Shown here: piece by piece, positions 1-64,000 of the stretch | Layout of the letters: every line of letters begins with the position of its first letter | Position numbering within the stretch: position 1 is the stretch's first letter | Sequence record: MZ475893.1 | Reading direction: 5' to 3' (one strand) | DNA length: 64,000 nt | The notes under the pieces: generated by a model | The model's database searches: none | Told to the model about the DNA's origin: nothing | The model's input: only the letters and a program-made list of their open reading frames with translations | Program-made: the position numbers and the translations under genes

Positions 1-1446
1 CCGAATATCAAAGAAGCGTACAGGACGGCCATGATGGGTCGTCTTGGCGTTTCCCATTTCAGTTCGGAGATCACTCGCAAAGCATTCCGCCGCATTACCA
101 AGCTGGTGGAAGTTAAAAGCGAAATAATTGAATGGGACGACCTGCTGGAAGACCCGAACTTGGCAGAAGAGTTCAGGGATAGTCTGCGTGAAGCAGATGA
201 GAAGCCAGCAAAGAGCATGAAGGGATTCGACCGCGTCTACGACAATCTGGAGAAGTATCGTCAACGCCGTGACATTATGAACATCGGTAAGATGATTGCG
301 AAAGATTTCGGTGAAGCGGATGCCGAAGAGTTCAACGAGCAAGAGTACATGCAAGGCCTGGCTGATAAGCTGGGTCAAGCGCAACGCGGCACTCGTTCGA
401 CCGAGAAAGTGCATACGTTCGGTGGTAAGAAAAGCAACGCTATCAAACTGGCGAAGCAAGTTATCCTGAACCCGAAAGAGGTGATGTACAAGACAGGCTT
501 CAAGAACTACGACAAACGAAATGGCGGTTGGCCTACAACGGGTGTCGTACTCTTAGCAGGTTCTACCTCTGGCGGTAAGTCTGTAATCTCGATGAACATC
601 GCCGATGCAATGGCAAAGATTAATGGCATCCACTGCTTGAAGGTCACCCTTGAGATGACTGCCGAGCAGGAAATGAAGCGTATGCTGTCCATGATCAGCG
701 GCATTGAGTTCAACAAAATCAAGCAGGGCAAGTTATCGAAGCGTGAGCAGAAGCAGTTGATCGAAGCTGCGAAGCAATACGACAAGATCATGACCAAGTC
801 TAAGGGACGTAACTCATTCACGTCTCCTGAGCGCGGCATGTCTATCGATGACGTCCTGTATATGTCTATCCCGTACGGCGTTCACGTAACCTTCATCGAC
901 TACGTTGGTCTGTTAGAAGGTGTGGACAACGACAACCAGTGGCGTGAACTATCCACGATTGTTCGTAAAGCGAAAGTACATGCGAACGCAACAGGTCAGC
1001 TTGTTGTTATCCTGTGTCAGCTTGATGACCAGTCTGGTCGTATTCGTTACTCTGGTGGTATGCGTGAGCACGCCGACGTTGTATGGTCATGGAACTACTC
1101 TGACCCTGAGATTCGTGAAGGTCACGTTATCCCGATGCAGGTAATGAAAGCGCGTGATGGTGAGCTGTTCGAAATGGCAATCGCCGAAGCGTTCCACCTG
1201 ATGCGTGTGTCTGACGCAGAAGAAGGTGCTGAGATCCCTCAACGTGCTACAACGTCAGATGATGTTGGTGGTTCTCCTGCAAAAGGTAATTTCAAGAAGA
1301 AAGGTAAGGGTAAAGACAAGATCGAAATCAAGAAGTCTCGACGTGCAGCAGCAGCGTTCCTATCAAGCGGCAGCGACGATGATGACGACGATGAAGATCT
1401 GCCGAAGAAGAAAAAGAAACGCAAGCAATATGACGTTGCTGCGTAA
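1..1446 (+). CDS. dnaB: DnaB-like replicative helicase (5' truncated by window edge)
   Basis: Walker A LAGSTSGGKS, TLEM, Walker B FIDYVGLL, LCQL, KARDG arginine-finger motif; frame open back to base 1. Confidence 0.9.
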   Translation, partial: PNIKEAYRTAMMGRLGVSHFSSEITRKAFRRITKLVEVKSEIIEWDDLLEDPNLAEEFRDSLREADEKPAKSMKGFDRVYDNLEKYRQRRDIMNIGKMIAKDFGEADAEEFNEQEYMQGLADKLGQAQRGTRSTEKVHTFGGKKSNAIKLAKQVILNPKEVMYKTGFKNYDKRNGGWPTTGVVLLAGSTSGGKSVISMNIADAMAKINGIHCLKVTLEMTAEQEMKRMLSMISGIEFNKIKQGKLSKREQKQLIEAAKQYDKIMTKSKGRNSFTSPERGMSIDDVLYMSIPYGVHVTFIDYVGLLEGVDNDNQWRELSTIVRKAKVHANATGQLVVILCQLDDQSGRIRYSGGMREHADVVWSWNYSDPEIREGHVIPMQVMKARDGELFEMAIAEAFHLMRVSDAEEGAEIPQRATTSDDVGGSPAKGNFKKKGKGKDKIEIKKSRRAAAAFLSSGSDDDDDDEDLPKKKKKRKQYDVAA

Positions 1447-1457
1447 AGGAACTGACC

Positions 1458-1706
1458 ATGAGTGATATTCAGCTACAGGAATTCACGCAAGAAATTCGTG
1501 ATGACCTGTCGAAAGACTTTGTGTATCACATCCGTACCAAGGACGGTACGGAGCACACTGGTATGTGGCCCAACTATGCAGGCTTTCATTGTCTCAACCC
1601 AAATGAGGGCAAGCGCATTAGTATGGATGATGTTACGCACATCAGTGAGCAAATGACCTTCGACGATCACTCAGACAAATACGTCTTCAATCGTGAAAAA
1701 GTTTGA
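1458..1706 (+). CDS. hypothetical protein
   Basis: 82 aa ORF, AAGGA RBS, packed in operon. Confidence 0.7.
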   Translation: MSDIQLQEFTQEIRDDLSKDFVYHIRTKDGTEHTGMWPNYAGFHCLNPNEGKRISMDDVTHISEQMTFDDHSDKYVFNREKV

Positions 1707-2490
1707 GGGTCCATACGGGCTAGTTGAGTCCGATAACCTTGTCCCACGTTGGACGTACCCTATTGTGCATGGTAGAGTTCGTCAGGTAGAAGCGTGGGAA
1801 CTTGATACGCTACCAAACGTTTCCACAGAAGTCCGTATGGTAAACGATATTCATGCAATTCACAGCACCCCCGTAGAGGATTATGATGACACAATCGACC
1901 TCGAAGCAGAAGCCGAAACGTATTCAAAAACTGAATCCCGACTTCTTATCAAACCTAAGCTCAATGAAATCAGAGCCCGTAAAAACCAAAGTAACACTGG
2001 TCCAGAGAACGTCTTCTCTGTAGCTCCTGAAGTTCTTGACCGTACGCTGGACAGCATTGATCAGCACAGCGAATCCTTCCGCGATTATCTGTTGCATCAA
2101 GTGTTCAGCCCAATCTTAGGCTTTGATATAGCGGCGGGTGAAGTCGAAGCAATTGCGCGTGATTGTCTCAAGACACCTCTTGAGATCGACAGTGAACTCG
2201 TTCCTTATCTCGAACGAATCGGACTTGCTAATATCATAGGAGTGATGTTGGGCAAATCTGAGTCTGTACCAGAAATCGTGCGTGCAGACGTACTCAAAGA
2301 CTGGCTGATTAAGTCATTCGATGATATTCGTTTAGACAATAAAACGAAAGCTAACGGTACGAAGCTGCGTGATCAAATACGCCGCCTGATGCACGGTAAC
2401 GACGAGCTGGTTGCTCAAGGTGCTGGCATTGGTTCTACCCGAGGTTATTCGGAAGCGAGGAAGCAACAGAAAGAAAATGGCAAAGCCTAA
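1693..2490 (+). CDS. hypothetical protein directly upstream of terminase
   Basis: 265 aa ORF overlapping neighbours; no recognised motif. Confidence 0.75.
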   Translation: MKKFEGPYGLVESDNLVPRWTYPIVHGRVRQVEAWELDTLPNVSTEVRMVNDIHAIHSTPVEDYDDTIDLEAEAETYSKTESRLLIKPKLNEIRARKNQSNTGPENVFSVAPEVLDRTLDSIDQHSESFRDYLLHQVFSPILGFDIAAGEVEAIARDCLKTPLEIDSELVPYLERIGLANIIGVMLGKSESVPEIVRADVLKDWLIKSFDDIRLDNKTKANGTKLRDQIRRLMHGNDELVAQGAGIGSTRGYSEARKQQKENGKA

Positions 2491-5311
2491 GAAGGGTCCA
2501 GCCTTTCAACTTCGTCCCAAGCGCATAGCTGCATTCGATGCACTGCTTGGCGATGATTTTGAGGAGGCTTCATCTGAGGCGGAAGGGTTAGACTTCCTCT
2601 CAGAAAATAGCGCTAATGCCATAGACTTCCTTGAGAAAGGGGAAGTGAACGTAGTTGACTTGGTAGAGAGTGCGCTAGAGCAGCGTACCCTCGTACCACG
2701 CGACTTGAAGTTCGATGATAGCTCAATGCCGAAAGCAAAGAACTTCTTGGACTGGTGTACTAATCCAAAGTTCCTTAAAGCTGAGCCGTATCTTGAGCAG
2801 GCCATGATCGGTCTGCGTTTGTTCGGTGAGATCTGCGTAAGATGTTCGCCTAACCTACAATGGATGTATACAGAGAATCATGAGCCGCAGGAGGGTACTG
2901 CCGCTATCGGGAAGCATTTGCATCTTCTCCATAACGGTGTGTGTCCTCACTGCGGCGCTCGTCGTTCTGATATGATTCGTAACAAGGAGATTAACTTCTA
3001 CAACGAGCTGGCAGTGAATGCCGGTCAGCGTTGTGTGATTGCGTCTACGCCTGTAGCGACGAACAACGGCATCATGCCTATCGGTCACATGATGATCGGT
3101 CATGACACGCCTGGCTTCCACAAGCCTCGTCGCAATTTCAGTGCGCACAACGGACGTGAGATCAAAAAAGTTAGTCAGGTATATGTGTCAAGCGAGAGTC
3201 CGACTAAGGTCATTACACTCGCTAACGGCATTTGGATTGAAGCAACCCACGATCACCCTATTCGCACAGAGACGGGCTTTAAGAAGACCGATAAACTCGT
3301 GCGTGGTGAACGTGTTGAAGTAGCTGTCGGCACGAACACGTGGGGCAAGATACAGCGTCCTACGACGATCTACGAAGCTGGGTTGTCTACGCGTGAAGAT
3401 GCGTTGCGATACATTGCAGACAGATCGATTCCGTTCGGCGAAAGCAAGCTACAGTACGTCTCAGACGACCCTGATGCGATTCAGATGGTGTGGTCTATTC
3501 TGCTTAACGCGGGATTTGTACCGAGCGTGCTCAGAGGCTCAGAAGGCCGTAGCGTTCTCTACTCTCTGACAGATACACCTCAGCGTTGTTCGAAGCACAT
3601 CGAGATCATGTTCGTTGAAGAGGGCACGCCGCAGATAACATACGACTTGCAGATGGAAGGTCTGCCTCAGTTCGTAGCGTCTGGCCTTGTACATCACAAC
3701 AGCGGTAAGTCAGTTGTTGTTGCAATGATCTCTACCTATCTGACGCACAGACTGCTTATGTCGCAGTCGCCTACGGGCATCTTGAGCATCGATAGCACAA
3801 CCGTATTGCACGGTACGTTCGTTGCTCTTACCCAGAAGCAAGCGGCAGATACACTGTGGACTCCCTACTTCAACTACATCATGGGCAGTCCTTGGTTCCA
3901 AGCATACCATGACCTGATTCGTAAACACGAACGGCGCTATGGTATCGAAGTAATGAAGATTCGTGACACGTTCATATTGTACGGTCACCGTAGCTTTGTT
4001 ATTTATCCTGCAGGTCCTGATGGACGTATTCTTCGTGGTCGAACCCGTGTACTAGCGGTAATCGATGAAGTGGCGTATTTCGACAACGACGCCCAATCGA
4101 AGAAAATCAAAGTCAGTGCTAATGCCGTGTACGGCGCTCTCGACCGCTCGCTCGCCACTGTGCGTGCTAAGGAGAAGCGGCAAGTCGAAGCCGGATATGA
4201 TGAGGCGTTTACGGGCTACTTCTGCAACATTAGTAGCCCGGTACATGCACGCGACAAGATCAATGAACTGATGCGCATGGCAGTTGACTCGAAAACGTTG
4301 CTGGGCATTCATGCTCCTACGTGGAAGATGAACCCAGACATGCCGCGTGACTCAGAGTTCTTGCTTGAAGCGTTCCGTCGTGACCCTGTTGGTGCGGCGC
4401 GTGACTACGGTGCAGAAGCTCCGTTGTCTGCTAACCCGTTCATCACTCAGCCTATCTTTATCGAGCAGGCGATACGTGAGAAGGGTCGTTCGCTGTGCAG
4501 TTACACGCATCATATTCTACGTCACAAAGACGGACAGAGACAGCGTTACGGGTCACTCGTTAAAGCAGTTGAGACAAACAAGAACAGCATCCTCGCAATC
4601 GATGCAGGCTATTCCAACAACAGCTTCTCGCTGGTGACAGGTAGCCGTGACGAAGCAGGGATCATCTCGGTAGACTGCGTTGTGGAGATCATTCCTAAGC
4701 CAGGCATACCTCTCAACTACACGATGATATTCGATGAACTGCTTGTGCCTCTGTGTCGCCTGCGTAACGTTCGCGTAATGCTTGCTGACCAATGGCAGTC
4801 CCTCAAGTTGCTGCAAGATGCGAAGATCAAATGTCCTTCAATCGAAGCTGCCGACAAGTACAGCCTCAAGTATGAGGACATGTGGACAGTTAAGACGATG
4901 TTTGAATCTCAGCCGTCGCGTATCAGTCTGCCTCGTATGGGCTTTGCTAAGACCATTCAGGAGACGTTGCAGTATAACGGTGACGAGTACCCACACTGCT
5001 TTGAGAACAAGCCTACAGAGCACTTGATAATGCAGCTACAGACTGTGCAAGACACAGGCCGTGGCGTTATCAAGAACACAGGTGCAACAGATGACTTGTG
5101 GCGTGCTATGGCTCTCATGGTGTACGGCTTTGAGTGTGGTGAATATGAGGAGTTCTTGTCCACTCCTGCGAAAATCAGCGTTAACCGTGACCCGAATCGT
5201 CTGGGTCGTGTTGCTGGTCGTCTCAACAAAGGCGTTGCAGGGTCTAGTGGTAAGACAGCTCCTACTCGCGTTCTTGGTAGCGCTGCGACTCGTATGATTG
5301 GTCGCAAATAA
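2477..5311 (+). CDS. terL: terminase large subunit, intein-containing
   Basis: After intein removal Walker A reads NAGQR-SGKS; GRILRGRT and Walker B VIDEVAYF; C-terminal RNase H-like AIDAGYSNNSF ... TDDLWRA; start placed at ATG 2477 (MAKPKK). Confidence 0.85.
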   Translation: MAKPKKGPAFQLRPKRIAAFDALLGDDFEEASSEAEGLDFLSENSANAIDFLEKGEVNVVDLVESALEQRTLVPRDLKFDDSSMPKAKNFLDWCTNPKFLKAEPYLEQAMIGLRLFGEICVRCSPNLQWMYTENHEPQEGTAAIGKHLHLLHNGVCPHCGARRSDMIRNKEINFYNELAVNAGQRCVIASTPVATNNGIMPIGHMMIGHDTPGFHKPRRNFSAHNGREIKKVSQVYVSSESPTKVITLANGIWIEATHDHPIRTETGFKKTDKLVRGERVEVAVGTNTWGKIQRPTTIYEAGLSTREDALRYIADRSIPFGESKLQYVSDDPDAIQMVWSILLNAGFVPSVLRGSEGRSVLYSLTDTPQRCSKHIEIMFVEEGTPQITYDLQMEGLPQFVASGLVHHNSGKSVVVAMISTYLTHRLLMSQSPTGILSIDSTTVLHGTFVALTQKQAADTLWTPYFNYIMGSPWFQAYHDLIRKHERRYGIEVMKIRDTFILYGHRSFVIYPAGPDGRILRGRTRVLAVIDEVAYFDNDAQSKKIKVSANAVYGALDRSLATVRAKEKRQVEAGYDEAFTGYFCNISSPVHARDKINELMRMAVDSKTLLGIHAPTWKMNPDMPRDSEFLLEAFRRDPVGAARDYGAEAPLSANPFITQPIFIEQAIREKGRSLCSYTHHILRHKDGQRQRYGSLVKAVETNKNSILAIDAGYSNNSFSLVTGSRDEAGIISVDCVVEIIPKPGIPLNYTMIFDELLVPLCRLRNVRVMLADQWQSLKLLQDAKIKCPSIEAADKYSLKYEDMWTVKTMFESQPSRISLPRMGFAKTIQETLQYNGDEYPHCFENKPTEHLIMQLQTVQDTGRGVIKNTGATDDLWRAMALMVYGFECGEYEEFLSTPAKISVNRDPNRLGRVAGRLNKGVAGSSGKTAPTRVLGSAATRMIGRK
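3032..3700 (+). mobile_element. intein (223 aa) in terminase Walker A, endonuclease degenerate or absent
   Basis: Starts CVIASTPV, block B IEATHDHPI, ends YDLQMEG...GLVHHN followed by +1 Ser. Confidence 0.9.
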
Positions 5312-5313
5312 GC

Positions 5314-5319
5314 TAATTT
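5314..5319 (+). promoter_or_regulatory. TAATTT motif (putative late promoter)
   Basis: Intergenic, 29 nt before ATG 5349; recurs at similar spacing before other structural genes. Confidence 0.45.
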
Positions 5320-5348
5320 AACCAAGAAAGCCACTTGAGGAAAAGATC

Positions 5349-5567
5349 ATGGAAAACAAGTTTTACAACCCACTGACAGCCGCCGAGACTGTAAAGTCAC
5401 AGTCAAGCACGGATAAGGCAGAAAGTACGAGCGGTGCATTTCAAGTTGAAAACCCGAACGTCTGTCCTAAGTGCGCATCGTCCACTGTTCCTACTCAGTT
5501 ACTTGACGGGGAACAGGTGATGTTCTGCACATCCTGCCGTGTGAGTCTCGCCATTCCATTGAAGTGA
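5349..5567 (+). CDS. small zinc-ribbon protein
   Basis: CPKC...CTSC; GAGG RBS. Confidence 0.7.
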   Translation: MENKFYNPLTAAETVKSQSSTDKAESTSGAFQVENPNVCPKCASSTVPTQLLDGEQVMFCTSCRVSLAIPLK

Positions 5568-5574
5568 GGTTATA

Positions 5575-7500
5575 ATGGGCATTCGTGTCGGACGCCAGTA
5601 CACTGGCTCTCCACCGGAGGAGGCCAAGAAAAAGAAACAGTCTACTCTTGGCTCCGCATCCCTCCCCCGAGCAGTAGGCGAAGCTATCCGCAGTGAGAGT
5701 TCGAAGCGTCACACAGAGTTTCTTTCTCAGTCTGCTGGTGGCGCAGGAATGGCTGCTGGTAATATGCAGATTGGTACCGTACCGCTAGACATTGACTTAG
5801 AGCCAATGATGGAAGGTATGGACTATGATGCTGATGACCGACAGCTATTCAACGTCTACCGCGATATGTATCACTTCGACCCAATCTGCGGCTCTTACGT
5901 GGACTTGTTCTCAACGCTGCCGTTCTCTGATGTGAGTTTCAGTGGCGCGAAGGACAGTGTACTTGAGCCGTATTACGAAGTGAACGAACGTCTGTCACTG
6001 ACGTCCAGTATGCCGAACATCTGTACCGATATTCAGGTTACTGGCGCGTTCATTGGCAGCATGATCTACAACAAAGACCGTAAGAAATTCATCGACCTGA
6101 TGACGCACCGTTACGACAACATCGACGTAACACCGCTTCCGTTTATTAGTCAGGACCCGATGTTTGACTTGCGTATTCCTCAGTACGTGAAGCAGGCCTT
6201 CAACAAAGAAGGCAAGCGAATCGATGCGCTCAAGAAAGAGCTGGGGCCTGGCTTTGTTGAAAAGCTGATGAACGATCAAACGATGGAGCTTGACCCTATT
6301 GGGACAATCTATATCCCTCGCAAGACGTTCACTTTCGGTGAAGGTATCTCTGTATTCCGTCGTGTGTTGCCTATCTGGCTGATTGAGAAGAACCTGTATC
6401 GTGGTACGTTGATCGAATCCGGTCGTCGTCAACGCGGTATTCTTCATGCTCAATTAGGCGATGGCGATCAGTGGGAACCTTCGCAGGAAGAAATGGACTT
6501 CATGACAGACCTGTTGCTGTCTGCTGATAGTGACCCTATCGGTAGTATCATCACAACTCGTCTGGGCGTAAACATTAGTGAGTTCCGTCAAGGCGGTGAC
6601 TTCTGGAAGATTACCGATATCTGGGACCAGACTGCTACGTTTAAGATGCGTGCAATGGGTATCAGTGAAGCCTTCCTAAGTGGTGAAGCCAACTATGATT
6701 CCGGTGCTGCTGGCCTGACTATCTTTGTCGAGGCGATGCGTGCGTTCCGTGATCATCTGACGCGTAAGGTCTACTATGAGAAAGTCTTCCCGCTTATCAG
6801 TATGATGAATGGTCTTGCTGTTCAGCGTAACGGTAAGATCGTTAAGAAGAACAATCTCATGGACGGCGGCCTGACCGAAGTTATGCACAGACTGAATGAC
6901 GGCTCTAAGTTGTTTATCCCGAACGTGCATTGGTCTAAGCAGCTTCGTCCTGATGTTGACCAAGCGATGATGGAAAACTTGCGTGCTATGACTGAGCTGG
7001 GTGTTCCAGTTCCGCTGCGTGCAATCGCATCTGCTGGTGGCTACAACTTCGACCAGATTCTGATGGACCAAGATGAAGACATTGCTATGCGCCGTAAGCT
7101 GATGTCCTATAAGAAGCGTATGGCAGAAGTTGATTCTGAGTTCAAAGCACCAGAAGAAGGCGCGGAAGGTGGCGATAGCTTTAGTTCTGTTTCTAACGAT
7201 CTCAAGCGCCGTCGTCGTCACATTGCAGGTATCGGTTTGTCCTCAGCTGTGCTTGGCGGTGAACGCCGTAAAGGCCTGCTGGGTCGTGATTTCGGTGAGC
7301 AATCCGAAGTCTTCGAGTTCACCAAGACAGGCAAGAAGAAGCACATCATCGGTCAGGCGCGTGCTAACCATAAAGCGAACGATGCTATTTGGAAAGCAGC
7401 ACGTAACTATGAAGCTAACAAAACGATGCCTCTTGATAACGGTAAAGTGTCCTTTGAGCCTACCGCGCAAGAGCTTCGCGCTATGTCGAGACTTCGCTAA
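5575..7500 (+). CDS. probable portal protein
   Basis: 641 aa, directly after terminase, GAGG RBS; size and position typical of portal; no exact motif recognised. Confidence 0.55.
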   Translation: MGIRVGRQYTGSPPEEAKKKKQSTLGSASLPRAVGEAIRSESSKRHTEFLSQSAGGAGMAAGNMQIGTVPLDIDLEPMMEGMDYDADDRQLFNVYRDMYHFDPICGSYVDLFSTLPFSDVSFSGAKDSVLEPYYEVNERLSLTSSMPNICTDIQVTGAFIGSMIYNKDRKKFIDLMTHRYDNIDVTPLPFISQDPMFDLRIPQYVKQAFNKEGKRIDALKKELGPGFVEKLMNDQTMELDPIGTIYIPRKTFTFGEGISVFRRVLPIWLIEKNLYRGTLIESGRRQRGILHAQLGDGDQWEPSQEEMDFMTDLLLSADSDPIGSIITTRLGVNISEFRQGGDFWKITDIWDQTATFKMRAMGISEAFLSGEANYDSGAAGLTIFVEAMRAFRDHLTRKVYYEKVFPLISMMNGLAVQRNGKIVKKNNLMDGGLTEVMHRLNDGSKLFIPNVHWSKQLRPDVDQAMMENLRAMTELGVPVPLRAIASAGGYNFDQILMDQDEDIAMRRKLMSYKKRMAEVDSEFKAPEEGAEGGDSFSSVSNDLKRRRRHIAGIGLSSAVLGGERRKGLLGRDFGEQSEVFEFTKTGKKKHIIGQARANHKANDAIWKAARNYEANKTMPLDNGKVSFEPTAQELRAMSRLR

Positions 7501-7826
7501 TGTATCGCTTCCAGACTTGTCCCATTGAAGGTACGAAGGAGCTGGTGGTATATCGCCACCCTTCGTTCTCCAACTACGGTCTGGCCTTAAAGGTAAATCG
7601 CACTGGTGAGCAAGACGCTGTTCAGTGCGATATTGTCTCAGGCAACATTGATGGCGTCTCTCGTCTGGACGCTATTACAGACCATACTGCTCCACTTGAT
7701 GTACAGCTATGGGCTTTTACCTGTATGCACATCTTGCGGGAATCTGTAAATATCGAGAGCATTAATCTTGATACGCTGTTTAGCAATAATGGCGGTATCG
7801 TATACTATGGTACTTCAGGAGAATAA
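7500..7826 (+). CDS. hypothetical protein
   Basis: 108 aa, TAATG coupling to upstream gene. Confidence 0.7.
   Translation: MYRFQTCPIEGTKELVVYRHPSFSNYGLALKVNRTGEQDAVQCDIVSGNIDGVSRLDAITDHTAPLDVQLWAFTCMHILRESVNIESINLDTLFSNNGGIVYYGTSGE
7744..7751 (+). promoter_or_regulatory. CTGTAAAT motif (putative phage promoter)
   Basis: One of at least 11 exact + strand copies, near 3' end of a gene. Confidence 0.45.
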
Positions 7827-7828
7827 TC

Positions 7829-8215
7829 GTGAGCGGAATGTTTCCTCATCATGTAATTGAACAAAAGAAAGGCTTCGTGTTTATCGTCACTCCTATTGAG
7901 GACGATCCAGACAGTCTCGAAGCTGCGGAAGAAGTGCGTGCCGTCCTCGAAGAGTCGTGGCCTACTGCACCTTCTGAGTTGACCGTGGACGACGTTCGCG
8001 ATCCTGAAGAAGCTGAGTTAATCTTGGCTGACATTCTGGAGGTTCTGGGCGAAGCAGAATCTGAGTACGCGAACAAAGTCCTGATCAATAGCGTGATTGT
8101 TGTCGGCGCTCTGGCCATCGTTAACGTCCTGCTGCTGGACGAAGAAGTCAATTCCGAAGAAGAGGAAGAAGACGATGACGCTGATCAGTCTGCGGACGAA
8201 GAAGAGTTCGAATAA
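7829..8215 (+). CDS. highly acidic hypothetical protein
   Basis: 128 aa, D/E-rich C-terminus, GGAG RBS. Confidence 0.7.
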   Translation: MSGMFPHHVIEQKKGFVFIVTPIEDDPDSLEAAEEVRAVLEESWPTAPSELTVDDVRDPEEAELILADILEVLGEAESEYANKVLINSVIVVGALAIVNVLLLDEEVNSEEEEEDDDADQSADEEEFE

Positions 8216-8223
8216 CGTAGACC

Positions 8224-8245
8224 GTGAGGACCTTCGGGTCCTCAT
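8224..8245 (+). other. stable C(UUCG)G stem-loop overlapping next start codon
   Basis: GTGAGGACC-TTCG-GGTCCTCAT, no U-tract; ATG at 8244 lies in the 3' arm. Confidence 0.7.
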
Positions 8246-8378
8246 GAATCTAACAGACAAGCATCCCGTACTTGCCGCCAAGTATCTCACTAATCAGACC
8301 CCTGTGTATGCGCGTGCGTTACTTGATGAACTCAACAACGAGGAAGTATCTGACCTCTACTATCAAATGGTAGCATGA
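8244..8378 (+). CDS. small hypothetical protein (44 aa)
   Basis: MNLTDKHPVLAAKY...; stop overlaps next ATG. Confidence 0.5.
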   Translation: MNLTDKHPVLAAKYLTNQTPVYARALLDELNNEEVSDLYYQMVA

Positions 8379-8857
8379 TGGACAAAACAGAGAGCGCAAG
8401 CTCCAATAGCGAAAGGCACCGAATCTATTTCAGGCAGCCGCAACGAGTACCTCCCTTCGATACAGCTTTTGTTCGTGCGTCAGACACCACGAGCCTCAAG
8501 CTGCTTCTCTCGGCTGCTCCTGAACATTGTCAGATCATATTGTTTACGGACGGCACCGGCACTGCTTATGCCATGAAACGCCTCTTTAAGCGCAAATTCC
8601 TTTTGAACTCTCAAGCTCTACAACTCGATCTGCCTACGATAACACTCACGGGTCAGGTCGTTTATCAGTTCGTTCGCGGCGGCTCTGTGCGCGACAAACT
8701 GAGTCGTTACTTCTGTGCTGGACCAAGCTATCTGCATGAGCTGGCACAAACGTCCGTTGAATCAGACGTTCTCGATATGTTCTGTTTGGGCTTAGACTTC
8801 CATACGGTATTGCGTGCGAGGGAGCGTGGCCGTTCTATTGTCTTTACGGAGGAATAA
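8375..8857 (+). CDS. hypothetical protein
   Basis: 160 aa, translationally coupled. Confidence 0.7.
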   Translation: MMDKTESASSNSERHRIYFRQPQRVPPFDTAFVRASDTTSLKLLLSAAPEHCQIILFTDGTGTAYAMKRLFKRKFLLNSQALQLDLPTITLTGQVVYQFVRGGSVRDKLSRYFCAGPSYLHELAQTSVESDVLDMFCLGLDFHTVLRARERGRSIVFTEE

Positions 8858-9885
8858 TGGGAAGAACGTTTGCGTCAGTGACTCGCCACTCACCTGTCGC
8901 TCAAATACCTAAGATGGAAATCAAATACGGTAAGAAGCCTATGCTTCACGTAGTTGATGCATCGAACTGGATGTGTCGTGCTTACTTTGCCACACGCGAT
9001 AAGCCTGTGTATGCATCAGACGGTACGCCCATCTACGGCCTGCGCCAGTTTCTGTATATGGTTCAGGACCTGATTGACATAGCAGCCAAAGACCCTAACG
9101 GTTGCTACATTGCTTTCTGCTTCGACCCAAGCTCAAACGAAACGTGGCGTTATCGTGCTCTGCAAAACTGGGCAGCAACCAAGAAGAAGAAATTCATCAG
9201 AGGCGTGTTCAAGAAAAGCAGCGACTATAAAGGCAACCGAGACCGCTCTCAAACAGCCGAGCTTGGTGTGCAGATGATTTTAGCGCGGCAGATTCTTGAA
9301 CTTGCAGGCTTCTATGTTGGCCTGAAAAAGCCATACGAGTGCGACGACCTTGTAGGAACTATCTGCCATAGATTCAAGCGCAAGTATCTGATCAAACTCT
9401 ACTCACGCGATAAGGACTATGTACAGCTTGTTGATCACAAGAACGTTGAACTCATTATGCAGGCGCAGTCTAACGCAAAAGAACGCCGCTTCGATTTCAA
9501 AACAGCGAAAGGCTTCTTCGGTGTTCCTGCCGACCGTGTTATCGATATGCTCGCGCTGTGCGGTGATGGTGTCGATAACGTTCCAGGCATTCCTGGTATT
9601 GGCGAGAAGACTGCTATTGAACATATTCATCGCCACGGTGGTGCTATTGAACTTCGTGACGCTCTGCTTAATGGCAAAGTGAAATCGAATGCAGGCTGGG
9701 CTAAAGCATTGCGCTCAGAGATTCCTTCGATGGACCTTGAACTCCAGATGGAACTTGTCACTATCTGCCGCAACGTGCCTGGCATGCCTCGCACTATTGA
9801 TGCCTTTGCTAATCGCACGCCCGATGTTAAAGCGCTCAAAGCAGTTAAGAAGCGTCTGGGCCTGACTAAACTATTACACGTATAG
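8857..9885 (+). CDS. 5'-3' exonuclease / flap endonuclease (PolI N-terminal, T4 RNase H / T5 D15 family)
   Basis: VVDASNWMCRAYF, YECDDLVGT, SRDKDYVQLV, LCGDGVDNVPGIPGIGEKTA (H3TH motif). Confidence 0.92.
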   Translation: MGRTFASVTRHSPVAQIPKMEIKYGKKPMLHVVDASNWMCRAYFATRDKPVYASDGTPIYGLRQFLYMVQDLIDIAAKDPNGCYIAFCFDPSSNETWRYRALQNWAATKKKKFIRGVFKKSSDYKGNRDRSQTAELGVQMILARQILELAGFYVGLKKPYECDDLVGTICHRFKRKYLIKLYSRDKDYVQLVDHKNVELIMQAQSNAKERRFDFKTAKGFFGVPADRVIDMLALCGDGVDNVPGIPGIGEKTAIEHIHRHGGAIELRDALLNGKVKSNAGWAKALRSEIPSMDLELQMELVTICRNVPGMPRTIDAFANRTPDVKALKAVKKRLGLTKLLHV

Positions 9886-9892
9886 GAATGAT

Positions 9893-10438
9893 ATGAAACA
9901 TCCTCAGCGCGTTGCTCATTTAGAGCATTGGTTGGAGGCGGGTCGTGCCGCTTTCACCATGGGTGTGCGTACACCAAATAAAGATGGCGTGGATCTGCTT
10001 GCTATTTTCCGTGCTGTGTCTCGTGGTACAAAAGACCAGTGCGCTGCATCAATCAAAAAGCAAACGGCAGAACTGATTGAAGACATTGAACGCGATGTGC
10101 CTGCCTTCAAAGTCATTCGTCGTCGCTTCCGCAAAGAGTTTTATCCGGACTACAACATACCAGCAGAAGTCGAGCTGTATGTTGCGCTTCTGGCCGAAAC
10201 GTTCGGCGACATTGTGCAGACGATGACGTACCTGCACCTTCGTCGCTGTGTCGATACTAAGGACCTGCTGCTTAACTGGCTGCCAAATGGCTATCCAGCT
10301 AAAGACGCTATGGGTCTCCTGTGGAACTTACAGAAAGTGCCTACCGAGAACGAGTTCATGTTCACAGGAAATGCGGTAGACTGCATACAATCTGTAAATG
10401 ACCTATACAACAAAATGTATAAGACAGGAGACAAGTAA
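9893..10438 (+). CDS. hypothetical protein
   Basis: 181 aa, AGGA RBS. Confidence 0.7.
   Translation: MKHPQRVAHLEHWLEAGRAAFTMGVRTPNKDGVDLLAIFRAVSRGTKDQCAASIKKQTAELIEDIERDVPAFKVIRRRFRKEFYPDYNIPAEVELYVALLAETFGDIVQTMTYLHLRRCVDTKDLLLNWLPNGYPAKDAMGLLWNLQKVPTENEFMFTGNAVDCIQSVNDLYNKMYKTGDK
10392..10399 (+). promoter_or_regulatory. CTGTAAAT motif
   Basis: 38 nt before ATG 10438. Confidence 0.5.
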
Positions 10439-11025
10439 TGGATTTATCTTCTATCGGCTATGCAAACAAACCATTTCGCGTTATCCCTGTTACTTCTGGT
10501 AATATCGTAACTGATTTCATTGCCGGAAAGTTTCAGGTGATTGGCGTTGAGTGTAATGCTCGTGGTGCGTATGGCTCGCCGATTCAACAAAGCATTGCAC
10601 GCCGCTTCCCTGACGTGTTGCAGAAGATGAACGCGCTCGACTACGACCACCAGAACTTCATGGGCAGCACGTTGATGCATCCTGTGCAGACTCAGCACCG
10701 TCGTCGTTTGTTTGTCGCTAACATGTTCCTTGCACGCGGCTTTGGGTTAGGCCAGAATCGCACTCAAAGTGAAGGTCCGATTAATCGTTTCAGTGAACGA
10801 CACTTGACGCAAGCCTTCGACAGTCTTGTTGATAGCTGTGCATCACTCAACATTAGTCTGGACCGCCAGATTGCTGTGCAGCGTTTCTACGGCGGTCTTG
10901 GTGGGGTATCTTGGGAAGAAGTATGTGAAGTGCTGGACGCTATTTGCGCCAAGCATAAATTCAACATGCTGGCTTATCTGCCTAAGAACTATAACTCTAA
11001 CTTTGTGCGGGGTTCTGCGCAATAA
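10438..11025 (+). CDS. macrodomain protein (Poa1p/DarG-like, ADP-ribose processing)
   Basis: GNIVTD, ECNARGAYGSPIQQSIARRFP (cf. NCxGxMGxGIA...FP), IAVQRFYGGLGGVSWEEV (cf. IAxPxIGxGLGGLxW). Confidence 0.7.
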   Translation: MDLSSIGYANKPFRVIPVTSGNIVTDFIAGKFQVIGVECNARGAYGSPIQQSIARRFPDVLQKMNALDYDHQNFMGSTLMHPVQTQHRRRLFVANMFLARGFGLGQNRTQSEGPINRFSERHLTQAFDSLVDSCASLNISLDRQIAVQRFYGGLGGVSWEEVCEVLDAICAKHKFNMLAYLPKNYNSNFVRGSAQ

Positions 11026-11037
11026 CTCTGGGGTGTA

Positions 11038-11373
11038 TTGATGAATACAATACGCGGTTTTGATTGGCTTTTTTATGAGGATGGCACCGACAGTGGCCAA
11101 CACTCTGTTTTAAATATCGTCTGTGATCCACAGACTAAATCAATGCAGGTAGAAGTTCGAAAGGGATGCGCCGCACCTGTAATTCAAGCAATTCAGGAAA
11201 ATGAAATCCTGTATGCTCAGACCGATGAAGGACTTTATCGAGTTCGTTATCGTTGTTCGTTTAAGCATCTTGCAGCGAACGCATTTCCTCCAGAGATGAC
11301 AGTGATCAAGTTGAAGTTGCTTGCACTCGACTTTCTTCCGGGCGTTACTACGCACGATAAACCTTTGGACTAA
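11038..11373 (+). CDS. hypothetical protein
   Basis: 111 aa ORF in operon. Confidence 0.65.
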   Translation: MMNTIRGFDWLFYEDGTDSGQHSVLNIVCDPQTKSMQVEVRKGCAAPVIQAIQENEILYAQTDEGLYRVRYRCSFKHLAANAFPPEMTVIKLKLLALDFLPGVTTHDKPLD

Positions 11374-11378
11374 CCGCC

Positions 11379-12101
11379 ATGATTACAGCGAAACACATTG
11401 AAAGCCGTTTAAGAACAATAGACTATACCAAGCCTAATCCTGATCGGGAAATGCTTGTGGCGCTTGTGTCTGATGGACGTTCTCGTATTTTGAAGACAGC
11501 ACAGATCGATGGTCTGTGTCCGCTGTCTGATAAGTATTTTGAGTTCTGCCTCAGCCAGGTCGGCTCTTTCTGCACGGCAGGTTACAACGCTGTGGAGATT
11601 GCAATGTCTATCGGTGTTCAGCCTATCTATGTCGCAGCGCACATCCATCTGCATGGCTGCGATTGGGCACACAGACTTTTAGGCTTGAAGCGATTTGCTG
11701 CGCTTGCTCGTGGTCCACATACTGTGTGGTCATCAGGTGAAGCGTGGTTCGCTTTGGGTGAATGCCAGCGCCGCTCTAAGCTGCACTATGGCACTTCAAG
11801 CGGGCAGGAAGCATTGCGCAAAGCAATCCAAAAAGCAGAGATGCCTTATGTGCTTGCTGCCGCTGTCACACATCCCCATCGTCTCATGAGCATTCTCCGT
11901 CCGCGTGATGGGCTGTTGTATCGTGACCCACGTATTGAGAAGACGCTGAAACAACGTGAGAAAGCCGCTGCTGATGCAAAGGCGGAAGGCCGTTCTGTGC
12001 TAACGACTGAGAAGCGTAGCGAGTACGGCGACATGGGTAAGTTGTTTAACGGTCATCTGTCGCGTGCTGACAAGACAGGTAACCCTCGCGTAACTGAATA
12101 A
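11379..12101 (+). CDS. hypothetical protein
   Basis: 240 aa ORF in operon. Confidence 0.7.
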   Translation: MITAKHIESRLRTIDYTKPNPDREMLVALVSDGRSRILKTAQIDGLCPLSDKYFEFCLSQVGSFCTAGYNAVEIAMSIGVQPIYVAAHIHLHGCDWAHRLLGLKRFAALARGPHTVWSSGEAWFALGECQRRSKLHYGTSSGQEALRKAIQKAEMPYVLAAAVTHPHRLMSILRPRDGLLYRDPRIEKTLKQREKAAADAKAEGRSVLTTEKRSEYGDMGKLFNGHLSRADKTGNPRVTE

Positions 12102-12111
12102 GGAACGTATC

Positions 12112-12492
12112 GTGGATAAGAATGAAATCACGTTGTTGATTGACAGTCTGAACGGCAATCGCAATTTCCCAATCGATCCAGAAGCTGCAATAGGCATGAC
12201 CCTTGAACAGTTCATCAAAACCAATGGGAACTTTGTGTTTCTCATGAATGATGCGCTCGTCCGTGACATGGTAAGTAAGCAGCATGAGTACGATCCAAAC
12301 TTCGTACCAGCTACTACTCTCGACGAAATCAACAACGGTCTTATGGGAACTTTCCACGGCGTCAATGTGTACAGCACTTGGGTGTATCGTGCTCCTGGGG
12401 ATCTGCCTGCGGAAGCGAAGCCTCGTTTCGGTATGTATCGCGCCGACCTAAAACAAATCTTCCCGTTGACTAAACATTTTATCGTAAAGTAA
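12112..12492 (+). CDS. hypothetical protein
   Basis: 126 aa, GTG start, AAGGA RBS. Confidence 0.65.
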   Translation: MDKNEITLLIDSLNGNRNFPIDPEAAIGMTLEQFIKTNGNFVFLMNDALVRDMVSKQHEYDPNFVPATTLDEINNGLMGTFHGVNVYSTWVYRAPGDLPAEAKPRFGMYRADLKQIFPLTKHFIVK

Positions 12493-12504
12493 AACTGTTT
12501 ACGG

Positions 12505-12510
12505 TAATTT
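12505..12510 (+). promoter_or_regulatory. TAATTT motif
   Basis: Intergenic, 33 nt before cmoA-like ATG. Confidence 0.35.
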
Positions 12511-12543
12511 CTGAAGGTCAATCAGAATAACGGAATCCTCATC

Positions 12544-13314
12544 ATGAGCAATATCGATACCACAATGCCTGAAGGCAAATGGGAGTTCAATGAGTCGGTT
12601 GCTTGCGTGTTTGATAACATGCTGCAAAACTCTATCCCGTCTTATGGCCGTATGCGTGACCTGACGTATCGTCTGGGTCGTCGCTTCGTAACCCCGGGTT
12701 CAGCTATCGTCGATCTCGGTGCTTCACTCGGCCGAGCTATCGAGCCGTTTGCAAAAGAGTTCGGCAAGTATGACTACCATCATGCTGCTGACGCTCCTGG
12801 CGAAGACTACGAAACAGGCAATCACTATAGCCTGTTCGAAGTAGCGCCTGCGATGCGTGAACGTCTGGTGCAGAATGAAGTGCTCAACTCAGTGAATGCC
12901 AAACTGGAAAGTGAATCGCTGGTAGATACTGACACGTTTATGTTCGACGGTCAGGTGCATTGCTCGTTGATTCTGAGTGTGCTAACTCTCCAGTTCACGC
13001 CGATTGAACATCGTCAACACATTCTGGAAAACGTGTACAACTCACTGCAACCAGGCGGCGCATTCATCCTCGTTGAGAAGGTGTTAGGCGATAACAACTA
13101 TCTCGACAAAATGCTGGTGGACACCTACTACCAAATGAAAGGCGGTAACGGTTACAGCGCCGAGTCGATTGCGACTAAACGTAAGTCACTGGAAGGTGTA
13201 CTCGTTCCTGTTAAAGCAGCGTGGAACGAAGAACTGTTGCGTAAAGCAGGCTTCGGTCAGGTAGAAAGTTTCTATCGCGACCTGAACTTCGCAGGATGGA
13301 TTGCTATTAAGTAA
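12544..13314 (+). CDS. cmoA: carboxy-S-adenosyl-L-methionine synthase (CmoA-like)
   Basis: WEFNESVACVFDNMLQNSIPSY, DLGASLG, TLQF, LQPGGAFILVEK, KRKSLEGVL (Arg aligning with E. coli R199), AGF...NF at C-terminus; collinear with E. coli CmoA along its length. Confidence 0.85.
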   Translation: MSNIDTTMPEGKWEFNESVACVFDNMLQNSIPSYGRMRDLTYRLGRRFVTPGSAIVDLGASLGRAIEPFAKEFGKYDYHHAADAPGEDYETGNHYSLFEVAPAMRERLVQNEVLNSVNAKLESESLVDTDTFMFDGQVHCSLILSVLTLQFTPIEHRQHILENVYNSLQPGGAFILVEKVLGDNNYLDKMLVDTYYQMKGGNGYSAESIATKRKSLEGVLVPVKAAWNEELLRKAGFGQVESFYRDLNFAGWIAIK

Positions 13315-13323
13315 GGAAATACT

Positions 13324-14586
13324 ATGAAAGTAAACGGGCGTATCTTAGCTATCGTCCCACACAAGACAATGCAAGACCGTACCAAGTCGGGTGTGGGTTC
13401 GTACATTGATGGACTAGAGGCATACGGCTTCTGCGACTTTATCACGGACGGAGAGAACAGCTCCGTTGCGAAAAGTCAGTGGTTCACTTACGGTGATACT
13501 ACTCTCAGTGACGGTTATAAGATAGGGCATATCCAGAGCGAGTTGCTGATTGCACTTGAGCGCTTGCCTTACCGTGCGATTATTTGCAGCACGTATGAGG
13601 CGATTGAAGCCTGCGTGTCTCTGGGACTGCCAAAGATTATGCCCGTTTACTATCGCACGCACAACAGCTTTTTGCTCACACAAGATCTCAAGGGTCTTGG
13701 TGCAGAGAAGATCCACCGTGCGTTGTTGCAAGCACGCGTCACAGGGCTGCGCATCCTTGCTAACTGTGATTCGACTGCGATCAATCTTGCTGAGCGCTAT
13801 AAGACGCCAGCACACGTTGCCTACAACTCGTTCTCGGTGCCTGACTACAACCCACCAGCTCGGCGTGTTCCCCAGCTGTTGATTATCTGTCGCTATGAGA
13901 AGGTCAAGCGCACGTTGTTTGCTGCGCGTATTGCTGCTGCCTCAGGATTACCCGTTCGTGTTATGACAGGCAGTGATCGTCAAGTACGCAATTGGGAGAA
14001 AGAGCTGGCTGAGGCGGGTGTCAAAGAATACACCGTCGTCAGTGGCCTTAGTGGTAAACAGAAACTCGAATTTATAGGCGCTTGCACAGTAGCCCTTTCT
14101 ACTGCGAGCGTTGAATCTTTTGCTAACGGTGTGCGTGAGTCTATCCCCTACTGTCCTACCTTTATCGTGCAAACATCCAAGTACGATTGGGCTAAGGACT
14201 ATACGCGCTTCTGTACTGCCGACAAGCATGTTCATATCAGAACTGTTGATCGCGTATCGGACCAAGCCGTAGCTGAAATCGGAAGTGAGATAGCGCGAGT
14301 TGCCACCACACGTTATCTGACAGGTCCGCAGCGTAAACAACTACTGACTGCTTGGGCAAAGCAAGTTGATCGTGGTTGGTCCGACTTTGTTCAGAAGGCT
14401 GTTGTTGACGATGACGGCAAGCCGCTGCGCACCGAGCTATATCAAGAACTGATCGACAAATCAGAAATCGATTGGTCACAAACGCCTACGCTAATGCGTA
14501 CTGTAAATGCGTTACATAAATGCCACGCTCGTTTGGGCCTGACATTTGATGGCACTAAAATCAAATATAAGAGGAAGCGCAAATGA
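13324..14586 (+). CDS. GT-B (GT4-like) glycosyltransferase
   Basis: N-terminal SGVGSY, ILANCDSTA, LLIICRYEKVKR, SVESFANGVRESI (cf. ExFGxxxxEA). Confidence 0.7.
   Translation: MKVNGRILAIVPHKTMQDRTKSGVGSYIDGLEAYGFCDFITDGENSSVAKSQWFTYGDTTLSDGYKIGHIQSELLIALERLPYRAIICSTYEAIEACVSLGLPKIMPVYYRTHNSFLLTQDLKGLGAEKIHRALLQARVTGLRILANCDSTAINLAERYKTPAHVAYNSFSVPDYNPPARRVPQLLIICRYEKVKRTLFAARIAAASGLPVRVMTGSDRQVRNWEKELAEAGVKEYTVVSGLSGKQKLEFIGACTVALSTASVESFANGVRESIPYCPTFIVQTSKYDWAKDYTRFCTADKHVHIRTVDRVSDQAVAEIGSEIARVATTRYLTGPQRKQLLTAWAKQVDRGWSDFVQKAVVDDDGKPLRTELYQELIDKSEIDWSQTPTLMRTVNALHKCHARLGLTFDGTKIKYKRKRK
14501..14508 (+). promoter_or_regulatory. CTGTAAAT motif
   Basis: 74 nt before ATG 14583. Confidence 0.4.
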
Positions 14587-15659
14587 GTGTTATCGGTGAT
14601 ATTTATAACATACCACAACCTTTCGCAATGTATGTCGGGAATTGTGAGACGCGTGCTCAAGCCAAAGTTGCTGCTGGTACAATCGAGTGGGCGCCAGAGA
14701 AAGTGTGCTGCACCGTAGATGATGGTAACAACCTGTTCCCCAACGTACCTTCAATCAACCCTGCTGACGTGCATAAGACAGATGCAGAAACTTTAGTGAT
14801 TGGCTGTGCACCTTTCGGCGGCCGCATTGACGAGCACATGGACAAAGCTATTCGTAGCGCTATCTATCGTGGACGCAACATTGCTGCTGCTATGCATACG
14901 CGCCTGGCGGATAATCCCGAATACGTTGAGCTGGCTGATCGCTACAACGTCAAGCTGTATGACTTCCGTCATCGTCCTGATGCGTACCCACTTGGTACCG
15001 GTGAGAAGCGTAGCGGTCTGCGTCTGTTAACTGTCGGTACTGATAGCTCCTGCGGCAAGAAGTTTACCACGCTATCTCTGTATCGTGAACTCAAGCGCAT
15101 CCACGCAGACACTGTGTTTTGCTCTACTGGGCAAACAGGCTTCCTGATTAGCGGTTGCGGTATCAACAACGACACGATTGTTGCTGACTTCCTCGCCGGT
15201 GCTGCTGAATCACTTTCGCCTGCTGGTCCTGCTGATCGTATCTATCTGATTGAAGGTCAAGGTGCTATCACTCACCCAGCATACACAGGCGGTAGCATGA
15301 GTCTGATTGCCGGCTCGCAGCCTGATCATCTCATCCTGTGCCACGCATGGAACCGTCAGAATCAGTTGGGCGTTAAGCGTAAGCCTGACCTTGATTTTGA
15401 GATGCGTGCTAATATTGAAGCGGCGCGTATTCACGGTCTCCACCCGACCTACATCGGTATCAGCATTAACTTCTCTGAGTGTGATTTGACACAGGACGAG
15501 CAAGATAAAATCCTGTACCAACTCGCATCAACGTATGAGATTCCCGTGTTCGACCCATCACAAGACACTTCTGTGTTGCGTGACCTCGCTCGTATGTTAG
15601 CAACTAAAGCCAAAGCAAGGAGCCTCGATGGCCAAGCATCCCCTGCGCAAGCTGTTTGA
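14583..15659 (+). CDS. DUF1611 family protein (P-loop fold; DgcN-like)
   Basis: LVIGCAPFGG, AAAMH, LTVGTDSSCGKKFT, STGQTG, ADFLAGAAE, IEGQGAITHPAY, GSQPDHLILCH. Confidence 0.85.
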   Translation: MSVIGDIYNIPQPFAMYVGNCETRAQAKVAAGTIEWAPEKVCCTVDDGNNLFPNVPSINPADVHKTDAETLVIGCAPFGGRIDEHMDKAIRSAIYRGRNIAAAMHTRLADNPEYVELADRYNVKLYDFRHRPDAYPLGTGEKRSGLRLLTVGTDSSCGKKFTTLSLYRELKRIHADTVFCSTGQTGFLISGCGINNDTIVADFLAGAAESLSPAGPADRIYLIEGQGAITHPAYTGGSMSLIAGSQPDHLILCHAWNRQNQLGVKRKPDLDFEMRANIEAARIHGLHPTYIGISINFSECDLTQDEQDKILYQLASTYEIPVFDPSQDTSVLRDLARMLATKAKARSLDGQASPAQAV

Positions 15660-16503
15660 ACAGCATGTGAAAAAAGAAGTGAAAGCAGACAAGGTAGCTG
15701 TGCTGCTTTCATCTGGCCTCGATGGTTTGGTCAGTGCGTTAGCTGCACACGATCTCGGTAAGAAGGTGCACGCCTTCACTTTCCAAATGGGTGACAACCC
15801 TAGCTTTGACAGTCGCCACGCACAGATTGTTGCGCAGAAGATGGGGTGGGAGTTCACTCTCGTTAAAGTTCCCACCAGCGTGTCTGCTATCGCATTAGCG
15901 TGGCGCGTGCTGCATTCCAAGTATCGCTGCATTAAGAAGCGTGACTACGAGTGTGCGTACCCTATGGTCTATTGCTACAAGGCAATCAAAGACGCTGGGT
16001 ACAAGTATGTGCTAAGCGGGCTGGTGGCCGATGGTTACTTCCTGTATAACCGTAACACGCATATTCAGAAAATCAGCGGGCCACACTCTGACGCTCAGAA
16101 GTATCATGAGTTCCGTACTCAATACTTTAGTCCGTGGCTTAAACACGGTAAGAAGTCTCTGGGCGTTGACGGGTATAACCCGAGCGGCATGTTGCAGCAT
16201 GAGATGTTGTGCGATAACTTCGGCCTGATTCACGTTAACCCGTGGATGCAAAACAAGGTGTTTGACTACTTCATCAAATACACTTGGCAGGAGTTGAATC
16301 AGCCTAAGCAGAAGATGCCACTAACCGAAGCGTGGGCAGAACACATTGCTCTTGTTGGTCATCGTCCACACAGGGGCTATCAGACAGAAGCCAAAGTGCC
16401 TGAATACTTTGAGCATCTGATCGAGAACCCTGAGATTAACTTCAACGGGCGCAAGCGCATCATGGACGTGGCACGCGACTGGTCCAAACGAGAGCCTGAA
16501 TAA
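15628..16503 (+). CDS. asparagine-synthetase-like ATP-dependent amide ligase, synthetase domain only
   Basis: PP-loop VAVLLSSGLDG, HAFTF, VLSGLVADGYF (cf. SGxGADE), NPW...QKMPL; no N-terminal Cys-glutaminase domain. Confidence 0.8.
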   Translation: MAKHPLRKLFEQHVKKEVKADKVAVLLSSGLDGLVSALAAHDLGKKVHAFTFQMGDNPSFDSRHAQIVAQKMGWEFTLVKVPTSVSAIALAWRVLHSKYRCIKKRDYECAYPMVYCYKAIKDAGYKYVLSGLVADGYFLYNRNTHIQKISGPHSDAQKYHEFRTQYFSPWLKHGKKSLGVDGYNPSGMLQHEMLCDNFGLIHVNPWMQNKVFDYFIKYTWQELNQPKQKMPLTEAWAEHIALVGHRPHRGYQTEAKVPEYFEHLIENPEINFNGRKRIMDVARDWSKREPE

Positions 16504-16758
16504 ATGCATCCTGTTATCACAGACTTTCTTGGGCCTATCGTTAAGCGGCTGGGCTTATTCACTGCTATATTCGGTTTTGTCGGCGTGCTGCTGTCTGTGA
16601 TCGCAGTGCTTGTGTGCCGCCCAGAAGTCCTTCAATACGAATACGATACTGTAAATAGACTTCGTACTGAGGGTATTGTATTCTTGGGTAAAGGCGCTCT
16701 CGTTTACATCGTAGGCGAGATACTTGAAGGCACGTTCAAGTGGAGAAAAGATGATTAA
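16504..16758 (+). CDS. small membrane protein
   Basis: 84 aa with two hydrophobic stretches. Confidence 0.6.
   Translation: MHPVITDFLGPIVKRLGLFTAIFGFVGVLLSVIAVLVCRPEVLQYEYDTVNRLRTEGIVFLGKGALVYIVGEILEGTFKWRKDD
16649..16656 (+). promoter_or_regulatory. CTGTAAAT motif
   Basis: 94 nt before ATG 16751. Confidence 0.35.
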
Positions 16759-17014
16759 CAAATTCGTGATGAAGAAGACTCCGACCATTGAAGCCTGTCA
16801 GTGGAATGGAGAGAACAAGGAAGAGATTGAAGCCTTCCTTGGCGATAGCGGATTCGTTGTTGGGCGTTACGTGCAGATTGGTGTTCTGGATAAATACCAG
16901 AAGCCAACTATTGCTAACGTAAGCGTAGGCAACTATGTGATCAAGCGCGATGATGGTAAGTTCTATGCCATTACTGCGCAAGATCTGTTTGAGAATTATG
17001 TATTAGCAGATTGA
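16751..17014 (+). CDS. conserved phage hypothetical protein
   Basis: IEACQWNGEN...VGNYVIKRDDGKFY...FENY pattern common in phage small proteins; GGAG RBS. Confidence 0.65.
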   Translation: MINKFVMKKTPTIEACQWNGENKEEIEAFLGDSGFVVGRYVQIGVLDKYQKPTIANVSVGNYVIKRDDGKFYAITAQDLFENYVLAD

Positions 17015-17021
17015 GGCCATA

Positions 17022-17474
17022 ATGAATCTGTTTTCTATTTTAAAACAGCAAGTGAAGAAATCCCTGACGACCGAAGCAACGCTTGAGCCAGAAGTGCGCA
17101 AACACTTTGACTGGCGTTTCAGTGTTGACGTCAAAGGTCTGATGTACATTGTAGGCAAGACAGGCGCTAACACCTGCTTCTATCTTGAGCCAGGTCACGT
17201 TGAGCCTACTGCCTGCTATCCTGATGAACTGCTTGCGAAGATTGATAGCTGGGGCGCTGCGAAGTACGTGTCCTACGCTGTCTACTTCAAGAAGTTCAGT
17301 AGCCCTGTAGCTGAGAACATCAAGACGCTTGAGCAGGCCAAGACAGGCAAGCCTAAAGCGTTTAAGAAAGGCTACTTTATCTGTGGCGTAACACCGAAAG
17401 GTAAGCGCGTCAAACTGTGTCGTCTGCACAACAGCCTAAGCGGTATGCAGTGGGTTGATGTAGACCAGAAGTAA
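17022..17474 (+). CDS. hypothetical protein
   Basis: 150 aa, GAGG RBS. Confidence 0.7.
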   Translation: MNLFSILKQQVKKSLTTEATLEPEVRKHFDWRFSVDVKGLMYIVGKTGANTCFYLEPGHVEPTACYPDELLAKIDSWGAAKYVSYAVYFKKFSSPVAENIKTLEQAKTGKPKAFKKGYFICGVTPKGKRVKLCRLHNSLSGMQWVDVDQK

Positions 17475-17488
17475 AACAAGGAGCATAT

Positions 17489-17809
17489 ATGATTAGCGAC
17501 ATTGACATTGGCCATTATTATTGTTCTGCGAGCGGTATACCGTTTCGCGTAAAAGAACGTGCAGCACACGGACAAGATTGTTCTCTGTCGATGATCGTAT
17601 TTGAGAACGTGGAGGCAACTAAGGATTACCCTGTTGGTCAAACTTGGGTGCTTCCAGAATCTCTGTTCGTGAAACAGTATTCCGAATTTACGGAAGGAAA
17701 GTATCATGAACGAAACAACGCTCTTAGAGCATCTGAAAACAAGACACTGGCAACCAGAGAAGCATTTCGGGTGGCTTTCGCCGAAGACCCTGACAGTGCC
17801 ACTGTATAG
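17489..17809 (+). CDS. DUF1653-like small beta-barrel protein
   Basis: GHYY...FRV...IVF...TWVLPESLF pattern; AAGGAG RBS. Confidence 0.5.
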   Translation: MISDIDIGHYYCSASGIPFRVKERAAHGQDCSLSMIVFENVEATKDYPVGQTWVLPESLFVKQYSEFTEGKYHERNNALRASENKTLATREAFRVAFAEDPDSATV

Positions 17810-18222
17810 CTTTGACCGACAGATGAGAGGCGTTCAAGTTTATACGCCTAGCGCACCGAAGAAAGACCCGAACCCTAAAGCGTGTCGTTACTTCACTCGC
17901 GTGTTCGGCGGCAAACAGTTGGTGTGGGGAACGGAAATTAGACCTATACGGGCCGACCGTTTTCTTAACTGAGTCTGTGTTTAAAGCGTGTGCGCTGCAT
18001 CGTCTCGGTCTCAATGCTTGGTCTGTTTTAGGCTCGAACGTGAGTGACTATTTATACCACCAGCTTAGTCTTCTTGACCTGCACTTTGTTTGTCTCGGGG
18101 ATGAGGATAAAGCTGGTGAGGAGTTCAGCCAGACGTTTGGTCGTGGTGCTGTTAGTGCCGACTTGGACGAGATGACTGATGAGCAGTTACTTGATTTAAC
18201 TCTACCACTATTAAGGAAATAG
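17706..18222 (+). pseudogene. TOPRIM (primase-like) protein split by a single-base frameshift
   Basis: Removing one A at 17935-17937 joins VWGTE to LDLYGPTVFLTESVFKA...LGDEDKAG (TOPRIM Glu and DxD). Confidence 0.65.
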
Positions 18223-18223
18223 G

Positions 18224-18652
18224 ATGGAACATAAAGTTGTCGTGCGTATTCTCGGACCTGTTGGCAGCGGTAAGTCTTCTGTTTACGCCAAGCTCGTTAA
18301 AGGTCTGACTGATACCGGCGCTATCATCAAACACGCAGATGAGCAGGCGTGGAAGATGTTGAACAACAGCGGCGAAGTAACTTCGGCCGACACGGTTCTC
18401 GATGAGTTCCGCACCGAAGTTACCTTCGAAGAAGTTGTGATTCGTGACGACTACACCAAGTCTAAGAATCAGATCATGCAGTTCTTCGCGTACTCGCATC
18501 TACCGCCTAACCTGCAAGCTGTAAGCAAACCGATTGCGTTGCTTGCTCAGGAGATGGACCAGAATCTTCCTGACGGTGCTGAGAAAGCCGCTGGTCTGCG
18601 TAAGCTGCTTGAAGCGAAAGACTGTCTGGTCCGTGCGCTGGTGGCTAAGTAA
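18224..18652 (+). CDS. P-loop-like N-terminus fused to helical-hairpin domain
   Basis: ILGPVGSGKS; C-terminal FFAYSHLPPNLQAVSKP...EKAAGLRKLLEAKDCLVRA. Confidence 0.7.
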   Translation: MEHKVVVRILGPVGSGKSSVYAKLVKGLTDTGAIIKHADEQAWKMLNNSGEVTSADTVLDEFRTEVTFEEVVIRDDYTKSKNQIMQFFAYSHLPPNLQAVSKPIALLAQEMDQNLPDGAEKAAGLRKLLEAKDCLVRALVAK

Positions 18653-18666
18653 TTCGGAGAGCAAAC

Positions 18667-19056
18667 ATGCCTAATTTTATTCGCCCTCCTTCATTACTCA
18701 AGTCAGTGCCTACGTCATCAACTGTGGAAGCAACTGACATTTTCGCATCACTCGCACCTATCAACAACGTAATTAACCTAAGTTCCGTTCAAGCTCTGCG
18801 CCGTGAGCAAATCGGTGCTGGTCATGTTGAACAGTTCTCTGAGGCTATTGGTCTGCATCCAGAAGACCCTGCTCCTGAAAATGATCTTGTCAACGTTCCA
18901 GCGATCACTTTCTCCTTTGCAGGAGACGCGTGTGAGACCTGGTATTTCTGCGGACCTGAACGTACCTTAGCTGAATGGGCTGTAGTGCGCGATGCCGTTG
19001 AACAATCTTTTGTTGATAATTCATACCATCATGATATGAACTTCGAAATCAACTAA
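18667..19056 (+). CDS. hypothetical protein
   Basis: 129 aa, GGAG RBS. Confidence 0.7.
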   Translation: MPNFIRPPSLLKSVPTSSTVEATDIFASLAPINNVINLSSVQALRREQIGAGHVEQFSEAIGLHPEDPAPENDLVNVPAITFSFAGDACETWYFCGPERTLAEWAVVRDAVEQSFVDNSYHHDMNFEIN

Positions 19057-19062
19057 CAACAC

Positions 19063-19088
19063 AAAGGGTGGCTTCGGCTGCCCTTTTT
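19063..19088 (+). terminator. intrinsic terminator
   Basis: AAAGGGTGGC-TTCG-GCTGCCCTTTTT. Confidence 0.9.
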
Positions 19089-19092
19089 CGAT

Positions 19093-19100
19093 CTGTAAAT
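19093..19100 (+). promoter_or_regulatory. CTGTAAAT motif
   Basis: Intergenic, 4 nt after terminator, 30 nt before ATG 19131. Confidence 0.6.
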
Positions 19101-19130
19101 AACTCGTATAACATCTAACGAGAAACTACC

Positions 19131-19532
19131 ATGAGACCTGAAAACATTTCACGCACCTATCGCGTCGGTCAGTCTGACCTGGAGAAAGCACACAATGTCT
19201 GCGGAGAGAACAATGTAACACTCTCAGATGTGGTGCGCAGATACATCGAAAGAATCGTACTGACTGAGGGTGAGTTCCTTATGAACGAGCGTAAGCACGT
19301 ACCTGAGCCCCAACTGAATGTACGCCTGCCCTTTTATATTGCGCACTCCTTTGCATCTGTGTGTAAGTCTCGTGGTACGTTAGCCTCTAAAACCATTCTC
19401 AACTTTGTCAAGAATATTGCTCTTTCCGGGACTATCCCTGAGGAGTTAAAGTATGCTTCTGACGCAGAGTTGCGTGCCTATATTACCTCAGAGCGCTCTC
19501 GCCTCGATGCACTGGAAGCAAAACTCAAATGA
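19131..19532 (+). CDS. putative tandem ribbon-helix-helix regulator
   Basis: RTYRV...TLSDVVRRYIERI and LNVRL...ASKTILNFV, two RelB-like RHH patterns. Confidence 0.5.
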   Translation: MRPENISRTYRVGQSDLEKAHNVCGENNVTLSDVVRRYIERIVLTEGEFLMNERKHVPEPQLNVRLPFYIAHSFASVCKSRGTLASKTILNFVKNIALSGTIPEELKYASDAELRAYITSERSRLDALEAKLK

Positions 19533-20368
19533 TTCTAACTAGTCCCATTCGCTATCAGGGTAACAAGCGCACTCTGATGCCTCTTATTCTCGAACATGCG
19601 CCTGTGAAGGATTGCGTTCGCATGATAGACGCATTCGGTGGTAGTGGTACTGTTGCGCTCAACATGCCTCACAAGTTTCGCATCTACAATGAACTGAGCA
19701 CGCCTGTGTTTGAGATCGTCCAGTTGCTTGCGCATCAAGACCCGAAGAAAACATTGGGTCAGATTAAGCGCATCGTCAAGCGTTTTTGTCTAACCAATAG
19801 CAGCCAAGACAACTACGACATGTTCCGCGCGTATGTTCAGAAGAAGCCGAGTCCGTTGTTCCATTACATCGCACACAGGCACGCACGCTCTAACATGCTG
19901 CGCTTCAACCAGAAAGGCATCTACAACGTGCCGTTCGGTGAGCGTGGCCTGATTGGAAAGTTCGATCAGCTTGAGCAGGAGCTGGTGCAGTTCCATGAAC
20001 GTATGCAGAACACGCACATCACCAACATGCGCTATAACCTGTTGCTCAAGTCTGTGTCAAAGCATATCGGACCGAACACGTTCATTTACTTTGACCCTCC
20101 ATATCTTGCTAGTGGTGCAATGCAATACGGTAAGTGGACTGAGCACAACGAACGCAACCTGCTGTCCGTACTTGAGTATCTGAATCGTCAAGGCTGCCCG
20201 TGGATGTTGAGCAACGTTCTCCAACATCGGCACCACACGAACGACCTGCTCAAGCGCTGGCTAAAGAAACACGCAACGACTGTCATCTATCCTGACAAGT
20301 CTTATTCAATGGCCAACTCTCATTCTGATAGTCACAGCACTATCGAGATTCTGGCAATGAACTACTGA
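19529..20368 (+). CDS. dam: DNA adenine methyltransferase (Dam/D12 class)
   Basis: RYQGNK, DAFGGSGTV, RFNQKGIYNVPFG, YFDPPY. Confidence 0.92.
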   Translation: MILTSPIRYQGNKRTLMPLILEHAPVKDCVRMIDAFGGSGTVALNMPHKFRIYNELSTPVFEIVQLLAHQDPKKTLGQIKRIVKRFCLTNSSQDNYDMFRAYVQKKPSPLFHYIAHRHARSNMLRFNQKGIYNVPFGERGLIGKFDQLEQELVQFHERMQNTHITNMRYNLLLKSVSKHIGPNTFIYFDPPYLASGAMQYGKWTEHNERNLLSVLEYLNRQGCPWMLSNVLQHRHHTNDLLKRWLKKHATTVIYPDKSYSMANSHSDSHSTIEILAMNY

Positions 20369-20375
20369 GGTACAA

Positions 20376-20762
20376 ATGGTCAAACAGTATTGTGCCGATA
20401 AGTACGAGGGGGATCTCGAGGGTCACCCTGTTGTGCTGCTGCTATCGTTTAAGATAGGTGGCCCTACGCCTATGCGAATCTCAGGACGTGACCTGTATCG
20501 CTATCTGGGCATAAGCAAGAACTACAGTAGCTGGGTAAACGACTCTATTGCCGACTGCGGTCTTGTCGAGAACTCGGACTATGTGATTGAGTGGTTCAAG
20601 TCAGATGCAAATGGTCATTCGATAGAACACAAATTCACACAGCACGCCGCCATTGAGATTGCAATGCGCGGACGGAGTGTATTGTCTAAACGTATTCGTC
20701 GATCTGTGTGTCGTCGAGATGGCTTCATTCGATTTGTAGGAGAACATAATGAACAAGATTGA
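20376..20762 (+). CDS. AntA/AntB antirepressor-family DNA-binding protein
   Basis: ISGRDLYRYLGI...YSSW...ENSDY...AAIEIAM. Confidence 0.7.
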   Translation: MVKQYCADKYEGDLEGHPVVLLLSFKIGGPTPMRISGRDLYRYLGISKNYSSWVNDSIADCGLVENSDYVIEWFKSDANGHSIEHKFTQHAAIEIAMRGRSVLSKRIRRSVCRRDGFIRFVGEHNEQD

Positions 20763-21213
20763 AGAACTGCGCAGCCGTCTTGCTGCTGCATTGGGCTTTC
20801 GTGTTAAGTCTTTAAACGGTGCTGACCACTACGTTGACGGCGATGATGTTCTCGGACTGGTCGAGCACTGGCTGCCAGATGAGCCTCAGCACATCCTTGC
20901 AGTTATTGAGCGTTATGGGCTGAAAGTCGAACGTATGGTCAAAGAAGGCACTCGCCCACGGCCTGGTGAAGAGCCTGTGTTCGTTTTCTGCGTGAGATCA
21001 AAGACTCTGGTGTATCGCAGCCTGTCTGAGAGTAATCTTGCACGCAGTAGTCTGCCTTACGTATCAGGCAACACCCTGACTGAGGCTGTTCTCCTGTGGG
21101 CTGTGTTACGTGCGGAGCGCATTGTTGCATATAAGGCCGACCCACTAATGTCTAGCGCCTACAACTTCGACAGACTGGAAGAGCTGGTATACATAACGCG
21201 GTTTGGAGAATAA
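20749..21213 (+). CDS. hypothetical protein (NinX/DUF2591-like, weak)
   Basis: W.P...VIERYGL...GNTLTEAV pattern. Confidence 0.6.
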   Translation: MNKIEELRSRLAAALGFRVKSLNGADHYVDGDDVLGLVEHWLPDEPQHILAVIERYGLKVERMVKEGTRPRPGEEPVFVFCVRSKTLVYRSLSESNLARSSLPYVSGNTLTEAVLLWAVLRAERIVAYKADPLMSSAYNFDRLEELVYITRFGE

Positions 21214-21214
21214 T

Positions 21215-21517
21215 ATGGATGCACCAGAAGGTACTAACTTAAAGCTGTGGTCTATTGCGAAGCGTATGGACCGAGTGCTTGAACATGTGGCAAGAGAAGC
21301 ATGGTTCGTGTCTGGCGATCCAAAAGACACCTGCGGCGCTGTTGCGTGGGCGGGTAACTTTGATGATGAGTCCTTGATTGCTCATATTGAAATGCGTGCT
21401 GCCCAGATTGAAGAACGCCGTCGATACACAACACGTATCAGACAAGGCTCTACTGCCTATACGGTAGCGTTAGAGAATCATGCAGACGCTATCTATGCTA
21501 AGTACGGTCGCACATGA
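21215..21517 (+). CDS. hypothetical protein
   Basis: GGAG RBS, ATG 21215. Confidence 0.65.
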   Translation: MDAPEGTNLKLWSIAKRMDRVLEHVAREAWFVSGDPKDTCGAVAWAGNFDDESLIAHIEMRAAQIEERRRYTTRIRQGSTAYTVALENHADAIYAKYGRT

Positions 21518-21822
21518 TGGACATACTGAACGTCCTTGATACACGCATCATTCAATATGAAGATCTTGTCTATGCGTTAGGCCGTAAGTATCGCACGTCT
21601 CAAGGACAATGGGGTGCGCTTGCCCCTTTCTCTCATACAGGTCAAGCTCGTAGGATATTCATTTCACGGACCCGTGCAGCCTATAAGAGTCTGCGTACCT
21701 GGGCGCAAGAGCCTATGAACATTGAAGTGGCTTACTATGAGATTCGTATATTGCTCAAGCATCCTATTGCGCAAGAAATAGAGCATCTGTCTGAATCTGT
21801 AAAGAAACCTAAAGCCATCTAA
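21514..21822 (+). CDS. hypothetical protein
   Basis: 102 aa, coupled. Confidence 0.6.
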   Translation: MMDILNVLDTRIIQYEDLVYALGRKYRTSQGQWGALAPFSHTGQARRIFISRTRAAYKSLRTWAQEPMNIEVAYYEIRILLKHPIAQEIEHLSESVKKPKAI

Positions 21823-21833
21823 TTGAGGTCAGT

Positions 21834-22577
21834 ATGGAACACGAAGAAAACATTGCAGATCGTCCTGACGTTATCGTTAACGGTTTTCAGTTCAACGATG
21901 CCAACACGAAGCTGCTGGCGTATGCGCTTAATCTCCATCGTCTGGGTGCAAAGATTGGTCCTGAGTTTTGGACGCAACACATCATTAGCGATGTTGTAGA
22001 ACAGTCCGATGACGGCTTCGATAAACTTGCAGGCGTAGACGAACCCACTCGTCCTATCACGTCTTCTGATTTGCTTATGCATCAACTGACCGTTGTGGGT
22101 CCTGTTATCACTCGCCGTGACTTCTGCCTGTTCGACAGCCTTGAGAAGTGCCGGAATGATGCCGCTATTGTTCTTGAAGCGCTGGGCAGAGGTCTGCTGC
22201 ATATGCATGGCTCAATGATTGAGATCTGGGCAATCACTTCAGGCAGTCCTGTTAAAGTTTTGACTGAAAAGCAGGTAAAAAGCCTGGGTCGTGCTACGCT
22301 GCGCTATCTCACCAGTAGTGCCAAGATGGACGAACAGGACGAGCGTGTGTCCGTAGCTACAGTACATGCCGACTCCGAGCCTGTGCTGATTCATGTGCCT
22401 ACAACGCCAGTCGATCAGTACGTGTTTAGCGGTAGCTGGACTCATGTGTCTCATCTCGGTCCTCGTGCAGATAAGCTGCGTCTGTGGTATTACAACCACC
22501 AGCTCACGCGTTTCCGTATGCAGCAACTGCTGAACATCTTCCTCACTCTCGATTTTCCCGAAAAGTTTAAGGCCTGA
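21834..22577 (+). CDS. hypothetical protein
   Basis: 247 aa, GAGG RBS; CTGTAAAG variant at 21797. Confidence 0.7.
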   Translation: MEHEENIADRPDVIVNGFQFNDANTKLLAYALNLHRLGAKIGPEFWTQHIISDVVEQSDDGFDKLAGVDEPTRPITSSDLLMHQLTVVGPVITRRDFCLFDSLEKCRNDAAIVLEALGRGLLHMHGSMIEIWAITSGSPVKVLTEKQVKSLGRATLRYLTSSAKMDEQDERVSVATVHADSEPVLIHVPTTPVDQYVFSGSWTHVSHLGPRADKLRLWYYNHQLTRFRMQQLLNIFLTLDFPEKFKA

Positions 22578-22579
22578 TT

Positions 22580-22924
22580 ATGTCTATTGCGCTCGTTGTA
22601 GAAATGAATCATGTGGAACAGATTGACACTGGTTATGAAAACAGTCCTATCTTCCGCATTCAGTACATCGCAGATAAATCCGTAGCTCCTGCTGATTACA
22701 TCCGCGACAAGCTCGTACCGAAAGCATTCCCGTTCGGTGTGGACAGAGCAGTAGTGCAAGGCCATGACTATATGGTGCTTACTGCTATCATCGACGGTAC
22801 TGAGCACGATGTTTGTCCTGGCGATCTGCTTGTCTATCACGTTGGTGGTCGTGTGACGTATATCGCAGGCGCCACCAAAGACTGTCTCGTAATCAACGGA
22901 GACGGAACAATTGTCATCAGTTAA
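22580..22924 (+). CDS. hypothetical protein
   Basis: 114 aa. Confidence 0.65.
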   Translation: MSIALVVEMNHVEQIDTGYENSPIFRIQYIADKSVAPADYIRDKLVPKAFPFGVDRAVVQGHDYMVLTAIIDGTEHDVCPGDLLVYHVGGRVTYIAGATKDCLVINGDGTIVIS

Positions 22925-23309
22925 TCAGTTACGTGATCAATTGACCGAAGCTGAATACGCAGAACTTGAGCGCAAGACAGCACGGTCAATCATGGAACAA
23001 GTGTGGGCACTACGCGGCTGGACGGTTAAGCTCGACTGGTGCAACTATATGTGCGACGACGTTGATTGGTTATTCCATGGTAATGAACGTAAAGCACCGG
23101 TTGATCACGCTATGCCGAATTCTGGTGTTGGCACTAGCATTGAGCAGCATCGCCTTAATGTCGTGTTTACTCCTACTGAGGTTAGCGTTACGAACTCACT
23201 GGTAGACAGCCCTGTCACGGGCACTGGTATGTCACTGCGCTGTGCTTACTGCGCGTGGCTTTTAGAAATCGAAAAACAAAAGGCTGCCAATGCGCTGCAA
23301 TCTGACTGA
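22911..23309 (+). CDS. hypothetical protein
   Basis: 132 aa, overlapping neighbours. Confidence 0.55.
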   Translation: MSSVNQLRDQLTEAEYAELERKTARSIMEQVWALRGWTVKLDWCNYMCDDVDWLFHGNERKAPVDHAMPNSGVGTSIEQHRLNVVFTPTEVSVTNSLVDSPVTGTGMSLRCAYCAWLLEIEKQKAANALQSD

Positions 23310-23805
23310 ACTGCCTATCAAACTCGATCAGGCTGAAAACATTATGGGCAGCGTGTTTGCGCTTGCTGCTGGCTCCAAGTCCAAACGCCGTGCTACTGCG
23401 GCAATGCTCATTCACTTCCATGAAGGCTACCCTACTATTATCAGTAGTGGTGTCAATGGCACTGTGCCTGGTGAGAGCAACGTGTGTGAGAACGAAGACC
23501 TCACTCTGACGTTTGCACACGTTACACACGCAGAAGCTAACTGCCTCAATCGCATGGATGAATACAGTCTATGGCCAGAAGAAGAGGACATCCTGTTCTG
23601 CACTGACAGTCCATGTCCTGATTGTTTGCAGCAACTCGAATCTGCTGGTGTGCAGACCATCATTTATGCGCGTGAATACAGACTCACAGAGCATCTGGAT
23701 AAGTCTGCTATTCGCATGTATTGTCTCGATATTGAGAACGTGCGGGCGTCTTTGCTGAAATCTGTAAATCGTATAGACGAAGTGATTGCAACCACACCTA
23801 CTTAA
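23290..23805 (+). CDS. dCMP deaminase-like zinc-dependent deaminase
   Basis: SGVNG, HAEANC, TDSPCPDC, IIYAREY. Confidence 0.88.
   Translation: MRCNLTELPIKLDQAENIMGSVFALAAGSKSKRRATAAMLIHFHEGYPTIISSGVNGTVPGESNVCENEDLTLTFAHVTHAEANCLNRMDEYSLWPEEEDILFCTDSPCPDCLQQLESAGVQTIIYAREYRLTEHLDKSAIRMYCLDIENVRASLLKSVNRIDEVIATTPT
23762..23769 (+). promoter_or_regulatory. CTGTAAAT motif
   Basis: 53 nt before ATG 23823. Confidence 0.45.
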
Positions 23806-23822
23806 ATACCATAAGGATTGTC

Positions 23823-24503
23823 ATGATGGACAAGAATCTGACTATTGAGTTTTTTGCTCCCCGTATTGAAGGAAAGACAGTGCATGTTGGACCTAAGCCT
23901 GTCGATGCACCTTCTTGGGAAGAGCAAATGGCTACTGTGTCTGGTGAGCCTACTGCACAGATGCGCCAGCGTGCGTTTGACCGATTGGATAAGGAATTCA
24001 AATTCACTATTCAAGACATTGCAGATTCTTTGGACTGTCGTGACAATCCTTCCAGTCCTACAGGGCGTATTCAAGACCCGTATCGTCCGCGTCTGCAAAA
24101 CATCAATCTTCGTCCTGAACAGGCCGCAGTGCTACGTGAAGTAGTGAGTCCGCCGCGTTACATGGGTGGCATGCCTGTTGAGTTAATGCAGGGAACTGAG
24201 TCTTCTCTTAATGCACGCGCTCTCTTTGAGCATACCAAAGAGCATTTTCGTAAGGAAGGACCTATCGTTACGATTGATAGTATCCCTGTTGAGTTCACAC
24301 AGAAAGGTGATGACAGTATCGTCATTGCAGAAGATAAGATCGGTCAACAGGCGTTGGGACGCACGCTTCGTATCGATTATGAAACACGTTCTGACTGGTC
24401 GATGAATCGAACCAACCGCGCTGCAACGCCTGCTAAGAGCCGCAGCAAACTTCGCGCAAAGAGCCGTGCTCAAAAGCAAGCACGCAAGCGCCAAAGAGGA
24501 TAA
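23823..24503 (+). CDS. hypothetical protein with basic C-terminal tail
   Basis: 226 aa, AAGGA RBS. Confidence 0.7.
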   Translation: MMDKNLTIEFFAPRIEGKTVHVGPKPVDAPSWEEQMATVSGEPTAQMRQRAFDRLDKEFKFTIQDIADSLDCRDNPSSPTGRIQDPYRPRLQNINLRPEQAAVLREVVSPPRYMGGMPVELMQGTESSLNARALFEHTKEHFRKEGPIVTIDSIPVEFTQKGDDSIVIAEDKIGQQALGRTLRIDYETRSDWSMNRTNRAATPAKSRSKLRAKSRAQKQARKRQRG

Positions 24504-24508
24504 TAACA

Positions 24509-25006
24509 ATGAGCGACATTAATCAATTACGCCGCAACTGGTTACAGTCTATGGACGTGCCCGAAGAGCTGGTGGACAAAGTATGCGGCACAGACATTGA
24601 ACAGCAAGATCTGTTTGAGCGTCTGAGCGCACAGCAACAACGCAAAGTAACGATCGGCCTTGCGCTGCTCCATCTGCAAGTGCCTGATGAAATTCGTTTC
24701 GATTTGCTCACCAATCATCTGGACCAGACTGAACGTTTGGTCAAAGAGCAATTCGAAGAACTGGCAGCACGTCTCGTCAATCAAGTGACGCAGACGGGTT
24801 CACCAGAGAAGCAATCAATGACAGGCGGTGTTCGTTTAGCAATGCTGATGAACATCCTTGGCTTTGATGATACCACGCTACACGGTATCATGTCGAACCC
24901 CAGCTTGATGCGTCAGGCGGGCCTTGTTGCTATGACTGGCCTTCAAGATATGGGACAGAAAATACAGCAACTTTACGACGGAAATAAAAGCAATGAGCCA
25001 AAATGA
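24509..25006 (+). CDS. hypothetical protein
   Basis: 165 aa, GAGG RBS. Confidence 0.7.
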   Translation: MSDINQLRRNWLQSMDVPEELVDKVCGTDIEQQDLFERLSAQQQRKVTIGLALLHLQVPDEIRFDLLTNHLDQTERLVKEQFEELAARLVNQVTQTGSPEKQSMTGGVRLAMLMNILGFDDTTLHGIMSNPSLMRQAGLVAMTGLQDMGQKIQQLYDGNKSNEPK

Positions 25007-25130
25007 ATTAGACGATTTCGACATTCCTGATCTGGACGAAGCTGAGCAACGCGCAGAAGCTAAGCGTGATGGTGGCGGGGAAGTTGTCGAAGCATCTGAT
25101 GAATGTGAAGGCGGCGCCTGCAAAATCTAA
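24993..25130 (+). CDS. 45-aa acidic peptide ending in NrdA-like redox tail (ECEGGACKI)
   Basis: Translated by hand: MSQNELDDFDIPDLDEAEQRAEAKRDGGGEVVEASDECEGGACKI*; followed by a terminator; below the ORF track length cut-off. Confidence 0.75.
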   Translation: MSQNELDDFDIPDLDEAEQRAEAKRDGGGEVVEASDECEGGACKI

Positions 25131-25133
25131 TTC

Positions 25134-25160
25134 ATGGGGCCTCGTGCCCCATTTCTGTTT
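25134..25160 (+). terminator. intrinsic terminator
   Basis: ATGGGGC-CTCGT-GCCCCAT-TTCTGTTT. Confidence 0.7.
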
Positions 25161-25174
25161 CTCGGAGAGATGCT

Positions 25175-25630
25175 ATGTCTATTTTATATTCCAACCTTAC
25201 GCCCAATGAGCGTGACAATTTTCGTGCGCATATTCACCAGTGGTATCAGTTGAGCACCCAGAAGTCTGCATATCTCGATCTGATGGATCGTGTTGATGAA
25301 ATTCTCGGCAATATTGTCATGGAGTTTGCCAACATGCAGGTTGCGGACACTACTCAGATTCGCATCGACCTTGCGCTGGAAGAGTGGGCTGCTAAATATC
25401 CTAAATGCATTGCGTTTCGTGACCGTTCTGCCTTCTGGGTGAAAGTCTCATTCAAAGAGTGGTTGAATAACACAACCCTATATGTGGAGCGTTCTCATTC
25501 GTTGCGTGATCTGAGTGCAGGTACTTGTTATGGCGTTGATGTGGTAGACACTCACGATTGGCCAGATAGTATCTTGGTCAAGACCTACCAAGATATAGAA
25601 CAACATAAAATTCGACGAGGTGCTCGCTGA
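25175..25630 (+). CDS. hypothetical protein
   Basis: 151 aa, GGAG RBS. Confidence 0.7.
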   Translation: MSILYSNLTPNERDNFRAHIHQWYQLSTQKSAYLDLMDRVDEILGNIVMEFANMQVADTTQIRIDLALEEWAAKYPKCIAFRDRSAFWVKVSFKEWLNNTTLYVERSHSLRDLSAGTCYGVDVVDTHDWPDSILVKTYQDIEQHKIRRGAR

Positions 25631-26160
25631 TGGAGATCGGCTATCGCTGTGTCAACTGTCGCCACGTCTATCAAGACATTATCGGCAAGTGTGACTGCAA
25701 CAACGACAAGTTCGTGTTCAAGCGTGTTGCAATCATCGACGTGCCTGATGAGGAAGAAAAGATTCCTCAACTGAATGAGCTGCACCATTCGCGCGGCCCT
25801 CGTTTCGTCAACTACCGCAATGGCAGTTCTTGGAATGGCGTGTACGAGTATCAAGGCCTGCATGAGAACGGGCGACCTCGCGTAGGCATTCTCGGTAATA
25901 TGGGTAGCAGCTACGACCACGTAGAAATGTCTAAACAGTTCGGTGATCGTAATATGCAGTCTAACTGTGTGTTGGCTGCTGCTAGTCCTGAGTTGCTGGA
26001 AGTTGCCTACATGTGCTACAACTATTTCAATACGAAGCGCAAGGTACAGGGCAACAGTCCTAAAACTGAAATGCGTATCAAACTAATCGCGCAGGCTATC
26101 CATGCTGCGACTGACCTCTCCGTCTACAAGGAACCGCAAGATGCTCCAGTATCTAAGTGA
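25630..26160 (+). CDS. hypothetical protein with N-terminal Cys cluster
   Basis: CVNC...CDC at N-terminus; GAGG RBS. Confidence 0.7.
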   Translation: MEIGYRCVNCRHVYQDIIGKCDCNNDKFVFKRVAIIDVPDEEEKIPQLNELHHSRGPRFVNYRNGSSWNGVYEYQGLHENGRPRVGILGNMGSSYDHVEMSKQFGDRNMQSNCVLAAASPELLEVAYMCYNYFNTKRKVQGNSPKTEMRIKLIAQAIHAATDLSVYKEPQDAPVSK

Positions 26161-26782
26161 CCCGCATTTTATGACGCGCTTTCTGTGCGCTGTAATTCTG
26201 ATTATCGTTGCCTATCTGATTTGGCAGAAGTTGAAGATCAGACGCGCAGAGAGCATGAACAACTACCGTGCCTCGTTGGCGGTACGTGCAGGTGATTTCA
26301 ATTTCGGTCGCTGCTGGCGTCACCGTAGTTCAGGCCGTGATTACGTTATACTGTGGATGACCAACCTGACTGCTAACAAGCAGGGCTGGGAAGTTATGGT
26401 GACGTACACGAACAACCATCGCGATCTGTACACGCGTCCTGTGTCGCAGTTCTACGCTAAGTTCCGTCGTATGCCTGACTCTGATAGCGTGAAAGACCTA
26501 TCGTTGTCTGAGTTGCTTACTCTGGCTACTGCTAACTGTAAGATGCGCGTACCACTTGCTGGTGAGACGTGGGTTCGTGAAACATCGCTGAATCTTAATG
26601 GAACTGAGGGTTCGTCAATCACAGAAGCCACAATCACTGACGTGCTGGCGCTCGACACGTCTCGTCCTGTTGTCACGTATACTGTAAATGGTAAACACAC
26701 AGCAATGCTGATGTATGTTTTCCTCGCTGATTTCAAACTAAAGGAAGTGCAACGTGAGCAACAACCAAAAGTTACCGCCTAA
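26141..26782 (+). CDS. membrane-anchored DUF1653-like protein
   Basis: N-terminal TM; WRHRSSGRDY...VTY...LYTRPVSQFYAKF; second similar repeat downstream. Confidence 0.6.
   Translation: MLQYLSDPHFMTRFLCAVILIIVAYLIWQKLKIRRAESMNNYRASLAVRAGDFNFGRCWRHRSSGRDYVILWMTNLTANKQGWEVMVTYTNNHRDLYTRPVSQFYAKFRRMPDSDSVKDLSLSELLTLATANCKMRVPLAGETWVRETSLNLNGTEGSSITEATITDVLALDTSRPVVTYTVNGKHTAMLMYVFLADFKLKEVQREQQPKVTA
26682..26689 (+). promoter_or_regulatory. CTGTAAAT motif
   Basis: 64 nt before start 26754. Confidence 0.4.
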
Positions 26783-27110
26783 CGTTTTCAAATACGTGAT
26801 GTTCTTGTGGATCAAAGACGAGCGCACGAACAAAGATCGCACGCATATCCCTATAATCTTCCCACGTCATATCATGCACAGTGATATGGGCGATGAGATG
26901 CGCGGCTATGCGATAAACAACGGTTTCGTGGAGAATCGTTATCACCAGACAATGGAACCTGTTAGCGCAGGCTTTGTTGATCTTAACACTCTGTCGTGCT
27001 TCGGCGAATCCGAGTCTATGGAACTCAAGTCTCGTTCAGAAGAAGACAGCCTAATCCTTCGTGAGTATTTCAAAGATGATGGAAAACTTCCTGAAGTACC
27101 TGTGGAGTGA
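26754..27110 (+). CDS. hypothetical protein
   Basis: 118 aa, GTG start. Confidence 0.6.
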   Translation: MSNNQKLPPNVFKYVMFLWIKDERTNKDRTHIPIIFPRHIMHSDMGDEMRGYAINNGFVENRYHQTMEPVSAGFVDLNTLSCFGESESMELKSRSEEDSLILREYFKDDGKLPEVPVE

Positions 27111-27414
27111 TGCGTTCTGGTCCTCTCCTGCCTCTGCGTTCGCGCCTGCTGTTGTAATCATCTCATGGTTTGTGTTCTGTGAGATTCGTGAACGCCGTGC
27201 ATTACGTGCAGCACAGCGCGTTGTAGCAAGCGGCTGGGAGCCTGTTGAACACGCCACTTATCAACACAAATGGCTTCCGTGGGTGAAGTGCTATGTCATG
27301 TTCTACACTGTCAGTCTGAATGATAAGTTCATGCCTGCTGTGTATGTACTGATAGGCAAGCACAGTTCTGAAATCCCCATGCACAAATTCCATTCTCGTT
27401 GGAGTTTAGTATGA
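27076..27414 (+). CDS. hypothetical membrane-anchored protein
   Basis: One TM segment. Confidence 0.55.
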   Translation: MMENFLKYLWSDAFWSSPASAFAPAVVIISWFVFCEIRERRALRAAQRVVASGWEPVEHATYQHKWLPWVKCYVMFYTVSLNDKFMPAVYVLIGKHSSEIPMHKFHSRWSLV

Positions 27415-27728
27415 CACCTCTTATTATGTTTGACGCACGGACCATTCGTGTGCTCAAGCAAAGTTTCGGTCAGGACAAGCCTTTTGTTGTTGCCGGGCTA
27501 AACCCAATAGTTGGCAACAAAGGTGATCGTGTTACTCTCGCTAATGCCTGTAGCGTAGTCGCCATCCCTCGTGTGATGGGACTTGAAGTAGGCCAAGTGC
27601 TTTACGTAGGCACGGATGATGAAGTCTACGCATGGCCTTCTGATATGGTGATGGAATTTGCTTCTGTCTCTGATAACCAAACTCGGACCATTGCTTATGC
27701 ATTGCGTCCAATACTTTCGGATGATTAA
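27411..27728 (+). CDS. hypothetical protein
   Basis: GGAG RBS, ATG 27411. Confidence 0.6.
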   Translation: MTPLIMFDARTIRVLKQSFGQDKPFVVAGLNPIVGNKGDRVTLANACSVVAIPRVMGLEVGQVLYVGTDDEVYAWPSDMVMEFASVSDNQTRTIAYALRPILSDD

Positions 27729-27730
27729 AA

Positions 27731-28831
27731 ATGACAGGTCCTCTCGATCTCACTAACCCACAGCACTTCGAACTGTACTCGCTGCACAGTGTTGATGCAC
27801 AGTATATCAATCTGTGTGACGCACTCCTAACGCAGGGTACGCACGAATCTGACCCAGAGCGCACTGACGATACGTGGCATACGCTGATCGGTATTGGCTT
27901 CCAGTTGTCTAACACCAACATCGCTTTCCCTGCGCTGCTGTCTAAGCGTGTCAACGTCCGTGCAGCTATCGATGAATCCTGCTGGTTCGCACGCGGTGAA
28001 ACGAACATCGCAACTCTCGGTTCTAAAATCTGGAACGAGTGGGCAGATGAAGAAGGTGAGAACGGTCCTATCTACGGCTTCCAGTACCGTAACTGGCCTG
28101 ACATTAAAGTGTTCAACACTGTCGAAGGCATGATTGAGCAGCACATCCCACCAGCGATGATTGAGCGCATCTCGAAAGAGATTAACCGCATGAAGGCGCA
28201 GGGCTATATCGAAACTGCGTTGCCTGACGGTCGCGTGTTGTACGAAGGCTATATCGATCAGTACGCTGATGCACTGCGTCAAATCATGGCGCGTAGTCGT
28301 AGCCGCCGCATTCGTGTGCAAGCGTTCAACCCAGGTTACGTTGGTATGCAGAGCCTGCCGCCGTGTCATACCGAGTTTGAGTTCAACGTGACCAAAGCCA
28401 CTGCGTATGAGATTGCGCAGATGGAAGCACGCTCAATGCGCCCTGACGCTGACTCACTGCATATCGTGGTGACGATGCGCAGCAATGACGCGCTATTGGG
28501 CAGGCCCTTCAATATCGTGGGCTACAGCGCCATGCACCAGTTGTTTGCGAAGTGGGCTGGTCTGAACGTTGGTTCGTTTACTCTGAACGTGACCAATATG
28601 CACATGTACGATCACCACCGCGAAGCGTATGCACAACAGCGTGAGCAGTGGCTGGAGCTACAGACGCAGATGCAGACGACAGGCAAACCTGTTGTTTACC
28701 CTACCCTCGAAATCACTGACGACATTCTGGGCCTGACGCCAGAAGAGCTGCTGGATAACGTCAACGTCGATTGGTTCGAGCTGGTGGACTACTCTCCTAA
28801 ACCTGCTGTTAAAGGACGCGTAACCAAATGA
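27731..28831 (+). CDS. thyA: thymidylate synthase
   Basis: LLSKRV, IWNEWAD, GPIYGFQYR, SRRI, LPPCH, RSNDALLGRPFN, NMHMYDHH. Confidence 0.93.
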   Translation: MTGPLDLTNPQHFELYSLHSVDAQYINLCDALLTQGTHESDPERTDDTWHTLIGIGFQLSNTNIAFPALLSKRVNVRAAIDESCWFARGETNIATLGSKIWNEWADEEGENGPIYGFQYRNWPDIKVFNTVEGMIEQHIPPAMIERISKEINRMKAQGYIETALPDGRVLYEGYIDQYADALRQIMARSRSRRIRVQAFNPGYVGMQSLPPCHTEFEFNVTKATAYEIAQMEARSMRPDADSLHIVVTMRSNDALLGRPFNIVGYSAMHQLFAKWAGLNVGSFTLNVTNMHMYDHHREAYAQQREQWLELQTQMQTTGKPVVYPTLEITDDILGLTPEELLDNVNVDWFELVDYSPKPAVKGRVTK

Positions 28832-29490
28832 TGCTAATCAGCCGCATTGCTGCATTCCTGTATGTTGGATATGCAGAGTCAGTGGAGGACATTCCACGTT
28901 TGCTCGTCGAAAAAGTTAAGGTGCGCATCGAAGATCCCGATTGGGACCCGTTTGATGACGTTACCGTTGAAGATGCACCGCCTATCCTAGAAATGACAGG
29001 CAAGGTCATCTATCATCTGCCACTCAACTGCTTCCTGATTGACGGTCGCATGGAGCAGGATGAATCGTCCGAAGATACGCTCAAGATGCAGAAGCATTGT
29101 CAGACCAACTTCTTCAAGCACAAGCAGACACGCAACGGTCGTGTGGGCATTGCCGTGGACAGCATGATCAGAGAACTGTCTTATGCAGAGGCACAGCACC
29201 CTAACTGGCCTACTGAGCCGCTGCACGCTGGCGCTATCCTCGCAGAAGAAGCAGGTGAGTGTCTGCGTGATTGCGTGTCATACGATGAAACAGGGCGTGA
29301 TGACCTGCTAGCCTCTATGGCCGAAGAAGCTGTGCAGACAGGTGCGATGGCGATTCGTTTTCTGATCAATGCGCATCGTTCTAAAGAGCGCACGCTGCCT
29401 CGCTCTACAGTACGTGACCTGCTGTCAGACACGTCCATTCCTTTGGCTGAGCGTGTTGCTAAACTTCTTGATGTGGTGGACGCTAAATGA
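28828..29490 (+). CDS. protein with C-terminal MazG-like NTP pyrophosphohydrolase helix pair
   Basis: ILAEEAGE...EEAVQTGAMAIR (ExxE...E pattern). Confidence 0.55.
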   Translation: MMLISRIAAFLYVGYAESVEDIPRLLVEKVKVRIEDPDWDPFDDVTVEDAPPILEMTGKVIYHLPLNCFLIDGRMEQDESSEDTLKMQKHCQTNFFKHKQTRNGRVGIAVDSMIRELSYAEAQHPNWPTEPLHAGAILAEEAGECLRDCVSYDETGRDDLLASMAEEAVQTGAMAIRFLINAHRSKERTLPRSTVRDLLSDTSIPLAERVAKLLDVVDAK

Positions 29491-30398
29491 AACTACTTGC
29501 ACTTATCCCATCTGCTACCACCAATGTGTTCCGCACGCTGCATTGTGTAGGCACGGCAGAAGAGTTCCCTGTAGGCGAGCATCCTAAGTGGTCTGGCTTT
29601 GGTTTGAATATGACTAACGTCAAAATCATTCCTGACCTGGCTAAAGACGCCGTGCCTGATTCGTTCTATGTCACTATCGATAGCCACCTCGACTGGTCTG
29701 TTGATCTTGATCGTATCGATACGTTCAGCGCTGATTATCTCATCTGGTGCGGTAAGCATACGCCTTCAATTGAAGCTGTGCTCGAAGCCCACATGATTAA
29801 AGGCCAGTTGCCAAATCTGGTGCAGGACTTCGATGCTTTTGTCGCTGATCTGCAAGAGCGTCTGGACAACATGACCAGCCTCGCTAAAGATCGTATGACC
29901 ATCTCAGGCAGCACGCTGATCGATAGCGACACCACAGCCAAGTACAACCTGTGGGCTATCTATCGTCACTGTCTGATGTTAGACAACAAGATGGTCCTGC
30001 TGTACGGTAAAGACAATCACATCCATGTGTCCGACACGCACGTATCTGAAAAGGGTATCGGCTGGTGGTTGACCGAGCACAACAAACACATGATGAGCAT
30101 TGCACAGCAAAACGATCTGCTTGCCGCTTACATTACGTTTGAACGCGATAGCTCTGGCTATACGTTTGTTGGTGCTGACGGTACTCAGGTTAAACGTCCT
30201 GTCGAAAGCAGCGAGTTCATGCACATGGCGCATCACGGCCTGTTCCCTAAAGTTGTAGTGCGTGAAGACGCAGACGGCCGTAACTTCGAACTGTCGTTTG
30301 ATTACGCCGAATACTTCCCACAAGCGTATCACGATTTTGTCAATCATGCGTGGGCCGGCCGTTCTGATCGTTCACGCGATTTGGTTCGCTTCATCTGA
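29487..30398 (+). CDS. hypothetical protein
   Basis: 303 aa, coupled. Confidence 0.7.
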   Translation: MKLLALIPSATTNVFRTLHCVGTAEEFPVGEHPKWSGFGLNMTNVKIIPDLAKDAVPDSFYVTIDSHLDWSVDLDRIDTFSADYLIWCGKHTPSIEAVLEAHMIKGQLPNLVQDFDAFVADLQERLDNMTSLAKDRMTISGSTLIDSDTTAKYNLWAIYRHCLMLDNKMVLLYGKDNHIHVSDTHVSEKGIGWWLTEHNKHMMSIAQQNDLLAAYITFERDSSGYTFVGADGTQVKRPVESSEFMHMAHHGLFPKVVVREDADGRNFELSFDYAEYFPQAYHDFVNHAWAGRSDRSRDLVRFI

Positions 30399-30420
30399 TC
30401 GTCGCGCTGTCTGCTGTCAG

Positions 30421-30426
30421 TAATTT
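30421..30426 (+). promoter_or_regulatory. TAATTT motif
   Basis: Intergenic, 23 nt before ATG 30450. Confidence 0.35.
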
Positions 30427-30449
30427 GAAGCTACTATAGGAGACAGCGC

Positions 30450-30788
30450 ATGAAATATGATAAGACCAAAGACTACCAACCGTTCAAGTATCTTGAGCCA
30501 GACCCAAAGGCTCCAAGAGTAGGCTTCTACGGTTCGACTGGCCACACTATCACAAAGGACGTTCTGATAGGGCAGGACGTATGCGAGTTTGAGTTCAAGC
30601 CCGAAGAGTTGAACAATATGAATCGCGGTACGTTGCTCTTCCGTGCTAAAGATAGTGGCGGAACTATTGTCGTAAAGAAATGCTCTGTGCTTGGATTGAA
30701 AATGGTAATTACGCTAGAGAGAAGGGTGATTCAGTTCGGCAAGGTTCAAGCTGAATGGATGACCACATCCCGACTGTATAACTACTAA
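30450..30788 (+). CDS. hypothetical protein
   Basis: 112 aa, AGGAG RBS. Confidence 0.7.
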   Translation: MKYDKTKDYQPFKYLEPDPKAPRVGFYGSTGHTITKDVLIGQDVCEFEFKPEELNNMNRGTLLFRAKDSGGTIVVKKCSVLGLKMVITLERRVIQFGKVQAEWMTTSRLYNY

Positions 30789-30796
30789 CTGTAAAT
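30789..30796 (+). promoter_or_regulatory. CTGTAAAT motif
   Basis: Intergenic, 34 nt before ATG 30831. Confidence 0.6.
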
Positions 30797-30830
30797 ACAT
30801 TGTACAGAAGCAACTACAAGAGAAAAGAGA

Positions 30831-31529
30831 ATGGCAAAAATTGCTAAAGCAAAGGAAGGGAAAAAGAAAAGCAACCCTATGTTGATTGACCTGAAAAAGT
30901 TCAAGTCAGTTAAACAGCTTAAGGGTGCGAAGTACAACCCTCGTTTCATTACAGACAGCCGACTGAGAGCGCTCGAAGGTTCTTTGGGCAGCTTCGGTGA
31001 TTTGTCTGGCGTGGTGTTCAACAACAGCGTAGACAGTGGCGTGCTGATCTCAGGCCACCAGCGTCTCAAGTCGATTGAGAAGTGGGACTCGCGCATTGAG
31101 ATTCAGCAAACGTCTGACAAGTACGGCACGGTAGCGCTGGGTTATATCCATGCCACCAGCGCCAAAGGTAAAACGATCAGCATCCCACTGCGTATCGTTA
31201 ACTGGTCAGATAAGAAAGTGGAGTTTGCTGCTAACATTGCTGCGAATGCCCACGGCGGTGAGTTCGATAACAAAAAGCTCGCGTCACTTGTCGAGAAGCT
31301 GGACCTGACTACAATCAAGCCAGCACTTATCGGGCTTGACCCGTTAGAGATTCGCGGCCTGCAACAGACGCTGAGCAAACAAGCTATCGTCGAGCAGGAA
31401 AAGCGTGTTGGTAAAACAACAGGCAAAATGAACGGCAGCACCGGCGAGTTCAAAGAGTACACGACTGATGAAGTTGGTACTGCGCTGACCTGCACCTGCC
31501 CACGTTGTGGCTTTAAGTTCGAGGGATAA
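30831..31529 (+). CDS. ParB/sulfiredoxin-like N-terminal domain protein with C-terminal CPxCG
   Basis: YNPRFI, LISGHQRL, NAHGGEFD, CTCPRCGFKF. Confidence 0.75.
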   Translation: MAKIAKAKEGKKKSNPMLIDLKKFKSVKQLKGAKYNPRFITDSRLRALEGSLGSFGDLSGVVFNNSVDSGVLISGHQRLKSIEKWDSRIEIQQTSDKYGTVALGYIHATSAKGKTISIPLRIVNWSDKKVEFAANIAANAHGGEFDNKKLASLVEKLDLTTIKPALIGLDPLEIRGLQQTLSKQAIVEQEKRVGKTTGKMNGSTGEFKEYTTDEVGTALTCTCPRCGFKFEG

Positions 31530-31530
31530 C

Positions 31531-33666
31531 ATGATCATCAAGCCGCCTACAATGAAAGAGATTAATAAGCTGCCCAAGCCTTGGTCAGGTATGAGTTTCT
31601 TTGCAGGTTGCGGTGGTTCATCTACCGGTCACAAGATGGCCGGTATTAACATCCTACTGAGCAACGAGTTCGTGGACGCGGCTCGTGAATCGTATGAAGC
31701 GAACCATCCAACAACCAAAGTGTTGCCCCACGATATTCGTCGTCTTGACCCGAAAAAGCTGCTTAGCTATTGCGGCCTGAGCCAAGGCGAACTGGACTTG
31801 CTTGACGGCAGTCCTCCGTGCTTTACCGAAGACACGTTCATTCATACTGACACTGGTATGAAGTTCATCACTGATATGCGCATCGGTGACTTCGCTATGA
31901 CCTCTGTTGGTAAGTATCATCCTGTGTATGACACGATGGTGCGCCCGTATGACGGTCAGATGCACAGAATTGAAACGCTGCTCGGTCAGAACAATGCAAC
32001 ACCTGAGCATCCATTCTTTGTTCGTCGTCAGAATGAAGAAACTGGCGGGTACAGTGAGCCGTTCTGGTGTGACGCTAAAGATGTGCAGGAAGGCGATTTG
32101 TTGGGTACGCCTCGTGTTACGCCTGACATGGGTGAAGCACACACGCATGAGATTATCTCGTCGTTGACTGCGCAGCTTGTGCGTTGGATTGCATTGCCTG
32201 AGTTTTGGTGGCTGATTGGTCACTGGTGCAATCGCGGTGCAATCGATAAGATTCGTGGTGTCGATGTTATTCAGTTCACCTCGATGACAGCGATGGAAAA
32301 CTCGCTGGTGGAACAAGCGTTCGACGTGCTCAAGTTAAGCAGCATCAACAGCGCTTCGTCCGACATGGGCGTTCACCGTAAGACCGTCCGTGTTGTTATG
32401 GACACAGACCTGTTGCTGTTCTTGCGTATGTTTATCGCACAGGGCAAGAAGTCTATGTCCCGCCGTATGCCAGGCATGATCTTCCATCTGGCCAAAGAGC
32501 TGAAACAGCAATTCATTCTCGGCTATCTGGGTCGTGATTACGTCACAGCAATGGGCGTTGGTCATGCGTTAGAGGCTGACTCAAAGCGCTTCCTCGTTGA
32601 GATGAATTACCTGTGCTGCTCTGCGTTCAACAGACCGCTGTTCGATGCAATGTTGTTCACTGACTTGCATTACGGCAGTCCTATGTTACCGCCGAGTCGC
32701 TTCATCACCAAAGAGCACATTGGCTTCCTGTTCTTACAAGAAGAGGTTAATTTCTTCTTTGAGTTCGAGCCGGAAGACCCGCATCTGTGGGTAGAAGTGA
32801 TTGAGAACTTTACGCACCATGAAACGTGCAACGTCTACAACTTCTCAGTCAGTGTTGATGAGACGTATGTTGCTAACGGTATGGTCGTGCATAACTGCAA
32901 AGGGTTCTCGACTGCGGGTGTGAAAGAAGACGGCTGGGGCAAAGAGGTTAAGTACAGCGGCAACAAGTATCAGCAAGTCGATGACCTGTTCGATCAGTAT
33001 TGCCGTATGCTCAAGCACATGCAGCCTAAAACGTTCACTGCGGAAAACGTTAGTGGCCTCGTTAAAGGTGCGTCGAAGGGTTACTTCATTGAAATCATGA
33101 AGACCTTTGATCAGCTAGGCTACTATGTGCGAGCACCGTTGCTTAATGCTGCGTGGCTCGGTGTGCCTCAGTCGCGTGAGCGTATCATCTTTATGGGTGT
33201 GCGCAAAGACGTGGCTAAAGCACTCGGCTATAAGACTGCGTTGACTGCTGTGCCTGATGTAACACCTCAATCAAGCATGGCGTTCCTTGCAGATGCACTG
33301 CCGAACATTCGTCGGTATAAAGGTACGGAGCGTGACATTATCAAGTATCTGCCTGCTGTTAACGGGCCGATGCCTACGATTACCGCTGCTGACGCTATCG
33401 CATACGAAACAGCACGCTTCTCCTCTGCTGGCTTCATTGAAGACGACAAAGGGCACAGACGCAAGCTGACGATTGACGAACTCAAAGTTGTATCAGGCAT
33501 GCCTAGTGATTACGTGCTCACAGGTAAGTTTGAAGAACAATGGGAACGTCTCGGTCGTGTGTGCGTACCTGCAATGACGTGTGCAGCGGCAAGCGCGTTG
33601 ATACGCCATGTGCTTGAGCCGTACGCGAAGCTGCGTAAAAAGAAACCTGGGGATCGTTTTCGTTAA
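31531..33666 (+). CDS. C5-cytosine DNA methyltransferase family enzyme, intein-containing; candidate carboxymethyltransferase
   Basis: FFAGCGG (I), NEF (II), DIRRL (III), GSPP-intein-CKGFS (IV), ENVSGL (VI), QSRERI (VIII), RKLTIDE (IX), LGRVCVP (X, Asn replaced by Arg). Confidence 0.9.
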   Translation: MIIKPPTMKEINKLPKPWSGMSFFAGCGGSSTGHKMAGINILLSNEFVDAARESYEANHPTTKVLPHDIRRLDPKKLLSYCGLSQGELDLLDGSPPCFTEDTFIHTDTGMKFITDMRIGDFAMTSVGKYHPVYDTMVRPYDGQMHRIETLLGQNNATPEHPFFVRRQNEETGGYSEPFWCDAKDVQEGDLLGTPRVTPDMGEAHTHEIISSLTAQLVRWIALPEFWWLIGHWCNRGAIDKIRGVDVIQFTSMTAMENSLVEQAFDVLKLSSINSASSDMGVHRKTVRVVMDTDLLLFLRMFIAQGKKSMSRRMPGMIFHLAKELKQQFILGYLGRDYVTAMGVGHALEADSKRFLVEMNYLCCSAFNRPLFDAMLFTDLHYGSPMLPPSRFITKEHIGFLFLQEEVNFFFEFEPEDPHLWVEVIENFTHHETCNVYNFSVSVDETYVANGMVVHNCKGFSTAGVKEDGWGKEVKYSGNKYQQVDDLFDQYCRMLKHMQPKTFTAENVSGLVKGASKGYFIEIMKTFDQLGYYVRAPLLNAAWLGVPQSRERIIFMGVRKDVAKALGYKTALTAVPDVTPQSSMAFLADALPNIRRYKGTERDIIKYLPAVNGPMPTITAADAIAYETARFSSAGFIEDDKGHRRKLTIDELKVVSGMPSDYVLTGKFEEQWERLGRVCVPAMTCAAASALIRHVLEPYAKLRKKKPGDRFR
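31819..32895 (+). mobile_element. intein (359 aa) in catalytic PC motif, degenerate LAGLIDADG region
   Basis: Starts CFTEDTFI, block B ATPEHPFF, remnant WLIGHWCNRG and FILGYLGRD, ends YNFSV...VANGMVVHN followed by +1 Cys. Confidence 0.92.
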
Positions 33667-33675
33667 GGAGCAGTT

Positions 33676-33759
33676 ATGTTGTGGGTCGGGTTCATTTTAG
33701 GTTTTATGCTCGGCACACTGCTAACGTTGCTGCTGCCTATCCCTTACTTGTCATGGTGA
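33676..33759 (+). CDS. 27-aa hydrophobic peptide
   Basis: AAGGAG RBS; MLWVGFILGFMLGTLLTLLLPIPYLSW. Confidence 0.45.
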   Translation: MLWVGFILGFMLGTLLTLLLPIPYLSW

Positions 33760-33829
33760 CAATCTGTGTATTATCTCCGAAGCCTGTCACATTTGAAGGT
33801 GGGCATGTCGTCCACTAGGAGATAGTATT

Positions 33830-34000
33830 ATGACAAACGTAAACACAAACGAAATCGAAACCCCTTGGTACGAAGCAGACGATGAGCAGCTAACCGCAGA
33901 GCACATTGCAATCATTCAGCAAAAGGCTAATGCTGATGCGATAGCTCGCGGAAAGCCGTTGCCAGATGCGGATGACCCGAGCTGGATTCGTCTGTTCTAA
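33830..34000 (+). CDS. small hypothetical protein (56 aa)
   Basis: AGGAG RBS; MTNVNTNEIETPWY...WIRLF; not in ORF track. Confidence 0.6.
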   Translation: MTNVNTNEIETPWYEADDEQLTAEHIAIIQQKANADAIARGKPLPDADDPSWIRLF

Positions 34001-34037
34001 AATAAACTTGGGACAAGGATGTCCTTTGGAGAATGCC

Positions 34038-34341
34038 ATGAACGATCCCGTTGTTCTTTGGTCTATTATCGGTGTGCTGTTGTTTATTCTCGCGTGCGGC
34101 GGTGCGTTCATCTATTTCTTGCTGCGCACTGTATCGGAGACAATCTTCCGGAGTCTCTGGGGTGGACACTAGACTGCGTGTGGGTCTAGCCTTCATCATT
34201 ACAGGGGCACTCACATTCATGTCCTGTAGATCACTGGATATGTTATTTGATGATGCCCTACCAATATCTTTAGTGTTCGGCACTCTTGTCGCACTGCATG
34301 AGTTTCACTATCTCATGTCAATGAGGGATTTTGAAAATTGA
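34038..34341 (+). pseudogene. membrane protein, possibly split by a one-base frameshift near 34158
   Basis: GGAG RBS; TM-rich N-half stops at 34172 while a TM-rich half continues in another frame to 34341. Confidence 0.35.
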
Positions 34342-34562
34342 AAATACCTAAAAAGTGGCGAACGGCTTCGAACTCGTTGGCACACACGGTTGAGATTATT
34401 AACGATAATGCACAGCTCGTTGTCGTGTATAAAGTGTGGTCCGCACGCCACCAACGCTGGTCCTATCGCGCAGAGTCTATCGAAGAAGTGTTGTACGTGA
34501 TCAAAGGAATAAGATATGGTGAATTTGCACCCCAACCAAAAGAAAGCAATTGCAATACTTGA
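34338..34562 (+). CDS. hypothetical protein
   Basis: 74 aa, TTG start. Confidence 0.5.
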   Translation: MKIPKKWRTASNSLAHTVEIINDNAQLVVVYKVWSARHQRWSYRAESIEEVLYVIKGIRYGEFAPQPKESNCNT

Positions 34563-34941
34563 TCAGTATGGCGCTGTGTACGATAACGGCTTCATTCGTT
34601 TTAAGCGTGATAACAATCGGGTCAGTACGTTCATGTTCCATGTGGACGAGATACGCACCGTGTTTATCTCTCAGGGCGTCGGTAGTAATACAGTGACAGG
34701 CAAAGAAGTTCAAGTCATTCGCCTTGAGATAAGCCTGATTGGCGGGTCTGCCTCGACCTGTGCGTACCACCCTGAACGCGATATTGATGGTGTGATGGAC
34801 TTTGCAAATGCGTTGCTGTGTCTGCGCGACGAAGCGTGTGGTGTTTCTGGACCTGACTATGAGATAGAACTCCACCAAGACTATTTCTACACAGGCAAAC
34901 CGAATGTGTCTTGGCCCGACCAAGACGAAACCGCCGAGTAA
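34516..34941 (+). CDS. hypothetical protein
   Basis: 141 aa, AAGGA RBS. Confidence 0.65.
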   Translation: MVNLHPNQKKAIAILDQYGAVYDNGFIRFKRDNNRVSTFMFHVDEIRTVFISQGVGSNTVTGKEVQVIRLEISLIGGSASTCAYHPERDIDGVMDFANALLCLRDEACGVSGPDYEIELHQDYFYTGKPNVSWPDQDETAE

Positions 34942-35001
34942 TCGGCACTCATGGTGTGAGACACACAAGTGAACTCACCCTCTACCTAAAAGGTATGTAA
35001 T

Positions 35002-35868
35002 ATGACTAAGCAACACACTAACTACAGTTCTGCATTCGCTATCAATGAAATGGCTGTGCTGTCTTTTGATAACTTCGGTTCGGACAAGCTGTATGGCGTT
35101 GTATCGGGCGTTATGTTCTACGGCCCTCAGCGTATGTATCGCGTCAGCCTGTTCGTCAACGACGGTCCTGAGTCGGCACCTACTGCCTTCCTGCATGAAG
35201 GTCGCCCTATCGATGGATTCATCGCAGATGACCTGCTGCCTGTAACTGACCAGTACGTTCCGCATATTGGTCATGTTGGTCGATACGAATCAACTGACCA
35301 CAAGACGTTTGGCGACTCACCGTTCACCAGCGGTCAGTTGGTTGAAATCAAGATCAAAGACATTGCAGACAGCTTCAACGTGCCTGTTCTCATCACAGGC
35401 GTCACTTACGTTGAAGGTAAGATCATGTACGATGTGAGCATCGAACGCGCCTACTACAGTGATGGTCGTGTTAACGGTGGTCGTCTGGTGCGTGATACGC
35501 TTACTGGCATTGATAGTATCTTCATCAAACCTGTTGATGGCTGGCCAGAAGAAGGCGAGGACATTAGCGAGTATGCGCTGGAGATTGGCGTTGAAGACGG
35601 TGCCGTGCCTATCTCAAACGATATTTTTGACGCGGCGTATGATGCGCATCTTTTAGGCGTTCAGTGTGGTGAGCTGAATAAACACGCTGCCCGCAATTTC
35701 TTAGGCGCTTACATCAACGCTGAGAATGCGCGTGTGGAGAAGTATCTCGGTGCACGTACAGGTCGCTGGGACACAAGCAAACTGAATGAGAGCTCCAAAC
35801 CTCGTTCAGTATCAGACATTGATACGTCGAAGATCTCCCAAGTTCAGCCTTGGCCGAAAGATGAATAA
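35002..35868 (+). CDS. hypothetical protein
   Basis: 288 aa, followed by terminator. Confidence 0.75.
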   Translation: MTKQHTNYSSAFAINEMAVLSFDNFGSDKLYGVVSGVMFYGPQRMYRVSLFVNDGPESAPTAFLHEGRPIDGFIADDLLPVTDQYVPHIGHVGRYESTDHKTFGDSPFTSGQLVEIKIKDIADSFNVPVLITGVTYVEGKIMYDVSIERAYYSDGRVNGGRLVRDTLTGIDSIFIKPVDGWPEEGEDISEYALEIGVEDGAVPISNDIFDAAYDAHLLGVQCGELNKHAARNFLGAYINAENARVEKYLGARTGRWDTSKLNESSKPRSVSDIDTSKISQVQPWPKDE

Positions 35869-35874
35869 ATGACT

Positions 35875-35900
35875 AAAGGGTGGCTTCGGCTGCCCTTTTT
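35875..35900 (+). terminator. intrinsic terminator, identical to 19063-19088
   Basis: AAAGGGTGGC-TTCG-GCTGCCCTTTTT. Confidence 0.9.
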
Positions 35901-35903
35901 AGA

Positions 35904-35911
35904 TCTGTAAA
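35904..35911 (+). promoter_or_regulatory. CTGTAAAC variant of promoter motif
   Basis: Intergenic, right after terminator, 24 nt before ATG 35936. Confidence 0.55.
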
Positions 35912-35935
35912 CAACTTATACAAGAGGAGCGTACA

Positions 35936-36289
35936 ATGAAAGACTATGTTATGAAGCGCCTTGCGGAAGACAATATCGATCCTGAAAACAAGGATATGAT
36001 TATGAGCCGCATACGCGATATTATGGGCGGTGTGTTGCGTGCGCAGCCTACCTTGCCTCATATGTTCGGTGCACTGGAACACTCACGCGTACCGTCACTG
36101 TTTGATGCAATGGTTGTCTGCGATCACACGAACAACTCTGAGGAGGATATTGCAAACAACATCCTTAACGTTTCTATTCTCCCTCGCACTCCAGTACAAC
36201 AAATTTATTTCAACATCGATCCCGGGAGCAAAGAAGATGCGTCTTTTATTTCAAAGACTGTTAAAGTTTCTAAGTCTGAGCAGCAATAA
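35936..36289 (+). CDS. stand-alone tail-sheath C-terminal-domain-like protein
   Basis: VVCDHTNNSEEDIANNILNVSILPRTPVQQIYFN resembles T4 gp18 VVCDTTNNTPSVIDRNEF...PARSINYITLN. Confidence 0.55.
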   Translation: MKDYVMKRLAEDNIDPENKDMIMSRIRDIMGGVLRAQPTLPHMFGALEHSRVPSLFDAMVVCDHTNNSEEDIANNILNVSILPRTPVQQIYFNIDPGSKEDASFISKTVKVSKSEQQ

Positions 36290-36686
36290 ACCTAAGCAGG
36301 TTCATGATCGTGAGCTGCGCAAGTATCTGGAGCCTAAACGCGAGCCATTCAATCCTGCGAAGGGGCCTCGTATTCCGCCTGTAGTTGACCGTGATTTGGA
36401 ATATCGTCGTCGCGTTCTCGCTACAGGAGGTCATCCGCCTAAAGCTGACCCTTCTTTGCGGTCCAGCCCTCAGCGCCGTAGAGACGATATACTTCCGTCA
36501 CAAGTTGTGATGATGGATGTTAGTACAGGCTTCGGTCCTACTAAGAAGATCCCATCGCACAGCCAGCGTGATTCTGATTCTTACTGTTCACCACATCATA
36601 CGCACCACACGCCGAGTCATACCCCGTCTGATAACTATGATGGTGGCTCGAACGATGGTGGCGGTGGAGGAGGTTCTTGTGATTAA
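36237..36686 (+). CDS. hypothetical protein with H/S/G-rich low-complexity tail
   Basis: Ends HHTHHTPSHTPSDNYDGGSNDGGGGGGSCD. Confidence 0.6.
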   Translation: MRLLFQRLLKFLSLSSNKPKQVHDRELRKYLEPKREPFNPAKGPRIPPVVDRDLEYRRRVLATGGHPPKADPSLRSSPQRRRDDILPSQVVMMDVSTGFGPTKKIPSHSQRDSDSYCSPHHTHHTPSHTPSDNYDGGSNDGGGGGGSCD

Positions 36687-37017
36687 AGTGTTATTGAACG
36701 CGATCGGTCTTCGCCTGATTACTAAAGCGAATCGCCGTAAGATCGAACAACACCACTACATGATGCAGGCCTGTACGGATGTGTATGACTGGTGTAGCGC
36801 CGAGTTTCCTCAAGCTGCTGAGGCTGTTGAGCACGTTCGCACACGCGCACTAGGCTACGAAGGACGCTCTGGTCACAACAGCAAAATCATGACCCCGTAC
36901 GAAGCACATACGGGCATCAGCAACTGGCGCGAACTTATGCGCAGTAAGTATAAGGACTGGCCTCCCGTTGATTTCCCTCTTGAGTACAAGAAAGACAATG
37001 AGCAAGAACGGCGATAA
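36679..37017 (+). CDS. hypothetical protein
   Basis: GTG start with GGAGGAGG RBS. Confidence 0.6.
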   Translation: MIKVLLNAIGLRLITKANRRKIEQHHYMMQACTDVYDWCSAEFPQAAEAVEHVRTRALGYEGRSGHNSKIMTPYEAHTGISNWRELMRSKYKDWPPVDFPLEYKKDNEQERR

Positions 37018-37105
37018 AGAAAAGCTGCAAGAGTTCCGAGACGAACTTGAGCGCGACTGTGACGGTGAAGAGGAAGAGGACTTCGATTTCACCGATCATC
37101 AATAA
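36998..37105 (+). CDS. small acidic peptide (35 aa)
   Basis: MSKNGDKEKLQEFRDELERDCDGEEEEDFDFTDHQ. Confidence 0.45.
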   Translation: MSKNGDKEKLQEFRDELERDCDGEEEEDFDFTDHQ

Positions 37106-37133
37106 TCCGTTTCATCTATACCGAGAATAAAAT

Positions 37134-37355
37134 ATGACACACGAAACTCAAGGCATTATCTTACTGACCTGGCTGTTAATCGGCATCTTTGTTTCACTTG
37201 CGAAGACCTTCCGTCTGCTTGGCGAATCAGACCGCAGCTACAAGAATGCACCCTTCTGGCTGTTCATCTTCAACATGTTCTTCTGTCTGATTGTATGGCC
37301 GTTCCCTGTTGTGTTTTGTTCAGCACACCAGCGACTCCTCAATCGCTTCTGGTAA
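37134..37355 (+). CDS. small membrane protein
   Basis: Two TM segments. Confidence 0.6.
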   Translation: MTHETQGIILLTWLLIGIFVSLAKTFRLLGESDRSYKNAPFWLFIFNMFFCLIVWPFPVVFCSAHQRLLNRFW

Positions 37356-37364
37356 GGGACTACT

Positions 37365-37904
37365 GTGGAAAAGAACTTAGACAAGAAAATCATCGTGCTG
37401 GACATAGACCGTTTCGCACAACTGTTAGCGCTTGCATCAGTAGGTGATCAGGAGCTGTGTGGCCAAACGAATCTGGAAGAGATTGTACGCCATGTGCGTA
37501 AGTTCAATCCAGTGTTGAAAGCCGCACAGGACCAAGAACAAAAGGAAGAACGTGAACGCCGTAAAGCTGCGCATCGTGAGCGTGCAAAGGCCAATCGCAT
37601 TCTGACTAACAGAACGGTGCACAGTTGGCCTTATGAGTCTCGGGGCTGTGGTACGTTTGAGCAAGTACACAAGGAAGAGCCTCGTGTTTTCTATTACCTG
37701 TATGATCATGAAAAGCTGGCGTTCCCTGTTCATGTTCTCGGTCCGTCAAGCAATGCCATTGGCCTCCTCTGCGTCTCGTTCCTCACTAAAGATCATATAC
37801 ATCTCGCAGGCCAATACTTTATCCAGATTAATTGCCCTGCTAGAAGCATAGCAGAGAGACTAAAAGATATTCCTGAAGGCTACACGCTCATGGAGGTCGA
37901 ATGA
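37365..37904 (+). CDS. hypothetical protein
   Basis: 179 aa. Confidence 0.65.
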   Translation: MEKNLDKKIIVLDIDRFAQLLALASVGDQELCGQTNLEEIVRHVRKFNPVLKAAQDQEQKEERERRKAAHRERAKANRILTNRTVHSWPYESRGCGTFEQVHKEEPRVFYYLYDHEKLAFPVHVLGPSSNAIGLLCVSFLTKDHIHLAGQYFIQINCPARSIAERLKDIPEGYTLMEVE

Positions 37905-38146
37905 TCGGCAACATGATCGTCCTAATTTTGCTAGGCTCTTTCTTGTTTGCATTCTGTTCTTATATAGCCTACAAGTTGGAAAGTAGCCACAAAGAGAAAG
38001 CAGATCAAGGTATCTATGCATACCGCATAGTCTTCAATATGAAACGCTATCTGTTCGCGCGGCTGCTGTGGCGCATCTCTAGCGCAGTCTATTGCGTGCT
38101 CTTTGCGTTCGCGCTTTGCTATCTATATTTCACAGGACAACTATGA
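37901..38146 (+). CDS. small membrane protein
   Basis: Two TM segments, GGAGG RBS. Confidence 0.6.
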   Translation: MIGNMIVLILLGSFLFAFCSYIAYKLESSHKEKADQGIYAYRIVFNMKRYLFARLLWRISSAVYCVLFAFALCYLYFTGQL

Positions 38147-38541
38147 AAGCACTATCTATCAGGCAGCCGTGGGCGTGGCTTATCGTTCAAGGCCACAAGA
38201 AAGTTGAGAACCGTACGTGGGATACAAAGAAGCGCGGACGTTTCCTCATTCACGCGAGTTCTAAGCGTCCGTCCGATGCTGACATGGCTGCGGCTCAAGC
38301 TATCTGTGACAAGCTGAACGTAACGCTGCCACAAAAGTCTGAGTTTGTACTCGGTTCCATTATAGGCTATGCGACACTTATTGGCACAGTGACTGAATCG
38401 CGTGACCCGTTCTTCTTTGGTCCTGTGGGTCACTTGCTCAAAGACTGCCGAGCTGTCGAACCTGTGCAGTTTAAAGGAGCGCTCAGTTTCTTTAATACAC
38501 CGTTCTGTATTGTAGGCGGTAAGTTAGTTCGCTCACGATGA
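38143..38541 (+). CDS. ASCH domain protein
   Basis: MKALSIRQPWAWLIVQGHKKVENRTW, LIHAS, GSIIGYATL, PVQFKGALSFF. Confidence 0.88.
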   Translation: MKALSIRQPWAWLIVQGHKKVENRTWDTKKRGRFLIHASSKRPSDADMAAAQAICDKLNVTLPQKSEFVLGSIIGYATLIGTVTESRDPFFFGPVGHLLKDCRAVEPVQFKGALSFFNTPFCIVGGKLVRSR

Positions 38542-38765
38542 GTAGACCTATCTTGCTGCATGGTTCTGGTCACTGTGCGTTTGCTCGGCAGTCAGGCATT
38601 GACGGTAAACTCGTATACTTTGTCCGTGACCTGAAAATCAAAGGACACTCAGCTTTAATGGTAGGGTCTACAACGGTGGACAACGTTATTTTTCTCTACC
38701 AGTACGTTCCTAACGCAGATGACGCAGAAGTAATCATAGCTTATAAAAACAAGGGTGGCCATTAG
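38538..38765 (+). CDS. hypothetical protein
   Basis: 75 aa, coupled. Confidence 0.55.
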   Translation: MSRPILLHGSGHCAFARQSGIDGKLVYFVRDLKIKGHSALMVGSTTVDNVIFLYQYVPNADDAEVIIAYKNKGGH

Positions 38766-38776
38766 GCTGCCCTTTT
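38751..38776 (+). terminator. intrinsic terminator
   Basis: AAGGGTGGCC-ATTA-GGCTGCCCTTTT, same stem as 19063 and 35875. Confidence 0.8.
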
Positions 38777-38848
38777 CTGTTTAATTTGCCAGTGATGAGG
38801 GTCCTACACAAGTAGGAAATTTAACTAGCAACAGCTTAAGGAACTATC

Positions 38849-39853
38849 ATGCAACTAGCATTCCCCAGAAAGAGCGACGACCATGTAGGTCTAATGCGCC
38901 GTTCGTTGAGTCGTCTTTATTTTTTCGATGATGCCGCACCTAAAGAAAGCATGAAAGCAGGCCACCTTAATTGGCTACAGAACCTGCCTATGTGCAAAGC
39001 TATGGGTGTCGGCAGAACTGATAATGTTGTGAGCACTGGTCAGCTACAGGGTCAAGGTGATAATAACCGCTGGTATGTTGCTACTGGTGGCTATGTAGGT
39101 GCGGCTGATGCCTACAACTTTATCAATATGACGTATGCTTCCTTTGGTCAAACAGATGTTGTGTCTGATACGACAACGCCTGTAAGTAATCCTACCACAC
39201 AAGCAGAAGTCATAGGCTCTACGCTGCTTCCTTCAAACAGACTGATGACAGCCTGCCAATATTCAGGCACGATCTATGTAGGCAACAATAGTGGAGGCAC
39301 TGTAGGTCTAACTGTGTCTGAGATAACGCGCTGGCCTAGTGGCGGCGTACACTTCAATGACACATACACGCAAAAGTTGCGTTCGTACCGATTCTGGGTA
39401 GCGAACAACGCATTGACCTCAGTGTCTGGCGTTGATGGTACAGCCAGCTCCGTAGCTGCTAACGGTACGTATCAGGTATCTTCGTCCACCAGCGCTCCGT
39501 TCTTTGCGTTTGTGTCAGCGTACTACACTCTAGTGAGATTGTCGTATAACGCGAGTGGCGAAGCAAGCGGTGGTGGCGGCACGTTTGATTACAATGGCGT
39601 GTACTCGTCGTTCTCTCGCAACAGAACTGCGCAGCCTATCTATACGCCAAGAACTGCTACCAAAGCTGCTGTGAATATCACGTGGGCTGGAATATTTGTA
39701 AAGTACCAACAAGCTGAATCTTATTTGCTTCTGGACTCTGCTGATATACTCAACGTCAGTACCACAGAGCCAGGGCAATACGCCCAGATACAGATCGCAG
39801 ACATTGAACCGCTCTTAGCTCAATGGTCACCTGCTCGCCAAATCATGTTATAA
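38849..39853 (+). CDS. virion fibre-like protein, displaced paralogue of the 57.7-61.9 kb family
   Basis: N-terminal SRLYFFDD and C-terminal VNITWAGI...QIQIADI match that family; S/T/G/N/Y-rich. Confidence 0.6.
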   Translation: MQLAFPRKSDDHVGLMRRSLSRLYFFDDAAPKESMKAGHLNWLQNLPMCKAMGVGRTDNVVSTGQLQGQGDNNRWYVATGGYVGAADAYNFINMTYASFGQTDVVSDTTTPVSNPTTQAEVIGSTLLPSNRLMTACQYSGTIYVGNNSGGTVGLTVSEITRWPSGGVHFNDTYTQKLRSYRFWVANNALTSVSGVDGTASSVAANGTYQVSSSTSAPFFAFVSAYYTLVRLSYNASGEASGGGGTFDYNGVYSSFSRNRTAQPIYTPRTATKAAVNITWAGIFVKYQQAESYLLLDSADILNVSTTEPGQYAQIQIADIEPLLAQWSPARQIML

Positions 39854-39862
39854 GGAGTCGTC

Positions 39863-40282
39863 ATGTTACCTTTTGCCCCTCGGACGTTAGTGGTTAGTAT
39901 GCGCAATGGCAACAAAGAGTTTGATGTACGCATCGACCGCGAATCTATGTGGGGCAATAAGTTCTACATGAAGAACGAAAGCAAGGAAGAACGTGCGCGA
40001 GTTATCTATGAGTATGGCGTGTGGTTGTGGACTAAAATCTACAACGGAGACATTACACTAAGTCAGCTAGACGCACTCTATGGAAAGCGTCTGGGCTGCT
40101 GGTGCTCACCTAAGCCTTGTCATGGCGATGAGTTGAGAAAAGCCGTAGAATGGGCACACGCTACAATCTGTAAATGGGAACGTATATCACGCACATATGC
40201 AAGGAGAAAGAAACATGGGCACAGGCAGACCAAGAAAAGAAAAAGCGATGACAGCCGCCGAGCGTTCAAAAAAGCTGCGTAA
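39863..40282 (+). CDS. DUF4326 family protein
   Basis: VRIDRESMWGNKF...LYGKRLGCWCSPKPCHGDEL. Confidence 0.8.
   Translation: MLPFAPRTLVVSMRNGNKEFDVRIDRESMWGNKFYMKNESKEERARVIYEYGVWLWTKIYNGDITLSQLDALYGKRLGCWCSPKPCHGDELRKAVEWAHATICKWERISRTYARRKKHGHRQTKKRKSDDSRRAFKKAA
40168..40175 (+). promoter_or_regulatory. CTGTAAAT motif
   Basis: 39 nt before ATG 40215. Confidence 0.5.
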
Positions 40283-40496
40283 TCGTATGGCCCCTTTGGG
40301 CAAGCGAGTTGATATTTATATGGACGAGGAGACTCTTAAGGCGATTGACCGTGAAGTAGCTCAACGTCCTGCGCTGGTGGGCATTACGCCTGCTGTTGCA
40401 CGTAGCCAGTTGCTGCGTGAGATTCTTACAGGTCGTGAGTTCCTGGCTGACCTGACTGCATTCGAATACCACAGAGGTCAGACACGCGATGCGTAA
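40215..40496 (+). CDS. small RHH-like DNA-binding protein
   Basis: GRPRK...TAAERSKKLR...RVDIYMDEET; AAGGAG RBS. Confidence 0.55.
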   Translation: MGTGRPRKEKAMTAAERSKKLRNRMAPLGKRVDIYMDEETLKAIDREVAQRPALVGITPAVARSQLLREILTGREFLADLTAFEYHRGQTRDA

Positions 40497-41040
40497 CAAA
40501 GAAAAAGTAAGACGCCGTTTCCTTTCTGCGGGCCGTTCGTTGGACGCTATTAGTTCTCAGGTGTTCACAAGCCCGTACTCGGGATTAGCCTACGGCAGCT
40601 TTAGTCTAGCCGTGGGTTCGAGTTTTGTGCATATCCACGCGCTGGATGAGAGCACTGTGCCAGAGTCTGATGTTCTGTACCTGATGAAAGTCGATGCTGT
40701 CATTCGTCACCTCAAGGACTACATCGCGCTGTTGACTGATTGGGCTGATGGTCATGCGCGTATGTGGCTGAACCCTGAAGGCTCTGCTGCTACAGGCTGT
40801 GTCGCGTACCACCACGATGTATCGCACCCAGAGAAGCTCGCCTTCTTTGAGCTATCGTCTTGTAGTCAAACGTTCCGTTTGCAGATGATGACCTTCACGC
40901 ATAAGGAATACAAGAAGCACATCAACCTGCTGTCCAAAATTAAGGACCATCTTATTCGCCATCGCTTTGATATGGACGACTGGATGAAGGCTATTACTGC
41001 TGAGTCTGCACGACTCATGGATTCTGTAAATGAACAATAA
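40489..41040 (+). CDS. hypothetical protein
   Basis: 183 aa. Confidence 0.65.
   Translation: MRNKEKVRRRFLSAGRSLDAISSQVFTSPYSGLAYGSFSLAVGSSFVHIHALDESTVPESDVLYLMKVDAVIRHLKDYIALLTDWADGHARMWLNPEGSAATGCVAYHHDVSHPEKLAFFELSSCSQTFRLQMMTFTHKEYKKHINLLSKIKDHLIRHRFDMDDWMKAITAESARLMDSVNEQ
41024..41031 (+). promoter_or_regulatory. CTGTAAAT motif
   Basis: At gene 3' end, overlapping ATG 41030. Confidence 0.35.
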
Positions 41041-41149
41041 CAACGAGTGCTGCTGGTGTGCTTTCGGTATGGGTATAGTTCTCGGACTATTTATCGGCCT
41101 ATCGATTGCTGCCTTCGCTGTTAAATACGGCGTCTTCATAAAACTATAG
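41030..41149 (+). CDS. 39-aa single-TM peptide
   Basis: MNNNNECCWCAFGMGIVLGLFIGLSIAAFAVKYGVFIKL. Confidence 0.45.
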   Translation: MNNNNECCWCAFGMGIVLGLFIGLSIAAFAVKYGVFIKL

Positions 41150-41163
41150 GACAAAAGTACCTC

Positions 41164-41832
41164 ATGCTTACTAACATTGCTCGACTTGCTGCTACTAACG
41201 CACACGCAAAACAAACTCGTCGCTTCACCGGCGAACCGTACATCAACCATCCACAAGCTGTCGTTAACTTCTTACAGCGCTTCAACGTGGGTGAACAGAT
41301 TCTCGCTGCTGCCTGGTGCCACGATGTGTTGGAAGATTGTGGTATCTGTTACGAAGCTCTGGAACTTTGCATCGGCACTACTGCAACCGACATCGTGTTC
41401 GAAGTAACGAACAAAGAGTTCCCGGAAGGCACGCCACGCATTGAGAAATATTGGCATAACATCGAACGTCTGGTAATGGCTTCGCATCAGGCGCAGACGC
41501 TCAAGTGCGGTGACATTTACGATAACTGCAAAGATGTATATGAGCGTGACCAACACTACGGTGCTAAGTACATCGCAGAGAAGTATTTCCTGATTCGCAT
41601 GTTTGCGCGTGCTCAATCTGATGTACGTCAGACCGTTATGCAGATGCTGCATGATCGCTATCTGTCCATGACGCCGGATGATCGCATGTACTGCTTAGAG
41701 TATATGGCGCGTCTCGATAAAGAATGTCCAGCTGACCTGCGTTCTTTGTTTGACCAGGCCCGCAAAGAAGCTGGTGTTGAAAGCCTCTGCTGTGGAGAAC
41801 ATGATGGAGCTACCTGCATTCAAAACGCGTAA
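41164..41832 (+). CDS. HD-domain hydrolase, SpoT/Mesh1 (p)ppGpp-hydrolase-like
   Basis: AH..Q.R..TGEPYINHP, AAWCHDVLED, EVT, KCGDIYDN. Confidence 0.85.
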   Translation: MLTNIARLAATNAHAKQTRRFTGEPYINHPQAVVNFLQRFNVGEQILAAAWCHDVLEDCGICYEALELCIGTTATDIVFEVTNKEFPEGTPRIEKYWHNIERLVMASHQAQTLKCGDIYDNCKDVYERDQHYGAKYIAEKYFLIRMFARAQSDVRQTVMQMLHDRYLSMTPDDRMYCLEYMARLDKECPADLRSLFDQARKEAGVESLCCGEHDGATCIQNA

Positions 41833-42178
41833 CGCTCTGGTTGAAAGCCTCACCATTCGTGATAAGCAAGCGTCTGCCTTAGTACGCGTGTACGAAACGA
41901 GCTGGTGGGGTTTCTGCAAACGTGACCTGTGCGTTGCTATCAACTGCCGTAAGATAACGCGCAAGGAACTCAAGTGGTCTAGCTATGTGCGGTGGTCTGA
42001 GGGTTATCAGATTCTGCCTGTATGCGAAGACAGCGAAGTCCTTCAGGTAGCAAACAGTGCGCTGAAAGATATGCGTCATCTTGGTTACACCAAGTACGAG
42101 CAGCTTCTGGCGTATCGTCTCCAAATTCACATGAGAAAGCACAATGCCAAAGAAAATTCTCACGCTCATTCACACTGA
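41801..42178 (+). CDS. hypothetical protein
   Basis: GGAG RBS, ATG 41801. Confidence 0.6.
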   Translation: MMELPAFKTRNALVESLTIRDKQASALVRVYETSWWGFCKRDLCVAINCRKITRKELKWSSYVRWSEGYQILPVCEDSEVLQVANSALKDMRHLGYTKYEQLLAYRLQIHMRKHNAKENSHAHSH

Positions 42179-42533
42179 TGTGGAAGACCAGAAGGCTTAT
42201 CTGGAAGACCGCTTTCATCGTAGCATTATGTTCATGCACACGACGACGAACCGCGACCCGTACAAACGTGAATCCAATCCGTGTACGTTCTGCATCTATA
42301 AAGTAGAAGGCGCAAATGTGTTTATCAATCTCCATGGCGATAATAAGATGCCAGAAGAGTTGGCGAGCACTCTCGGTCTGGTCAAAGTAAAAGAGTGGAC
42401 GTTGATCCGCCGTCAGTCAAACGTCTTCTTTGTAGGCCTTAGCTCCGAAGCTATCATTGCAGAGAACGTTGTGCCAATGGAAATTCGTGTTGAAGGAGCG
42501 CGTGATGCTGAACGATGCTGGTCCGGACATTGA
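42144..42533 (+). CDS. hypothetical protein
   Basis: 129 aa. Confidence 0.6.
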   Translation: MPKKILTLIHTDVEDQKAYLEDRFHRSIMFMHTTTNRDPYKRESNPCTFCIYKVEGANVFINLHGDNKMPEELASTLGLVKVKEWTLIRRQSNVFFVGLSSEAIIAENVVPMEIRVEGARDAERCWSGH

Positions 42534-43119
42534 GTTCGAAGCAATTGATATTGAGAAGTATTGGCAGGGTCGTATCTATCTCGAAGCTGGTCGTTTGCAA
42601 GACGCAGATACCAAGCTAGAGAATGTGGCGTACACCACAGATACGATTAAGCCCTACATCGAAGCCGCGACTAAGATCGTTACGTCGAAGCGTGAGCTGC
42701 ACGAGGAAGGCACTGACTTGCCTGTGGTGGAGTTGGGTGAAGGGCACACGATGAGTCCGTACTTTGTCATTGTGTTCTGTCTGATGTTCGAAGCAGAAGG
42801 CGTTATCAATGCGCAGACACGCAACGCCCTTAAGGGATTGTCTCAGGCTGAGCGTGATAAAAAGATACGCATTGAGATTGCGGGACATAGCAGCAAAATC
42901 GGTGTGAGTCTTCTCAAAGAGCTGGAAGCGTCTATCTCTGATCGCTTCCATGATCGTCGTCCTGACTTCGCGTTCGCGGAACTATCCGAGCCTCGTGAGA
43001 AGAAGCCTACGTTTCGTGCTAATGCTCATCTCAAGCAAGGTCGTGTTGGTAGACACAGCGGCAATCAGCGATTCAATGCTAAGCCGCAGCGTCAGAACTT
43101 TAAAGGCAGAGGTCGATAA
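42505..43119 (+). CDS. hypothetical protein
   Basis: AAGGAG RBS; basic tail. Confidence 0.7.
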   Translation: MLNDAGPDIEFEAIDIEKYWQGRIYLEAGRLQDADTKLENVAYTTDTIKPYIEAATKIVTSKRELHEEGTDLPVVELGEGHTMSPYFVIVFCLMFEAEGVINAQTRNALKGLSQAERDKKIRIEIAGHSSKIGVSLLKELEASISDRFHDRRPDFAFAELSEPREKKPTFRANAHLKQGRVGRHSGNQRFNAKPQRQNFKGRGR

Positions 43120-43469
43120 TGCCTACTCCTGATAATCTGATGTTCCGAGTGGTTGAATATAAAGGCGGTAAGCCTGCTCATATTCATTTGTTCAGCATCG
43201 TGCGTGAACATGGTGAGAATCCTTCTAAGGCTATGAATGCGATCAGAGGTTTTGAGAACATCATAGACCGACAGAGGCCCAACACCTATCGCGTAATGAA
43301 TCCGCAAGAGTGGAAAACTCAGGTACAGATCGAAACACGCTGGGCTGCACGTGGTGTAGCGCATGAGTTCACAGCTCTTCCTGTAATTGAGCACGAGAAC
43401 ATTTGGACGTTCTTTCCTACAATTGACTTCAATCCTATAGAAGCTATGTTTTGTGGGGCGGGCAAATGA
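43119..43469 (+). CDS. hypothetical protein (paralogue of 43466-43834)
   Basis: VEYKGGKP.HIH and EHENIWTFF. Confidence 0.65.
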   Translation: MPTPDNLMFRVVEYKGGKPAHIHLFSIVREHGENPSKAMNAIRGFENIIDRQRPNTYRVMNPQEWKTQVQIETRWAARGVAHEFTALPVIEHENIWTFFPTIDFNPIEAMFCGAGK

Positions 43470-43834
43470 GCAAAATTTTCTATGCTACGGAGTATATTGA
43501 TAATAAGCCTGTGGCAGTTCATCGCTTTCCTGCTGTTGAGCAAGGTCGAGCATTATCTGATTACCGTTCCTTGATCTCTTTGGGTGCGTTTGATAAGCGT
43601 CAGACCGAGCAGTGCCTAAAAGACTGCATGGTGCGTCGATTCTACGTGAAGAACAAACGCGACTATGAGGCAGACAGAGAGATCTTGCAGAAGTCCTCTG
43701 CTCGTCTCAATCTACCTGAGGCAGAACTAAGCACTGTCGAACACAAAGACGTGTGGGCATTCTATAAAGCTGTCGGTTATGACTACCGCACTAAAACTCT
43801 GGGAGTGAAAGCAGATGACAAGCAACCTGTCTGA
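43466..43834 (+). CDS. hypothetical protein (paralogue of 43119-43469)
   Basis: TEYIDNKP.AVH and EHKDVWAFY. Confidence 0.65.
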   Translation: MSKIFYATEYIDNKPVAVHRFPAVEQGRALSDYRSLISLGAFDKRQTEQCLKDCMVRRFYVKNKRDYEADREILQKSSARLNLPEAELSTVEHKDVWAFYKAVGYDYRTKTLGVKADDKQPV

Positions 43835-44552
43835 CATTAAGTTTGGTAGTCCGCTACCTGATATGTCACAGAAGCTGGGCGAAGAAATCATCAAGGGTCG
43901 TATCGCCATACCTAACACGTTGTGGGAATTGCATATTCAGTCCAATGTGCAGCTTCGTCCTATGACGGAGTTGGATATGGCGCTGACAAATACACTGAAC
44001 GGCTCATGGACTTACGTGCCCAAATACTTGGGTCCAGCGCGAGCAATGCGTCAGGCATACAGCTTAGGCCGAACTGTGACAAGCGATGAGCCTCGTGCAG
44101 GCTATGAATTGCTGTTGAACCAAATGACCCGTCAGGCGGAGCAGCAATTCTTCTACAAGCCTCTGGGTGTGTTGCGCGATCATCTGCTCGTTGACGGTAA
44201 AATCCGTATGCCTAAGCGCTGGCATGTTGAGATTGGTCCGAAGTTTGCACTGACTGTTGCCTCCTCCTCGTTTGAGACGTTCCTCAATCTGGTAGATCAT
44301 CAGGAGATGCTGCGTACCATATACGATATGCTATCAACAGCGCTAGATAACAACGATCCCGCGAATGTCCCACACGTGGTATGTTCTGATAGTTCTCGCG
44401 GTCCTACGGAGGTGCATGTGCTGAACACGCAAGCAACTCCTCCAGCAGGGTCTGTCAATATGACCAATACTTTCAGATTCCTGCTGCATCCAATCGGTCA
44501 TGATCTGACGCAAGACAGACTTCAGGACTATTTGGAATCTGTAAATAACTGA
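43815..44552 (+). CDS. hypothetical protein
   Basis: 245 aa. Confidence 0.7.
   Translation: MTSNLSDIKFGSPLPDMSQKLGEEIIKGRIAIPNTLWELHIQSNVQLRPMTELDMALTNTLNGSWTYVPKYLGPARAMRQAYSLGRTVTSDEPRAGYELLLNQMTRQAEQQFFYKPLGVLRDHLLVDGKIRMPKRWHVEIGPKFALTVASSSFETFLNLVDHQEMLRTIYDMLSTALDNNDPANVPHVVCSDSSRGPTEVHVLNTQATPPAGSVNMTNTFRFLLHPIGHDLTQDRLQDYLESVNN
44539..44546 (+). promoter_or_regulatory. CTGTAAAT motif
   Basis: 51 nt before ATG 44598. Confidence 0.5.
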
Positions 44553-44597
44553 TGTAAGCAAGCGCCACTCTTTTAATCTAATGTTAAGGAATAAGTA

Positions 44598-45266
44598 ATG
44601 TCTGAGAAAACTAGCGGTATCGCTAAAGCACCTAAATCTCGCAACGGTGCAATGATCTCCCAAACGTATGCAGGTGCAGAAGTTGGTTCTGCCCGTGCGC
44701 CTGGTATCAGCACTGCTGGCTCTATCATCAATCGCATCAACAATCTGTCCAATGAAGCGTATTCTTTACGCGACACTCTGCGTCAGATTGGTGTTATCGA
44801 AGAAGTGCCCGCTAAAGGTTCTGCAGGTGAAGCTAAAGCTGCCGCGCCTTCTATGCTGCTGGACGTTATCAAAACCGAGCTGGGCGACGTTGTGCGCTTC
44901 ACGCAGAACGTGGTGAACGAAGCCGTCCATGGTGCTGATTGCGGTCACGAAGACAAAGACTGTTCCGGCGATGAAGAAGATAAAGAGAACGAAGGCTCTA
45001 TCCTCTCTACCGAATATGGCCGCACTATCTTCTACGCCGTTGGTCGCACTACTGATCGTCTGAGCGATATTCGTCGTCAGGTGGAAACCATCGACCGCAC
45101 GTTCTTTGGCGATAAGCCGAATGACAACATTAGCCGTGTGCAGAACAGCTCCGAATCTGTTGTTGCTTCGGTTAGCGTCCTGATTGACAACCTCGATGAC
45201 ACCATCGTCGCTATCCAGCGCCTGAACGGTGATCTGCGTGCTAACATTCTGGGTGAGAACGTTTAA
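44598..45266 (+). CDS. hypothetical helical protein
   Basis: 222 aa, AAGGA RBS, strong codon bias. Confidence 0.75.
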   Translation: MSEKTSGIAKAPKSRNGAMISQTYAGAEVGSARAPGISTAGSIINRINNLSNEAYSLRDTLRQIGVIEEVPAKGSAGEAKAAAPSMLLDVIKTELGDVVRFTQNVVNEAVHGADCGHEDKDCSGDEEDKENEGSILSTEYGRTIFYAVGRTTDRLSDIRRQVETIDRTFFGDKPNDNISRVQNSSESVVASVSVLIDNLDDTIVAIQRLNGDLRANILGENV

Positions 45267-45268
45267 TC

Positions 45269-46186
45269 ATGATTGATTGGTCACAAGTAAACGTGAAGTG
45301 GGAAGAGGGCACTAACGGTGTTCACGTTCCCTATGTACTTGAGCGCGGCCCTAAAGGTCGTTTCGTAAAACGCTACCTGACTGACGCTGAGCAGAACGAA
45401 TACAAACGTTCACATCATAGTGCAAGCGTATCAGCCGCATCCGATCCAGTTAATCTGAGCGCAGGTGAGTCTGGTCCTGTGGGTCCTGGTCCTTGTCCGC
45501 AGGGTCCTGCTAATGCATACGACCCAGCCCCTGAGCCTCTGTACGAAAGCGATGTTGATCTGGGTGCTGCTACACGTCTGGCCCGTCGTAGCACAACGCT
45601 GTTGCTGTCTGTGCAACGTCTGTCTGCTGCGCTGTATGACTTCGGTCTGATCTACGATAACTCGTTTGCAGAGATTATCAACCGCGCTAAATCGCTTAAC
45701 CAAAATCAGGAAGCGGACTCAAGTTCGCCTACTCAGGCTGATTACAACGACACTGATTCTAACTTCCTGCGTCTGGCTGGCCTGTTAAATCACTCGTGGT
45801 ATATGGATCGCGGCGCTTCTCCTGCGCGTGTTATCGGTAACTATGCTGCACCAACTCTGGTGACGTTGCAGTATCTGCTGGGTCTGGCGCTGCCTGATTC
45901 TGATTGCTGCATCCGTGCTTCTCACGACGAGCTGATGTTCCGTACCGATGCACAGCAAGTCCCTGCGCTGGCTAACGATCTGCTGAACGAATATAACCAC
46001 ATTCAGTCATGCATCACTGCGCTGTGTCAGAACCTGGCGGGCCATGATATTCCACAGTCTGGCGGCGACATGCAGTACCCACAGAATGCGTCTATCATCG
46101 AATACGTCAGCGGCGTTGATGATCTGATTAGCTATCTGGTTGAACGTGTTGATGCCCTGTCTGAGATTATCGAAGGCACGATGTAA
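45269..46186 (+). CDS. hypothetical helical protein
   Basis: 305 aa, last + strand gene before strand switch. Confidence 0.75.
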   Translation: MIDWSQVNVKWEEGTNGVHVPYVLERGPKGRFVKRYLTDAEQNEYKRSHHSASVSAASDPVNLSAGESGPVGPGPCPQGPANAYDPAPEPLYESDVDLGAATRLARRSTTLLLSVQRLSAALYDFGLIYDNSFAEIINRAKSLNQNQEADSSSPTQADYNDTDSNFLRLAGLLNHSWYMDRGASPARVIGNYAAPTLVTLQYLLGLALPDSDCCIRASHDELMFRTDAQQVPALANDLLNEYNHIQSCITALCQNLAGHDIPQSGGDMQYPQNASIIEYVSGVDDLISYLVERVDALSEIIEGTM

Positions 46187-46203
46187 CAACAGTTTGGACA
46201 AAT

Positions 46204-46242
46204 AAAAAGGGCGACTCTCAATCACGAGGGCCGCCCTTTTTC
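46204..46242. terminator. bidirectional intrinsic terminator at convergent strand switch
   Basis: AAAAAGGGCGACTCTC-AATCAC-GAGGGCCGCCCTTTTTT; A-tract and T-tract flank the stem. Confidence 0.85.
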
Positions 46243-46244
46243 GA

Positions 46245-46712
46245 TCATAACGCCAATCCAATCCCTATCGCTGCAACAATACGCGTAAACCAAATCTGCA
46301 TGTTGGCAGACTTCTGGTCTTCTATACGCGCCTTCCTTTCTGCTGCTAAGTCTTCGGAATAACCGTTAGCACGCACCTCTTCGGCCTGTGCAAGTCTCAG
46401 CAACTTGTTGCGCTCATCAATTGTCAGGTTAAGAGTCTCAAGCAGCTTGTTACGCTCCTCAGTTCTATCCTTACCTGCCTTGTACAGATTTATTAGATCA
46501 ACCATCCCTTTCTTGTCCAGCGTTGCCAGCTTCTGATCGTCAACTTGCTTGAGCACAATCTGAGGCTTGGCAGGAACCTTTTCTGATTCCCACTGGACTT
46601 TGTTGATCTGCTGAACATCCTGCATGGTAGTCTTTTTCTGAGCATCAATGTTACTCAGATTGGACGAACATCCGCACAGAATAAGGCACAACAGCACAAT
46701 GATAGTTTTCAT
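46245..46712 (-). CDS. lipoprotein, o-spanin-like
   Basis: MKTIIVLLCLILCGC lipobox; coiled-coil body. Confidence 0.6.
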   Translation of the reverse strand: MKTIIVLLCLILCGCSSNLSNIDAQKKTTMQDVQQINKVQWESEKVPAKPQIVLKQVDDQKLATLDKKGMVDLINLYKAGKDRTEERNKLLETLNLTIDERNKLLRLAQAEEVRANGYSEDLAAERKARIEDQKSANMQIWFTRIVAAIGIGLAL

Positions 46713-47014
46713 AGCTTGTTGTATTTCTCCGCCAGATCATCCATAGAATCGTTTTCAGATGCGGGCTTAGGGTCAGTCTCAGGCTTCCGTTCGTTCAAGC
46801 CTGCCACAGCATCGTTGACAGTCTTGCTGTCTTGGACCTGATTGGCGATAGCTTGTTCTCGCGTATTCTCTGCGGCTTTCTCTTCACCTGACGTGATTGA
46901 TTCACTTGCTTTCGGACGACGAAAGAAAAGTGCAGCAACAATCAACACGACTACTGAGGCGAAAATCTTCCAGTACTTCTTAAAAATTTCAATAGCCTTC
47001 GACATACCAATCAC
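46709..47014 (-). CDS. N-terminally anchored membrane protein, i-spanin-like
   Basis: KKYWKIFASVVVLIVAALFF TM then hydrophilic periplasmic-type domain; stop overlaps lipoprotein start. Confidence 0.5.
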   Translation of the reverse strand: MIGMSKAIEIFKKYWKIFASVVVLIVAALFFRRPKASESITSGEEKAAENTREQAIANQVQDSKTVNDAVAGLNERKPETDPKPASENDSMDDLAEKYNKL

Positions 47015-47335
47015 CTATTGGTTGTTATCGTTCTGATCAGTGTTCTGACCGTCAGCATCTTCTTTCTTTGACTTGGAGATTTGAGTGTTAATCAAGTTCT
47101 CTACCGTAAAAGCAAGAGAGAAATAGGTAAGATGATCTGTTTGGCCACTGCGAATCAAACTAATCATCATGCCTGTAGAGACGCATAGTGCCGCGATACT
47201 TGCGACAGGATTGAGCGTCCAGTACTCTTTCCATCCCAAGTGTTCGCGTCGCGTCTTAACGATATAGTTCATCAACACTCCGCCAATGTATGTGCAGGTG
47301 AAGGCGAAAATATCGGTATACGACAAATGCTCCAT
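47015..47335 (-). CDS. small multi-TM protein, holin-like
   Basis: 106 aa, 2-3 hydrophobic segments, charged C-terminal tail, directly upstream of spanin-like pair. Confidence 0.45.
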   Translation of the reverse strand: MEHLSYTDIFAFTCTYIGGVLMNYIVKTRREHLGWKEYWTLNPVASIAALCVSTGMMISLIRSGQTDHLTYFSLAFTVENLINTQISKSKKEDADGQNTDQNDNNQ

Positions 47336-47356
47336 TGATCAATACTCCGTATCGAC

Positions 47357-47385
47357 AAAAGAAAAGGGAAGCCGAAGCCTCCCTC
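47357..47385 (-). terminator. intrinsic terminator
   Basis: Minus strand GAGGGAGGC-TTCG-GCTTCCCTTTTCTTTT. Confidence 0.85.
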
Positions 47386-47390
47386 ATGTA

Positions 47391-47630
47391 TCACAGCTGA
47401 TCAGCGGTAATCTGACCTGCTTGATATAGTTCACGTTTGCGTTCTTTCCATGTAGATGATACTTCTGAGAAGAACTCTTTCAGACGGTCGTCATCTAGCT
47501 CGAACGGCTGATCAACGCCATACTTTGTACATAAGGCATTGAACGTGGATTGGTATTCAGATTGCAGTAAGGACTTACCAACACTAACTGACGTATATTC
47601 CTTAGCTGCCAAAGCAACTCGAATTTGCAT
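47391..47630 (-). CDS. small hypothetical protein, own transcription unit
   Basis: 79 aa, GAGGAG RBS, TAATTT upstream and terminator downstream. Confidence 0.7.
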   Translation of the reverse strand: MQIRVALAAKEYTSVSVGKSLLQSEYQSTFNALCTKYGVDQPFELDDDRLKEFFSEVSSTWKERKRELYQAGQITADQL

Positions 47631-47657
47631 AACAGGCTCCTCGTATTAGACTCTAGT

Positions 47658-47663
47658 AAATTA
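47658..47663 (-). promoter_or_regulatory. TAATTT motif
   Basis: 27 nt before ATG 47630. Confidence 0.5.
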
Positions 47664-47665
47664 GC

Positions 47666-48271
47666 TTACTTGAAAGTAATAACGAGGTCGTTGATTACTG
47701 TGGCTTTCGATTGATCGTTGCCTGTTGTAGCGTTGGCGTAGACCTTACCACCAGCAATGCGTAGTTCTGCACTGCTGTTCTCGTTGCCCACTGAACCTAC
47801 TGCAAGGAAGTCACAGTAGTATGAAGAGGTAGGCAGACCTGTTGTCAGATTCAACGCTAACCCACCACCAGCAACAAGAGCAAACCACGTAGGCGTTGCG
47901 TCCTTCGTGATATAGTTATTGCGGGTATCGGTGTTAGCAGCAACCAGTTTGGTGTTCATGGCCGCACCGAGAGTAATCGGTACGTTACTTGCCATAAGCG
48001 TTATGCTAGGCTTTAAGCCACCAACGCCACCAACGTAGTCTGCATTGCGTGCAGTCAGGAACGAAGTCAGGTTCTGATAACATGCGTTCACTCCTGAGTG
48101 CTGCGTAGCTCCGTTCAGGAAAGCATTCATCTCAGCTTTGGTTGGCTGAGTGCCTGTGAACAACAACACGGCCACGTTCATCGAAGCATAGGCAGCAGGC
48201 ACAGAGCCTGACACGTATGTTGAGATCGCGTTGCGTTGCATTGCGTTTGCTGTAGCTGGTAACATTCTCAT
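47666..48271 (-). CDS. virion fibre-like paralogue, short class
   Basis: LLFTGTQPT, ATPTWF, GSVGNENSSAELRIAGG. Confidence 0.65.
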   Translation of the reverse strand: MRMLPATANAMQRNAISTYVSGSVPAAYASMNVAVLLFTGTQPTKAEMNAFLNGATQHSGVNACYQNLTSFLTARNADYVGGVGGLKPSITLMASNVPITLGAAMNTKLVAANTDTRNNYITKDATPTWFALVAGGGLALNLTTGLPTSSYYCDFLAVGSVGNENSSAELRIAGGKVYANATTGNDQSKATVINDLVITFK

Positions 48272-49173
48272 TACACACTCTCCAGGAAGTTATCAGCGAT
48301 GCGGAACGACAGGTCAGGCACGGCCTGCTGTGTGAACTTACCGATGTTAGGCACACCCAGCGTCATATCAGTAGGCACGTCAAGCACCAGACCATAATAG
48401 TCGTCTGCAACGTTACCCAGATAGTTGTTCGCGCCAGAAGGCATAGCAAGCAGCAACGGAACCAACACAACGTGAGTGAGAGCAGCGCTAACGTACTCAC
48501 TGGACCGTTCTGCATACAGCGTGAATGACTGATAAGCTGTAGTTGCTGTCTTGCATGTGATGCGAATACGACGAGCAGTAATGTCCAGACCATCGTTCAT
48601 GCCTTGTGACAGGCCTGTGATTGACGTCCACACGTTGTTGCTGTCCAGATAGCTAATGTCGAACCAGCCACTGCTTGGAAGCTGTGCAGAGTTAATCATC
48701 ATACCACGGATATGCAACGAGCGACCGTAATCGTACTCAACCACATCGCCTAGCGCCCATGAAGGAGAAACAGGACTAGTGAAGTCGAATGCGGCAGAGA
48801 GCTGTGAGCACACTTGCTGTGGTGTGTTGTTAGTACCAATAGCAGGCGTGAGACGCGAATACTCAGGGTAAGTAGCAAACGTATCAACAGACGCACCAGC
48901 AATGAACTGAGTGCGCTTCTGCCCGTAACCGCCGATAGGAAGCATTGAACGACCACGACTGAACTGGCGCGTCAACAGACCATTAGCTTCTGTGCCTTGA
49001 GACTGGAACTTATATTCCACAGCACAACGTGAGCTTGCAATCAAGTCCATGAGTGTGCGTGGAATGGATGCGCTACTACCGTTACGGAAGAAAGCAGCAA
49101 ACCCGCTAGAGTTAGCGGCCGTGCCTACTGTCTGTAGGAACTGGTATAGCGCAACTTTTTCAGAGACTAACAT
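48271..49173 (-). CDS. virion fibre-like paralogue, long class
   Basis: VEYDYG...ARRIRIT insert; ends VPDLSFRI. Confidence 0.65.
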   Translation of the reverse strand: MLVSEKVALYQFLQTVGTAANSSGFAAFFRNGSSASIPRTLMDLIASSRCAVEYKFQSQGTEANGLLTRQFSRGRSMLPIGGYGQKRTQFIAGASVDTFATYPEYSRLTPAIGTNNTPQQVCSQLSAAFDFTSPVSPSWALGDVVEYDYGRSLHIRGMMINSAQLPSSGWFDISYLDSNNVWTSITGLSQGMNDGLDITARRIRITCKTATTAYQSFTLYAERSSEYVSAALTHVVLVPLLLAMPSGANNYLGNVADDYYGLVLDVPTDMTLGVPNIGKFTQQAVPDLSFRIADNFLESV

Positions 49174-49182
49174 CGTGCCTCC

Positions 49183-49713
49183 TTAGAGCTTGATGCGGAT
49201 GTCAGATGGGCGCACGGCAACGTTAGCAGTTACGGTACCGCCAACGATTTTAAGATCCGCTGTGGAGTTCTCATCGCCGACAGTTCCCCAGACCAACGCA
49301 CTGCACGTAGTAGATGCAGACCAGTTTGCAAACGCAGATCCCGCTGAGGCCGCTGCGCACAAACGCATCATGAACCAAGTAGGTGTACCTGACGTGGCAA
49401 TCACAAAGTTGTTAGCCTGAGAACTGAGAGGAATAACAAGCGACAACGCATCTGGGTCGATAGTCGGTACGATGGACAAACACGCTAAGTCACCGAGAAA
49501 GTTTGACGCTGTAGCGAAAGGTGCAACCGCAGCAGCCGTCCACGTAGGCAGCTGGCTGGAGCCCAACAGAGCAAGGACCTGATCGTCTGTAGGCATAGTT
49601 CCGTTGAACAGACCTACATGCAGCACGTTATCCAACATAGTTGAGTTAGGAACAAAACGCAGCAGCAGGTTGACCAAACTCTGGTTACTATTAAAAGAAG
49701 CAGATACACGCAT
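49183..49713 (-). CDS. virion fibre-like paralogue, short class
   Basis: GLFNGTMPT, GTPTWF, GTVGDENSTADLKIVGG; start at ATG 49713 with GGAG RBS. Confidence 0.65.
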   Translation of the reverse strand: MRVSASFNSNQSLVNLLLRFVPNSTMLDNVLHVGLFNGTMPTDDQVLALLGSSQLPTWTAAAVAPFATASNFLGDLACLSIVPTIDPDALSLVIPLSSQANNFVIATSGTPTWFMMRLCAAASAGSAFANWSASTTCSALVWGTVGDENSTADLKIVGGTVTANVAVRPSDIRIKL

Positions 49714-50777
49714 TAGTAGTTCTCCAGAGTTACAGGACGCAGGTTGATAACAAGACTCGGGCACAGTTGCTCTTGTGCAGGAATCACAGTAGCGTCAGGC
49801 ATAAGAATGTCGTTTGATGCAGAGACTTTCAGATCGTCTGTCACGCTAAGACCAAAGTGGTTGAAGACGCGTCCGTAGTTATACCCAGACTGGTTCGACA
49901 CCGCAGGGATAGCGTTGAATGACGTGGCAAAAGCAAACAAGCATCCCACCATGTGACCGATTTTACTCAGGGTACGCGGTGAAGTGCCTGAAACGTAGTC
50001 GCCATAGAAGTGCAGCGCGAACTGACCAAAGCCAGTAGGCCACTGCGTCACAGCGTTAGCAGCTTTAGTAACCAGACGGAAACGACGGCCAGTAACAGTT
50101 GAAGGCAACTGGAAGTATTTCTCCGAGGCTGCGCTGGCGTTGAACAGGTTAGCTGTTACGCTAGTAACGTCAGTCCAGCTACTGCCATTCTGCACCTGCA
50201 GGAAGACCATATACGCAGCAGATGATACCAAGACGTTGTTGCTGCCTGTGGCGAACGTCAATGACGCCAGAGAGTTGATAGCAACATCAGCACCAAAGTC
50301 GTACTCAGCAATCGTCCACGAACCATCAGTGTTCTGCACACGAGGTTGAGGCATAGAAGCTGTAGCATTCGCGGGGAATGGTAGAAGGTTAGCAACCGTA
50401 GTTGATGCACAGCGGTGAGCCAGAATCGTGAAGAAGATATGATCTAACTGTAGAGCAACGTTGGTCAATGAGTTCTGCGACAGCACGTTCGCGTAGTCTG
50501 CGCTGTACGTAGGCAGATTCACTTTAGGCAGCACGCGTTTGCCACGATAGCCTTGCACAGTAGTCCACGCAGGCGCAGGAGATACCTGGTATGCCGTTAC
50601 TGCGTTAGGAGTAGCTGTGAACTGACCGCCACTTGGTGCCGCTGTAAAAGAACGCGCAGACACCATGTTGTTCAGCACAGTTTGTAGATCATAGTTCAAG
50701 GGGTCAGGCATAACCCCCTCAAGGAATGCGCCGTAGATTTGCTGCGTGGTACTCGAATTAAATGGAGCGAGTTTCAT
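49713..50777 (-). CDS. virion fibre-like paralogue, long class
   Basis: AEYDFGA...TGRRFRLV; ends CPSLVINL. Confidence 0.65.
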   Translation of the reverse strand: MKLAPFNSSTTQQIYGAFLEGVMPDPLNYDLQTVLNNMVSARSFTAAPSGGQFTATPNAVTAYQVSPAPAWTTVQGYRGKRVLPKVNLPTYSADYANVLSQNSLTNVALQLDHIFFTILAHRCASTTVANLLPFPANATASMPQPRVQNTDGSWTIAEYDFGADVAINSLASLTFATGSNNVLVSSAAYMVFLQVQNGSSWTDVTSVTANLFNASAASEKYFQLPSTVTGRRFRLVTKAANAVTQWPTGFGQFALHFYGDYVSGTSPRTLSKIGHMVGCLFAFATSFNAIPAVSNQSGYNYGRVFNHFGLSVTDDLKVSASNDILMPDATVIPAQEQLCPSLVINLRPVTLENY

Positions 50778-50804
50778 ATTATGCCCTTGTGTTGAAGACA
50801 CATC

Positions 50805-50810
50805 AAATTA
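50805..50810 (-). promoter_or_regulatory. TAATTT motif
   Basis: Intergenic, 27 nt before ATG 50777. Confidence 0.5.
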
Positions 50811-50843
50811 ATGAGTGCGGCACATATAGCACCGCACGCAATC

Positions 50844-51374
50844 TTATACCTGGAACGACAGATCGAGGAAGCGATAAGCCTGACTGGTCTTAATCGTACC
50901 GCCGATGAACTGGAGCTCTGCATCAGACCCTTCTGCACCAACCGTCCCGATAAGCACAGGACCTGCAAGCAGCGTACCTGGAGAGGACGTCAGCATGAAG
51001 TTAGCCCACGAAGCCACAGCAGCCGCACCAGCAGCGGCAACTATACGCGCTACGAAGTAGGTAGGTGTACCATCAGCCACGCCAACAAGTGTACGACTAC
51101 TACCAGCAAGAGGCAGAGAGATTGTACGCGATGAAGGGTTGACAGAAGGTGTAAGGTTATCAATGGCGATAGAGCCAAGGAAGTTAGCCTGACTCAAACC
51201 TAAACCTGTAATACCCAGCACGTTCCAGCCTGATGTAAGAGACATAGCCATGAGATTTTTCATCTGGGGCTTAGTGCCTTTGAACAGTCCAATATGCAAC
51301 GTGTTCGCTGCGAGTGCATTAGCGGGAAACACTGAGTTCAGTTGAGCCAAAGAAAGGCCTCGGTTACTAATCAT
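50844..51374 (-). CDS. virion fibre-like paralogue, short class
   Basis: GLFKGTKP, GTPTYF, GTVGAEGSDAELQFIGG. Confidence 0.65.
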   Translation of the reverse strand: MISNRGLSLAQLNSVFPANALAANTLHIGLFKGTKPQMKNLMAMSLTSGWNVLGITGLGLSQANFLGSIAIDNLTPSVNPSSRTISLPLAGSSRTLVGVADGTPTYFVARIVAAAGAAAVASWANFMLTSSPGTLLAGPVLIGTVGAEGSDAELQFIGGTIKTSQAYRFLDLSFQV

Positions 51375-52447
51375 ACACCTCTCCCTACGATTGCATCAGC
51401 ACGAACTTTGAAAGCAGGCACAGGCACGTCCGTAAACTTATCCAGCGTGTAAGTTGCGTCACGCATGTAGATGTCCGAAGTCGCAGCTTTCGTCAGGTCA
51501 TCTGTGATAGTCACGTGGAACATCGAGCAGTAACGACCCAGCACCGTAGTAATAGCAGCAGGGTAGTTGAAAGCCCACTCAGTGTTGGTGCTGTACGTTG
51601 CAGCAGGAATTACATGCAGCATAGTCATGTGCTTGTACTTGCCTAATGTACGTGGCTTGGTAGTGGTATAGTTGCCAAAGAAATGCAAGCCAAACGGGTA
51701 ATGACCAACAGTAGACCACGGGAAGGTCGGGTTCTTATTCACGAGGCGGAACTTCTGCGCTTTAACAGAAGCAGGCAACACGTAATGATTAGAGCCGTAG
51801 TTAGTGGACACGCGGATAGTTGCGTAAAAGTCTACTGCATCCGTCCACACGCCATCAACTTGTGCCTGCAAAATAGTTTGCTGGGTATTCGTTATCATGT
51901 ACAGGCTAGCGGTAGAGCCGCATGTTGTACCGAGGATGCTCTTGAGTTCAATCTCTGCACCGAAGTCGTATTCAGCACACAACCACCAGCCTTCCGCAGT
52001 CGTGTTATAGATAGTGCTTAACGTACGGTTACCAGAGGTAGAGAATGCGACAATCGAATCAAAGTGATGCGCAATCATCGCAGCAGCCACAGCTTCGTTG
52101 TAATACTGAGCCTGAGTAGAGAAGCGCTGATCGATAGGTGCGAAACGAACTTTAGGCACAATACGCTTAGCACCTGCAGGCACGGTAATAGCTGAGTTAC
52201 GTGGAACGGTTTCGATCCAAGAAGGAACAAAGTTATTGCCGCTAAACGTTGTACTGCTAATGCTCGGCGTAAACTGAGAAGCGATTGGCGATCCAATGCG
52301 AGCCATGTTAAACAGACGCATAGCAACAGCTTCATTGAATGCGCTGTGAATCCCTTTCTCGCCATCGGCAGGTGCGTCAGTATCGTAGAGCAGACCAAAA
52401 TACTGAGCGTTACCTGACAGCAAAGGGTTGTACGGTAGAATCTCCAT
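51371..52447 (-). CDS. virion fibre-like paralogue, long class
   Basis: AEYDFGA...KAQKFRLV; close paralogue of 49713-50777. Confidence 0.65.
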   Translation of the reverse strand: MEILPYNPLLSGNAQYFGLLYDTDAPADGEKGIHSAFNEAVAMRLFNMARIGSPIASQFTPSISSTTFSGNNFVPSWIETVPRNSAITVPAGAKRIVPKVRFAPIDQRFSTQAQYYNEAVAAAMIAHHFDSIVAFSTSGNRTLSTIYNTTAEGWWLCAEYDFGAEIELKSILGTTCGSTASLYMITNTQQTILQAQVDGVWTDAVDFYATIRVSTNYGSNHYVLPASVKAQKFRLVNKNPTFPWSTVGHYPFGLHFFGNYTTTKPRTLGKYKHMTMLHVIPAATYSTNTEWAFNYPAAITTVLGRYCSMFHVTITDDLTKAATSDIYMRDATYTLDKFTDVPVPAFKVRADAIVGRGV

Positions 52448-52454
52448 AATGTCC

Positions 52455-53036
52455 TCAGCTAAAAGTTATGTTATTGAGAACGATAGGACCGCTCAGTGTG
52501 TAGGTACCATCACCGTTATCAGTCAGCGTCGCACCCATCTGAGTCAGGTCAGCAGACGTAAGCTCAATAACGGAGGGTATCGCAGTTGTTGTACCGATGG
52601 CAGCAACGCCACTGAGGAACAAATACATGCGATTGAACGGTTGCGTGTATGTGATGCGACCCAAGTTCTGAATCAGAATATCCAACATACGAGTACCATC
52701 ACCCTGATTGATGATACGCACAGCGTTAGAACTGGAATTCACGACCGCACTCATCGTACAGTTGATGCCAGCAGCATTCAGCGCTGTGCTCAGAGCATTG
52801 ATCGTGATGTTCGACGCATACAGCGTATTCCAAATAGAGTCTGGAATGGTGTCGCCTGTAGAGAACAGAATAGCTGCTCCTACTTCGGTACTGTACGGAG
52901 CACCGCCACCTTGCACAGCAACAGCGTTATATGGGGTCACTAGTGCTGGCACCCAAGGCGCATCCACTGGAGAACTTGAGTTGTTAGAACTCAGAGCATC
53001 ACCACGCATGTTCATCATGGCTTTAGAAATATACAT
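52455..53036 (-). CDS. virion fibre-like paralogue, short class (divergent)
   Basis: AILFSTGDTIP; S/T/N/G-rich; same alternating position. Confidence 0.55.
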   Translation of the reverse strand: MYISKAMMNMRGDALSSNNSSSPVDAPWVPALVTPYNAVAVQGGGAPYSTEVGAAILFSTGDTIPDSIWNTLYASNITINALSTALNAAGINCTMSAVVNSSSNAVRIINQGDGTRMLDILIQNLGRITYTQPFNRMYLFLSGVAAIGTTTAIPSVIELTSADLTQMGATLTDNGDGTYTLSGPIVLNNITFS

Positions 53037-53938
53037 CAGCTACTCCTTGTGGTGAAGCGCAGCTTAGGACAATACATGATTGTCTTCTGGTTAGGAATAA
53101 CGTCACCCACGATCTTGAACGGACCTGACGTACCGCACGCACCAGCCGCAAACATAATGTCATCAGAGTAGTCAATGCTACCGTGAGTGAACGTATTGCA
53201 GTGAGTAAACGCAGCCCAAGTAGGAGCAGTTGCAGCAGCGCTTGGTGCAGCGTCTACAGAACTCAACAGGATGCGAGGCATGGACGCAGTGGTGCCTGAG
53301 TATTTAAAGCGATAGCGCTTAGCCGCACGTGGTGTAGACAGAGCAAGACAAGTAGCCTCACCTGCAACAGCCGCAGCACTGCCCAACGTGTATTCAGTCG
53401 CACCATCATCAGATAGAGCCACCAGCGTAAAGCCATCGGAAACAGTGCCGAGGAATTTGATGTGCGTTACAGTAACCGCAGTGTCAAACTCAATGTCCGT
53501 ATTGCTTGAGGCGAAACGGGAATACACGGACGCTACAGACCCAACGCCAAGAGGCAGCGTGATGTTTCTGTCAGTGAATCCGCTACGCGTAATGCGATTA
53601 GGCAGAAGCTGATTAACAGCGAGCGCAGCAGTACCCACAGTACCGTAATACGAAACACCTTTAGGTATGTACTGCGACTGTAGGGCAAGCGCAATGACGT
53701 TACCGTTCTCTGTTCCTGTCACAGGGTTACGCACGATACCAATCGCTTGGTTGTACATGTCCGCAAGTGACTTCTGGTTGAAAGCAGCAGCGAAGCCCGC
53801 ATCAGATGTAGGCAGCTTACCGCTAAATGCAAAGATATTCCAGCCGGCGCCTACGTTCGGGTCATTCAGGACACCAGCTACGTTTGAGGCCGACCCAACA
53901 ACTGCTTGGGCCATTTGGCGAGTATTGATGATTTTCAT
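53036..53938 (-). CDS. virion fibre-like paralogue, long class
   Basis: IFAFSGKLPT, DIEFD...AKRYRFK, APTWAAF, ends CPKLRF. Confidence 0.65.
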   Translation of the reverse strand: MKIINTRQMAQAVVGSASNVAGVLNDPNVGAGWNIFAFSGKLPTSDAGFAAAFNQKSLADMYNQAIGIVRNPVTGTENGNVIALALQSQYIPKGVSYYGTVGTAALAVNQLLPNRITRSGFTDRNITLPLGVGSVASVYSRFASSNTDIEFDTAVTVTHIKFLGTVSDGFTLVALSDDGATEYTLGSAAAVAGEATCLALSTPRAAKRYRFKYSGTTASMPRILLSSVDAAPSAAATAPTWAAFTHCNTFTHGSIDYSDDIMFAAGACGTSGPFKIVGDVIPNQKTIMYCPKLRFTTRSS

Positions 53939-54396
53939 TATCCCACCACCGGTGCAACAGGTTTGTTGGTAACTTTCGTATCGGACAGATCAAGATTGCC
54001 TGTCTGCACACGAAACACGATGTTATCAAACAGCACGTCCAGTGTTGCTGTTGTGGCGAACTGGCCACACACCACAGGCGCGTACTGCACAGGCGCTGGT
54101 GGGTTTGAGTTGAACGACTCAGGCATAAACTTAGACTGAGACTGTGTAGCCAGCACAGGTTTAAGCGTCAGAGTATCAACAGCCGCAGTGCGCTTGCGCT
54201 GAATGAGCGACCACACATTCGCACCAAGCGTTAACGAAATGGCGGTAGCGCTAGTACGCGTCAGACTAATAGCCGACTGGTTTTCGTTGTCGTACTTACG
54301 GTTAGGCTGAGAGGAGCTGCTAATCTCTTGCTGTGAAAGCACGAACGTAAAGTCCGCAAACATATCTGGGTCGTATGTGACGACAGGAATAAACAT
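53938..54396 (-). CDS. virion-associated protein
   Basis: N-terminus MFIPVVTY resembles MHIPVVSY of 56461-57108. Confidence 0.6.
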   Translation of the reverse strand: MFIPVVTYDPDMFADFTFVLSQQEISSSSQPNRKYDNENQSAISLTRTSATAISLTLGANVWSLIQRKRTAAVDTLTLKPVLATQSQSKFMPESFNSNPPAPVQYAPVVCGQFATTATLDVLFDNIVFRVQTGNLDLSDTKVTNKPVAPVVG

Positions 54397-54398
54397 CG

Positions 54399-55493
54399 TT
54401 ACACTCCTTGGCGAATGCTGTATTTGTCAATGATAGGCGTGTAGGCCGCATTCGCACTTGAGCCATAGCCGCCTGTAACGATACTACCAGTAACATTCGG
54501 CTTAACAATCGCATACGTGAAGCTATCCACAACAGTGCCGTTGATGGAAATAGTATGGATGTTTGACAGTGCGTTATACACATACTTGATGTGGACGTTG
54601 CTGGTGGTTTTCATCGCGGCGTAAGGGGCAATAGGACGAACCACTTTAGCAGCAGCCGCACCGCCACCTGAGTTGTTCCACAGCAGGAAGCCTTTCTCAT
54701 TCGAGCGATCAAACGATAGCGTCAGCCTGTCAGTTAACGTGGTACCCATCTTGAGTAGCGTGAACTCAGAGTAGTCCGTAGTGCTTGACTGACGATAATC
54801 AAACTCAATGGTGAATGACTGACTCAGATCGATATTGGATGTGAGAGACATAACGCCTGTCGTGCCTAAATCGATACCAGCAGCGCCATCAACAGGAGCT
54901 TTAGCATTACCACTAACAGTCGCCGTTGCGCCAAGATAGTCAGCAAAGCTGGTGGCGCCAGGCGTCCACAATGAACTGTCAAGCGCTACAACTTCTGAAC
55001 CACCAAGCCATGTCGCTGTCGTGTTCTCTACCCACATGTTGGTCAGTGGAATAGTGAAGCTGTTGATCGTAATCTGCGTCTTATATCCCGCTGCATCGTA
55101 CTTGATGTTCAGGTCAGGATAAAGCAGAGTAACGTCCGTACCTACAGTCAGACACACAGGCAAGATGCCACCCAGAATAAGATGAGTGGGCACGCCTTCT
55201 GCAACTGCGGTCAGCAGACAATCAGATACCGAAATCTTCTGACGGTCGATAGTGCGAACGCAGTTGGTGCCTTTAGCCAGCACAGTACAGATACCGCTAG
55301 ACGCTGCTAGTGATGCATCGAACGAGTAACCTGCACCAGTCTGTGTCTGATAGTTAAGGCACTTATTAATGTCTGTCTCAGTGAATCCGTTGTTGAGACG
55401 AACGAGATAACAGGACTTATCGTCGGCGGTAGCCTGAGCAAACAGACGAGTAAGCTGAGGTACGGCAGATGCTGCAAATAAACTGTATTTCAT
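54399..55493 (-). CDS. fibre-like protein with C-terminal LamG/ConA-like lectin domain
   Basis: FTIEFDY...HIKYVY...ISINGTVV...IDKYSI; start at ATG 55493 with GAGG RBS. Confidence 0.6.
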   Translation of the reverse strand: MKYSLFAASAVPQLTRLFAQATADDKSCYLVRLNNGFTETDINKCLNYQTQTGAGYSFDASLAASSGICTVLAKGTNCVRTIDRQKISVSDCLLTAVAEGVPTHLILGGILPVCLTVGTDVTLLYPDLNIKYDAAGYKTQITINSFTIPLTNMWVENTTATWLGGSEVVALDSSLWTPGATSFADYLGATATVSGNAKAPVDGAAGIDLGTTGVMSLTSNIDLSQSFTIEFDYRQSSTTDYSEFTLLKMGTTLTDRLTLSFDRSNEKGFLLWNNSGGGAAAAKVVRPIAPYAAMKTTSNVHIKYVYNALSNIHTISINGTVVDSFTYAIVKPNVTGSIVTGGYGSSANAAYTPIIDKYSIRQGV

Positions 55494-55494
55494 G

Positions 55495-56451
55495 TTATAC
55501 CTCAGTAGACAGGCGCATCTGAGCGATAGTAGCGAACTCACCCGGGCCCAATGCGGTAGCCTGTACTTCGATTGGCTTACCACTACCGATAGCTCCGACT
55601 TCGCAAGCGAAATAAGTTGGGATGTAGTTGCCATTTGCCAAAGCACCATAGTTGGTATCTTGAATCACGACGATAGCGCTTTGCACAGTCTTGTAACTCG
55701 CATTCACACCAACATCAGATGCAGTCACAGGAATAGCGCGGCGGTTAGCTACAGAGTGGACAAGTCTAAAGCGATTGCTTGCAGCAGGCACGGTGGCCAG
55801 CATGTTACCTTCCTGGTTGGCTGCAATAGACCACGCAACAGCAGTTCCAATAGAACCATCACTGTTGATAGGAGCAATCGTGCCGCTCGTAATCAGCGAC
55901 TGATCGTTAACGTCAGACAGCATGGCATTAATCGTTACCACGTTGTCATACGTCAGGTCAGTAGTTGATAAGTGAATCCCAGGCTGCGCTGCATCGTGAG
56001 GGATACCCGCATAGTCCCAAGGACGATAGCCCGCTTGACCAATACCCCACAGTGCTTTGTTGCCTGCATCGATCGAGGTAGTGTACGCAGTTTGAATCGC
56101 AACGTTTGCAGCAGCCGAGTAGCCTACAGGAAATGCCTTAGAAGGATAGTGAATCGTTGCCCCGTTCTTTGGTTCGTACACAGAACCCGAACGCGCTTTC
56201 CATCCCTCAGACAAATCAAGCAGTGGCAGCAGGCCTTCTGTTGTTGGACGCAATACTACCTTCGTTGCAGCAACTGCGTTGTTGAACAGGTTGCGCATGT
56301 CAGTCAAATGCTGGCGGAAGTTGCCTTGATCTGCAATGGTGTTCTCAAAGAAGAACACGTTGGCGATAATACCATTGGACGCTGTATTCGCCCAGCCGGA
56401 GCCTTGCTGTAGCACAGACAGCGGCAGAATGTTATGTCCTAAGATACGCAT
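55495..56451 (-). CDS. virion fibre-like paralogue, long class
   Basis: VFFFENT, DLTYD...SNRFRLV, CEVGAIGSG. Confidence 0.6.
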   Translation of the reverse strand: MRILGHNILPLSVLQQGSGWANTASNGIIANVFFFENTIADQGNFRQHLTDMRNLFNNAVAATKVVLRPTTEGLLPLLDLSEGWKARSGSVYEPKNGATIHYPSKAFPVGYSAAANVAIQTAYTTSIDAGNKALWGIGQAGYRPWDYAGIPHDAAQPGIHLSTTDLTYDNVVTINAMLSDVNDQSLITSGTIAPINSDGSIGTAVAWSIAANQEGNMLATVPAASNRFRLVHSVANRRAIPVTASDVGVNASYKTVQSAIVVIQDTNYGALANGNYIPTYFACEVGAIGSGKPIEVQATALGPGEFATIAQMRLSTEV

Positions 56452-56460
56452 CAGAACCTC

Positions 56461-57108
56461 TTAATCATATAAAAATACACCAGCACGCAGACGCACTCTA
56501 TCAATAACTCCAAACGGTCCAGCGACATTTCCATATCTGCCTATAGCCCAAGGCGTATCGCTTACTTTCGGCATAGCCTGTACGACTTGAGCAACTTGTT
56601 GGCCATTGACAAAGATCGTGTGGGTCTTAGCTGTTGCGTCATAGACATACTTGAAAGGGACCATGCTCAAAGTCAACAGGCCGCCAAGAACACCAGACTG
56701 AGCAATTTGCTTTTCTGCCCATGAGCCGCCCGTGCTATACCAAACGCCTATGCGAATGTTAGAGCCATTCCATTGGTTCTGCATCAACAGCTCCACCTTG
56801 TCTGGGTTAGACTTTAGGTAGGACATGAATATGAACTGTGCTAACACATTCGTATCAGTCTGTGCATAGAGCAAATCAAGCGTATATGAGGCAGTCGTAT
56901 CAAACAGCAGATTACCTGCGGTCTTCACGTTACCACCACAGACAATACCTACATCAGACAGAGACAATGAAGAAGCAGCAAACTGATTGCCTACATAATC
57001 AGTGAACCCGTCTGCGGAGAAGTTGTCACGGTCAAAGGCCACCAGCTCATCGCCTGTGAACCAAGGAGGCACGTCCGCTATTTCGTATGAAACGACAGGA
57101 ATATGCAT
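56461..57108 (-). CDS. LamG/ConA-like lectin domain protein
   Basis: YTLDL...KYVYD...IFVNGQQV...WAIGRY...GVIDRVRL. Confidence 0.65.
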   Translation of the reverse strand: MHIPVVSYEIADVPPWFTGDELVAFDRDNFSADGFTDYVGNQFAASSLSLSDVGIVCGGNVKTAGNLLFDTTASYTLDLLYAQTDTNVLAQFIFMSYLKSNPDKVELLMQNQWNGSNIRIGVWYSTGGSWAEKQIAQSGVLGGLLTLSMVPFKYVYDATAKTHTIFVNGQQVAQVVQAMPKVSDTPWAIGRYGNVAGPFGVIDRVRLRAGVFLYD

Positions 57109-57109
57109 G

Positions 57110-57607
57110 TTAGAACTCCTTAGAGTCTCTGCATACAGTCGCTAAGAACTTACCGTTACGCAAGTTGTCTGAACTAAGAATCAGGTCAGCACCCGAACCC
57201 GCAGCACCGATAGTCAAGATCAAGAAGCCACCGTAAGGCGTGCTTGCAATGCTCTTGTTGAACACAATCACGTTGTACTGAGCAAGCAACTCGGTGATTG
57301 TTCCAGCAAACGTTCCCTGAAGTGTGGCAGCAAGTTTGAATTTATATTTATTGCCTGAACCGTGAATCCAGCGAACAGGATTGTTAGTCACAGACGTTAG
57401 GTCAAGCACAGCAGTTGCGCCAATCGCAGCCTGAACGGTAGTACCATCAGCAACTACGATGTTCGCAGGGTCAGGCACTTTCGCAAAGCAGATTGTTTTC
57501 TGCATGTTTGAAAGGCCATACTTCAACGGCGGATCAGCAGCAGGACGTTTGCCTGCGTCTGGGATAACGATGCCGTTAGCGACCAGCGGGAAAGAAATGA
57601 TTTCCAT
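57110..57607 (-). CDS. virion fibre-like paralogue, short class
   Basis: LTIGAAGSGADLILSS. Confidence 0.6.
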   Translation of the reverse strand: MEIISFPLVANGIVIPDAGKRPAADPPLKYGLSNMQKTICFAKVPDPANIVVADGTTVQAAIGATAVLDLTSVTNNPVRWIHGSGNKYKFKLAATLQGTFAGTITELLAQYNVIVFNKSIASTPYGGFLILTIGAAGSGADLILSSDNLRNGKFLATVCRDSKEF

Positions 57608-57633
57608 TATAGTTCTCCAGTTGTTTCGCGTTT

Positions 57634-57639
57634 AAATTA
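57634..57639 (-). promoter_or_regulatory. TAATTT motif
   Basis: Intergenic, 26 nt before ATG 57607. Confidence 0.5.
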
Positions 57640-57671
57640 CTGACTGCATGTGGTAAGTGCGGAACACTATG

Positions 57672-58727
57672 CTACAGCGAAACGGTTTTTGTTAGCGCAA
57701 CGTCTGTGATAGTTGCTACGGATATCTGAGGGATATCGCCAGGCAGCGTAGATGTAGCGTGAGTGAAGTCCGTACCTTCGCGCAGCACTTGCACCATACA
57801 CGGATGCTGTGGGTCAAACGCTATTGGAAGCATAGCCCACGTCAGTTTGGTTGCTGGCGTATCAGCACGCGTAACAAGAGGCACAGAATACAGACGATCT
57901 GTTTCAACAAAGTTCGTGGTGTTATTCAGCGCACCCTTTGAGTATGATGTGCTGTACGACCAACCACCTCCTGAGAAATAGCGCGTACCGTACACGTTAG
58001 TTCTCCACGAATACAGAACGCGCAGGCTTCTAGCAGGCGCAGAACTCAACGTAGTCTGAGCATTGGCTATGAGCGCACTCTGACCTACAATACCAGACCG
58101 CACCATTACGTTCGTTGCGTCAGAGTAGGTATAGGTATCCATATAGACGTTAGTGATAGAGCTGGAATCACTAGAAGACCAGTTACCTATTGTGCCTATG
58201 TTACCACTGTTAGAGTCAGACATGGGTACAGTCACACCTGTCTGCACTGCACACTTAGGGCTTAGGTTAGCTTCTGTGATTGTACTGTCAAATACAGGCA
58301 ACAACATAGAAGCAGATGAAGGAATGCGCTTACCATCAATGTTCGTATTGTCCAGTAAGCTGCCTTGCATTGTAACAACAGAACCTTCTGCAAACAAAGT
58401 ACCGACGCTGTAGTAACGTCTGAATACTTCTTGAGGAGTCCAGACAACGGATTCGGCAGCTGTAGGCAACGTTGACCCGTACGTAGGGTTATCTATCATT
58501 GTGTGATAGTATCGCATACTACGATAGCCTGCCATGCGCGTACATTGAAAGGTATCGTTTGCTACATACTGAGAAAACGAACGCGCCAAGTTAATCGTGT
58601 TCATTGCAGAGGCTGCGGTAGACTGCGCTGTTGGAGGAACTGTGTCATCCGTGAACAGAAATACCCTTCTTCTAGCTAGTGCTAGTTTCTTCTCCAACAG
58701 CTTGGCCCCACTTGAGGCAAATAACAT
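57672..58727 (-). CDS. virion fibre-like protein, M(L/I)FxS family
   Basis: MLFASSG...RVFLFTDD. Confidence 0.65.
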   Translation of the reverse strand: MLFASSGAKLLEKKLALARRRVFLFTDDTVPPTAQSTAASAMNTINLARSFSQYVANDTFQCTRMAGYRSMRYYHTMIDNPTYGSTLPTAAESVVWTPQEVFRRYYSVGTLFAEGSVVTMQGSLLDNTNIDGKRIPSSASMLLPVFDSTITEANLSPKCAVQTGVTVPMSDSNSGNIGTIGNWSSSDSSSITNVYMDTYTYSDATNVMVRSGIVGQSALIANAQTTLSSAPARSLRVLYSWRTNVYGTRYFSGGGWSYSTSYSKGALNNTTNFVETDRLYSVPLVTRADTPATKLTWAMLPIAFDPQHPCMVQVLREGTDFTHATSTLPGDIPQISVATITDVALTKTVSL

Positions 58728-58736
58728 AAACTCTCC

Positions 58737-59771
58737 TTAGACAGAGATAACCGATGCAACGCCAGGGACAGCGAGCGTTTGGAGAAATGATACATCGGGC
58801 TCAACGTTTGTCTGTTGCTGTACGTTGTTTTTGAAGTCAGTACCTTTGCGGAAGATCTCACAGCTAATCTTCTCGCCGTTCCATATAGGACAGCCCAGCC
58901 ATTCAATGTCGAATGCAGGAGTGTCAGCAGGCGCAGTTGACGCAAAGCCGATCTTAACAACAGGCTTATGTTGAAGCGGAACGTCTACGTTACCTGGTCT
59001 GGAGTACGTCCAGGTATTCACGTTATTGCCTACAAGCGTGTTATAGATATAGTTCTGCACACCGTACACAGAGGCCATACCCGCAACAGGAGCGGAACCA
59101 AACAGTCGTATGATATTACCTATCGAGGAAGAACCAAAGCTGATGTTGCCTTGAGCATATGAGTTATCCTCAGTTCCGTACGAGGCTCTTGATGCAAAGT
59201 ACGTGTAGCTCCAACTGTTGTTACTACCACTGCCAGACGAGTTGTATGTGCCAGTCCTATCAGGGAAGTGACCACCTACTCCGTAAAGAGACGCGTACTT
59301 CTTAGGAATCAGCACGGTCTTTATCGTGCCAACAACAGGCAGATGGCTAGGGTTATACGTGTCATAAGCAGAAGGTGCAGACAACGACACAGGACCTGCC
59401 AGTGGGTTAGCAAACGAATTGTCTGCATTTAGATAGCTCATCACACCGTGCTTGAGAGCGCGTTGTTGGGCAGTAAGCGTATCTGACATGCTGAATATCG
59501 GTGAGTTGTTCACAGTGCGCTCATAGGCATCATGATTCACCTCAGCAGGAAAGAAATACTGACTCGCAATGCCACTGCATGAACACCCGAGTAGTTTGTT
59601 GTCTGCTACACTATACCCGATAGAGCGAGCTTCTACCATATTCTTTACCCATGCCACAGGGTCAGTGAGTGCAGCTTCTGGTGTTATTGAACTGTCAAAC
59701 ATGAAGGCACGCTTACGCGCAACAGCCATAAGCGTCTTCTGGATGTTTCCACCTGACGATGCAAAAATCAT
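58737..59771 (-). CDS. virion fibre-like protein, M(L/I)FxS family
   Basis: MIFASSG...RAFMFDSS. Confidence 0.65.
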   Translation of the reverse strand: MIFASSGGNIQKTLMAVARKRAFMFDSSITPEAALTDPVAWVKNMVEARSIGYSVADNKLLGCSCSGIASQYFFPAEVNHDAYERTVNNSPIFSMSDTLTAQQRALKHGVMSYLNADNSFANPLAGPVSLSAPSAYDTYNPSHLPVVGTIKTVLIPKKYASLYGVGGHFPDRTGTYNSSGSGSNNSWSYTYFASRASYGTEDNSYAQGNISFGSSSIGNIIRLFGSAPVAGMASVYGVQNYIYNTLVGNNVNTWTYSRPGNVDVPLQHKPVVKIGFASTAPADTPAFDIEWLGCPIWNGEKISCEIFRKGTDFKNNVQQQTNVEPDVSFLQTLAVPGVASVISV

Positions 59772-59780
59772 ATTATTGCC

Positions 59781-60878
59781 TCATAGCGTAATAGAGGACG
59801 GGGCATTGCACCAGTCTTTAACTGCTTGAGCAACTACCAAGTCAGCTTGTTGGGCTACTGTCGTCCCTGTCTGCTTAATATCGGCGGAATCGTCCTGTGC
59901 AATATCGAACATAGCGAGCCTGTACCCACCAACAGTCTCGTAAGCAATGGCACCAACAGTCAGCACACACGCACCATCATCAGCCATGCCTGTTACAATG
60001 ACAGAAGGAACATCGGGAATAGTCATTGCATTCTGATCTGCGTTCGGCGTTAGTCCTTCATTGAATGAGTTGTTAGTGGTGCCTCCACCTATAGGGTACG
60101 TGGTGAAGCGCCGCTCCTGCATAGTGATTACCATAGCGCCCGACACCGTGTTGAATGCCTGGGGATCGAATACATCTGCCCAATTGCCATTCCCGCCATA
60201 AGTCGTATCGTTCGGCAGCATAATATCAATATAGTTTTGCGCCTGATAAGTATTAGGTATAGGGTAGAACACAGCAGACGAATAGAACTGGTCATAGTAA
60301 TAGTTAACACCAGATTGACCTGAACTACGAAACGATATTGTCGCGTTATTGAGAAACTTAGGCTGGTACTGCGTCTTATTCTTCGTACTACGCATACTGG
60401 TGACGATGCGCTGCGGATAAAGATACAAGCGAGAGGCCAGCTTTGCTTTATCGTACTGCCCAACAAGAGTAGAGCCAAGAATGTTGCTCGTCTTATCTCC
60501 GATAGTACCCCTGGGTGCGAGATACTTCACGGTGCAATAGCGGTCAGCTTGTTGGTCTGGCGTGTTGCCGTCTGAGGAAACGTTATACATGCCATTCCAT
60601 GAAGCACTATTCGACGCGTTGTTCTGGTTGAATAGCTGAATGTTTGCGCTGTGTGCAGGGTAATAGCGATTGGACTTTACACCACTAAGCGCTGTTGATT
60701 TAAGAGCGTCTACGGTACCGCAAGTCATCGCACGACATTCAGGCACGGACTGTAATAGATACTGGCGTGCTTGTCTGATAGTGTCTTTACTGATTGTGCT
60801 GTCAAACAGATATAAGGAGGACATTGCACGAGTTCGCACAGCTTTATCTCGTACTCCTCCGACGGAAGCGAATAGCAT
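59781..60878 (-). CDS. virion fibre-like protein, M(L/I)FxS family
   Basis: MLFASVG...SLYLFDST. Confidence 0.65.
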   Translation of the reverse strand: MLFASVGGVRDKAVRTRAMSSLYLFDSTISKDTIRQARQYLLQSVPECRAMTCGTVDALKSTALSGVKSNRYYPAHSANIQLFNQNNASNSASWNGMYNVSSDGNTPDQQADRYCTVKYLAPRGTIGDKTSNILGSTLVGQYDKAKLASRLYLYPQRIVTSMRSTKNKTQYQPKFLNNATISFRSSGQSGVNYYYDQFYSSAVFYPIPNTYQAQNYIDIMLPNDTTYGGNGNWADVFDPQAFNTVSGAMVITMQERRFTTYPIGGGTTNNSFNEGLTPNADQNAMTIPDVPSVIVTGMADDGACVLTVGAIAYETVGGYRLAMFDIAQDDSADIKQTGTTVAQQADLVVAQAVKDWCNAPSSITL

Positions 60879-60885
60879 AGCTACC

Positions 60886-61941
60886 TCATAGTGTGTAGGA
60901 CTTCGTTGTTACTAAGGCAGCTAACACAGCACTTGAACAAGTGAAGGCAGGCTGAGTGCCGACCGAAGTACCTGTCGTCAGTGTTAGGTCTGAGCCAATG
61001 TCCATTACCATAAGCTCGCTGGACTGTTCAGTGGCTACAGCGATAGCGCCAAAGCTCAGTGCTGCATCCGGGTCATCGGCCTGAGTAACATCAATGTATG
61101 GCAGTTCGACACATACCTCATTGGGTGTACCGTTTCGCCAGTTCTGACCACTACCGTAGCTCGTATACCACGTGGCGTTAGCAAACCATGTACGCGTGTA
61201 GTTATATTGTGGGTTTATCATGTACAGACCGCCATACTCCGTACGCAGCGCACCTAACGCAGTAGGCGTACTGTTTTCATAGTAACCAGCACCAACAGGG
61301 AAAGATACACCAGGCATCGTCCAGAATCGAGAAACACCAGAACCCAGAGAGATGAATCCAGGAGTTATGCTCTGCGTATAATCAAAGTAGTCCGTGCTCG
61401 TACCGGTACGTCCTCCCATCGTGCTCTTTGGCCGGAGTTTAACGGACTTGCCGCCAAACAAAGAAAGCCGGGATGTAGGCAGCAGATACGTACGGCTCAT
61501 GCTATCGAATGAAGTAACACCACCGTAACCAGATTGCGTACCGAGCATGTTGCCTGTAGCGACATCAAAAGCAGCTTTAGTTGCAGGCGAGGCTACCGTA
61601 ACAAAACGCGCAGCATAGTTCTCAACAGTCTGACCGTCGCTTATGCCATTAGTCAGACGGAAGAACCAACCGTTGTTACTGGACACAGGACTGAACTGAC
61701 CGATACGTCCTGTATGCGACAAATAAAACTTATTGTTCTTTATACCGCCTATAGCAGTAGCATCCAGAGTATTACCTGTCATTGTGTGCGTGCAGCTACG
61801 CGCTTCATGGCACACATTCAGCAAACCTACAGGAGTGCGAACATTCTGTTTGTCTACGGACGTGTCAAACAAAAATAGGTGCTGCATAGCGGACTTGCGA
61901 ATGTTTTCCTGTATAACAGCTCCAGCAGAAACGAATAGCAT
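60886..61941 (-). CDS. virion fibre-like protein, M(L/I)FxS family
   Basis: MLFVSAG...HLFLFDTS; start at ATG 61941 with GGAG RBS. Confidence 0.65.
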   Translation of the reverse strand: MLFVSAGAVIQENIRKSAMQHLFLFDTSVDKQNVRTPVGLLNVCHEARSCTHTMTGNTLDATAIGGIKNNKFYLSHTGRIGQFSPVSSNNGWFFRLTNGISDGQTVENYAARFVTVASPATKAAFDVATGNMLGTQSGYGGVTSFDSMSRTYLLPTSRLSLFGGKSVKLRPKSTMGGRTGTSTDYFDYTQSITPGFISLGSGVSRFWTMPGVSFPVGAGYYENSTPTALGALRTEYGGLYMINPQYNYTRTWFANATWYTSYGSGQNWRNGTPNEVCVELPYIDVTQADDPDAALSFGAIAVATEQSSELMVMDIGSDLTLTTGTSVGTQPAFTCSSAVLAALVTTKSYTL

Positions 61942-61951
61942 ACAAGCTCCT

Positions 61952-61992
61952 AAAACGAAAGAGGGCAGACACCTTTCGATGCCCACCCTTTA
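61952..61992 (-). terminator. intrinsic terminator
   Basis: Minus strand AAAGGGTGGGCATC-GAAA-GGTGTCTGCCCT-CTTTCGTTTT. Confidence 0.7.
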
Positions 61993-61994
61993 GA

Positions 61995-62576
61995 TCACAC
62001 GAGCAGGCGTCCTGCGATAGTGATCGCCACACCGTTAAGCGTAGTATCAGCAGTATCAGGCGCAACGATGCGAAGCTGATCACCAGATACGAGAATGATT
62101 TCCTGATCTTGGTAAGCAGCAAGCGGAGCAAATACGCCAGATTTTGAACCAGCACCGAATGAGACGGTACCAAGCTGGATAACAGCCGCAGTTGCAGAGT
62201 CATACGCGCTGATCTTAAAAGCAGAAGCAGCGGTAGCAGCAACGTCGGCAGTAGCCAGAGAACCTGCAAAGTTTTTAGTGATAGCTGTTGTGCGCACAGA
62301 GAGGAAACGAGAAATCTCCTGGCCACCAGCGTAACGCTTGAGCACGTTCATGCCCAAGTCGTATGGGTTGTATGATTGTAGTTGATTAACCCACTTTGCT
62401 CGCACTTGGCTATACACGTATAAGCCAGGCTGGTTAGCACCAGACACAGCAGTCAGGTTCCACACGCGGCCGTTAGTCGGGCTAGCAGGGAAAGTTGGGC
62501 CAGAAGAATTGGGATCACCTGGGGCACGAACAATCTGAGAGTTCACACCTGCAAGCTGTAGACCGTAAGATAACAT
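61995..62576 (-). CDS. tail/fibre-associated protein
   Basis: 193 aa, A/S/T-rich; C-terminal LVSGDQLRI...LNGVAITI beta domain. Confidence 0.6.
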   Translation of the reverse strand: MLSYGLQLAGVNSQIVRAPGDPNSSGPTFPASPTNGRVWNLTAVSGANQPGLYVYSQVRAKWVNQLQSYNPYDLGMNVLKRYAGGQEISRFLSVRTTAITKNFAGSLATADVAATAASAFKISAYDSATAAVIQLGTVSFGAGSKSGVFAPLAAYQDQEIILVSGDQLRIVAPDTADTTLNGVAITIAGRLLV

Positions 62577-62587
62577 CAGTATTCTCC

Positions 62588-62809
62588 TTAGGCGATTCGC
62601 ACTTCACCAGTCACCGCGTACGGGAAGGTAATCTTAACAGTGTCCGAGTCAACGATGACTACATCCAGCGGCAGCACTTGATGTAACTTACCATCAGGTT
62701 GCATAGTGCAAGTAGTCACGGCGACAGGACGCCCGAAGTTGTGCAGAATCGTCCATTCAGAAGCAGGCGTGTCTTGCTTGAAGCTACGCCCCATCGAATA
62801 GTTGAGCAT
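62588..62809 (-). CDS. small tail-associated protein with HNxG domain
   Basis: WTILHNFGRPVAV...P..V...D...V.ITF. Confidence 0.6.
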   Translation of the reverse strand: MLNYSMGRSFKQDTPASEWTILHNFGRPVAVTTCTMQPDGKLHQVLPLDVVIVDSDTVKITFPYAVTGEVRIA

Positions 62810-62830
62810 AAGAGCCTCGCGATTGTGGCG

Positions 62831-63427
62831 TTAGTACAGGATTACAGTGCCAGACTCAGGATTGTCGAAGGTAATCGTCAACTGGCTGGTGCTGTCATGC
62901 ACGATAGACTTAGGCTGTACTTCGTTCGCACCTTGATAGATACGCACCGCAGGGTTATAACCGAGATTATGCACAACAACCCACGTAGCCAGATTCTCAT
63001 AAGATGCAGTGAATGCAACGGTAGGAGTAGGCAGACCTGACTCAACGCCAGACAACAGTACAGCAGTACCAGCCACGGCAGAAGGGAAGAGGACAACGAT
63101 GTTGTTAGCATCATCAGCGTGAATTGAAGATGGCTGCACCACGTCACCATTCTCATCGTAGCACTGTACGATAGGCGTAGCGGTATTCATCTTGTGGTTA
63201 ATCTCCCAACGAGACGAGGCAGTAGGTTGCGAGTAGCGAACCATAGTCATCTGTTGAGTTAATGGAACCCAGACAGGAACATCTTCGATAGACACGCAGA
63301 ACATCAGACGCTTGTCCATGAAGATAGCCATACCAGGCTTAGGGTTAAGAGGCCAGTCAGTCGCTACGTCAAACGCGAAGTTAGCAAGTGAGCCAAACTC
63401 TAAATCAAGAGTCCCTAGGACTTTCAT
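62831..63427 (-). CDS. tail-associated protein with two HNxG-type domains
   Basis: WEINHKMN...PIVQCYD and WVVVHNLGYNPAVRIY. Confidence 0.6.
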   Translation of the reverse strand: MKVLGTLDLEFGSLANFAFDVATDWPLNPKPGMAIFMDKRLMFCVSIEDVPVWVPLTQQMTMVRYSQPTASSRWEINHKMNTATPIVQCYDENGDVVQPSSIHADDANNIVVLFPSAVAGTAVLLSGVESGLPTPTVAFTASYENLATWVVVHNLGYNPAVRIYQGANEVQPKSIVHDSTSQLTITFDNPESGTVILY

Positions 63428-63447
63428 AAATCTTTCTCCTGAGAGGT

Positions 63448-63477
63448 AAAAGGGGCAGGCAGAAGCCCACCCCTTTT
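63448..63477 (-). terminator. intrinsic terminator
   Basis: Minus strand AAAAGGGGTGGGC-TTCT-GCCTGCCCCTTTT. Confidence 0.8.
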
Positions 63478-63490
63478 GTTTGTGTCGTTA

Positions 63491-64000
63491 TTACTCAGCC
63501 GGAGTATAAGCGTTCGCACCAGTAACGAATGCGATTGCCACTTTCTTCTCGGTGGTCAGTTCAACACGCAGCGTGTTAGCGTCAACAAACACGACCTCAT
63601 CAGGGATGATCTGATAGCCGGTATCATCAACGACGGTAACGGTACCGTATTTGACGCCTGCATTGTGTGCGAAGGTGTGAGTGGTATTAGCCACGTCACC
63701 GCTTGCAGTTTTGTCGTACTGGTACAGCTTAGCAGCAGAACCGCTTGAGCCAGCAGCAATCGCATCGTCAACATATTTCTTGCTGACAACAGACTCATCA
63801 ACCAGCGCTTCGGTGCCGGTCAGAGTAAGGGCTTCGACAGCGCCGCCTTCACCAGCGATGAAACCAGCGCTTTTTAAGGCGTCTTGGTCCACGATGATTT
63901 TGCTGTTGGTAGTGTCCTGTTTCAGGCCAGTACCCAGAGCAGCGCCTGCGATCTGCGCATAACCAACGCCACCGTCAGTGATTGCCAGACCATCAGCAGT
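63491..64000 (-). CDS. C-terminal part of a tail-fibre-like protein (5' end beyond window)
   Basis: Frame open to base 64000 (TADGLAITDGGVGYAQIAGAALGTGL...); ends with HNAG...PDEVVFVDANTLRV domain. Confidence 0.7.
   Translation of the reverse strand, partial: TADGLAITDGGVGYAQIAGAALGTGLKQDTTNSKIIVDQDALKSAGFIAGEGGAVEALTLTGTEALVDESVVSKKYVDDAIAAGSSGSAAKLYQYDKTASGDVANTTHTFAHNAGVKYGTVTVVDDTGYQIIPDEVVFVDANTLRVELTTEKKVAIAFVTGANAYTPAE

What the first reader, a model, noticed from the sequence alone, without database searches (positions are those of the whole stretch)
24993..25130. 45-aa ORF, absent from the ORF track, that copies the ribonucleotide reductase NrdA redox tail
Seen: MSQNELDDFDIPDLDEAEQRAEAKRDGGGEVVEASDECEGGACKI*, followed at once by a terminator; no RNR gene nearby in the window. 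Known: E. coli NrdA ends ...DDGCESGACKI, and this flexible Cys pair shuttles electrons from thioredoxin/glutaredoxin to the active site. Inference: a free-standing tail could re-reduce an RNR in trans, boost host RNR for dNTP supply, or act as a decoy for Trx/Grx. I know of no described stand-alone version of this tail.
Basis: partly seen in the sequence, partly recalled or inferred. Interest (0 to 1): 0.8.

Follow-up and report, generated by a model that had tools for sequence, protein, structure and literature searches.

The report
Stand-alone RNR redox-tail peptide gene
A 45-codon gene in an Erwinia jumbo phage that has no ribonucleotide reductase of its own encodes a free copy of the flexible two-cysteine tail that the bacterial enzyme uses to recharge itself; it belongs to a conserved, undescribed family also found in Neisseria, and its function has not been tested.

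Summary
The window is bases 1-64000 of Erwinia phage pEa_SNUABM_45. ORF 24993-25130 (+) is real, is annotated in GenBank only as a hypothetical protein, and is followed by a terminator-like hairpin.

Its last 8 residues equal the C-terminus of class Ia NrdA in many Gammaproteobacteria. E. coli R1 differs at one residue. The two Cys have the same spacing and the same distance from the end (C754/C759 in E. coli).

The likeness reaches about 21 residues upstream. A profile of the family finds NrdA C-termini as its best hits in all PDB sequences.

The ORF is not a gene relic:
- 72 jumbo-phage records carry it.
- There are 232 small-protein clusters, 98 at 50% identity.
- The module is always at the extreme C-terminus, sometimes fused to unrelated domains.
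- In Neisseriaceae it sits inside the isc operon.

The phage has no recognisable RNR, so any RNR target would be the host enzyme.

Most likely it is a trans-acting tail that plugs into the host relay from NrdA to thioredoxin/glutaredoxin. Whether it boosts or blocks is open. A homologue in phage phiR1-37 is barely transcribed. No paper, Pfam family or name exists for it.

The parts
24993..25130 (+). Tail ORF: 45 codons plus TAA (GenBank pEaSNUABM45_00040, QYW03683.1, 'hypothetical protein')
   Evidence: Protein is 100% identical in 9 close relatives, and the 2-3 nt differences seen in the three relatives compared are all synonymous. PHROG 10239, E=5e-5.
25008..25025 (+). Residues 6-11, an acidic/hydrophobic motif with the spacing of the NrdB C-terminal tail (hydrophobic-x-x-F-x-hydrophobic)
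   Evidence: 86 of 89 gammaproteobacterial NrdB ends fit the spacing. So do 24 of 83 phage-type family members, against 5.5 +/- 2.2 in shuffles. The Neisseriaceae type does not (4 of 71). This is a subset feature and a lead only.
25032..25067 (+). Residues 14-25, the only predicted secondary structure (one helix)
   Evidence: AlphaFold2 on a 39-sequence alignment gave a helix at 14-25, the rest coil, mean pLDDT 64.
25065..25127 (+). Residues 25-45, the stretch homologous to the flexible C-terminal tail of class Ia NrdA; Cys38 is at 25104-25106 and Cys43 at 25119-25121
   Evidence: C38, G41 and C43 are invariant, and E39, G40 and K44 are at least 90% conserved, in 39 diverse members. This stretch is 61 of 66 nt identical to Klebsiella phage Miami although the flanking genes have diverged.
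25134..25162 (+). Terminator-like hairpin (7 bp, 5 G-C) plus T-run
   Evidence: Terminators are annotated at the same place after the homologues in Miami and phiR1-37.
24509..25006 (+). Upstream 165-aa ORF whose last 14 nt overlap the start of the tail ORF (frame +1), so translational coupling is possible; function unknown
   Evidence: It is conserved at 54-57% identity, with the same overlap, in other Erwinia-phage groups. No Pfam, NCBIfam or PADLOC hit. It is unrelated to the N-domains of the fused forms.
23290..23805 (+). Context: dCMP deaminase homologue (annotated 'hypothetical' in this record)
   Evidence: Pfam dCMP_cyt_deam_1, E=1.8e-9; (H7 annotation).
27731..28831 (+). Context: thymidylate synthase homologue (366 aa)

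Best explanation
The ORF encodes a small, mostly disordered acidic protein whose C-terminal 21 residues are a homologue of the flexible redox tail of class Ia ribonucleotide reductase alpha (NrdA).

Shown: the homology, the conservation of the Cys pair and of its position at the very C-terminus, the stand-alone state, and the absence of any phage RNR.

Inferred: after infection the peptide enters the host's electron relay (NADPH, then thioredoxin or glutaredoxin, then the NrdA tail, then the NrdA active-site disulfide). Its dithiol would be reduced by host Trx/Grx, as the natural tail is, and it would exchange with the oxidised active site of host NrdA in trans.

I consider the most likely net effect to be an extra, freely diffusing tail that shortens the re-reduction step. 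That would raise dNTP supply for a 264-kb genome that brings dCMP deaminase and thymidylate synthase but no reductase. In the window's protein and about 29% of phage-type members, the N-terminal motif may help dock the peptide on NrdA at the groove that binds the NrdB tail.
For: - Tail homology: 107 of 120 bacterial loci that end with the motif are NrdA. E. coli R1 ends the same way apart from one residue, with Cys at 754 and 759.
- The family profile's 13 best hits among 177,635 PDB sequences are all NrdA C-termini or the free R1 tail peptide 1qfn_B (E about 0.014-0.13, always end to end).
- It is a real gene under constraint: 72 phage records, 232 clusters, 98 representative clusters in 1.84 billion proteins with the module always C-terminal, an invariant Cys pair, and only synonymous changes among the three close relatives compared.
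- No phage RNR, although RNR beta is reported in more than half of jumbo phages (PMC13282480). The phiR1-37 gene table also lists none.
- Neighbourhood of nucleotide-metabolism genes.
- The predicted tail is disordered, as published for class I tails (PMC9669993).
- Precedent that re-reduction limits turnover and that a second reductant route raises activity up to 3-fold (mouse RNR, PMC4078304).
- A free 25-residue R1 tail peptide exists as a solved structure (1qfn_B). From my own knowledge this is its mixed disulfide with glutaredoxin 1.
Against: - No experiment bears on it.
- Expression is unproven here. The phiR1-37 homologue g117 has only 1-4 total gene reads, against 10^2-10^4 for its neighbours (PMC4848604 Table S2).
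- The Shine-Dalgarno-like sequence is weak.
- The host genus Erwinia has Ser where the phage has Gly in the tail.
- The same module is fused to at least three unrelated domains, one of them a cpYpsA/SLOG domain. In Neisseriaceae it lies in the isc operon beside iscU although NrdA there keeps its own tail. Neither fact is predicted by a pure 'RNR booster'.
- The NrdB-like motif is absent from most members.
- Free C-terminal regions of RNR large subunits can be harmful rather than helpful (Neurospora UN-24, PMC3618301).
Confidence: 0.35

Rival explanations
1. Decoy or inhibitor. The free tail competes with the native NrdA tail for thioredoxin/glutaredoxin or for the active-site channel. With the NrdB-like motif it would also compete for the NrdB-binding groove. 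The result would be to slow host RNR, or to divert or trap the redoxins.
For: - Same homology evidence as the best explanation.
- Precedents: a free C-terminal region of Neurospora UN-24 forms a non-reducible complex with yeast Rnr1p and is toxic (PMC3618301).
- Yeast Sml1 is cited as inhibiting tail-mediated regeneration (title of Zhang et al. 2007 in the reference lists; the paper itself is not held).
- The NrdB-like spacing is enriched in phage-type members. From my own knowledge, NrdB C-terminal peptides are classical competitive RNR inhibitors.
Against: - A phage without RNR and with a 264-kb genome should depend on host dNTP synthesis, so blocking it looks self-defeating.
- The NrdB-like motif is N-terminal and lacks the free carboxyl end it has in NrdB.
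- Neisseriaceae keep the gene as a stable chromosomal operon member, which is odd for a toxin-like inhibitor.
Confidence: 0.25
2. A portable redox tail for another partner. The module would be a general thioredoxin/glutaredoxin-coupled dithiol arm that serves a phage protein (in cis when fused, in trans when free) and has nothing to do with host RNR.
For: - The module is fused to a confidently folding domain of about 100 aa (pLDDT about 90) in SA002, L010 and P0121-P0129, to a different unknown domain of about 180 aa in P0130, P0131 and P0139, and to a cpYpsA/SLOG domain in P0179.
- In the window the start overlaps the end of a conserved 165-aa gene.
Against: - The partner domains are unrelated to each other and to the 165-aa gene.
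- None resembles a known redox enzyme: no Pfam match and no significant PDB fold match (best E=0.02).
- Synteny is not conserved in distant phages.
- The exact conservation of the NrdA tail down to the last residue argues for the same partners that the NrdA tail has.
Confidence: 0.15
3. An iron-sulfur or metal-related peptide. The acidic peptide with two C-terminal Cys would act in Fe-S cluster assembly or transfer, for example with IscS, IscU or a glutaredoxin. The phages would have borrowed it.
For: In 6 of 7 Neisseria-type loci the gene lies about 70 nt upstream of iscU on the same strand, within iscR-iscS-(lipoprotein-like gene)-ORF-iscU. The family is widespread in Neisseria, Eikenella and Wielerella.
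Against: - The tail is that of NrdA, not of any Fe-S protein found by the searches. The PDB profile search returned only NrdA above noise.
- The phage copies sit among nucleotide-metabolism genes, not Fe-S genes.
- Two Cys alone cannot hold a cluster.
Confidence: 0.1
4. A relic or silent ORF: a left-over 3' end of a lost phage nrdA with no present function.
For: - The tail must have come from an nrdA gene.
- Split and fragmented RNR genes are known in phages (PMC3653736).
- The phiR1-37 homologue is almost untranscribed.
Against: - It is conserved as an intact ORF with its own start across phages whose flanking genes have diverged beyond BLASTP recognition.
- The Cys pair is invariant.
- It has a family-specific N-terminal half that NrdA lacks, and it forms new fusions.
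- There is no other nrdA fragment in the genome.
- DNA identity to any sampled bacterial nrdA 3' end is at most 44 of 66 nt, so it is not a recent capture.
Confidence: 0.07

Closest known systems
C-terminal redox tail of class Ia ribonucleotide reductase alpha (NrdA/R1; E. coli Cys754/Cys759)
   Same: - Same last 8 residues as many NrdA proteins, and one difference from E. coli.
- Same C-x4-C-x2-end geometry.
- An acidic run before the first Cys.
- Predicted disorder.
- Similarity over about 21 residues, including the R-D-G that ends the NrdA barrel.
   Different: It is not attached to any reductase and has its own N-terminal half. It is encoded by a phage without RNR, and as an extra copy in Neisseriaceae.
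Free R1 tail peptide used in structural work (PDB 1qfn chain B, 25 residues)
   Same: It is a free peptide of the same tail, and the family profile hits it. From my own knowledge it forms a mixed disulfide with glutaredoxin 1, which shows that a free tail can be a redoxin substrate.
   Different: 1qfn_B is a laboratory fragment. The phage ORF is a natural gene with an added N-terminal region.
Small disordered RNR regulators of yeasts (Sml1, Spd1)
   Same: They are small, unstructured proteins that act on the large subunit. Sml1 is cited as blocking tail-mediated regeneration (reference title seen).
   Different: No sequence relation was found: Pfam gave no family for the ORF even at E<=1. These are eukaryotic proteins and are not tail copies.
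UN-24 C-terminal incompatibility domain of Neurospora RNR large subunit
   Same: A C-terminal region of an RNR large subunit that, expressed alone, acts in trans on the large subunit (complex with Rnr1p; PMC3618301).
   Different: It is 135 aa, fungal and an experimental construct, with a toxic outcome. No homology was tested or expected.
Split nrdA genes of phages (e.g. Aeromonas phage Aeh1 nrdA-a/nrdA-b)
   Same: A piece of NrdA encoded as a separate phage ORF (PMC3653736).
   Different: In those cases both halves are present and rebuild the enzyme. Here the rest of nrdA and all of nrdB are absent from the genome.
C-terminal tail of NrdB (binds NrdA; peptide inhibitors)
   Same: Residues 6-11 have the hydrophobic-x-x-F-x-hydrophobic spacing found in 86 of 89 NrdB ends.
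   Different: The motif is at the N-terminus, not at a free carboxyl end. It is present in only 24 of 83 phage-type and 4 of 71 Neisseriaceae-type members.

Membership tests
Class Ia NrdA C-terminal redox tail | Two Cys spaced C-x4-C, with the second Cys two residues before the C-terminus | tested here: met
   112 of 120 listed family members keep it.
Class Ia NrdA C-terminal redox tail | Sequence homology to NrdA tails beyond the Cys pair | tested here: met
   The profile of 11 stand-alone members finds NrdA C-termini as its top 13 PDB hits, E 0.014-0.13. Visible likeness over about 21 residues to the Proteus/Providencia/Photorhabdus type. The E-values are marginal because the stretch is short.
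Class Ia NrdA C-terminal redox tail | Is the C-terminal extension of an RNR catalytic barrel | tested here: not met
   The protein is 45 aa with no Pfam domain, and the genome holds no RNR. It is therefore a homologue of the tail, not an NrdA.
Class Ia NrdA C-terminal redox tail | Flexible or disordered | tested here: met
   By prediction only: the tail is coil with pLDDT 56-57 in the free form and below 50 in the fused form.
Class Ia NrdA C-terminal redox tail | Reduced by thioredoxin/glutaredoxin and reduces the active-site disulfide | not testable with these tools
   This is a biochemical property. Only the precedent of the free R1 peptide 1qfn_B is available.
Split phage nrdA | The remaining part of nrdA, and nrdB, are encoded in the same genome | tested here: not met
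   tblastn of Erwinia NrdA and NrdB against all six genome pieces gave nothing better than E about 1. Pfam on the 30 largest ORFs found no RNR domain.
NrdB C-terminal tail mimic | Hydrophobic-x-x-F-x-hydrophobic motif in an acidic context | tested here: met
   Residues 6-11 of the window protein fit. PSSM shuffle test p=0.024 (a 7-residue PSSM).
NrdB C-terminal tail mimic | Motif at the free C-terminal end and shared by the whole family | tested here: not met
   The motif is N-terminal. It occurs in 24 of 83 phage-type and 4 of 71 Neisseriaceae-type members.
Thioredoxin/glutaredoxin-fold redoxins | CxxC active site in a thioredoxin fold | tested here: not met
   No Pfam hit and no fold. No canonical redoxin motif in any phage ORF of 60-200 aa.
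PHROG 10239 (phage proteins of unknown function) | Profile match | tested here: met
   E=5.2e-5 over residues 5-45, ending at the profile's end. Weaker matches to PHROGs 14561, 38753 and 24014.
Sml1/Spd1-type RNR inhibitors | Sequence family membership | tested here: not met
   No Pfam family at E<=1. Functional analogy cannot be tested here.
Known anti-phage defence or RNA families | Match to PADLOC or Rfam models | tested here: not met

The most novel reading that the evidence does not exclude
A portable 'enzyme tail in trans'. Jumbo phages that have given up their own ribonucleotide reductase would carry only its electron-shuttling tail as a 45-residue gene, and use it to drive the host enzyme through the host's thioredoxin/glutaredoxin. 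The same module would be re-used as a plug-in arm on other phage domains, and by Neisseriaceae it would be tied to Fe-S assembly. This would be the first natural case of a catalytic-cycle element of RNR supplied as a separate diffusible protein.
Probability: 0.3. Interest if true: 0.85.

Novelty: new variant of a known kind. Interest (0 to 1): 0.7.

Why it matters
RNR controls dNTP supply and is a classic drug target. Its C-terminal tail is known only as part of the enzyme.

A conserved, free-standing tail gene would show one of two things. Either re-reduction of RNR can be served or tuned by a separate small protein, or viruses copy this tail to reach the enzyme or its redoxins.

It would also give a function to a widespread 'hypothetical' micro-protein. 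That protein occurs in 72 phage records, in 232 clusters, and in a core-operon gene of Neisseria including N. meningitidis. It would also explain how some very large phages manage without their own reductase.

Finally, it is a reminder that ORFs under 50 codons can carry the most conserved sequence of a locus.

Tried and rejected
- Single-sequence searches of the 45 aa against PDB, Pfam, NCBIfam and PADLOC found nothing relevant. Only the profile and the genome scan revealed NrdA.
- DNA search against E. coli genomes gave no match. There is no recent capture from any sampled bacterial nrdA: at most 44 of 66 nt identical.
- A weak tblastn hit of the NrdA tail at genome position 206116-206256 is noise, with no Cys pair.
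- A two-gene module shared with Neisseria is rejected. The Neisseria upstream gene is unrelated to the phage neighbours.
- Fusion of the tail with the upstream 165-aa gene, or a relation of that gene to the N-domain of the fused forms, is rejected.
- I considered a frameshift joining the two ORFs. No slippery site is evident and I did not pursue it.
- The N-domain of the fused form has no Pfam family, no PDB sequence hit and no significant fold match.
- A phage-encoded redoxin partner: none found.
- An RNA element to explain the nucleotide conservation: no Rfam match.
- Co-occurrence with phage RNR could not be read from the phage searches because the lists are capped.
- Literature searches for the motif, the Neisseria locus tags and phage factors acting on RNR found nothing.
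- Bug: read NrdB tails with a trailing newline. One search was therefore in effect a 7-residue PSSM, and the first line was wrong. This is corrected.

Full report
**Identity of the window and the ORF**

The window is bases 1-64000 of Erwinia phage pEa_SNUABM_45 (MZ475893.1, 263,891 bp, host Erwinia amylovora), at 100% identity. GenBank annotates it as a hypothetical protein. Its start overlaps the last 14 nt of a 165-aa ORF. A hairpin at 25134-25152 plus a T-run follows the stop.

**Is the tail that of NrdA?**

Single-sequence searches found nothing useful. I therefore aligned the ORF with its first relatives. I then scanned one genome per bacterial species for a degenerate DNA pattern made only from the family's invariant tail columns plus a stop.
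- 1 more (L016) is an NrdA 3' end cut off by the locus edge.
- 7 are small stand-alone ORFs (6 in Neisseria records, 1 in a 778-bp contig labelled Terrabacter).
- 5 are chance matches.

Supporting results:
- One long ORF has the ATP-cone, all-alpha and barrel domains of RNR, with NrdB downstream.
- PDB sequences show that E. coli R1 (761 aa) ends with the same arrangement. This places the Cys at 754 and 759, and one residue differs from the phage ORF.
- In reverse, a profile of 11 stand-alone members finds NrdA C-termini (E. coli, N. gonorrhoeae) and the free R1 peptide 1qfn_B as the 13 best hits among all PDB sequences.
- The likeness extends about 21 residues upstream and is closest to the Proteus/Providencia/Photorhabdus type.
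- The pattern occurs once in the window and never in 100 shuffles.

**Is it a gene?**

- tblastn finds it in 72 jumbo-phage records: Erwinia, Klebsiella, Dickeya, Yersinia phiR1-37, Serratia PCH45, Salmonella, Stenotrophomonas and Raoultella.
- An alignment-based search finds 232 small-protein clusters, all unnamed.
- An exhaustive profile search of 1.84 billion representatives finds 98 clusters. The module is at the extreme C-terminus in every one, and no hit has NrdA length.
- 112 of the 120 listed members end C-x4-C-x2, and 74 share the window's last 8 residues.
- In 39 diverse members C38, G41 and C43 are invariant.
- The nine closest relatives are 100% identical in protein. In the three compared at the DNA level, the 2-3 nt differences are all synonymous.
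- Against Klebsiella phage Miami the flanking genes are no longer recognisable by BLASTP, yet the last 66 nt are 61/66 identical.
- No Rfam family explains this.

**No phage RNR**

- tblastn with Erwinia NrdA and NrdB against the six genome pieces (kept separate) gives nothing significant.
- Pfam on the 30 largest ORFs finds polymerase A, ligase, topoisomerase, RecA-like, helicase, methylase and virion proteins, but no RNR domain.
- No canonical redoxin motif occurs in the phage ORFs.
- phiR1-37's published gene table also lists no phage RNR.
- phiKZ-type Pseudomonas phages do have NrdA, and RNR beta is reported in over half of jumbo phages (PMC13282480).
- The neighbourhood holds a dCMP deaminase and a thymidylate synthase.

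**Unexpected relatives**

(a) Neisseriaceae. A 42-aa version lies about 70 nt upstream of iscU, in the order iscR, iscS, a lipoprotein-like gene (present in 2 of 3 loci that include iscS), the ORF, iscU. It is bracketed by DNA-uptake-sequence hairpins. N. gonorrhoeae NrdA (7mdi_A) keeps its own tail, so the ORF is an extra copy.

(b) Fused forms. The module ends proteins of 162-296 aa with at least three unrelated N-terminal domains.
- One domain folds confidently but matches no known fold.
- One is a cpYpsA/SLOG domain.

(c) A subset of phage-type members, including the window's protein, begins with a motif that has the spacing of the NrdB C-terminal tail. The count is 24 of 83 against 5.5 +/- 2.2 in shuffles. 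The Neisseria type lacks it. The sequences are related to each other, so the shuffle test overstates independence.

**Structure**

The free peptide is predicted to have one helix (residues 14-25) and an unstructured Cys tail.

**Expression**

There are no data for this phage. The phiR1-37 homologue g117 has its own annotated RBS and terminator but only 1-4 total gene reads (PMC4848604).

**Interpretation**

The homology, stand-alone state, conservation and lack of a phage RNR are shown. Everything about activity is inferred. I favour a trans-acting tail in the host NrdA-Trx/Grx relay (0.35 as a booster, 0.25 as a decoy or inhibitor). Weaker alternatives:
- a portable arm for other partners (0.15);
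- an Fe-S-related role (0.1);
- a silent relic (0.07).

Published background:
- the function of class I tails (PMC9669993);
- rate-limiting re-reduction of the active site (PMC4078304);
- trans action of a free RNR C-terminal domain (PMC3618301);
- split phage RNR genes (PMC3653736).

- While planning, I recalled from memory two short motifs before any tool had shown them: the acidic tip of bacterial SSB and the last residues of E. coli NrdA. The NrdA tail reported here is the one printed.
- In running comments I also wrote degenerate patterns summarising conserved columns of the family. They were not saved. Only the invariant-column pattern was used as a search pattern.
The phage genome pieces were searched apart.

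Noticed in passing
window 31531-33666 (+): This 711-aa protein combines a C-5 cytosine DNA methylase domain with Hint/intein-splicing domains, so it looks like an intein-bearing methyltransferase. The record calls it hypothetical.
   Followed up: no
L082:5063-5191 (+) and L017, L027, L084, L096: Neisseria species carry a 42-aa stand-alone NrdA-tail ORF inside the isc operon, about 70 nt upstream of iscU and bracketed by DNA-uptake-sequence hairpins. It is named only 'hypothetical protein' (e.g. in N. meningitidis H44/76).
   Followed up: partly
L143:3611-4102 (Salmonella phage SA002) and L010:5608-6102: These are fused forms: a conserved N-terminal domain of about 100 aa with a confident fold but no known relative, followed by a linker and the tail module. 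Other fusions in metagenomes carry a cpYpsA/SLOG domain or an unknown domain of about 180 aa.
   Followed up: partly
window 25065-25130 versus L002:4001-4066 (Klebsiella phage Miami): The two are 61 of 66 nt identical, with 16 of 21 codons identical, although the neighbouring genes share almost no detectable similarity. This could be recent exchange of the small gene or constraint on synonymous sites.
   Followed up: partly
window 27731-28831 (+): The thymidylate synthase homologue is 366 aa, about 100 aa longer than the 264-aa models, and it matches them in two or three stretches. That suggests insertions.
   Followed up: no
window 24509-25006 and L002:3417-3911: The 165-aa and 164-aa genes upstream of the tail ORF in this phage and in Miami share only an identical hexapeptide at equivalent positions. 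They are probably very diverged orthologues of unknown function.
   Followed up: partly
P0072 and P0101 (metagenome contigs under 900 bp): These 89-aa predicted proteins join the first 46 or so residues of IscU to the tail module. They may be gene-call or assembly artefacts at the iscU boundary, or real variants.
   Followed up: no
L135:102-2603 (genome 200102-202603, outside the window): This is an 833-aa protein with RecA-domain matches in two stretches. It is much longer than RecA, so it may carry an insertion.
   Followed up: no
L013:3874-6063 (IMG/VR contig): This viral contig has a full-length NrdA whose tail is a close variant of the same motif. Phage-encoded NrdA proteins with this tail therefore exist and could have been the source of the module.
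   Followed up: no

What the first reader, a model, noticed from the sequence alone, without database searches (positions are those of the whole stretch)
33541..33570. C5-MTase motif X reads G-R-V-C instead of G-N-A/S-V: predicted carboxymethyltransferase
Seen: ...QWERLGRVCVP..., Arg codon at 33556-33558, while all other C5-MTase motifs are intact. Known: the motif X Asn sits next to the SAM methyl group, and the engineered M.MpeI N374K change lets that enzyme use carboxy-SAM to make 5-carboxymethylcytosine. Inference: a natural basic residue here binds the Cx-SAM carboxylate, which links this enzyme to the CmoA-like gene at 12544.
Basis: partly seen in the sequence, partly recalled or inferred. 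Interest (0 to 1): 0.88.

Follow-up and report, generated by a model that had tools for sequence, protein, structure and literature searches.

The report
Intein-split phage DNA cytosine carboxymethyltransferase (CmoX)

Summary
Codon CGT at 33556-33558 gives ...QWERLGRVCVP..., and this Arg aligns with Asn-304 of M.HhaI, the motif X Asn of M.HaeIII, and Arg-350 of SpCmoX.

SpCmoX (PDB 8YF3) is a crystallised natural DNA cytosine C5-carboxymethyltransferase whose Arg-350 contacts the Cx-SAM carboxylate (PMC12783734). It is the best PDB match by sequence (E 5e-33) and by fold (TM 0.76).

The window is the first 64 kb of Erwinia phage pEa_SNUABM_45, where these genes are annotated as hypothetical. 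The gene (31531-33666) carries a 359-aa class-1 intein (31819-32895) inserted inside motif IV. The +1 Cys is the catalytic Cys, and intein-less relatives read exactly the predicted splice product.

The phage also encodes CmoA (12544-13314) and a CmoY-like amide ligase (15628-16503, 33% identical to SpCmoY). It has no CmoB.

Not previously described:
- the intein at the catalytic Cys;
- the split locus, with cmoX 15 kb from the cmoA-cmoY cluster;
- a GT4-like glycosyltransferase and a DgcN-like (DUF1611) enzyme between cmoA and cmoY.

The last point suggests a more elaborate, still unknown cytosine hypermodification. No chemistry was tested here.

The parts
30831..31529 (+). ParB-like (ParBc-type) protein, translationally coupled to cmoX. 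Its stop is at 31527-31529 and the cmoX ATG is at 31531.
   Evidence: phrog_620 ParB-like partition protein, E 2.3e-31. No Pfam hit at E<=0.01. A homologue lies directly upstream of cmoX in every related locus examined except S-B43. ParBc association with CmoX is noted in PMC12783734.
31531..31818 (+). CmoX N-extein (96 aa): SAM-type cofactor-binding motifs I-III and the S-P-P of motif IV.
   Evidence: 55% identical to SpCmoX residues 22-98. A GAGGGA Shine-Dalgarno sequence precedes ATG 31531. dN/dS is 0.05-0.09 against AD1, Alexandra and Y3.
31819..32895 (+). Class-1 intein, 359 aa (Cys1 ... His-Asn), with a degenerate LAGLIDADG-like insert domain.
   Evidence: Boundaries are. Hint_2 and Intein_splicing hits are just below the Pfam cut-off; TIGR01443 intein C-terminal region scores 17.2, above its cut-off of 15.6. 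Cys1, the T-P-E-H block B, VVHN and Cys+1 are all present. Intein-less relatives read DLLDGSPPCKGFSTAG. Metagenome alleles with and without an intein at the same site exist (L010, L012). The intein is present in all 48 Erwinia, 2 Dickeya and 1 Yersinia phage records matched. dN/dS is 0.17-0.25.
32896..33666 (+). CmoX C-extein (256 aa plus stop). It begins with Cys+1, the catalytic Cys of motif IV, and carries motifs VI, VIII, the target-recognition region, and motifs IX and X.
   Evidence: Best PDB sequence hit is 8YF3 (SpCmoX), E 5.1e-33, against 3e-12 for M.HaeIII and 3e-6 for M.HhaI. PF00145 E 6e-38. The Foldseek top hit of the precursor model is 8YF3, E 2.6e-16, TMt 0.76.
33556..33558 (+). 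Arg codon (CGT). This is Arg-676 of the 711-aa precursor and Arg-221 of the C-extein, at the motif X position that is Asn in methyltransferases.
   Evidence: Aligns to SpCmoX R350, M.HhaI N304 and the M.HaeIII motif X Asn. Arg occurs in 118 of 120 closest homologues.
12544..13314 (+). CmoA homologue (carboxy-SAM synthase; uses SAM and prephenate).
   Evidence: TIGR00740 E 1.2e-39, but 136 bits is below the equivalog cut-off of 193. PDB 4GEK E. coli CmoA, E 4e-28, with the Lys-Arg of the Cx-SAM carboxylate site conserved. 29% identical to EcCmoA and 28% to the biochemically validated SpCmoA. The Y3 orthologue is already annotated as Cx-SAM synthase.
13324..14586 (+). GT-B / GT4-like glycosyltransferase candidate (420 aa), previously without any annotation.
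   Evidence: No Pfam, NCBIfam, PHROG or PDB sequence hit. AF2 model has pLDDT 82.5 and pTM 0.82. Foldseek matches BshA, SdgB, SenB, MshA and the phage HY126 glycosyltransferase with probability 1.0, E about 1e-9 and TMt up to 0.66. E264 and E272 are invariant, spaced as in an E-x7-E motif. Only 7 homologue clusters exist in the database, and the two examined in context (P0126, P0127) lie in cmo clusters.
14583..15659 (+). DUF1611 / DgcN-like enzyme (358 aa), overlapping both neighbouring genes.
   Evidence: PF07755 E 1.4e-46 and PF17396 E 5.7e-18. NF041892 DgcN E 4.9e-85, but 285 bits is below the equivalog cut-off of 480. PDB 7XRJ E 6.8e-50. It co-occurs with the GT4-like gene and cmoY in L007, L010 and L011.
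15628..16503 (+). CmoY-like ATP-dependent amide ligase (asparagine-synthetase C-terminal domain only; no glutaminase domain).
   Evidence: 33% identical to SpCmoY over 275 residues, E 6e-50. PF00733 E 1.7e-13. It matches positions 235-394 of the AsnB model only.
16751..17014 (+). 87-aa ORF conserved just downstream of the cluster in AD1, Y3 and the SNUABM phages. Possible MazG-like fragment; membership of the module is uncertain.
   Evidence: phrog_36935 E 1e-44. Weak match to phrog_4159 nucleotide pyrophosphohydrolase, E 0.003. Synteny shown.
17022..17474 (+). 150-aa protein of unknown function that travels with cmoA/cmoY clusters.
   Evidence: phrog_23597, unknown function. Homologues lie inside or next to cmo clusters in L007/L009 (47% id, E 1e-44), L014 (E 3e-26), PaBG between cmoA and the ligase (E 8e-20), and L011 (E 2e-10).

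Best explanation
Gene 31531-33666 encodes the precursor of a CmoX-family DNA cytosine C5-carboxymethyltransferase.

Proposed steps:
1. The 359-aa class-1 intein excises itself. This joins ...GSPP to CKGFSTAG... and creates the motif IV Pro-Cys catalytic site, so the enzyme cannot act before splicing.
2. The phage CmoA homologue converts SAM and prephenate into carboxy-SAM.
3. The spliced enzyme binds carboxy-SAM, with Arg-676 pairing with the cofactor's carboxylate. It uses the standard Cys-addition mechanism of C5-methyltransferases and transfers a carboxymethyl group to C5 of cytosines in phage DNA, giving 5cxmC.
4. The CmoY-like ligase then amidates that carboxyl group with an amine, probably an amino acid.
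5. The GT4-like glycosyltransferase and the DgcN-like enzyme encoded between cmoA and cmoY probably decorate the product further.

The likely benefit is protection of phage DNA from host nucleases.

Shown here: the sequence, the intein boundaries, homology and alignment of the Arg, the fold, gene content and synteny, and purifying selection.
Inferred: splicing competence, cofactor choice, the chemical products, and the biological role.
For: - Arg aligns to SpCmoX R350, HhaI N304 and the HaeIII Asn.
- 8YF3 is the top hit by sequence (E 5e-33) and by fold (E 2.6e-16, TMt 0.76).
- SpCmoX wild type uses only Cx-SAM, R350 contacts the carboxymethyl group, and R350N is inactive (PMC12783734).
- 118 of 120 closest homologues have Arg.
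- The paper's operational CmoX definition (SPPC motif plus R350) is met.
- CmoA homology with the Lys-Arg conserved.
- CmoY homology, 33% identity, E 6e-50.
- No CmoB homologue in any record of the 50,697-record phage collection apart from one 3.4-kb Salmonella-derived record; this phage is in that collection.
- cmoX, cmoA and the ligase are contiguous in PaBG, L010/L011 and L014.
- L014 has a chorismate mutase gene (the enzyme that makes prephenate) between cmoX and cmoA.
- Intein catalytic residues are intact, and empty-site alleles match the predicted junction exactly.
- Extein dN/dS is 0.05-0.12.
- The GT4 fold of the 420-aa protein and its linkage to cmo clusters in the two homologue contexts examined.
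Against: - No biochemical or mass-spectrometric data exist for this phage or its close relatives. Nothing on DNA modification was found in the Erwinia and Dickeya phage papers checked.
- Identity to SpCmoX is moderate: 31% over the C-extein and 55% over the N-extein.
- The target-recognition region does not align with SpCmoX, so sequence specificity is unknown.
- cmoX lies about 18 kb from cmoA and about 15 kb from the end of the cmoA-cmoY cluster, rather than next to it.
- The CmoA homologue scores below NCBIfam's equivalog cut-off.
- Intein Pfam scores are slightly below the gathering thresholds, and splicing was not demonstrated.
- The engineered M.MpeI N374K variant suggests that a basic residue here need not abolish SAM use completely (from my own knowledge of that work; not checked here).
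Confidence: 0.85

Rival explanations
1. It is a dual-cofactor enzyme. The Arg allows Cx-SAM use but the enzyme still methylates with SAM, so phage DNA carries a mixture of 5mC and 5cxmC-derived bases, depending on the Cx-SAM/SAM ratio set by the phage CmoA.
For: The fold and all catalytic motifs are those of ordinary C5-methyltransferases. Three close relatives on the same backbone carry the canonical Gly-Asn, which shows the scaffold supports both states. From memory, the engineered M.MpeI N374K retains some SAM activity.
Against: Wild-type SpCmoX accepted only Cx-SAM, and its R350N mutant accepted neither cofactor (PMC12783734). Arg is almost fixed in the family (118 of 120).
Confidence: 0.1
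2. It is an ordinary 5-methylcytosine methyltransferase. The Arg is a tolerated substitution, and the CmoA homologue serves another purpose, such as host tRNA cmo5U modification or SAM depletion.
For: cmoX and cmoA are about 18 kb apart in this genome. GenBank and RefSeq annotators of related phages called the gene a DNA-cytosine methyltransferase.
Against: The best structural and sequence relative is the carboxymethyltransferase, not a methyltransferase. No CmoB is available to use Cx-SAM on tRNA. A 5cxmC-specific ligase homologue sits in the cmoA cluster. cmoX and cmoA are adjacent in relatives.
Confidence: 0.04
3. The gene is non-functional. The intein no longer splices, so the protein is a dead precursor and the phage DNA is not modified by it.
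For: The homing-endonuclease motifs of the intein are degenerate. Pfam intein scores are marginal. The AF2 model of the insert domain has low confidence.
Against: Cys1, the T-x-x-H block, the terminal His-Asn and Cys+1 are all intact and are conserved in AD1, Alexandra and Y3. The 359-codon intein stays in frame without stops in 51 phage records. Exteins are under strong purifying selection (dN/dS 0.05-0.12) and the intein under weaker purifying selection (0.17-0.25). Loss of endonuclease activity is usual for fixed inteins and does not affect splicing.
Confidence: 0.03

Closest known systems
SpCmoX, DNA cytosine C5-carboxymethyltransferase of Synechococcus phage S-B43 (PDB 8YF3; PMC12783734)
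   Same: C5-MTase fold. SPPC motif IV. Arg at the HhaI-N304 position, which in SpCmoX binds the Cx-SAM carboxylate. Encoded in a phage that also has CmoA and an Asn-synthetase-like ligase. Top hit by sequence and by fold.
   Different: Only 31-55% identical. The target-recognition region does not align, so the GC specificity of SpCmoX cannot be transferred. This gene is interrupted by a 359-aa intein at the catalytic Cys. It is preceded by a ParB-like gene and lies about 15 kb from the cmoA-cmoY cluster, whereas S-B43 has cmoA-cmoY-cmoX contiguous.
M.MpeI N374K, the engineered CpG carboxymethyltransferase
   Same: A basic residue replaces the motif X Asn next to the transferred group, which enables Cx-SAM use. 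M.MpeI structures are among the fold matches.
   Different: That change is engineered (Lys, CpG-specific). Here the residue is a natural Arg that is nearly fixed in a large phage family. Similarity to M.MpeI is much lower (E 6e-5) than to SpCmoX.
M.HhaI and M.HaeIII, canonical bacterial C5-methyltransferases
   Same: All ten motifs and the catalytic Cys/Glu/Arg residues are present, so the same covalent-catalysis mechanism is expected.
   Different: Motif X is Gly-Asn in those enzymes and Gly-Arg here. They use SAM and make 5mC.
CmoA (E. coli, PDB 4GEK; SpCmoA) and SpCmoY
   Same: The window's 256-aa protein is 28-29% identical to both CmoAs over the full length, with the carboxylate-binding Lys-Arg conserved. 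The 291-aa protein is 33% identical to the glycine ligase SpCmoY.
   Different: The CmoA homologue has an insertion of about 10 residues and scores below the equivalog cut-off. The amine substrate of the ligase is unknown. A GT4-like gene and a DUF1611 gene lie between them, and these are absent from S-B43 and not mentioned in the paper.
Class-1 inteins with LAGLIDADG homing endonucleases in phage replication and nucleotide-metabolism genes
   Same: Insertion at the most conserved active-site motif. Cys1, TxxH, HisAsn and Cys+1 are present. Presence/absence polymorphism occurs at the same site in a metagenomic phage population.
   Different: The host protein is a DNA carboxymethyltransferase, and the +1 nucleophile doubles as its catalytic Cys. 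The endonuclease motifs are degenerate and the intein is fixed throughout the Erwinia/Dickeya clade.

Membership tests
CmoX (DNA cytosine C5-carboxymethyltransferase) | C5-cytosine methyltransferase fold with motifs I, IV, VI, VIII and X | tested here: met
   PF00145 E 6e-38 and TIGR00675 121 bits, above the cut-off of 100.65. Invariant motif residues listed. Fold match.
CmoX (DNA cytosine C5-carboxymethyltransferase) | SPPC motif (S95-P96-P97-C98 of SpCmoX), used as a filter in PMC12783734 | tested here: met
   S94-P95-P96 are followed by intein Cys1 in the precursor and by Cys456 after splicing. Intein-less relatives read GSPPCKGFSTAG. That the junction forms in vivo is inferred.
CmoX (DNA cytosine C5-carboxymethyltransferase) | Arg at the position of SpCmoX R350 / M.HhaI N304 | tested here: met
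   HMMER alignments to 8YF3, HhaI and HaeIII. BLASTP alignment to SpCmoX.
CmoX (DNA cytosine C5-carboxymethyltransferase) | Closer to the characterised CmoX than to characterised methyltransferases | tested here: met
   Sequence: E 5e-33 for 8YF3, against 3e-12 for HaeIII and 3e-6 for HhaI. Fold: Foldseek E 2.6e-16 for 8YF3, against 3e-12 for HhaI.
CmoX (DNA cytosine C5-carboxymethyltransferase) | A Cx-SAM synthase (CmoA) encoded by the same phage | tested here: met
   The CmoA homologue at 12544-13314 is in the same genome but about 18 kb upstream. The two genes are adjacent in PaBG, L011 and L014.
CmoX (DNA cytosine C5-carboxymethyltransferase) | Cx-SAM-dependent formation of 5-carboxymethylcytosine in DNA | not testable with these tools
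   Requires an enzyme assay or LC-MS of phage DNA.
CmoA (carboxy-SAM synthase) | Passes the curated equivalog model | tested here: not met
   TIGR00740 136.4 bits against a cut-off of 193.3. NF011995 102.7 bits against 285. It is best treated as a divergent phage CmoA homologue. The validated SpCmoA is just as distant from E. coli CmoA (the window protein is 28-29% identical to each).
CmoA (carboxy-SAM synthase) | Full-length homology to CmoA structures, with the Arg that binds the Cx-SAM carboxylate (E. coli R199) conserved | tested here: met
   4GEK E 4e-28. The Lys-Arg pair aligns. The residue's role is taken from my knowledge of the CmoA structure papers.
CmoY (5cxmC amide ligase) | Asn-synthetase-type adenylating domain homologous to SpCmoY and encoded with cmoA | tested here: met
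   33% identity, E 6e-50, near full length. PF00733. The amine substrate cannot be tested here; the pocket residues are shown only in figures of the paper.
Class-1 intein | Cys/Ser1, block B TxxH, C-terminal His-Asn and a +1 Cys/Ser/Thr, plus an empty-site allele | tested here: met
   All four elements are present. TIGR01443 is above its cut-off. PF14890 scores 34.8 against a cut-off of 35.8, which is marginal. Empty-site alleles are P0001 and L012.
LAGLIDADG homing endonuclease (active) | Two LAGLIDADG motifs, each with a catalytic acidic residue | tested here: not met
   No Pfam hit. Aligned to the L010 intein (FLGDGW, SADGRE), the window reads WCNRGA, and the second motif reads GRDY with a 3-residue deletion.
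GT4 (GT-B fold) glycosyltransferase, for the 420-aa ORF | GT-B two-Rossmann fold and an E-x7-E motif | tested here: met
   AF2 pTM 0.82. Foldseek probability 1.0 to BshA, SdgB, MshA and SenB. E264 and E272 are invariant. There is no sequence-profile hit for the window protein itself, and the donor and acceptor are unknown.
DgcN (D-glutamate N-acetyltransferase), for the DUF1611 ORF | Passes the equivalog model | tested here: not met
   285 bits against a cut-off of 480. It belongs to the DUF1611 family (Pfam; 7XRJ E 7e-50) but is not an equivalog, and its substrate is unknown.

The most novel reading that the evidence does not exclude
Erwinia/Dickeya jumbo phages of this clade use 5-carboxymethylcytosine as the base for a hypermodification more complex than the published glycine amide. 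The candidate product is an amino-acid (possibly D-amino-acid) amide that is then glycosylated and/or N-acylated by the GT4-like and DgcN-like enzymes. Close relatives would make different end products, because their accessory genes differ:
- Y3: a divergent ligase plus a 2OG-Fe(II) oxygenase;
- AD1: DUF1611 only;
- this phage: GT4-like plus DUF1611;
- the SNUABM_3/17/1 group: the same, plus an alanine-racemase-family enzyme.

In addition, the modification enzyme is gated by protein splicing at its catalytic Cys.
Probability: 0.4. Interest if true: 0.65.

Novelty: new member of a known kind. Interest (0 to 1): 0.4.

Why it matters
The central idea is that a natural Arg in motif X turns a C5-methyltransferase into a Cx-SAM-dependent carboxymethyltransferase fed by a phage CmoA. 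This was proved for Synechococcus phage S-B43 in December 2025, so it is no longer a discovery.

What this locus adds:

1. It extends the system to a cultivable group of about 50 sequenced jumbo phages of Erwinia amylovora and Dickeya. In the pEa_SNUABM_45 record the genes are annotated only as 'hypothetical protein'.
2. It shows CmoX interrupted by an intein whose +1 nucleophile is the enzyme's own catalytic Cys. Nearly identical metagenomic alleles exist with and without an intein at the same site.
3. It reveals accessory enzymes travelling with cmoA/cmoY that the paper does not mention: a GT4-like glycosyltransferase, a DUF1611/DgcN-like enzyme, an alanine-racemase-family enzyme, a 2OG oxygenase, and a conserved 150-aa protein.
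4. In related phages it reveals chorismate mutase and DAHP-synthase-family genes that could feed prephenate to CmoA. The paper raised prephenate supply as an open question.

Together these point to undiscovered cytosine hypermodifications. They also provide a natural series of closely related phages in which the chemistry could be worked out by mass spectrometry.

Tried and rejected
- **126-aa ORF just upstream of cmoA (12112-12492).** I asked whether it is a chorismate mutase like the gene in that position in L014. It has no Pfam hit and no similarity. Rejected.
- **Prephenate-supply and related genes in the window.** I looked for chorismate mutase, DAHP synthase, racemase and CmoB homologues by tblastn. 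None was found at E<=0.2.
- **Intein-less close relatives.** I first suspected from two-piece megablast hits that some close Erwinia relatives lack the intein. This was wrong: tblastn with the intein shows that all 48 Erwinia, 2 Dickeya and 1 Yersinia records carry it. The split hits simply reflect faster divergence of the intein.
- **Amine substrate of the ligase.** I tried to predict it from the glycine-pocket residues of SpCmoY. The residues are shown only in figure images, not in text, so this could not be done.
- **Whether the paper's set of 5,615 CmoX sequences includes these phages.** The supplements hold no organism names, so this could not be determined.
- **Literature on DgcN/DUF1611.** One search was swamped by unrelated 'DGCN' hits. 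The exact-word search found only the AD1 paper and one unrelated paper.
- **Experimental evidence of modified DNA in these phages.** I found no mention of DNA modification in the AD1, PaBG and fire-blight review papers.
- **ThyA-like gene (27731-28831) as a dCMP hydroxymethylase.** It keeps the dUMP-type Asn in PFN, so this is not supported.
- **Handling of the intein.** I did not build or submit an artificially spliced sequence. The exteins were searched apart, or the unmodified precursor was used.
Full report
**What is in the sequence.**
The window is identical to bases 1-64000 of Erwinia phage pEa_SNUABM_45 (MZ475893.1). This is a 263.9-kb jumbo phage of Erwinia amylovora, and every gene discussed here is annotated 'hypothetical protein' in its record.

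The finding lies in one open reading frame. The longest form starts at GTG 31507. The annotated start, conserved in relatives, is ATG 31531. It lies 1 nt after the stop of the upstream gene and is preceded by GAGGGA.

**The gene is interrupted by an intein, not by a stop or an intron.**
The protein reads ...DLLDGSPP | CFTEDTF...ANGMVVHN | CKGFSTAG.... The middle 359 residues (31819-32895) have the following intein features:
- Hint and intein-splicing domain similarity (PF13403 and PF14890, just under the gathering score) and an above-threshold TIGR01443 C-terminal splicing region;
- Cys1, a T-P-E-H block B, a terminal His-Asn and a +1 Cys.

The closest intein-less homologues (63-70% identical, 345-353 aa) read DLLDGSPPCKGFSTAG without interruption. 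That is the exact product predicted for splicing.

Two contigs from related metagenome samples carry nearly identical exteins, one with an intein (743 aa, L010) and one without (341 aa, L012), at the same SPP|C site. That intein has intact LAGLIDADG motifs. The window's intein is homologous to it, but its motifs are degenerate: WCNRGA in place of FLGDGW, and a 3-residue deletion in the second motif.

The intein is present in all 48 Erwinia, 2 Dickeya and 1 Yersinia phage records that match it. It therefore appears to be fixed and inherited vertically, with an endonuclease that is probably inactive.

Compared with AD1, Alexandra and Y3, the exteins give dN/dS of 0.05-0.12 and the intein 0.17-0.25. 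dS is saturated, so these values are approximate. The pattern argues against a dead gene.

The +1 Cys is the motif IV catalytic Cys, so the enzyme cannot be active before splicing. This last point is an inference.

**Does the Arg align with the motif X Asn?**
Yes. I searched the C-extein alone against all PDB sequences.
- The best hit is 8YF3 (E 5.1e-33). The alignment ...qwerlgRvcvpamt... / ...qtervgRmvpplmm... places the window's Arg on chain residue 350.
- The weaker alignments to M.HhaI (...ykqfgN) and M.HaeIII (...ykmigN-avp) place it on their motif X Asn.
- BLASTP against the S-B43 protein fetched from GenBank gives the same pairing.

An AlphaFold2 model of the unmodified 711-aa precursor has pLDDT above 90 over both exteins. 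Its best structural match is 8YF3 (E 2.6e-16, TM 0.76 normalised to the target, with the alignment spanning both exteins), ahead of M.HhaI, M.HaeIII and M.MpeI.

All other catalytic motifs are invariant in a 62-sequence alignment.

Among the 120 closest homologues, 118 have Arg in this column. Three (P0064, P0074, P0110) have the canonical Asn on the same QQWERLG backbone.

**What is already known.**
8YF3 is SpCmoX of Synechococcus phage S-B43. Yang et al. (Nat Commun, December 2025; PMC12783734) showed the following:
- SpCmoX is a natural DNA cytosine C5-carboxymethyltransferase.
[quoted passage not shown] - A phage CmoA supplies Cx-SAM.
- An asparagine-synthetase-like ligase, CmoY, converts 5cxmC to its glycine amide.
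- 5,615 phage sequences carry both SPPC and this Arg, often alongside CmoA, a ligase and a ParBc-domain protein.

The authors point out the parallel with the engineered M.MpeI N374K themselves. The paper does not mention inteins, Erwinia or Dickeya phages, DUF1611 or glycosyltransferases.

**The rest of the system in this window.**
- *CmoA homologue, 12544-13314.* TIGR00740 E 1e-39, although below the equivalog cut-off. PDB 4GEK E 4e-28. It is 29% identical to E. coli CmoA and 28% to SpCmoA. The Lys-Arg that aligns with E. coli K198-R199 is conserved.
- *CmoY-like ligase, 15628-16503.* It has an asparagine-synthetase C-terminal domain without the glutaminase domain, and is 33% identical to SpCmoY over 275 residues (E 6e-50).
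- *No CmoB.* E. coli CmoB has no homologue in any record of the 50,697-record phage collection, apart from one 3.4-kb Salmonella-derived record. This phage is in that collection. The Cx-SAM is therefore unlikely to be meant for tRNA.
- *ParB-like gene, 30831-31529.* It lies immediately upstream of cmoX (phrog_620, E 2e-31). The ParB-cmoX pair is conserved in every related locus examined except S-B43.

In Pseudomonas phage PaBG the order is ParB-cmoX-cmoA-orf-ligase, all contiguous. In this clade the system is split: cmoA-...-cmoY lies at 12.5-16.5 kb, and ParB-cmoX at 30.8-33.7 kb.

**What appears to be new.**
Two overlapping genes lie between cmoA and cmoY.

The 420-aa product of 13324-14586 has no hit in Pfam, NCBIfam, PHROGs or PDB sequences. 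It has only seven homologue clusters among 5.8 billion proteins. Its AlphaFold2 model (pLDDT 82.5, pTM 0.82) is a GT-B fold. It matches GT4-type glycosyltransferases (BshA, SdgB, SenB, MshA and a phage glycosyltransferase) with probability 1.0. E264 and E272 are invariant, spaced as an E-x7-E motif.

The next gene (14583-15659) belongs to DUF1611 and is related to DgcN (E 5e-85, below the equivalog cut-off; PDB 7XRJ E 7e-50).

In metagenomic contigs the GT4-like gene sits next to DUF1611, a CmoY-like ligase and a CmoA-like gene. In L010 and L012 it lies directly after cmoX. In IMG/VR it occurs in only five contigs of about 265 kb, which match Erwinia-type jumbo phages in size.

The accessory genes differ among close relatives:
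- Y3 has cmoA, a divergent ligase (28% identity) and a 2OG-Fe(II) oxygenase.
- AD1 has cmoA, DUF1611 and cmoY.
- This phage adds the GT4-like gene.
- The SNUABM_3/17/1 group and metagenome locus L007 also add an alanine-racemase-family gene (PF01168, E 4e-14).

A 150-aa protein of unknown function (17022-17474) also travels with cmo clusters in PaBG, L007, L011 and L014.

Two relatives carry genes that could raise the prephenate supply for CmoA. L014 has a chorismate mutase between cmoX and cmoA, and L007 has a DAHP-synthase-family gene after cmoY. The window has neither.

**Mechanism and confidence.**
The most likely sequence of events is:
1. protein splicing creates the active site;
2. CmoA makes Cx-SAM;
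3. the enzyme transfers a carboxymethyl group to cytosine C5, with Arg-676 pairing with the carboxylate;
4. the CmoY homologue amidates the product;
5. the GT4-like and DgcN-like enzymes elaborate it further.

The result would be DNA protected from host nucleases. Family membership and the role of the Arg rest on strong homology to a crystallised, assayed enzyme (confidence 0.85). The identity of the final base is unknown. That it differs from the published glycine amide is plausible (about 0.4), based only on gene content.

Rival readings are less likely, for the reasons given under each: a dual SAM/Cx-SAM enzyme, an ordinary methyltransferase, or a non-splicing dead precursor.

**Verdict.**
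Novelty is limited to a new, unannotated member of the CmoX family with an unusual architecture and an expanded accessory gene set.

The exteins were searched separately, or the unmodified precursor was used, so no artificially spliced sequence was built or submitted.

Noticed in passing
L010:5783-8014 versus L012:1712-2737 (ENA GROS21 metagenome contigs): Nearly identical cmoX exteins occur with a 384-aa intein carrying intact LAGLIDADG motifs (L010) and without any intein (L012), at the same SPP|C site. This is a natural filled-site/empty-site pair, which suggests the intein is still mobile in that phage population.
   Followed up: partly
L014:11022-11375 (277.8-kb metagenome jumbo-phage contig) and L007:12162-13025: A chorismate mutase (PF01817, E 9e-12) lies between cmoX and cmoA in L014. 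A DAHP-synthase-family gene (PF00793, E 2e-42) follows cmoY in L007. Both could boost prephenate, the co-substrate of CmoA. The window has no counterpart.
   Followed up: partly
L019:12291-13226 (also L020-L022) and L007:10322-11287: An alanine-racemase-family gene (PF01168, E 4e-14) is inserted between the DUF1611 gene and cmoY in sister Erwinia jumbo phages and in a metagenome relative. Together with the DgcN-like enzyme, this hints at D-amino-acid chemistry. The gene is absent from the window.
   Followed up: partly
L017:4438-6233 (Erwinia phage Y3): Y3 keeps an 83%-identical CmoA, but its Asn-synthetase-like ligase is only 28% identical to the window's, and a 2OG-Fe(II) oxygenase (PF13640, E 2e-15) follows it. 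The ligase and accessory part of the module has been swapped between close relatives.
   Followed up: partly
window 17022-17474: This 150-aa protein (phrog_23597, no known function, no PDB or Pfam hit) has homologues embedded in or next to cmoA/cmoY clusters of PaBG, L007, L011 and L014. It is a candidate additional component of the modification module.
   Followed up: partly
proteins P0064, P0074, P0110 (metagenome contigs under 3.4 kb): Three of the 120 closest CmoX homologues read QQWERLGN, the canonical Asn, on an otherwise CmoX-type backbone. They may be natural switches back to methyltransferase, or intermediates. The contigs are too short to see whether cmoA is present.
   Followed up: no
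window 27731-28831: This thymidylate-synthase homologue has 366 aa, about 100 more than usual, with an insertion of about 50 aa after residue 124. The catalytic Cys (PPCH) and the dUMP-specifying Asn (PFN) are retained, so it is of dUMP type. Whether it is a plain thymidylate synthase or a dUMP hydroxymethylase is open. It is followed by two conserved ORFs of unknown function (28828-30398).
   Followed up: partly
phage records ON568341.1, OP557969.1, ON286972.1 (about 350-kb E. coli jumbo phages): The intein gives weak tblastn matches (about 24-27% identity) inside genes annotated as cytosine-specific methyltransferases of unrelated E. coli jumbo phages. Inteins in phage C5-MTase-type genes may therefore be recurrent.
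   Followed up: no
window 8857-9885: This 342-aa ORF matches only the 5'-3' exonuclease N-terminal part of DNA polymerase I (NF004397 positions 2-278 of 889). The same gene sits upstream of the cmoA cluster in L007, which shows conserved synteny of this genome arm.
   Followed up: no
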